A stretch of DNA of 15,355 nucleotides. Source: Promethearchaeota archaeon. GTDB lineage: Archaea > Asgardarchaeota > Lokiarchaeia > Sigyniarchaeales > SOKP01. The position numbers were made by a program, and so were the translations under genes. Every line of letters begins with the position of its first letter. The first letter of the stretch is position 1. The stretch covers positions 1-15,355 of the forward strand of contig RDOE01000076.1 in assembly GCA_011364975.1 (NCBI GenBank), given 5' to 3'. Of this stretch, positions 1 to 15,355 are shown one piece after another. The notes beneath the pieces are model-generated. The model was given only the letters and a program-made list of their open reading frames with translations, was not told where the DNA came from and ran no database searches.

Positions 1-20
1 AACACATTATTTTAATTAAA

Positions 21-94
21 ACGAATCGTGAAATCTTCATATTAAGGGTTAATAGAGAGCCATTAAATGGTTTAAAAATTATCATACGAATCGT
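21..94. promoter_or_regulatory. Two copies of the palindrome ACGA-A-TCGT (21-29, 86-94); candidate transcription-factor operators
   Basis: An identical 9-mer with dyad symmetry and two CG dinucleotides occurs twice, 65 bp apart, in very AT-rich DNA upstream of the CDS at 190. Confidence 0.5.
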
Positions 95-177
95 TTTGAA
101 GAATCTTAGAAAAATCAAATAAAAAAATCTATTGTAATTAAATCAAAAAAAAGAGAGTAATAAAAATTATAAAAATA

Positions 178-183
178 GGGTGA
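178..183 (+). promoter_or_regulatory. Shine-Dalgarno-like site GGGTGA
   Basis: It ends 6 nt before ATG 190 and matches the GGTGA part of the archaeal SD consensus GGAGGTGA. Confidence 0.6.
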
Positions 184-189
184 GAGAAA

Positions 190-1332
190 ATGGTGGAATC
201 AAATGATATATATAGGAAATTACAGCAGCATATCGACGAGCGTATGCCTGTAGGCTTCCCGAGGAGTGAGTCTGGTGCTGATTTAAGAATCTTAAAGCAT
301 CTTTTCACTCCCGAGGAAGCAGATTTAGTATTGTATTTAAGCGCCTTACCTGAACCTGTTGAACGCGTCTATAAGCGTGTTAAACATACTGGTATAACTA
401 TGGAAGAATTGGAACAAAGATTAGATTCTTTAGTCAAAAGGGGATTAATTATGGGTGGAAGTTTCAACGATCCCAATAAAAAGACATATAGCACCGCCCA
501 ATATGCAATTGGGATGTTTGAATTTCAAGTAGATAAGCTTTATAAAGAATTGGTCCAGGATGCGGATGAGTACAATAAATCTGTATTTTACAAGGAATTT
601 TATAGGCCAAATATTCCTAATCAAATGCGAACCATTCCTGTAGAAAAGAGCGTTGTTCCAGAACATCATATCAGTACATATGATAATGTAGCTAAACTTT
701 TGGAAAATGCTGAGGAACCAATCGTAATACTGAACTGTGTCTGTAAACAAGGAAAGCAGGTATTAGGGGGGTCTTGTAATGTTACAGACATACCTGATAC
801 ATGTATGGGATTTGGAAGTTTGGGAGCAGGTTACTTAGAGTTAGGATCTGGTCGTATGGTTAGCAAAGATGAAGCATTGGAACGTTTAAAGAAATATCAA
901 GAACTTGGGTTAGTACTTCAGCCTAATAATTCACAAGACTCCGGATTTATTTGTGCGTGTTGTGGCGATTGTTGTCAAAATTTGCTTATGGTAAAACAAT
1001 TTCCTCGTCCAGCGGATTACTTCACATCAAATTTCCACGCTATAGTAGATGCTGATGTATGCGAAGGGTGTGGTACTTGTGTTGAACGGTGTCAGATGGG
1101 AGCTGTAACGCTTGTTAACGATATAGCAGCCATCAATTATGACCGTTGTATTGGCTGCGGTAATTGTGTCGTTACCTGCAAATCGGGAGCAATTCAACTC
1201 GAGAAGAACGAAAAGGAAAAAGTACCTCCGAAAGATTTCAACGCACTTCTACAGAAAATAATGATAAAGAAACGAGGGTTCATAGGGTCAATGAAAATGA
1301 TGGGCAAAATGCTCTTAAAAAAACAAATTTAA
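190..1332 (+). CDS. Fe-S protein: N-terminal HTH-like region, central Cys-rich domain and C-terminal 2x[4Fe-4S] ferredoxin domain
   Basis: C-terminal motifs CEGCGTCVERC and CIGCGNCVVTC; central CVC...C...C and ICACCGDCC; N-terminal 'LFTPEEA...LEQRLDSLVKRGLI' winged-helix-like segment. Confidence 0.85.
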   Translation: MVESNDIYRKLQQHIDERMPVGFPRSESGADLRILKHLFTPEEADLVLYLSALPEPVERVYKRVKHTGITMEELEQRLDSLVKRGLIMGGSFNDPNKKTYSTAQYAIGMFEFQVDKLYKELVQDADEYNKSVFYKEFYRPNIPNQMRTIPVEKSVVPEHHISTYDNVAKLLENAEEPIVILNCVCKQGKQVLGGSCNVTDIPDTCMGFGSLGAGYLELGSGRMVSKDEALERLKKYQELGLVLQPNNSQDSGFICACCGDCCQNLLMVKQFPRPADYFTSNFHAIVDADVCEGCGTCVERCQMGAVTLVNDIAAINYDRCIGCGNCVVTCKSGAIQLEKNEKEKVPPKDFNALLQKIMIKKRGFIGSMKMMGKMLLKKQI

Positions 1333-1333
1333 A

Positions 1334-1344
1334 TTTTTTTTTTT
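1334..1344 (+). terminator. Oligo-T (T11) archaeal-type terminator
   Basis: A run of 11 T begins 2 nt after the TAA ending at 1332. Confidence 0.65.
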
Positions 1345-1547
1345 AAAAGTTATATTGACTCTTCGATTCATCTTAAGTTTTTATTTTTTTTAATTCTAAT
1401 GTGTAGGAAAAGAAAAATCCTTATTTTTTATAAAAACTGGGTGTACCAAGATTTAAATATTCTTTTTTAATTGGTTAGCTTAGTTGGAATTATTAATATA
1501 TATGGATTTACATATAATACTAAATTAACGATTATTTGTGAAGAATT

Positions 1548-3233
1548 ATGTCAGATGAAGAGAAAAAGGAAAATCTCGGTCAAGAAAATCCTGTTGGTCG
1601 GTTAATGGGAAAGACTACTACTTATGAAGTGTCAATGCAAGTTACTGACCCAAATGTCTTGAGAAACACGTATTTGACAATTTATGGCGAAAAGGATAAA
1701 GAGGGTAAACGACCTCATTATATGTTAAATATTACAGATATGTATAGCGATTCTTCAGGAATGGTCGCGAACTTAATGGTACTAGGAGAGCGACCTAAAC
1801 GACCTTTTGAGGTCGGAGCCGAGGTATATAAAGCAAAAGAGGAACAAATTGAAAGATTATTAGGAATCCATAATCCGCCAGAAGAGTCGGTTTCATTAGG
1901 AAAATTAATTGGATATCCTTTTAATGTAAATTTACTTGTAAAAAATTTTGGGAGAATTTTTATAACAGGTAAAAGTGGCTCTGGTAAATCATATAGTATG
2001 GGTGTATTGTGTGAGGAATTCATGAAAAAAGGCATTCCAGTAGTCATTTTAGATCGCCACGGTGAATATGGTTCATTAAAAGTTGCAGCAAAAGAGCTTC
2101 AAAAAGGAGATAATAATCAGAGTGAATTTGTGGATAAAATTATAGAATTTGCTGATTTAAAGATTAATAAGGGAGGAGATATTGATGTGGAATATTTATT
2201 TTCATTAGATGCAACGGATATTGTCGCTCCGAATTTATGTACTATAGTAAATATGCGTGGAATGGATCTTACAGTACAAGAAATGATCGCGGGAAAATTG
2301 CTCAAAAAATTATATCAAGCGAGTACAAGCAGAAGAATTACACCTTTTTACTTGTTTTTAGATGAAGCCCATCTTTTTGCAGGCAAAAAGAGAACAGACA
2401 CCTGTGAAACTGTAAAATTATTTTCCCAAGAAGGCCGAAAGTTTGGTGCTAATCTAGTAATCGGTACTCAGCGTCCACAATTACTTGATACTACTATCCG
2501 TGCTCAAGCAGGAAGTTGGATCGTACATAATCTTACAGATATAAGAGATATTGATGTGACCATCTCATCTGCAGAAGATTTGAGTCGTGATAATAAGAAT
2601 GATATCTCGGGATTAGATAAAGGAGAATGTATCGTTTGCGGTGAAGCAGTAAAAGGAATTCCGCTGTTTGTTAAAGTTCGACCAAGATTAACTGAACACG
2701 GTGGAATTGGATTTAATCCACTAGACTTTCTACCAAAACAAACTATCGATGAATTACAGAAGCGTAAGCAACGTATTCTTGGTGATAAGTCCGCAAATGA
2801 ATTGGAAACAGGAAAAACTATCTATCAAGAAATTACCGCACCAAAAACATCTGATGAATATTTAGATGAGATTGCAGAATTAAGATTGAAGATAAAAGAA
2901 CTAGAAGATGAAATTTCTATTTTAAAAGAAAAATTAACTAAGGTTGAAGAGGGTGTTCCAACTTCCACAAGTGAAATAACTTTCGATGATCATGTAGAAG
3001 ATCTTGAGACAGAACTTAAAGTGTGGCAAGAAAAGTATAATTACCTCAAAGAATCGATGGAAAATCAAGATTTTATGGGGGGATCTGAGGGTGAATCAAG
3101 CGAACTTATCTTGGATATGCAAAATAAAACTATTGAATTAGAAGCAGAAGTTCAGAAATTTAAATCACGATATACAGACGCATTAATTTTAGCTGAAAAA
3201 GCTATTAATGAATTGAAAAGAAGGTCCAAATGA
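1548..3233 (+). CDS. HerA/FtsK-superfamily (DUF87) P-loop ATPase with a putative N-terminal HAS-barrel and a C-terminal coiled-coil extension
   Basis: Walker A GKSGSGKS (1968-1991), HerA-type ILDRHGEY, Walker B FLFLDEAH (DEAH 2361-2372), Arg-finger EGRKFG and GTQRP. The N-terminus is beta-rich and the tail from ~aa 435 is acidic with heptad periodicity. Confidence 0.88.
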   Translation: MSDEEKKENLGQENPVGRLMGKTTTYEVSMQVTDPNVLRNTYLTIYGEKDKEGKRPHYMLNITDMYSDSSGMVANLMVLGERPKRPFEVGAEVYKAKEEQIERLLGIHNPPEESVSLGKLIGYPFNVNLLVKNFGRIFITGKSGSGKSYSMGVLCEEFMKKGIPVVILDRHGEYGSLKVAAKELQKGDNNQSEFVDKIIEFADLKINKGGDIDVEYLFSLDATDIVAPNLCTIVNMRGMDLTVQEMIAGKLLKKLYQASTSRRITPFYLFLDEAHLFAGKKRTDTCETVKLFSQEGRKFGANLVIGTQRPQLLDTTIRAQAGSWIVHNLTDIRDIDVTISSAEDLSRDNKNDISGLDKGECIVCGEAVKGIPLFVKVRPRLTEHGGIGFNPLDFLPKQTIDELQKRKQRILGDKSANELETGKTIYQEITAPKTSDEYLDEIAELRLKIKELEDEISILKEKLTKVEEGVPTSTSEITFDDHVEDLETELKVWQEKYNYLKESMENQDFMGGSEGESSELILDMQNKTIELEAEVQKFKSRYTDALILAEKAINELKRRSK

Positions 3234-3234
3234 C

Positions 3235-3249
3235 TTTTTTTAGTTTTTT
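3235..3249 (+). terminator. Oligo-T terminator (T7-AG-T6)
   Basis: T tracts lie immediately after the TGA ending at 3233. Confidence 0.6.
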
Positions 3250-3389
3250 CCTAATTATTTTATTATTTCTAAATTATTTATTTTTTAATACCTTACAATT
3301 AATTTTAGATAATTAATTTTAAGTTCAATCTGCCAAATTAATACTTATTATTCTTTATTATTGCTTTAAAAAAACGGAAATAGATTAGT

Positions 3390-4457
3390 ATGCTAAACCT
3401 TGAAAATATTAAGAATCTTCAAAAAGAGTTAAGTTCTTTATTGGGAGTTTCGGGATATGAAGATGAAGTCAGCAATTTTATTTTAAAAATGATTGAAGAG
3501 AAAAATTTAGCAGATAAGGTTTGGAAAGATAAATTAGGAAACATTCTAGTTATTAAAGAAGGAAAGGTTGGTAAAGAACGAATATTATTTGACGCTCATA
3601 TTGATGAAATTGGATTTATGGTGTCACACATCGATAAGAAAGGGTTCTTACGATTTGTTCCTGTTGGGGGTTGGGATACAAGAATATTATTGGGACAAGC
3701 AATTATTATTAAATCCGAATCAGGAAAGATCTACCATGGGTTAATAGGGTCTAAACCCCCTCATCTTACGTCTATAAATGAACGCAAAAAAGTTGTAGAC
3801 ATCCCAGATATGTATATCGATATAGGAATGACCTCACTCGAAGCAGTTGAAAAAGCAGGAATTCATATTGGAACAATAGGAACCTTATATGTGCCATTTC
3901 AGGAATTACCAAATAATTTTATACGAGGGAAAGCATTTGATGATAGGACTGGTTGCAATGTTCTACTACACCTATTAATGGAAGTAAAAGATGTAGAGAT
4001 TCAAGACACATTACTATTTAATTTTGCGGTGCAAGAAGAATTTGGGCGTATAGGTACAGGTCCAGGTGCCTACACCTTAAACCCAAGCATGGCTATTGCG
4101 GTCGAAAACACTACAGCGGCGGATGTTCCAGGTATTAAGAGTTCTGAGAATCCTGCAATCTTACGAGATGGACCAGCAATAACTATAGCAGATAAATCCA
4201 TAATCAGTAGCAAATATGTTAATAAAAGATTGACTGAAAATGCAAATAAAGAGGGTATTAAGTACCAGTTTAAACGACCCATGTATGGCTTAACTGATGC
4301 AGGAATAATACAAGAATCAAGAGAAGGAATCCCAAGTACTGTAGTTTCTGTACCATGTAGGTATATTCATTCACCAACTTCATTATTAAACCTTGAAGAT
4401 ATTCAAAATACCATTAAACTATTAATTGCTTTTGTAAAGAATTCAGCCAATATCTAA
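3390..4457 (+). CDS. M42-family (TET/FrvX-like) metallo-aminopeptidase
   Basis: Motifs GVSGYE, DAHIDEIG, GKAFDDRTG, QEEFG, GPAI, TDAG and RYIHSP; length 355 aa is typical of the family. Confidence 0.93.
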   Translation: MLNLENIKNLQKELSSLLGVSGYEDEVSNFILKMIEEKNLADKVWKDKLGNILVIKEGKVGKERILFDAHIDEIGFMVSHIDKKGFLRFVPVGGWDTRILLGQAIIIKSESGKIYHGLIGSKPPHLTSINERKKVVDIPDMYIDIGMTSLEAVEKAGIHIGTIGTLYVPFQELPNNFIRGKAFDDRTGCNVLLHLLMEVKDVEIQDTLLFNFAVQEEFGRIGTGPGAYTLNPSMAIAVENTTAADVPGIKSSENPAILRDGPAITIADKSIISSKYVNKRLTENANKEGIKYQFKRPMYGLTDAGIIQESREGIPSTVVSVPCRYIHSPTSLLNLEDIQNTIKLLIAFVKNSANI

Positions 4458-4462
4458 ACAAT

Positions 4463-4471
4463 AAAAAAAAA
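4463..4471 (-). terminator. Oligo-T (T9 on - strand) terminator for the MFS gene
   Basis: A9 on the + strand in the 32-bp gap between the convergent peptidase and MFS stop codons. Confidence 0.5.
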
Positions 4472-4489
4472 TAAATAAAAATAGATAGA

Positions 4490-5776
4490 TTATATTCTTT
4501 TTGGTGGTTTAGTCATATAAATTAATATTGCAGACCCTATTGACATAATACCCATTACAATAAATAGGATTAGATAACTCCCAAATATCGTAACAAATAA
4601 ATTTACACCAACTGCGCCAATAAATCCTGCAACTCCGTATGCAGTAAACACAATTCCATAATTAGGCCCAAGATTTTTCGAACCAAATAAATCAGCGGTA
4701 GCAGTAGGAAATAGACTAAAATTACCTCCAAAACAGAAATATATTGCGCAAGTCATTATCAGGAAATAGACATCATTAATGTTTGTAGTGAAATAGAGAA
4801 ACATTAATACTGCTTGGGTTATGAACATTAACATCATTGATTTTTTATAAGTTATTTTGTCAGCTAATTGCCCCCATACGATCCTTCCTAACCCATTGAA
4901 TAAAGCAGCTAAACTACCAATCATAACAAAATCAGCGGTACCAATTGCATATATAAAATTATCTCCCGCATCCACCGTCTTCGCAAAGGCAGCATAAGAA
5001 CCAATTACCATTAATCCTGAAATTGCACTTAAAATAAATGTTAACCAGATCATCCAAAATTGTGGTAATTTAATTGTTTGTTTACGTTCAAATTCTAGTC
5101 CTGAAATTCCTGATTCTTCCGAAGCGGGAGGTGGCGTCCAGCCTGGAGGAGCCCACCCTTCTGGTGGATTATTTAAAAGCATAGCACCTCCAATAACTAA
5201 GATTGTATATATTATCCCTATTACTATAAACATGACAGGAATATTTGGAGAGATAGTTGTTAAGAATCCAGGATCAGTTACTTCTATACCAGTAGGATTG
5301 GCCAAACCCTTAATTACATAATTAAAAATAAAAGATCCCGCTCCAAATCCCGCAACTGCTAATCCATTAATCAATCCTTTTTTGTCAGGAAACCATTTAC
5401 CCGCAGCTGCAATGGGACATACATATCCGAATCCAATTCCTGCACCGAAAATAATCCCGTAAGTAATAAGTAATCCAATGAATGTGGTCATTAAAGCTGA
5501 TGATATAACCCCGACTGCAATAAGAATTCCACCGAGGATTGCAATCTTCTTTGGTCCATATTTCTGTTGTAGTTGTCCAGCAAAAATCATTGTGATAGCA
5601 AAAGATAATAGACCCACTCCGAAAACATAAACGGTTACTTCTCTGATTTCATTGAGATAAGGGCTTACAAAGATCGTTAGCGTGCCCCAAGAATAAATCG
5701 TGCCTAGAGCTAATTGGATTAATATTGCACCTATTACAATTATCCATCGATTTCTTATTTTTTGTTCTGTAGACAT
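4490..5776 (-). CDS. MFS transporter, oxalate:formate antiporter (OFA)/monocarboxylate-transporter-like family
   Basis: About 12 hydrophobic helices; motifs NRW...QLALGTIYSW, KWFPDKKGLINGLAVAGFG, FNGLGRIVWGQLADKI and FGGNFSLFP...FGSKNLGPNYG. Start placed at ATG 5776 (MSTEQK); the ORF track uses an in-frame TTG at 5788. Confidence 0.9.
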   Translation of the reverse strand: MSTEQKIRNRWIIVIGAILIQLALGTIYSWGTLTIFVSPYLNEIREVTVYVFGVGLLSFAITMIFAGQLQQKYGPKKIAILGGILIAVGVISSALMTTFIGLLITYGIIFGAGIGFGYVCPIAAAGKWFPDKKGLINGLAVAGFGAGSFIFNYVIKGLANPTGIEVTDPGFLTTISPNIPVMFIVIGIIYTILVIGGAMLLNNPPEGWAPPGWTPPPASEESGISGLEFERKQTIKLPQFWMIWLTFILSAISGLMVIGSYAAFAKTVDAGDNFIYAIGTADFVMIGSLAALFNGLGRIVWGQLADKITYKKSMMLMFITQAVLMFLYFTTNINDVYFLIMTCAIYFCFGGNFSLFPTATADLFGSKNLGPNYGIVFTAYGVAGFIGAVGVNLFVTIFGSYLILFIVMGIMSIGSAILIYMTKPPKRI

Positions 5777-5836
5777 TTGTAAAACCAAATTGTTTTATTT
5801 GAGTGTGAAAGTTATTTGGCAGTTAAAAAGATTACA

Positions 5837-5891
5837 TTAATCGATTATAAAAAAATGTAAAAGAGTTGTAAACAAGGGATTTTAATCGATT
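5837..5891. promoter_or_regulatory. Two copies of TTAATCGATT (5837-5846, 5882-5891) with palindromic core AATCGATT in a divergent intergenic region
   Basis: A 10-bp exact repeat, 45 bp apart, between the divergent MFS and hydrolase starts. The first copy extends to the perfect palindrome TAATCGATTA (5838-5847). Confidence 0.45.
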
Positions 5892-5900
5892 TTAAATACT

Positions 5901-7622
5901 ATGAAAGAGAATACTTTATTTATGATAAAATTAGATTTATCAAGAAGACAATCAATTTTAATCATAATTTTTCTGAGCATTTTCATACTTGGCACGTTTT
6001 TGATATTTACAGTACCTTTTTCTGTTAAAAGCACTTATGGGCTTTCAACTATAACGGATGATGGCGTTACTATTGCTTTCAATGTATTTGAACCACAAAA
6101 TGGGGGGAACAATAAACCTGCATTTCTCATTGGTCATGGTTCAATGGTAAATAAAGAAATGGTTAAGGGTTACGCGTTAGAATTAGCTGCAGCTGGATTT
6201 GTCGCTGTACCCTTTGATTTTAGGGGTCATGGTCAAAGCAGTTCTGGTGGGACTAATAACATGACAAAAGATGTTGTAGCAATTCGAGAATATCTTCGTT
6301 CTAGAGGTGATGTTGATATGGATTCTTTAGGATACATTGGTTACAGCATGGGAGGATTAGGACAAGCACTAATTGAAGTGGATTTTTCATTTAAATGTTT
6401 TATTGGAATAGGAACATGGTTGGATCCAAGTTTAAGAAAGGGAAATTCTACCAATCCTTTAAATGTTCTAATGATTGAAGCAATTTTTGATGAAGCAATA
6501 GACCTTCCGACTTTAAAAGAGAGTTTATCTGCTCGAACAGGTTTACCTACATCATCGATTTATGCAAATAAAATGTATGGTTCATTTTATCAGGGAAATG
6601 CATCAATGATATACTTGGATGATGATAGTAACCATTTAAAGGTTGCGTGGGATTACAATTTTATAAGGGAAGCAAGAGATTGGGCAATCACATCTTTTGA
6701 TTTAGAAGTGAAGGATGAGAACTTTTACGTAAACATAAGAGCAATTATTCTTCTAATTCAAGTGATTGGAGGAGTAGGATTTTTCTTTTTGATTATTGAG
6801 CCTCTTTCAAAATTTATCTTATTTTCAAAAGAAGATATTGAAAGAAAGGCAAAAATCGAATATTTTGAAATAAACACTTCAGAAATTTCAAATAGAACAA
6901 TCATTATAAAATCAATACTATTTTCTCTAATATTAGCACTCCCAGGAATATTGATCTTCTTCCCTATATTACTTATCTTACCATTAGCCGTCGCAGCATT
7001 CGTCATGGCACTACTATATGGTCAGATTTTTGGTTTAATCCTTCTATTATGGCGTATCGATAAAAAGGTGGATTATAAGTTTCGTGATATGTTTAGAAAT
7101 ATTTTTAAAGAAAAAGGTCAGATCGTTAGACATTTAATACTAGGGGCAGTTTTATCGGTGGTTCTATATTTAATTGCTTATTCCTCAGTAGGTCTGAATT
7201 ATCTGGGATTGGTACCTTCCGTAGAAAAGTTCTGGACAATACCGATATTTTTTATAATGGCTCTTTTGGTTCTCTTAATACAAAATTTATTGATGCAGGT
7301 TATAATTCAACGTAAATATAAAGACACTCTCAAAGATATTCTTAAAGTGATATTTCTGGGTTTCTTATTTCCGTTCTTATATTTTTTTGTTTACTTGCTA
7401 ATTTTAGGGTTCATTACCAGGAGCTTCTTCTATTTTGGAACTTTCCTTCCTATCTCTATAGTTATGTTTCTATTGACATCTGCTGTTTGTGTTGTAGCAT
7501 ATAAAAAAACAGGTAATATTTTAACTGGAGCGATAATCAGTGCATTCCTGTTAACATTTCTTATAGTGACCATGTCCCCACCTCAAAGTGGCTTAGCATT
7601 CTTGGCAAGATTTATACATTAG
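5901..7622 (+). CDS. Membrane-anchored alpha/beta-fold serine hydrolase with a C-terminal multi-TM domain
   Basis: N-terminal TM/signal anchor; GHG oxyanion motif, DFRGHG, nucleophile elbow GYSMGG, candidate Asp (IFDEAI) and His (DSNHL). About 8-9 hydrophobic segments follow from ~aa 278. Alternative start ATG 5922. Confidence 0.85.
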   Translation: MKENTLFMIKLDLSRRQSILIIIFLSIFILGTFLIFTVPFSVKSTYGLSTITDDGVTIAFNVFEPQNGGNNKPAFLIGHGSMVNKEMVKGYALELAAAGFVAVPFDFRGHGQSSSGGTNNMTKDVVAIREYLRSRGDVDMDSLGYIGYSMGGLGQALIEVDFSFKCFIGIGTWLDPSLRKGNSTNPLNVLMIEAIFDEAIDLPTLKESLSARTGLPTSSIYANKMYGSFYQGNASMIYLDDDSNHLKVAWDYNFIREARDWAITSFDLEVKDENFYVNIRAIILLIQVIGGVGFFFLIIEPLSKFILFSKEDIERKAKIEYFEINTSEISNRTIIIKSILFSLILALPGILIFFPILLILPLAVAAFVMALLYGQIFGLILLLWRIDKKVDYKFRDMFRNIFKEKGQIVRHLILGAVLSVVLYLIAYSSVGLNYLGLVPSVEKFWTIPIFFIMALLVLLIQNLLMQVIIQRKYKDTLKDILKVIFLGFLFPFLYFFVYLLILGFITRSFFYFGTFLPISIVMFLLTSAVCVVAYKKTGNILTGAIISAFLLTFLIVTMSPPQSGLAFLARFIH

Positions 7623-7633
7623 ATTTAAACCAA

Positions 7634-7641
7634 TTTTTTTT
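7634..7641 (+). terminator. Possible oligo-T (T8) terminator
   Basis: A T tract starts 12 nt after the TAG ending at 7622. Confidence 0.4.
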
Positions 7642-7699
7642 ATTTCTTAAAATTTTTTAAAAGAAAAATTAAAAACGAATAAAACAATTAAATATTAAT

Positions 7700-8071
7700 A
7701 TGTCAAGTACAAAGGGTTATCTTTGGAGTTTGACTTTTTTTTTAACAGCAGCTATATATGGTTCAATTCCAACCTATTTGATTGTAACCTTTTGGCAATG
7801 GTTAAATTCTCTTACGTTCGATGGGGAACCAATATATACTCTGACTTTATTTGTGCTTTTTATGTGGATAATATCATTAATTGTCACATTAATTTATTTA
7901 GTTGCGATGGTACGAGCAATTATTCAAAGAAAGAATGAAGATTTGGGAATTCCTAAAGGTGTGAAATATTTTGGACTGGTTTCTACTCTAATAATAGTAG
8001 GATTTATGATTGTATGGTTTATCTTGTTTCAGCAAATTGCTTTTTTCTCAATGACGCGTCCAATATTATGA
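7700..8071 (+). CDS. Small hypothetical membrane protein (3 predicted TM helices)
   Basis: 123 aa with an ATG start and three long hydrophobic stretches separated by short polar loops (FDGEP, RKNEDLGIPKG). It fills an otherwise empty interval. Confidence 0.75.
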   Translation: MSSTKGYLWSLTFFLTAAIYGSIPTYLIVTFWQWLNSLTFDGEPIYTLTLFVLFMWIISLIVTLIYLVAMVRAIIQRKNEDLGIPKGVKYFGLVSTLIIVGFMIVWFILFQQIAFFSMTRPIL

Positions 8072-8080
8072 TAATTCTTA

Positions 8081-8108
8081 TTTTTTCGCTTGAATATAAT
8101 AAAAAAAA
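8081..8108. terminator. Convergent terminator region (T6 on +, T8 on -)
   Basis: T tract 8081-8086 and A tract 8101-8108 lie between convergent stops at 8071 and 8133. Confidence 0.45.
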
Positions 8109-8132
8109 GTTAGTGATAAATTTAATCTAAAT

Positions 8133-9308
8133 TCATAAACTTAAAGGATAATTTCCGAATTCACGAGTCGCTTCAACCATCCACTTTAGATTTTGAACCT
8201 TAACATGAGGATGCATATTAGCGGCGCTAACAATAAACCCACCTCCCGAACCCGCAGTTTTAATTGCGTACTTTACTGCATTAAATACTTCTTCTTTAGT
8301 TCCATAGGTTAAATCATGAGCAACATCAATGTTTCCCATCAGACACAATTTATCTCCTACTTTTTTCTTGACTACAGCCAAGTCTACACCTGCGGTTGGT
8401 TCGAGACTTTGAAGTCCATCAAAACCACAATCAACCACAAAATCTAAAAGAGGGGTTACATGACCATCAGTATGCAATACAATTTTTTGCCCACGTTCAT
8501 GAACCGCATCCGTTATGATTCTATAGGCTGGTAATAGAACCTCATAGAATTTCTTTGGGCTCATCATCGGTCCGGTGTGATATGCCAAATCACCAGACTC
8601 AACAAAAAGTTCTGCACCTGCATCCATGTATGCATTATAACAATCAGCGGTAAACTGAGCTATGACTTCATGCACTTCTTTAATATGTTTAGGATCTTTA
8701 TGAAGCATTCTAGAATAATAAGCCATACCCATTCCTTGAGATGCGCTCTCAAATACACCTGCTAAATCATTAGTTACAGCAACAAAAATGTTATCCTTAT
8801 GCTTCTTATTTATACGTCTATAAAATTTTTTAACCATCGTAGTATATTTTTCCGTTATAGGCCCCTCTATGGCTTCTTTTGTTTCTTTCCATTTTTCAGG
8901 ACTATTAACAGTTCCGTAGAGGTAATAAGGGTTGAAGTTCCCTTTATTATTTCTCGCCTCCCACACTCTCCCGAATATGTCTCTCATAAGTTCTCTCTCA
9001 TCACCGGGATTATCGAAAAACTCCACCGGAACTATTCCAACTTGCATGCAATCTAATCCAATAGCGGAAGCTGCTTCTACACAGCGAGAAAAAATTGAAG
9101 TCTCTACACCTTCTAATAATTTGCTCATCTCTTCTGGCCAATTCTCGGGGTTATCCCTCTTTACTTGCTCTAAGGTATCAAAATCGGTTATTTTAGGTTT
9201 TCCTAAAATTTCATCAACATTATTAGCATCAATCAAAATAGTATGGCAAGGAACTCTATCTGGTTCTTCCAAATTCAGAGCTGTTAATACTCTTTCTCTA
9301 CAATTCAT
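8133..9308 (-). CDS. Uroporphyrinogen decarboxylase (URO-D)/MtaA-CmuA methyltransferase superfamily protein
   Basis: N-terminal RERVLTALNLEEPDRVP; DIFGRVW; GDLAYHTGPMMSPKKF; LHTDG; CLMGNID; GGGFIVS...NLKWMVE. Confidence 0.88.
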   Translation of the reverse strand: MNCRERVLTALNLEEPDRVPCHTILIDANNVDEILGKPKITDFDTLEQVKRDNPENWPEEMSKLLEGVETSIFSRCVEAASAIGLDCMQVGIVPVEFFDNPGDERELMRDIFGRVWEARNNKGNFNPYYLYGTVNSPEKWKETKEAIEGPITEKYTTMVKKFYRRINKKHKDNIFVAVTNDLAGVFESASQGMGMAYYSRMLHKDPKHIKEVHEVIAQFTADCYNAYMDAGAELFVESGDLAYHTGPMMSPKKFYEVLLPAYRIITDAVHERGQKIVLHTDGHVTPLLDFVVDCGFDGLQSLEPTAGVDLAVVKKKVGDKLCLMGNIDVAHDLTYGTKEEVFNAVKYAIKTAGSGGGFIVSAANMHPHVKVQNLKWMVEATREFGNYPLSL

Positions 9309-9418
9309 AATCTCTTCACATAAATGTTAAAAATAATAATAAGGTAAAAAAAAATTCAATATAATTAATTTATATTACTACATCACTACTATAAAAGAAT
9401 ATAGATTTATGGTATTGA

Positions 9419-10627
9419 TTATCGCTTTAAGAAAATGAACAAGATTTTAGGTAACAAAATGGGATTCTGTAGAAAAAATTTTAAAAGGAATTTTATAACT
9501 AAAGAACTTTTTAATAATTGTAAAATTAATTGGTTAGGAAAGTCCATATCCCCATAAAAGGAAATTTTTTGTTCGATATGATGAGTTTTTAGAATCTTAA
9601 AGAAAGTATCATAATCTTTAGAGCTAAAACGTTCTAATAACATTCTTATAAGATAATGAATTTTTAATTGACTCCCAATCAGAGACTTACAGGGTTTTTC
9701 ATAATTTTTTTTCAAATATTTTTTTGAGAAATTATTCGCTTTAAAGGATTTTCTAATTGCAATAGCTGCAATTTTAACTGCGGTTAGGAGCATAATAATT
9801 CCACCACCTGTTGTTGCTTTGACCTGACAAGCAGCATCTCCTAGGAGTAAAATATTACTAAACGCTACGTTTTTCATTAAACCATAAGGGATTATTCCCC
9901 CTTGTTGAGAAATTTTACTTTTAAAATCTATATGAATTATCCCTAAAAATTTTTTATACTTACTGAAAACGTTTTCTGAAGATGCTAATCCAATTCGGTA
10001 TCTTTTGTTTCCTTCAGGTACAATCCATCCAAAAAGCTCTTTCCAATCAGGATTGAAATACATTACTGCTTGATCTTCTTCAAATGATCCTCTAATTACG
10101 ATTTGGCTTGCATAAATCACTTTATTTTTAGATTTTAACGATTTAGCTACAGATGATAATGGTCCATCGCATCCTATTAGCATACTTGCTGTAAATTTTC
10201 GTTTTGAAGTAGTAATCCATAATTTAGTTTGATGTTGTTCTTTTAAATATGAGAAAGATTTAAACCTCTCACCTAAATAGTAAGACACATTTGAAAAACG
10301 CTCAGCTTGTTTGTAAAAGTGATTATCCAAACCTATTCGATCAATAACTAAAGGCTCCTCATCTCCTGAAAGTAAAATACTTTTTCCTGACGGAGATACT
10401 AATTTTGCTACTTTAAGTTTATTTAATATAATGCTATTTGGTATTTCTATTAACTTTTTTATTTTTCGAGAGACTATTCCTGCACACTGAAGAGGGAGAC
10501 CTATATCATAATGTTCTTCAATAACTGCGATTTTTAATCCCAAATTTGAGATAAGGTAACAAAGATAATTACCTGCTAAACTTGCACCAATAATACATAC
10601 ATCAAATTTTTCAGTATTATTATCCAT
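9419..10627 (-). CDS. Geranylgeranyl reductase-family flavoprotein (digeranylgeranylglycerophospholipid reductase-like)
   Basis: FAD-binding DVCIIGASLAG...IEEH, PLQCAG, IDR, GCDG, FGWIVP (YxWxFP-like) and LLGDAACQVKATTGGGI. Confidence 0.88.
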   Translation of the reverse strand: MDNNTEKFDVCIIGASLAGNYLCYLISNLGLKIAVIEEHYDIGLPLQCAGIVSRKIKKLIEIPNSIILNKLKVAKLVSPSGKSILLSGDEEPLVIDRIGLDNHFYKQAERFSNVSYYLGERFKSFSYLKEQHQTKLWITTSKRKFTASMLIGCDGPLSSVAKSLKSKNKVIYASQIVIRGSFEEDQAVMYFNPDWKELFGWIVPEGNKRYRIGLASSENVFSKYKKFLGIIHIDFKSKISQQGGIIPYGLMKNVAFSNILLLGDAACQVKATTGGGIIMLLTAVKIAAIAIRKSFKANNFSKKYLKKNYEKPCKSLIGSQLKIHYLIRMLLERFSSKDYDTFFKILKTHHIEQKISFYGDMDFPNQLILQLLKSSLVIKFLLKFFLQNPILLPKILFIFLKR

Positions 10628-10705
10628 TATTAAACAGTAAAAAGATGAAATATTTAGAACTTATGAATTTCATTTAAATTTAATTGTGAGGATTCTATTA
10701 ATATA

Positions 10706-11701
10706 TTAATCTTTTCTATAGCCTAAATCCATCAGCATACCATAAACGATAGCAAGTGCAATTCCTTCAAATACAGGACTGACATCCATCTTAAGATCGG
10801 TTCTTGGAAGTAAAAGAGGCATGATTTTATCGAAAACATAACTGGTTGTTGGTTTTTCATTATAATATTCTATAATCTGTTTTCTAAAAATGTTCATAAA
10901 TTCTTCATGTTCAAGTAATAACGATCTAACATTATCTTGCCCATTTATCATACCAAAATGTCCGAAACCTGCCTTAATAGGTCTAATTTTTTTCAAATTG
11001 GTTAATGTTTCCATATATTGCTGATGATTATAATAAATTGGCATAGATGTAGGCATAGTTATTAATTTTGATGAGTGATATATAGTTCCTACACTCTCTC
11101 CAAAATGAATAAAATCAATTGAATTATTTTTAATAAGTACAGGAGATTGATGATCAGGTGTATGTCCCGGAGTGTGGAAAATCTTCAAATAAATTTCTTG
11201 ATCATTAAATGTAAAAGTGTCGAGTATTTCATCCTTATAGAGATTACTATCAAAGTTTTGACATGGTTCAATAATTTGAAAAGCTTCTTCTGGAATAGGT
11301 TTCATTTCACCGGTTAAATCACCATAGGTTCGTTTTCCTCTAGCGAGATGTTGTTCAAAATTGTTAAGTAATTCTATAGTTGATTTATTAGTTAGAATTT
11401 TTATGTCAGGATTATAATCCTTGATGATCTCATAAAATTGCCAGGCACCACCGACATGGTCAAAATGATGATGGGTTGTAATAAGGTATTTAATTGAAGA
11501 TAATTGGATTTCTAACTTTTTGAAATATCTAAGGAGTTTTTTTATATCTAAAGAAGAACCACAATCTATTACCACTGAGTTATCATCAAATTCAGCTACA
11601 AAAATAGAAAGCATTCGAGAAGTACCATAAGCATTAGCATCTATGTGATAGAGATATTCATTTACCTTTTTAGTATCAACAGTGATCATTGCTTGTTGCA
11701 T
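10706..11701 (-). CDS. Metallo-beta-lactamase-fold hydrolase
   Basis: IDCG, THHHFDHVGG (HxHxDH), TPGHTPDH and GFGHFG. Confidence 0.9.
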   Translation of the reverse strand: MQQAMITVDTKKVNEYLYHIDANAYGTSRMLSIFVAEFDDNSVVIDCGSSLDIKKLLRYFKKLEIQLSSIKYLITTHHHFDHVGGAWQFYEIIKDYNPDIKILTNKSTIELLNNFEQHLARGKRTYGDLTGEMKPIPEEAFQIIEPCQNFDSNLYKDEILDTFTFNDQEIYLKIFHTPGHTPDHQSPVLIKNNSIDFIHFGESVGTIYHSSKLITMPTSMPIYYNHQQYMETLTNLKKIRPIKAGFGHFGMINGQDNVRSLLLEHEEFMNIFRKQIIEYYNEKPTTSYVFDKIMPLLLPRTDLKMDVSPVFEGIALAIVYGMLMDLGYRKD

Positions 11702-11762
11702 AAAAAATGAAATAAAAAATAGAATAATAATTATAGTATTATCAAAAGGTAAGATTTGATTT

Positions 11763-11773
11763 AAAAAAAAAAA
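11763..11773 (-). terminator. Oligo-T (T11 on - strand) terminator
   Basis: A11 on the + strand directly abuts the TAA (11774-11776) of the 747-aa gene. Confidence 0.7.
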
Positions 11774-14017
11774 TTAAAGATCTAATTTTTGTTTCCAAAA
11801 ATTAAGTTTCATTTTCAAGTCTTCCTTCTCGGGGAGACTTAGAACATAAGTTTTACTTCTTAAATTGATACTAGTATTATGCATATTCTTTAAGACACTA
11901 TTATACCCTGCTTTATTTACGTATTCACTTTGAAATTTTTCTAATGCTGTTGATATCTCTAATCCTGTAAGGGTCTCAATCCCATCCATTATTAAATTAA
12001 ATTGTTTTGATAAGATACCTTTTGCGTCTTCTGAAATGGTCTTTGGTATTACTTTTTCCTCAGAGGGAGGGACTTCTGGTTGGGGAGATGTTATGATTTT
12101 TGGTTCATGAACTGCAGGTTGTAATTTCACAGGTTCTAATTTCACGGGTTCTATTGGAGGTTGTGAAGGGATAGGTTCTTCTTTTCCAAGGGACGATTTT
12201 ATAGATTGCATAACATCTTTTCTTGAAGACATCCAAGCTTCTTCAAGTATCGGTACAAATATTTTTATGTGTTCTTCAATAATACTTCCAATTCCCGCTA
12301 TTTCCGTTATTAAATCACCTTTAATTTCCGTTGTTGATAACACACAGACGATAACTTCCTCATAATCTCTATTGATGCCCCATAAATTCTGTAAACCTCT
12401 TTGGCGATAATCAACATTAACCATTTTATCTAGTTGCTGAACGATTGCAGCATGTTGGGGATCTGAAAAGTTAATACTTGTAGCGATTCTAAAATTAATT
12501 CTAGCAGGGCGCTCCATAATTGCTTTAAGATTTATATCAGTTATTTGAGGGGTAACAATTAACACTCGCATCTTGGCTTTTGATATTTGTTCATCGATAT
12601 GAGCTTTAGCACTTTCAGGAGATCTTATAAACCAAATATCTTTCATCGTAATTGATTTTCCTGTTTTAGCTTGATCCCAGAATTCATTCGTGACTTTTTC
12701 AGATACTTCTAATTTTTTTAAAATATCACTCAAAGTATTATCTAAGGTTGCAACAATTTGATTAGAAAAAAGGTCTTTCAAATTTCCAAAAGATTCAAAA
12801 GCAGTTCCAGAAATACCATCAATTTTTTCTTCCGCCATTTTTACTGCTTTATTGAAGTTTTGAGCAAGATCTGCAAAGATTTTCTCCTTATCTTGATCTG
12901 CTTTTGAAGTTAATCCATCAATACTTTTCATAGTATTTTGCAGAGAATCCTTTAGTTTAGTAATCGTATCAGAATCTATGCCTGTTGCCATTTTTTTTAC
13001 TTCATCAGCAAAAGCTACTTGACTTACGCTTAATTGAACATTAATATTATCAGTAATATCTTTTAATTTCGAATTAATTACCTTTTCGATTACTTGATCG
13101 ACAGTTTGTTGAATTACACCTAATCTTAATTTTTGTAAATTGTCAGAAACGGTCGATTTGATATTTGTAAATTCATTTTTAAGGTCTTGAATCTGTCCTT
13201 TAATTATACTAGATGTTTTTTGATTAATATTTTCAAATTGTTTCTTTAAATCATCCATTTGGGGAGTCATTAACGATTGGGTATAACCTTCAATATTAGA
13301 GATTTCACTGGTGATACCTTTGATTTGATCCATAACTGCTAAGGTATCATCGAATTCCTTTTTCTGAGATTTAATCTGGGTTAGCATATTATCCTTTAAT
13401 TCTTTCATTAATTCAGCGGGTACTTTTGGTTTTTCCACTTTTCCTGATTCAGATTCAAGTTGTCTAAAAGATTTTTCTAGCTGAGCAGGAATGGTTGATT
13501 TTATATCAGAGATGTATTTATGAAATTTTTGAAGTTGACTTACTAAAGCGGCATATGGTGGTAAAGCCGTGTAATGCGGTTGGGCACCAACAATTTCTTT
13601 AAAAAGTCCTTTTTCAACGAACTTTTTAGCTGTTCGAGTACATTCTTCCTTAGTTTTTCCCGTTAAGATTGCCATCTCTCCAATTGAGACCGCTTCACGA
13701 CCAGTAGTTCGAAAGTATAACTCTATTTCACTATCAGACAAATCGATTTCACTTAAGACTTGTCTAGTTAGCTCTTCAGAATAATGCACTTCTTCTTTTT
13801 TAAGAATTTCCTTGACTTCAAAATTTTCAATTTCTAGATATTGGTTAAAGAACACGATTAACTTGTGCTCGGGATCACCATGAATCGATTCCTTCTTAAG
13901 AGGAAATTTTGTTAGGCCTTGATATTCGGTTTTTAAAATCTTAAAGGGTATTTTCTTTAAGCATAATTTACAGGTGTATGGAATTTCTACTTCTTGTTTA
14001 TCTTTAAATAGGTACAT
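11774..14017 (-). CDS. Giant multidomain TrmB-like protein: C2H2-type Zn domain, TrmB wHTH, long amphipathic helical insert, TrmB effector/PLD-like domain, Pro-rich linker and helical C-domain
   Basis: C16xxC19...H46GDPEH51. Residues 88-154 'LSEIDLSDSEIELY...SIGEMAILTG...KFVEKGLF..IVGAQPHYTALPP' fit the TrmB HTH pattern. Residues ~460-595 'IWFIRS...ISKAKMRVLIVTP...INRDYEEVIV...EEAW' fit the TrmB effector domain pattern. Confidence 0.78.
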   Translation of the reverse strand: MYLFKDKQEVEIPYTCKLCLKKIPFKILKTEYQGLTKFPLKKESIHGDPEHKLIVFFNQYLEIENFEVKEILKKEEVHYSEELTRQVLSEIDLSDSEIELYFRTTGREAVSIGEMAILTGKTKEECTRTAKKFVEKGLFKEIVGAQPHYTALPPYAALVSQLQKFHKYISDIKSTIPAQLEKSFRQLESESGKVEKPKVPAELMKELKDNMLTQIKSQKKEFDDTLAVMDQIKGITSEISNIEGYTQSLMTPQMDDLKKQFENINQKTSSIIKGQIQDLKNEFTNIKSTVSDNLQKLRLGVIQQTVDQVIEKVINSKLKDITDNINVQLSVSQVAFADEVKKMATGIDSDTITKLKDSLQNTMKSIDGLTSKADQDKEKIFADLAQNFNKAVKMAEEKIDGISGTAFESFGNLKDLFSNQIVATLDNTLSDILKKLEVSEKVTNEFWDQAKTGKSITMKDIWFIRSPESAKAHIDEQISKAKMRVLIVTPQITDINLKAIMERPARINFRIATSINFSDPQHAAIVQQLDKMVNVDYRQRGLQNLWGINRDYEEVIVCVLSTTEIKGDLITEIAGIGSIIEEHIKIFVPILEEAWMSSRKDVMQSIKSSLGKEEPIPSQPPIEPVKLEPVKLQPAVHEPKIITSPQPEVPPSEEKVIPKTISEDAKGILSKQFNLIMDGIETLTGLEISTALEKFQSEYVNKAGYNSVLKNMHNTSINLRSKTYVLSLPEKEDLKMKLNFWKQKLDL
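12122..12151. repeat. 15-bp tandem duplication encoding EPVKL x2 in the Pro-rich linker
   Basis: TAATTTCACAGGTTC followed by TAATTTCACGGGTTC (1 mismatch). Confidence 0.85.
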
Positions 14018-14022
14018 TTTAT

Positions 14023-14030
14023 ATCATCAC
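14023..14030 (-). promoter_or_regulatory. SD-like GTGATGAT upstream of ATG 14017
   Basis: The minus strand reads GTGATGATATAAAATG within a 31-nt intergenic gap, consistent with co-transcription with the upstream gene. Confidence 0.5.
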
Positions 14031-14048
14031 TTTAAAATTAAATTCTAA

Positions 14049-15305
14049 TTAAAAAATAACTTTTTCTGGATATGAAACTTCTAATAAGTTTAATGCTTTC
14101 TTAGCAACTTCATAGGAGATTTTACCATCTCCATCTTCACTGCGATATGCTTCTCTTATTTTGGGTAATAAATATTCTGGGAAAATAGTTAATGGTTTAA
14201 GATCTGTCAATAAACATATCCAACTTCGTTTATTTTCGTCTTTTATCTCAGTAATAATGTTTAATTTCTTCAAATTGTCAAGTAAAATCTCAGTTACTGC
14301 AAATTCAGAAAAAATCTTAGGGATTTTATCAAGAGGATAATGATTTGAGCGCATGAGAACAAAAAAGTCATAAACATCGGGATTGAGTAATATCGCAGCC
14401 AATTTTTTTGTATCTTCAACACTTTCAGCATAAGGATCATATGTAGAGAAAAAATCTATTGTTTTTTGCTTAAAGAATGGTAATAATTCATTATTTGTGT
14501 CTTTAAAGTGTTTTAGAAGATTTTCATTAGGGATCCTAGTAAACATAATATCTTTAACTAAAAATAAATATTCACCTTGATTTTTAATAACCCCCGTTTT
14601 CTTATCTTTCTCACCCTTAATCCAATCGCGACGGACAAGGTTGAGCTCCAAGAATGGGCGTATTAATATATCAATATTAGCCATTGGTTTCATTTTTTCA
14701 ACAATCTTTTTCATCTCATTCTTGGCAACAGGATTTTCCCTTAGCGTCTCTAAAATCCTTAAACGCTCATCACTGTTATAAATTAAGGCAACCTTCTGTA
14801 ATTTATCTAATTGGCTTAATCGTTCTACTTGAAAGATCGTATATTTTAATTCATTCATTAAGCGAATATTTACATTTGAGATTAAATCTAATTGTCTAGT
14901 ATTCGCAGCCTTTGTGAGTTTATCAAAAATATTGTCTAATCTTTTTGCCATATCTTTTATCAAATCTTCAAAAAGCTCGATTTCATCATCTAATTCAAAA
15001 AGAGAAAGGGTTAAATATTGAGTGCCATCCGCTAATTGTCTGAAATAAGATAAAACTTGATATGGAGTTTCTCTTAATCTTCCTGCATAAAAGTTACTAA
15101 AACCATATTTCATGCCAAAGACACCAGTAGTATGTTGATAAAACGTTGCGAAAATGTCGTTTTCTACTATTAAACCAGAATAATTAGGTTCATTAAATTC
15201 TTCATTTTGAAATATTAATTGAATGGGACTGAATTCTGGATTAATTTCACCGGTATCTTCCTTTTGATTAATTTTAAATTGAAATGTCAAAATTCCTTGA
15301 ATCAA
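14049..15305 (-). CDS. Hypothetical protein: putative longin/uDENN-like N-domain plus two tandem winged-helix repeats
   Basis: 418-aa ORF with a TTG start, GAGG 9 nt upstream (15315-15318) and an in-frame upstream TAG, so it is complete. Three short beta-like segments and a long amphipathic helix lie at ~aa 70-135, and aa ~171-270 and ~301-385 are internal duplicates. The CDS is secure; the domain calls are inference. Confidence 0.65.
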   Translation of the reverse strand: MIQGILTFQFKINQKEDTGEINPEFSPIQLIFQNEEFNEPNYSGLIVENDIFATFYQHTTGVFGMKYGFSNFYAGRLRETPYQVLSYFRQLADGTQYLTLSLFELDDEIELFEDLIKDMAKRLDNIFDKLTKAANTRQLDLISNVNIRLMNELKYTIFQVERLSQLDKLQKVALIYNSDERLRILETLRENPVAKNEMKKIVEKMKPMANIDILIRPFLELNLVRRDWIKGEKDKKTGVIKNQGEYLFLVKDIMFTRIPNENLLKHFKDTNNELLPFFKQKTIDFFSTYDPYAESVEDTKKLAAILLNPDVYDFFVLMRSNHYPLDKIPKIFSEFAVTEILLDNLKKLNIITEIKDENKRSWICLLTDLKPLTIFPEYLLPKIREAYRSEDGDGKISYEVAKKALNLLEVSYPEKVIF

Positions 15306-15355
15306 TTTGATTTGCCTCTAATACTCTTATAAGTAAATTTATTTAACTAATATAT

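What the first reader, a model, noticed from the sequence alone, without database searches (positions are those of the whole stretch)
11774..15305. Candidate undescribed two-gene system: longin-like/tandem winged-helix protein co-transcribed with a giant TrmB-derived helical protein
Seen: two co-oriented genes 31 nt apart, each with an SD-like site, closed by a T11 tract that abuts the second stop and separates the pair from the downstream metabolic genes. Neither has recognisable catalytic motifs, and together they carry three predicted wHTH domains, a Zn domain, a long helical stalk and two putative sensor/interaction domains. Known: longin/uDENN domains act as small-GTPase regulatory platforms in eukaryotes and are Asgard eukaryotic-signature domains, while TrmB proteins are archaeal nutrient-sensing regulators or chromatin proteins (TrmBL2). 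Inference: the pair may form a complex linking GTPase/nutrient signalling to DNA binding or membrane/chromosome organisation, combining an archaeal regulator with a eukaryote-like module.
Basis: partly seen in the sequence, partly recalled or inferred. Interest (0 to 1): 0.85.

Follow-up and report, generated by a model that had tools for sequence, protein, structure and literature searches.

The report
Longin adaptor, TrmB-like stalk, surface proteins
Two conserved neighbouring genes of a Loki-type Asgard archaeon encode a eukaryote-like longin/winged-helix protein and a giant TrmB-derived helical protein, and in related genomes they always sit beside giant single-pass surface proteins with a shared cytoplasmic motif, which suggests a membrane-proximal adaptor module and not a plain two-gene regulator.

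Summary
Two minus-strand genes lie 31 nt apart: A at 15305..14049 (418 aa) and B at 14017..11774 (747 aa). A T11 run starts right after B's stop.

A is a longin domain of the FLCN/Lst4/NPRL2/SMCR8 type plus two winged helices, the NPRL2/3 architecture. B has a C2H2 zinc-ribbon-like domain, a TrmB-type wHTH, a helical stalk of about 300 residues, a dead PLD-like domain, a Pro-rich tether and a four-helix bundle resembling the Vps28 C-terminal domain.

B follows A in 53 of 56 loci across three families of the order, in three paralogous sets. It does not in a fourth family or in other Asgard classes.

The pair is not self-contained. Genes for giant single-pass surface proteins with a conserved juxtamembrane motif (KYPxxVRKxRK) flank it. 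A-like genes in other Asgard classes sit beside similar membrane proteins in 7 of 10 loci, and within about 3 kb of small GTPase genes in 3 of 10. One paralogous set carries a roadblock-Ras GTPase gene between the two genes.

Best reading (0.4): a cytoplasmic adaptor/scaffold for these surface proteins, possibly GTPase-regulated. Main rival: local transcription regulators. Binding is untested.

The parts
14049..15305 (-). Gene A, 418 aa: longin domain plus two winged helices (NPRL2/3-like architecture)
   Evidence: ORF. AF2 model pLDDT 87.8, pTM 0.78. 593 relatives at E<=0.001.
14811..15305 (-). A residues 1-165: longin domain (b-b-a-b-b-b-a-a)
   Evidence: Topology. VIA scores: Z 12.7 Lst4, 12.4 Loki Roadblock-Longin 8yqg, 12.0-12.3 FLCN, 12.0 SMCR8/C9orf72, 11.4-11.5 GATOR1.
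14529..14810 (-). A residues 166-259: winged helix 1, net basic, with a conserved RRDWIKGxKDKKTG wing
   Evidence: VIA Z 9.8 SrnR and 8.0-8.5 ArsR/MecI/Phr-type wH. Net charge +2 to +10 in sets 1 and 2 and the other families, -2 to -4 in set 3. Conservation.
14181..14528 (-). A residues 260-375: second winged-helix-like domain
   Evidence: Helix and hairpin topology. Not matched on its own; only rows spanning 166..374 and 167..354 cover it.
14018..14048 (-). 31-nt A-B spacer with SD-like GTGATGA (14024-14030) and no T-run above 4
11774..14017 (-). Gene B, 747 aa: TrmB-derived multidomain helical protein
   Evidence: ORF. AF2 pLDDT 70.8, pTM 0.30. Foldseek best match TrmBL2 5bpd, E 2.1e-8.
13802..14017 (-). 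B residues 1-72: beta-rich domain with C16-x2-C19...H46-x4-H51 (zinc-ribbon-like)
   Evidence: Strands. C16, C19 and H46 are kept in 120 of 121 close orthologs and H51 in 121 of 121; they are kept in 11-12 of the 13 diverse rows that have the domain. The domain is absent from set 3 and genus g2.
13562..13798 (-). B residues 74-152: TrmB-type winged HTH
   Evidence: Profile against PDB TrmB 3qph, E 6.4e-4. PF01978 aligned over its full length but scoring only 11.9 bits. VIA Z 10-11 to wH domains.
12662..13561 (-). B residues 153-452: ALPPY linker and a helical stalk of about 300 residues (an insertion relative to TrmB)
   Evidence: Helices (pLDDT 50-65). VIA matches to helical bundles and to MxB/dynamin stalks, not specific.
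12218..12646 (-). B residues 458-600: PLD-like pseudo-enzyme domain, the most conserved part of B
   Evidence: VIA Z 14.9 TrmB 2f5t, 13.8 NucT, 12.9 FAM83B. N544-x-W546-x4-D551 stands in place of HxKx4D. Conservation 0.91.
12038..12217 (-). B residues 601-660: Pro-rich disordered tether
   Evidence: pLDDT 31-49. Conservation 0.52.
11777..12037 (-). B residues 661-747: four-helix bundle resembling the Vps28 C-terminal domain
   Evidence: VIA Z 12.4, rmsd 2.0, 87 of 94 residues aligned to 2j9u_A. Not detected by sequence. The same domain ends a 204-aa protein on C4.
11763..11773 (-). T11 tract directly after B's stop: likely archaeal oligo-T terminator
   Evidence: A T-run of 5-11 within 40 nt of B's stop in 17 of 18 genus loci.
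15306..15355 (-). A's 5' leader with SD-like AGAGG (15315-15319). The contig ends inside the conserved TATA-like block of the promoter.

Best explanation
A and B are the cytoplasmic parts of a conserved three-part module. The third part is one or more giant single-pass surface proteins: a signal/anchor, a large ectodomain with a membrane-proximal Ig/PKD-like domain, one transmembrane helix, and a basic tail that opens with the motif KYPxx(V/I)RKxRKxxKx(I/L).

**Proposed mechanism**
- A docks at the membrane on the juxtamembrane tail. Its basic, highly conserved winged helix 1 is the likeliest contact. A presents its longin domain as a platform for a small GTPase or for another longin/roadblock protein.
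- B dimerises through its TrmB-type helix and the expanded stalk. It uses its pseudo-PLD domain, zinc-ribbon-like domain and tethered Vps28-C-like bundle as protein-binding ends. In this way it bridges or clusters A-receptor units and couples them to other machinery.
- The module would then control the placement, clustering or turnover of these surface proteins.

**Shown:** the folds, the conservation, the gene linkage, the shared motif, and the recurrent GTPase neighbours.

**Inferred:** every binding step, the role of a GTPase at this particular locus, and the cellular output.
For: **Folds**
- A has a longin domain of the FLCN/Lst4/NPRL2/SMCR8 type plus two winged helices. This is the architecture Levine et al. 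2013 describe for NPRL2/3 (PMC3747258, passages read).
- B combines a TrmB/TrmBL2 core with a stalk, a dead PLD-like domain and a Vps28-C-like bundle on a disordered tether.

**A-B linkage**
- B follows A on the same strand within 2 kb in 53 of 56 A loci of families f1-f3. By set this is 23/23 (set 1), 5/6 (set 2), 16/18 (set 3) and 9/9 (families f2 and f3). These are my reading of the coordinates.

**Surface-gene linkage**
- In set 1, 15 of 23 loci have a divergent hit of the surface-protein query within about 500 nt of A.
- Two more have a divergent signal-anchored ORF. The other six loci end at contig edges.
- In f2/f3 the surface gene follows B at 12 nt or overlaps it in the three loci read (L047, L048, L052). 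No T-run above 4 follows B's stop in 9 of 9 loci, so these look like operons.

**Shared motif**
- All 16 neighbouring surface proteins examined share the TM plus KYPxxVRKxRK motif.
- In the own genome a regex for the motif hits 6 of 3957 frames. Five of the six sit right after a strong transmembrane segment.
- Of those five, two lie next to A-family genes (C142 and C129). The other three are on contig C108 (3.5 kb in all) or at the end of C150.

**Other Asgard families**
- Ten A-like loci were chosen before their neighbours were seen. Seven have a large signal-plus-C-terminal-TM protein within two genes, and none has one farther out in the windows.
- Five of the seven carry a related motif.
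- Three of the ten have Arf/Ras-like GTPase genes beside the A-like gene or about 3 kb away.

**Set 2**
- A roadblock-Ras GTPase gene lies between A' and B' in 5 of 5 loci.

**B's HTH**
- B's recognition helix is its least conserved structured segment: 0.78, against 0.84 overall and 0.91 for the PLD-like domain.

**Published context**
- Makarova et al. 2024 (PMC10936438, section 6 read) report Asgard proteins that combine Vps28-C, longin, HTH/PCI and Ig-like domains. They propose roles in cargo handling.
Against: - No binding between any of the parts has been shown or predicted.
- B keeps the full TrmB core, and to my knowledge (recalled, from no call) every characterised TrmB-family member binds DNA. 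A's winged helix 1 is net basic, so a DNA role is not excluded.
- The set-1 promoter carries a conserved palindromic block, as a regulated or autoregulated promoter would.
- A lacks the GP motif, and position 76 is not an invariant arginine. GAP activity is therefore unlikely, and any GTPase link is only contextual.
- No GTPase gene lies next to set-1 loci in the relatives examined.
- In family f4, A and B are on different contigs in 3 of 4 genomes, and no B was found in the fourth. Outside the order they are not adjacent.
- The Vps28-C likeness rests on one structural match of a small helical bundle. PF03997 does not detect it and hhalign gives 23%.
- In the own genome the surface genes cannot be joined to the window, because the contig ends 50 nt upstream of A.
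Confidence: 0.4

Rival explanations
1. Local transcription regulators. B binds DNA as a TrmB-type dimer, with the PLD-like domain as effector sensor, and A (basic winged helix 1) acts as co-regulator or sensor. Together they control their own promoter and the adjacent surface-protein genes.
For: - B has the TrmB/TrmBL2 core by structure and by profile.
- A's winged helix 1 carries a net charge of +2 to +10 in most lineages.
- In the genus, A-B and the surface genes are arranged divergently.
- A conserved block with two palindromes (TTAAATTTAA, CTTAAG) sits next to a TATA-like box upstream of A. The composite occurs once per genome, in 5 of 5 genomes.
- Each paralogous pair sits beside its own surface genes, as dedicated regulators would.
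Against: - The recognition helix is the least conserved structured part of B among 120 orthologs, and it has no conserved basic residues.
- B's wHTH is net acidic to neutral, -8 to +4, though genuine TrmBs of this genome are only 0 to +6.
- PF01978 scores 11.9 bits against a cut-off of 25.6.
- A 300-residue stalk, a tethered four-helix bundle and a longin partner are not features of known TrmB regulators.
- A-like genes keep the membrane-protein neighbour in classes where no B is adjacent.
- The membrane proteins share a conserved cytoplasmic motif, which transcriptional control alone would not require.
Confidence: 0.27
2. The pair forms a complex that links small-GTPase or nutrient signalling to DNA binding or chromosome organisation. 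This would be a GATOR1/FLCN-like sensor with a TrmBL2-like chromatin output.
For: - A's best structural matches are FLCN, Lst4, NPRL2 and SMCR8 longins, and its architecture equals that of NPRL2/3.
- B's best Foldseek match is the chromatin protein TrmBL2.
- GTPase genes recur near A-family genes.
- Liu et al. (bioRxiv 10.1101/2020.10.19.343400, passages read) report NPRL2-like longin families in Asgard archaea.
Against: - A has no GP motif and no invariant arginine finger.
- No Pfam NPR2, NPR3 or Folliculin match at E<=1 in 23 members.
- No GTPase gene lies at set-1 loci.
- The features of B's HTH argue against DNA binding, as listed under the first rival.
- This reading does not account for the conserved surface-protein partner or its motif.
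Confidence: 0.1
3. Only A is functionally tied to the surface proteins. B is an unrelated gene that became fixed next to A in one order and has an independent function.
For: - The A-like/membrane-protein pairing is phylum-wide, while B adjacency is limited to families f1-f3.
- The own genome has an A-like gene directly after a 1457-aa motif-bearing membrane protein with no B.
- Its set-2 locus appears to lack B'.
- In set 2, A' and B' are separated by an opposite-strand gene.
Against: - B has duplicated together with A three times and stays adjacent in 53 of 56 loci.
- The A-B spacers are 0-38 nt in all but one of the loci measured outside set 2 (119 nt in one f2 locus), and 1.9 kb in set 2.
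- In f2/f3, B lies between A and the surface gene in one apparent operon.
Confidence: 0.12

Closest known systems
NPRL2/NPRL3 (yeast Npr2/Npr3), subunits of GATOR1/SEACIT
   Same: - An N-terminal longin domain is followed by two or more winged HTH repeats (Levine et al. 2013, PMC3747258, passages read).
- A's longin superposes on GATOR1 chains with Z 10.7-11.5, rmsd about 3.0, about 130 residues.
- Both are cytoplasmic proteins that work at a membrane with small GTPases.
   Different: - No sequence-family match: no NPR2 or NPR3 Pfam hit at E<=1 in 23 members.
- No GP motif and no invariant arginine.
- No DEPDC5-like partner is seen.
- Only the longin part superposes rigidly.
- A's partners are surface proteins and a TrmB-like protein.
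FLCN-FNIP / Lst7-Lst4, C9orf72-SMCR8, and the Lokiarchaeota Roadblock-Longin protein (PDB 8yqg)
   Same: - These are the best structural matches of A's N-domain: Z 12.0-12.7 over 132-152 residues.
- Longin domains of this class form dimers that act as GTPase platforms.
   Different: - A has winged helices where these proteins have DENN or roadblock modules.
- The catalytic GAP motifs are absent.
- Dimerisation of A was not tested.
TrmB and TrmBL2 (archaeal sugar-sensing regulator and chromatin protein)
   Same: - The order is the same: wHTH, then a dimerisation helix, then a PLD-like domain.
- Scores: Foldseek E 2.1e-8 (TrmBL2) and 2.8e-5 (TrmB), VIA Z 14.9 to the TrmB sugar-binding domain, and profile E 6.4e-4 to TrmB residues 7-127.
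- Like TrmBL2, B lacks the C-terminal beta-barrel subdomain.
   Different: - About 300 extra helical residues lie between the HTH and the PLD-like domain.
- B has added an N-terminal C2H2 domain, a Pro-rich tether and a C-terminal four-helix bundle.
- PF01978 scores below its cut-off.
- The recognition helix is poorly conserved.
- B is encoded with a longin protein and surface proteins.
Vps28 C-terminal domain and the Asgard multidomain 'Vps28-C' proteins (Makarova et al. 2024, PMC10936438)
   Same: - B ends in a four-helix bundle at the end of a flexible linker. It matches 2j9u_A with Z 12.4, rmsd 2.0, 87 of 94 residues.
- The paper describes Asgard proteins that join Vps28-C with longin, HTH/PCI, Ig-like and adaptin-appendage domains (section 6).
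- The own genome has such a protein on contig C162.
   Different: - PF03997 finds the genuine Vps28 and the C162 protein, but not B, in 41 genomes.
- hhalign gives 23% and a profile search of the PDB finds no Vps28.
- The invariant Trp sits in helix 4 in this genus.
- Whether B's family appears in that paper's Fig. 6B or its tables could not be seen: figures are not held and supplements are closed.
FAM83 DUF1669 and other PLD-like pseudo-enzymes
   Same: - PLD fold without the HKD catalytic residues: Z 12.9 to FAM83B, with the motif check.
- In FAM83 the domain serves as a protein-docking module. This point is recalled and comes from no call.
   Different: - There is no sequence relationship.
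- B's closest PLD-like relative is TrmB's effector domain.
Small (sigma) and medium (mu) subunits of AP clathrin adaptors
   Same: - Their longin-fold domains appear among A's matches: AP2 sigma Z 9.8-10.3 and AP2 mu Z 8.8.
- AP complexes read short cytosolic sorting motifs of single-pass membrane proteins (recalled, from no call). This is the working analogy for A and the juxtamembrane motif.
   Different: - The resemblance is one of working mode only.
- A is not an AP subunit, no other AP parts are encoded nearby, and the motif differs.

Membership tests
Longin domain (fold) | b-b-a-b-b-b-a(-a) topology with a five-stranded sheet | tested here: met
   The AF2 model has strands at 2-14, 21-32, 69-76, 82-90 and 96-104, and helices at 48-59, 109-135 and 139-164, with pLDDT mostly above 85.
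Longin domain (fold) | Superposes on solved longin domains | tested here: met
   Z 12.7 Lst4 (rmsd 2.8, 132 aligned), 12.4 for 8yqg, 12.0-12.3 FLCN. More than 40 longin entries appear in the top 50.
GAP-type longins (FLCN, NPRL2, SMCR8) | GP motif at the start of strand 2 (Traffic 2025, PMC12290439, section 2.4 read) | tested here: not met
   The family consensus is TGEIxPEF, with G and P three residues apart. Set 3 has neither.
GAP-type longins (FLCN, NPRL2, SMCR8) | Invariant arginine finger beside the GP motif | tested here: not met
   Within residues 1-161 the invariant columns are only M1, H58, L77 and S86. R76 is R in 23 of 26 diverse rows, but its majority fraction is only 0.4-0.5 among 121 close orthologs.
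NPRL2/NPRL3 | Architecture: N-terminal longin plus at least two winged HTH repeats | tested here: met
   The definition comes from PMC3747258.
NPRL2/NPRL3 | Sequence membership (Pfam NPR2/NPR3 models) | tested here: not met
   No such hit at E<=1 for any of 23 family members or for A.
TrmB family | Domain order: wHTH, coiled-coil helix, PLD-like effector domain | tested here: met
   Foldseek: TrmBL2 E 2.1e-8, TrmB E 2.8e-5. VIA: Z 14.9 (2f5t) and 14.2 (3qph). Profile against 3qph: E 6.4e-4.
TrmB family | Pfam PF01978 (TrmB HTH) above its curated cut-off | tested here: not met
   11.9 bits against a cut-off of 25.6, E 0.72, aligned over positions 1-67. Not listed at E<=1.
TrmB family | DNA binding through the wHTH | not testable with these tools
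   Only indirect evidence: a variable recognition helix and a net charge of -8 to +4.
PLD superfamily | PLD fold | tested here: met
   Z 13.8 NucT, 12.2 Nuc, 10.1-10.8 Zucchini. Foldseek E 3.6e-6 NucT.
PLD superfamily | Catalytic HxKx4D motif | tested here: not met
   N544-x-W546-x4-D551 is invariant in 121 orthologs, with G577-S578 kept. Placing the motif on that strand is my inference.
Vps28 C-terminal domain | Four-helix bundle superposable on Vps28-CTD | tested here: met
   2j9u_A: Z 12.4, rmsd 2.0, 87 of 94 residues aligned. The tool warns that Z under about 13 for helical bundles may reflect only a common arrangement.
Vps28 C-terminal domain | Sequence membership (PF03997, or a profile match to Asgard Vps28-C) | tested here: inconclusive
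   PF03997 does not hit B in 41 genomes. hhalign against 21 Asgard Vps28-C sequences gives 23% over 34 columns, in register. A profile search of the PDB finds no Vps28.
C2H2 zinc ribbon | Four metal ligands on two beta-hairpin knuckles | tested here: met
   C16 and C19 lie between strands 1 and 2, and H46 and H51 between strands 3 and 4. C16, C19 and H46 are kept in 120 of 121 orthologs and H51 in 121 of 121. Metal binding itself cannot be tested here.
ESCRT-II (Vps22/25/36) | Tandem winged helices of the ESCRT-II type | tested here: inconclusive
   A has two tandem wH domains. The fold-search lists are filled by longin matches, so the wH pair was not searched on its own.

The most novel reading that the evidence does not exclude
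A-family proteins (longin plus two winged helices) are an Asgard-wide class of cargo or receptor adaptors. They read a conserved juxtamembrane signal, (K/R)(Y/F/I)Pxx(I/V)(R/K)K(I/V), on giant single-pass surface proteins and couple them to small GTPases. In Lokiarchaeales they also couple to a TrmB-derived stalk protein with an ESCRT-I-like Vps28-C end. This would be a prokaryotic forerunner of eukaryotic machinery in which longin-based adaptors, sorting signals and GTPases work together at membranes.
Probability: 0.25. Interest if true: 0.85.

Novelty: new variant of a known kind. Interest (0 to 1): 0.62.

Why it matters
Asgard genomes hold many longin, roadblock and small-GTPase genes. Tran et al. 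2024 (PMC10933270, passages read) note that in the closed Loki genome they studied these genes rarely sit in operons. As a result, partners and clients cannot be guessed from gene order.

Here a longin protein family does have a conserved genomic partner: giant surface proteins with a shared cytoplasmic motif. In some lineages GTPase genes are also nearby. This gives a concrete, testable client-adaptor pair for an Asgard 'eukaryotic signature' domain. It also gives a candidate sorting or anchoring signal in an archaeon.

The locus further shows how an archaeal regulator fold (TrmB) may have been rebuilt into a long scaffold with an ESCRT-I-like end. If binding is confirmed, it would bear on how membrane-protein sorting and GTPase platforms arose before eukaryotes. 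If B turns out to be a plain regulator, the finding is an unusual but ordinary local regulon for surface proteins.

Tried and rejected
**Family libraries**
- Pfam and NCBIfam gave no significant family for A or B. The weak coiled-coil hits (Prominin, CheZ and others) were set aside as compositional.
- A profile of A against PDB sequences gave nothing below E 0.2.

**Complex prediction**
- Complex prediction was run with three chains: B 1-200, B 455-747 and A, with A as partner.
- It returned 'no answer' (score 0.00, mark 0.32) and the controls were not folded. This is no evidence either way. The stalk (201-454) was not included.

**Expression**
- The look-up of sequencing runs listed no RNA holder.
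- One run labelled metatranscriptomic but flagged 'probably DNA' (X20) gave a single 266-nt contig at 12558-12823, inside B. It says nothing about co-transcription.
- The DNA contigs did not give the sequence beyond the contig end.

**ESM Atlas**
- There was no usable hit for B's C-terminal domain.
- For the own surface protein, only unnamed Promethearchaeota clusters came up.

**Other negative or uninformative checks**
- The small 140-161-aa proteins between A-like and membrane-protein genes in two other families look winged-helix-like by eye (no tool confirmed a fold). They are not detectably related to B: hhalign 0.4%, and no Pfam family at E<=0.01.
- The composite promoter motif was not found in the own genome beyond chance: 4 hits, all with 2 mismatches, against 1 for the control. 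The own promoter lies beyond the contig end.
- No sequence overlap joins the window's end to another contig. The idea that C108 continues the locus therefore rests only on synteny.
- The charge argument against DNA binding is weak, because genuine TrmB HTHs of this genome are only 0 to +6.
- ESCRT-II, NPRL C-terminal domains and other families are not listed for A's winged helices. The lists are filled by longin matches, so this absence means nothing.

**Literature**
- Searches for Asgard+TrmB+longin, Nprl2+longin+winged-helix and Lokiarchaeota+Roadblock-Longin found no paper.
- A search on Lokiarchaeia surface proteins returned only unrelated papers.
- I therefore found no description of this module in the held library. 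Figures and supplements of PMC10936438 and of the asCOG paper could not be seen and may list these families.

**Not examined**
- What follows B on G037:C317.
- The identity of the 562-aa gene upstream of the own set-2 GTPase on C39.

Full report
**What is there.** The window is a whole 15,355-nt contig (C179) of a 3.74-Mb, 200-contig genome. Its G+C content is about 30-35%. Named database relatives are all MAGs labelled Promethearchaeota or Lokiarchaeota.

On the minus strand lie gene A (15305..14049, 418 aa, TTG start) and gene B (14017..11774, 747 aa). They are 31 nt apart. An AGAGG precedes A's start and a GTGATGA precedes B's. Eleven T's begin at the base after B's TAA. Downstream on the same strand come MBL-fold, FAD-binding and URO-D-like genes.

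**Are they one unit?** I searched 41 genomes: the window's genome, 24 of its genus, and 16 of three other families of the order. By my reading of the coordinates, the genus holds three paralogous A-B sets.
- Set 1 is the window's set (A 75-84% identical). B follows directly in 23 of 23 loci.
- In set 2 (A' about 55%), B' lies 1.9 kb downstream in 5 of 6 loci. The sixth is the own genome's copy at a contig edge.
- In set 3 (A'' about 35%, with a shorter N-terminus; B'' lacks the first 80 or so residues), B'' is adjacent in 16 of 18 loci.
- In families f2 and f3 the pair is adjacent in 9 of 9 loci.
- In family f4 it is adjacent in 0 of 4. A and B are on different contigs in three genomes, and no B was found in the fourth.

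In a phylum-wide draw of 151 genomes, A-like proteins occur in 97 and B-like proteins in 111. In the families I compared (f5, f23, f14) they are not neighbours.

Within the genus the spacer is 11-38 nt with no T-run above 4. A T-run of 5-11 follows B's stop in 17 of 18 assessable loci. This fits one transcript that ends at an oligo-T signal. That archaeal RNA polymerase terminates at oligo-T is general knowledge and was not tested here. No RNA data were available (see Tried and rejected).

**Gene A.** No Pfam or NCBIfam family matches. The AF2 model built on 23 sequences is confident: pLDDT 87.8, pTM 0.78.
- Residues 1-165 have longin topology. Their best matches are Lst4 (Z 12.7), a Lokiarchaeota Roadblock-Longin protein (12.4), FLCN (12.0-12.3), SMCR8/C9orf72 (12.0) and GATOR1 chains (10.7-11.5). 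SNARE, TRAPP and AP-sigma longins follow at Z 9-10.8.
- Residues 166-259 form a winged helix. The best match is the ArsR-like SrnR (Z 9.8). The domain is net basic in most lineages and has an almost invariant wing.
- Residues 260-375 have winged-helix topology as well.

A longin domain followed by two or more winged HTH repeats is how Levine et al. 2013 describe NPRL2/NPRL3. Liu et al. reported NPRL2-like longin families in Asgard archaea. A has that architecture but fails the sequence test, with no NPR2 or NPR3 hit. It also lacks the two hallmarks that a 2025 survey assigns to GAP longins: the GP motif and an invariant arginine finger. I therefore read A as a platform-type longin protein and not as a catalytic GAP.

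**Gene B.** The AF2 model is moderate overall (pLDDT 70.8) but good in the globular parts.
- Residues 1-72 are a small beta domain. C16-x2-C19 lies in one hairpin and H46-x4-H51 in the next. C16, C19 and H46 are kept in 120 of 121 orthologs and H51 in 121 of 121.
- Residues 74-152 are a wHTH.
- Residues 153-452 are long helices of low confidence.
- Residues 458-600 are an alpha/beta domain.
- Residues 601-660 are Pro-rich and disordered.
- Residues 661-747 are a four-helix bundle.

Foldseek's best match for the whole model is TrmBL2 (E 2.1e-8), followed by PLD-fold proteins and TrmB. VIA gives Z 14.9 to TrmB's sugar-binding domain, 13.8 to NucT and 12.9 to FAM83B. A profile of the family reaches TrmB residues 7-127 at E 6.4e-4. 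The Pfam TrmB model aligns over its full length but scores only 11.9 bits. The catalytic HxKx4D motif is replaced by NxWx4D. So 'TrmB-derived' is right. B has the TrmBL2-like core with about 300 helical residues inserted and three added modules.

The C-terminal bundle matches the yeast Vps28 C-terminal domain: Z 12.4, rmsd 2.0, 87 of 94 residues. Sequence methods do not confirm this, so it remains a lead. The genome does hold a genuine Vps28. It also holds a PCI/wH-adaptin-Vps28-C protein of the kind Makarova et al. 2024 describe.

**The missing third part.** In relatives with longer contigs, the genes beside A-B are large paralogous proteins of 540 to about 1,450 aa. Each has an N-terminal hydrophobic anchor, a large ectodomain with weak PKD/Big_1/CarboxypepD_reg matches, one transmembrane helix near the C-terminus, and a basic tail.
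- In set 1 they are divergent from A in 17 of 23 loci. The other six loci end at contig edges, the window among them.
- In sets 2 and 3 they also flank the pair.
- In f2/f3 the surface gene follows B at 12 nt or overlaps it in the three loci read, and no T-run above 4 follows B in 9 of 9 loci, so A-B-surface looks like one operon.
- In the one f4 genome examined (G027) the neighbour of B is such a protein.

All 16 proteins examined share a juxtamembrane motif, YQxx(L/F)KYPxx(V/I)RKxRKxxKx(I/L). In the own genome a regex for it hits only 6 of 3,957 long frames. Five of those hits come directly after a strong transmembrane segment:
- two on the 3.5-kb contig C108, whose first gene runs off the contig start and which is a likely continuation of the window;
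- one next to A' on C142;
- one at the end of C150;
- one on C129, a 1,457-aa protein followed 8 nt later by a 367-aa A-like gene with no B.

**Beyond the order.** I picked ten A-like loci from seven other Asgard families by family and contig length, before looking at their neighbours.
- Seven have a large signal-plus-C-terminal-TM protein within two genes of the A-like gene. None has one farther away inside the 12-14-kb windows.
- Five of the seven carry a recognisably related motif, for example FKYPKIIRKIR, IRFPAVVRKIM and RIPFVIKKID.
- Three of the ten have Arf/Ras-like GTPase genes nearby: directly downstream in two and about 3 kb away in the third.
- In set 2 a 544-aa roadblock-Ras GTPase gene lies between A' and B' on the opposite strand in 5 of 5 loci.
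- On own contig C104 a longer A-like protein sits beside a related GTPase gene.

The oldest and widest link is therefore between the A family and motif-bearing single-pass membrane proteins. GTPases are a recurrent third party, and B is an order-specific addition that has since co-duplicated with A.

**How it most likely works.** I favour a membrane-proximal adaptor/scaffold (confidence 0.4).
- A binds the juxtamembrane tail and offers a longin platform.
- B, a dimeric stalk with protein-binding ends, bridges such units or couples them to other machinery.

Apart from the linkage, the arguments are these:
- The membrane proteins share a cytoplasmic motif, which needs a cytoplasmic reader.
- B's recognition helix is the least conserved structured part of the protein: 0.78, against 0.91 for the PLD-like domain.
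- A tethered Vps28-C-like bundle and a pseudo-PLD domain look like interaction modules.

The main rival (0.27) is that A and B are local transcription regulators of the surface genes.
- B keeps the whole TrmB core.
- A's first winged helix is basic.
- The set-1 promoter carries a conserved block with two palindromes that occurs once per genome.

The two readings could also combine in a receptor-to-DNA relay. No binding step has been shown.

**Novelty.** The individual folds are known kinds. Longin families, NPRL2-like longins and Vps28-C multidomain proteins have all been reported in Asgard archaea. In the held library I found no description of this A-B pair, of B's architecture, or of the link between longin-wH proteins and motif-bearing surface proteins. 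Figures and supplements that might list them were not visible. I rate it a new variant of a known kind, with interest 0.62.

Noticed in passing
L008-L025, about 60-110 nt upstream of A's start (e.g. G017:C87:68802-68829); the window holds only its last bases at 15350-15355: A block conserved across the genus lies upstream of A. It holds two palindromes (TTAAATTTAA and CTTAAG) next to a TATA-like run. The composite occurs with 0-1 mismatch exactly once per genome, in 5 of 5 genomes. It may be an operator or a promoter element.
   Followed up: partly
G000:C129:39-5517: A second module in the same genome: a 1,457-aa motif-bearing single-pass protein is followed 8 nt later by a 367-aa A-like gene, with no B-like gene.
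   Followed up: partly
G000:C142:165-7048 and G000:C39:6441-7904: The own set-2 locus is split by contig ends. A' lies beside a divergent 1,751-aa surface protein. The roadblock-Ras GTPase ortholog (61% identical) runs off the end of C39. No B' was found in this genome, and a 562-aa gene of unknown kind sits where B' would be.
   Followed up: partly
G000:C104:384-3587: A 727-aa ORF, open at the contig end, has an A-like C-terminal half. It lies beside a 328-aa roadblock-GTPase-like gene.
   Followed up: no
G000:C162, 599-aa ORF (L067:7-1803): A multidomain protein with E3-UFM1-ligase/PCI/DDRGK-type winged helices, a weak adaptin-C2 match and a genuine Vps28-C domain. This is the kind of Asgard protein described in PMC10936438.
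   Followed up: no
G000:C4:10264-10890 (L006:1501-2112): A 204-aa protein ends in the same four-helix domain as B (33% identical to B's C-terminal 95 residues), so this domain is modular.
   Followed up: no
L113:5623-6042 and L116:5308-5790 (other Asgard families): A small 140-161-aa protein that looks winged-helix-like by eye sits between the A-like gene and the giant membrane-protein gene. B occupies this position in the A-B-surface operons of the window's order. hhalign detects no relation to B.
   Followed up: partly
L114, L121, L113 (tails of the membrane proteins in families f5 and f23): Beyond the juxtamembrane motif, these longer tails end in a second shared acidic helical motif, roughly EExKxILxE(L/M)KxL(P/S)xExxxxxLExLK.
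   Followed up: no
window 1548-3233 (+) and 190-1332 (+): A HerA/DUF87-type ATPase with a long helical C-terminal part, and a protein with a C-terminal 2x[4Fe-4S] ferredoxin domain. Neither belongs to the finding.
   Followed up: no
window 7700-8071 (+): A 123-aa ORF with no Pfam match lies between an alpha/beta-hydrolase gene and the URO-D-like gene.
   Followed up: no

Follow-up and report, generated by a model that had tools for sequence, protein, structure and literature searches.

The gene at one end of the 15,355-nt stretch of DNA analysed here (the window) encodes a protein composed of a longin domain, a helical hairpin and two winged-helix units, hereafter LWW. LWW is a member of an unnamed, abundant, multi-copy protein family of the Asgard archaea, and relatives of the gene lie beside, and in some cases are fused to, genes for surface proteins that end in a conserved tail. 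We hold, with slightly better than even confidence, that LWW is a soluble cytoplasmic scaffold or adaptor for these tails, acting with a recruited partner; it would be neither a DNA-binding regulator nor a proven GAP.

The span given in the first-pass annotation of this DNA was found to be exactly that of one open reading frame, of 418 aa on the minus strand. Orthologues in the family alignment begin with the same first residues as the copy in the window (the query). The window is a whole contig, and the start codon of LWW lies 50 nt from the contig end. The positions of the gene, of its parts and of the neighbouring gene, which codes for the coiled-coil protein CC747, are given in Table 1. 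The pI of LWW is 5.4, and a search for transmembrane segments predicted none in LWW or CC747. No RNA families were found in the window by Rfam; around the LWW operon 17 promoter-like sites were found where 19.4 were expected from shuffled sequences, and terminator-like sites (2 found, 1.4 expected) were not above the shuffles.

Table 1. Positions in the window of the LWW gene, the parts of its product and the adjoining partner gene.
Feature	Position	Strand	Details
LWW gene (longin / helical hairpin / double winged-helix)	14049..15305	-	418 aa, TTG start, stop 14049-14051; ORF list and translation
Longin domain, residues 1-108, running on into the first long helix	14982..15305	-	
Antiparallel helical hairpin, residues 109-165 (H109-136, H139-163)	14811..14981	-	AlphaFold2 model
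Repeat unit 1, residues 166-295: winged helix 1 (WH1) with Lys-rich wing insertion, plus two-helix extension	14421..14810	-	
Repeat unit 2, residues 296-418: winged helix 2 plus two-helix extension	14052..14420	-	
31-nt spacer from LWW to the next same-strand gene, probable operon	14018..14048	.	Gene order with short gaps kept in 12/13 orthologous loci
CC747, 747-aa coiled-coil partner gene	11774..14017	-	

LWW was modelled with AlphaFold2 on a family alignment of 67 sequences from LWW homologues (A1), giving a pLDDT of 92.4 and a pTM of 0.84. The model starts with strands at residues 2-14 and 21-32, followed by a helix at 39-59 that is broken in two, by strands at 69-76, 82-90 and 96-104 and by a long helix at 109-136. 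As modelled, residues 1-136 have the order of a longin domain, strand-strand-helix-strand-strand-strand-helix. A Foldseek search with the head yielded no match at E ≤ 1e-3; probabilities of 0.98-1.00 were obtained for chains of FLCN complexes and for Lokiarchaeal chains, and in the fold search the head resembled GAP-type longins most. A longin-like N-domain had been suggested from the letters of the DNA, and both the strand and helix order of the model and its resemblance to solved longin domains agree with that suggestion. Residues 108-166 matched unrelated helical hairpins (rows 30 onward of the fold search), and the hairpin of residues 109-165 is therefore a generic shape.

Column slices of A1 were compared by hhalign, the significance of the repeat being taken from this profile-profile comparison of family slices. 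Residues 166-298 and residues 299-418 aligned over 105 columns with a probability of 97.6%, E = 4.7e-12 and 18% identity. The controls, in which the N-domain (residues 1-165) was compared with each repeat, gave E = 0.73 and 0.13. The duplication of the repeat units is far beyond chance. It had been proposed in the first-pass annotation, in the register that hhalign recovered, and the strings quoted there were located at residue 171 for repeat 1, residue 301 for repeat 2, and residues 71 and 107 for the N-domain. Since the duplication is visible on family profiles, it is older than the spread of the family.

In the AlphaFold2 model each repeat consists of helices and a three-stranded wing and then two extra helices; because these two helices come after the wing, the repeated unit exceeds a simple winged helix. 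Each repeat closes with strongly conserved elements, F-L-x-x-D-I...R-x-P-P and F-P-E-Y. Among the best 50 rows of a fold search with the C-terminal model, both repeats best matched DNA-binding proteins of the ArsR/SmtB, PadR and MarR types. Together with the three-stranded wing, these matches uphold the winged-helix reading of both repeats, which the model indicates to be winged helices of a common kind. The Lys-rich wing described earlier for repeat 1 is also genuine: it is a 10-residue insertion, present in 6 of the 22 rows of alignment A2 and only in the subgroup of 418-aa proteins. Foldseek gave no match for the C-terminal model at E ≤ 1e-3. Proteins with tandem winged helices (SarS, RctB, Smc5/6 subunits, MAGE, RPC62, STK19 and Dcc1) were met only at probabilities of 0.35 or less, and the arrangement of the two units in LWW is therefore without a clear solved counterpart.

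Homology searches returned 593 LWW homologues at E ≤ 1e-3; among the 120 matches listed, identity was 77-100% and the organism names were all Asgard (Promethearchaeota, Loki-, Thor-, Hermod- and Odinarchaeota). One JGI row among the homologues bears only the name of an unrelated enzyme. A library of 1.84 billion sequences contained 150 LWW cluster representatives at E ≤ 1e-3, the lowest identity being about 22%; the majority are 360-375 aa long, and some are fused into proteins of 590-1,351 aa. The query alone gave only sub-threshold matches in Pfam, none in NCBIfam and none among PDB sequences at E ≤ 10, and the ESM Atlas returned only unnamed Promethearchaeota clusters.

The statement that LWW is confined to the Asgard archaea rests on the names of the homologues and on a sample within one phylum, in which 148 of 201 genomes, from 20 of 27 taxonomic families, had a match at E ≤ 1e-5. 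The number of matches per genome reached 10 or more. All of the 40 other sampled genomes from the taxonomic family of the host carried LWW, and no match was obtained in the sampled genomes of four families (f5, 0/21; f22, 0/10; f14, 0/7; f16, 0/5). The host genome (3.74 Mb in 200 contigs) has at least 6 full-length copies, and in several genomes pairs of LWW paralogues lie 3-6 kb apart.

Analysis of the gene neighbourhoods pointed to the cell surface. Upstream of LWW genes of the 418-aa type, on the other strand, 1-4 surface-protein genes were present in 11 of the 11 orthologous loci with a usable flank; for the window's own copy this link is by orthology, as the contig ends 50 nt upstream. 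The surface proteins are about 540-2,200 aa long, with an N-terminal hydrophobic segment and one membrane-spanning segment placed about 90-130 residues before the C-terminus. The tail carries the motif Y-P-x-P-V-R-K-V-R-K-Y-R-K-T-L followed by a conserved P, R-E-x-A-F and L-K-G, and the large outer parts are far less conserved than the tail.

A short profile of the transmembrane segment and tail (A6), derived from a single Asgard family, matched in 92 of the 201 Asgard genomes. Arrays of tail-bearing genes flank the 418-aa LWW divergently in at least 16 genomes, which are kin and not independent. For the LWW genes of about 370 aa a different arrangement was found: in at least 34 pairs a tail-bearing gene on the same strand ends no more than 250 nt upstream. 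Among the loci of the best-scoring LWW paralogues (L009-L038), 23 of 30 showed the same upstream homologue. In the host genome, contigs C108 and C150 have tail-bearing genes at their ends, and such genes also adjoin an LWW paralogue on C142. The A6 tail was not found in the LWW-bearing families f8 (0/5), f19 (0/6), f17 (0/5) and f20 (0/7), and therefore either the link is not universal or the tail has diverged there.

In some proteins the outer part, transmembrane segment, tail, a linker and LWW are joined in one chain (C104 in the host genome; P0184, P0225, P0240 and P0263). Gene fusion is a classical sign that two products act together. Full-text searches of the literature yielded no description of winged-helix-bearing longin proteins tied to tail-bearing surface proteins.

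The other recurrent neighbour of the 418-aa type is CC747. Twelve of 13 orthologous loci, reaching to LWW identities as low as 60%, have the two genes side by side and co-oriented; the remaining locus has CC747 4 kb off, with two Ras-like GTPase genes between LWW and CC747. In 4 further MAGs, LWW and CC747 have consecutive NCBI locus tags. LWW and CC747 probably form an operon. In most orthologous loci a metallo-beta-lactamase-fold gene and a geranylgeranyl-reductase-family gene come next; they code for enzymes without evident connection, and the loci are from one taxonomic family.

CC747 consists of an N-terminal C-x2-C...H-x4-H segment, an HTH-like segment, a helical rod of about 290 aa and a conserved C-terminal globular part, and is encoded by a single copy in the host genome. 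Its 446 homologues are all unnamed proteins, and the organisms named are all Asgard or "subsurface metagenome". The whole-protein profile matched only prefoldin and apolipoprotein, which is coiled-coil noise. Profiles of residues 1-165 and 452-620 gave nothing below E 0.2 against the PDB, and three segments gave nothing below E 0.02 in Pfam, the C-terminal 108 residues being covered by the Pfam search only. The ESM Atlas held no usable match.

LWW is an acidic, soluble protein whose recognition helices are not basic (see below) and whose gene is linked or fused to the tail, and for these reasons we read it as an adaptor. LWW would dock beneath the membrane, on the conserved basic juxtamembrane tail, and, once docked, recruit further factors. 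The 418-aa subgroup would recruit CC747, which is co-transcribed with it, and the paralogues of about 370 aa would recruit an Arf-like GTPase that carries an N-terminal extension and probably sits on the longin platform. The duplicated winged helices would serve protein binding and not DNA binding, and one surface of LWW may bind the tail and/or CC747, possibly via the F-L-x-x-D-I...R-x-P-P and F-P-E-Y elements. The longin head would be available to a second longin head or to a GTPase, in the manner of eukaryotic longin platforms (PMC3747258). The fold, the duplication, the gene links and the fusions are observations; that LWW physically binds the tail, CC747 and the GTPase, and what the signal is, we infer.

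LWW could instead be a GTPase regulator of the NPRL2/NPRL3 or FLCN/C9orf72 type, in which paired longin heads hold a GTPase and the protein works as an arginine-finger GAP or as an exchange factor. We regard this as unlikely, and such a role may be compatible with that of an adaptor. The gene context in its favour comes from the paralogues. At least 22 genomes from three families, the genomes being kin, have beside an LWW paralogue a gene for a protein of 345 aa with an N-terminal extension of about 120 residues and a G domain of the Arf type (Pfam Arf, 4.3e-20): 12 genomes of f1, where the two genes are mostly convergent, 5 of 5 of f8 and 5 of 6 of f19. One such pair, a 367-aa LWW and the 345-aa GTPase, is encoded on contig C129. 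In f8 and f19 the GTPase gene and the LWW paralogue are co-directional, with gaps of 9-50 nt. One LWW paralogue group is convincingly linked to one type of GTPase.

Complex prediction for the paralogue of the host genome and the GTPase gave a score of 0.56 (runs of 0.56, 0.54 and 0.57), and the best control scored 0.00. The runs agreed in at least 94% of contacts, and the pLDDT of the partner was at least 81. Of 157 solved complexes 116 attained the mark that this score passes, as did 2 of 215 mismatches; with scores of 0.60 or less it was attained by only 18 of the 157 solved complexes and by both mismatches, all of these counts being rough (own alignments, riding GTP). The prediction lends weak support to binding of this paralogue to the Arf-like GTPase and, like the link between the genes, counts for the adaptor reading as well.

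A general enrichment of GTPase genes beside LWW was also considered and proved weak: a G domain was present within 1.5 kb of LWW in 7 of 52 distinct loci, to be set against 71 Ras-family matches in the 3.74 Mb of the host genome. With a G domain near so few loci, the GTPase link is that of one paralogue group and not that of the window's copy. In the 418-aa subgroup a GTPase gene is adjacent in 1 of 13 loci, and its absence from the other 12 speaks against the GTPase-regulator reading and is a point against the adaptor as well. The low count in the 52 loci also speaks against a GTPase regulator; the 71 Ras-family matches of the host genome speak for one.

The motifs of the longin head bear on the same question. 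Strand 1 ends in W-D-x3-G in most of the family (W in 39, D in 37 and G in 43 of the 67 rows of A1), with a P after the motif G in 11 of 67 rows; most members also have Y-P-E at the end of strand 2, and position 23 is proline in 65 of 67 rows. In the accessible part of one source (PMC12290439), W-D...G-P is described as a hallmark of GAP-type longins, present too in some Asgard longins, and the spacing in the LWW family is that of W33-D34...G38-P39 in C9orf72. Position 76, at the end of strand 3, is basic in 34 of 67 rows (R in 23, K in 11). The query has R76 and R78 in the turn between strands 3 and 4, in the hairpin which we take to be the site of the arginine fingers of NPRL2, FLCN and SMCR8.

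These features favour a GTPase regulator. Against it, the candidate arginine is not conserved family-wide, and the subgroup of the query has F10-K11...K15 in place of W-D...G, only the proline (P23) being kept. The query has no WD/GP motif of GAP-type longins and no G-P before strand 2. The GTPase-regulator reading fits the paralogues better than it does the window's copy.

Profile searches gave no sign of a specific kinship with these regulators. No match to the Pfam families NPR2, NPR3, EAP30, Vps25, folliculin or uDENN was obtained for the query (E ≤ 0.1) or for 34 relatives (E ≤ 0.01), and NPR2 (PF06218) and NPR3 (PF03666) were absent from the 25 families matched by most of the 67 members. 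The family profile met no NPRL chain among PDB sequences at E ≤ 10, and no NPRL2/3 or ESCRT-II chains were among the best 50 rows of the fold search with the C-terminal model, nor was an ESCRT-II chain among the rows of the Foldseek search. The first-pass annotation had inferred a possible prokaryotic relative of NPRL2/NPRL3- or ESCRT-II-type proteins. The NPRL2/NPRL3-like layout stands, with a longin head and two winged helices; a specific kinship to NPRL2/3 or ESCRT-II is not supported. The gene context speaks for surface-protein tails and not for a system of the GATOR or ESCRT kind.

That LWW is a transcription regulator, with winged helices that bind DNA and a longin head that senses a ligand or partner, and that together with the HTH-bearing CC747 it controls the divergent surface-protein genes, we consider improbable. 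This explanation is kept alive because the winged-helix matches are ordinary and WH1 of the subgroup is basic: both repeats resemble DNA-binding regulators best, relatives of LWW show weak wHTH profile matches at both repeat positions, and the WH1 core of the 418-aa subgroup, with its Lys-rich wing, has a pI of 9.7 and a net charge of +6. The adjacency of the genes, and above all the divergent arrangement of operon and candidate target genes in at least 11 loci, fits a regulator too.

The charge of the recognition helices argues against it. Both have a median net charge of -1 over the 67 family members (-1 and 0 in the query), and the family medians for the winged-helix cores are 0 and -3. No wHTH family of Pfam reached its cut-off with the query, the best being HVO_A0261_N with 14.2 bits against a cut-off of 35. 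The winged helices of LWW differ from the ArsR/SmtB, PadR and MarR regulators in these two respects and also in being set within a longin scaffold. Copy numbers of up to 10 or more matches in one genome do not suit a regulator, and fusion behind a transmembrane segment and tail, as well as pairing with a GTPase, would be unusual for one; membrane-tethered transcription regulators exist.

An ESCRT-II-like tandem winged-helix subunit in membrane remodelling is barely credible: EAP30 and Vps25 profiles matched neither the query nor the 34 relatives, no ESCRT gene was present in the window or among the genes examined in orthologous and paralogous loci, and LWW has a longin head, which ESCRT-II subunits are not known to possess. 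The points in its favour are the two tandem winged helices and the possession of ESCRT-II by Asgard archaea, as given in the accessible part of PMC10936438.

The adaptor that we favour can be compared with several known systems. NPRL2 and NPRL3 are paralogues that act as a heterodimer on DEPDC5, with GAP activity towards a Rag GTPase, and NPRL2 has a catalytic arginine finger with a GP motif nearby. LWW shares with NPRL2/NPRL3 (GATOR1 / SEACIT) an N-terminal longin domain and C-terminal tandem winged helices, of which there are two in LWW; for Npr2/Npr3 their number has been given as "two or more" (PMC3747258) and as three (PMC3521125). Zhang et al. proposed that the longin-winged-helix fusion in Npr2/Npr3 predates the last eukaryotic common ancestor (PMC3521125). 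Unlike NPRL2/NPRL3, LWW has a helical hairpin between head and winged helices, the query is without a GP-type motif, and no DEPDC5-like partner was seen, the neighbours being surface proteins and a coiled-coil protein. It differs from the longins of FLCN-FNIP (Lst7-Lst4) and C9orf72-SMCR8 in that no DENN domain follows the longin domain and in that the query lacks W-D and G there.

Among Asgard proteins, the NPRL2-like family of Liu et al. has, in the accessible part of the preprint, a longin domain with a small C-terminal domain and occurs mostly in Thorarchaeota (bioRxiv 10.1101/2020.10.19.343400). LWW, with two winged helices, fits that description poorly; it may belong to another of the longin groups of that study. 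The two winged helices also distinguish LWW from the known Lokiarchaeal Roadblock-Longin protein (PDB 8yqg). The likeness to the small and medium subunits of AP adaptors and COPI is purely functional, with nothing to indicate descent; neither coat partners nor large solenoid subunits were met with LWW.

In eukaryotes, membrane traffic and nutrient sensing depend centrally on small-GTPase regulators with longin domains. LWW, its tail on fast-varying surface proteins and the Arf-like GTPase might together represent an archaeal forerunner of eukaryotic cargo and receptor adaptors, the NPRL2/NPRL3-type fusion having arisen in Asgard archaea before eukaryotes. A longin-fold protein would then read a sorting-signal-like tail at the membrane under an Arf-type switch. 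We regard this broader proposal as distinctly unlikely. Asgard NPRL2-like longins and GAP-type longins are already in print, and no tie to tail-bearing surface proteins was found in the accessible parts of those sources.

LWW offers a testable archaeal counterpart of eukaryotic membrane-signalling adaptors. Several unexplained "eukaryote-like" proteins of Asgard archaea gain concrete partners, namely surface proteins, a coiled-coil protein and, for some paralogues, an Arf-like GTPase, all of which are open to expression and in vitro assay. Should LWW prove to be no tail adaptor, its gene remains a clear-cut member of an Asgard family without a name; should the reading hold, LWW would provide the first defined route leading from the surface of Asgard cells to the cytoplasmic GTPase machinery.

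Only 50 nt separate the start of the LWW gene (the 418-aa longin/helical hairpin/double winged-helix gene of the window) from the upstream end of the contig, the place where orthologous loci carry genes for tail-bearing surface proteins, that is, variable proteins with a conserved basic cytoplasmic tail after a single transmembrane segment. The assembly break probably fell within a repeated surface-protein array, and C108 or C150, two contigs of the same genome with tail-bearing genes at their ends, may be the neighbour of the window contig.

Features of the window and of related loci
Feature	Location	Strand	Evidence or remark
380-aa protein, two 4Fe-4S motifs after an unassigned N-terminal half	window 190-1332	+	
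HerA/DUF87-type P-loop ATPase, 561 aa	window 1548-3233	+	Pfam DUF87 4.1e-16
573-aa protein, weak alpha/beta-hydrolase head	window 5901-7622	+	Hydrolase_4 9.8e-6, under cut-off
MtaA/CmuA-like methyltransferase, URO-D fold	window 8133-9308	-	2.5e-31
Tail-bearing surface-protein genes, two in tandem	own genome C108, 1-3479 (outside window)		at contig end
Tail-bearing surface-protein gene	own genome C150, 24040-25706 (outside window)		runs into contig end
Surface protein, 1,457 aa, beside LWW paralogue	L055 (own genome C129) 39-4412	+	
Arf-like GTPase adjoining LWW paralogue	L055 (own genome C129) 5540-6577	-	also alignment A5
Surface protein, 1,751 aa, beside LWW paralogue	L056 (own genome C142) 1796-7051	+	
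Ras-family GTPase genes, two in tandem	L039 4388-5434 and 6246-7301	both +	

Among the other genes of the window, the one encoding the 573-aa protein shows synteny with the LWW locus across several genomes; behind the hydrolase head, the protein continues into a lengthy C-terminal portion containing numerous hydrophobic segments. The ATPase, which carries a coiled-coil tail of approximately 130 residues, is by its sequence a divergent HerA/DUF87-type member, since it scored 103 bits against the named HerA equivalogs, far under the cut-off of 800. The methyltransferase and the 4Fe-4S protein are metabolic genes with no evident connection to the LWW finding.

GTPase genes were found near LWW genes at other loci. 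The Arf-like GTPase beside the LWW paralogues begins with approximately 120 additional residues, a conserved N-terminal extension for which a Pfam search yielded no match; by eye, its first strand pattern has a longin- or roadblock-like look. In one genus (locus L039) the two Ras-family genes, each with an N-terminal extension of approximately 160 aa, separate the LWW orthologue from the orthologue of CC747, the 747-aa coiled-coil partner gene.

One in-frame TAG or TAA was flagged in many of the listed LWW matches of some Asgard families (e.g. G088:C419, G070:C55, G028:C328 and G038:C1); the open-frame lengths suggest that these may simply be matches running past the end of the gene.

The 1,457- and 1,751-aa surface proteins showed a near-absent Pfam signal, with one weak match to the Ig-like Big_1 (1.5e-5). 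The tails adjoining the paralogues of approximately 370 aa contain an additional conserved W-K/D...L-S-L-E-E-I motif, which is missing from those adjoining the 418-aa type; this distribution hints at a correspondence between the type of tail and the LWW subgroup.
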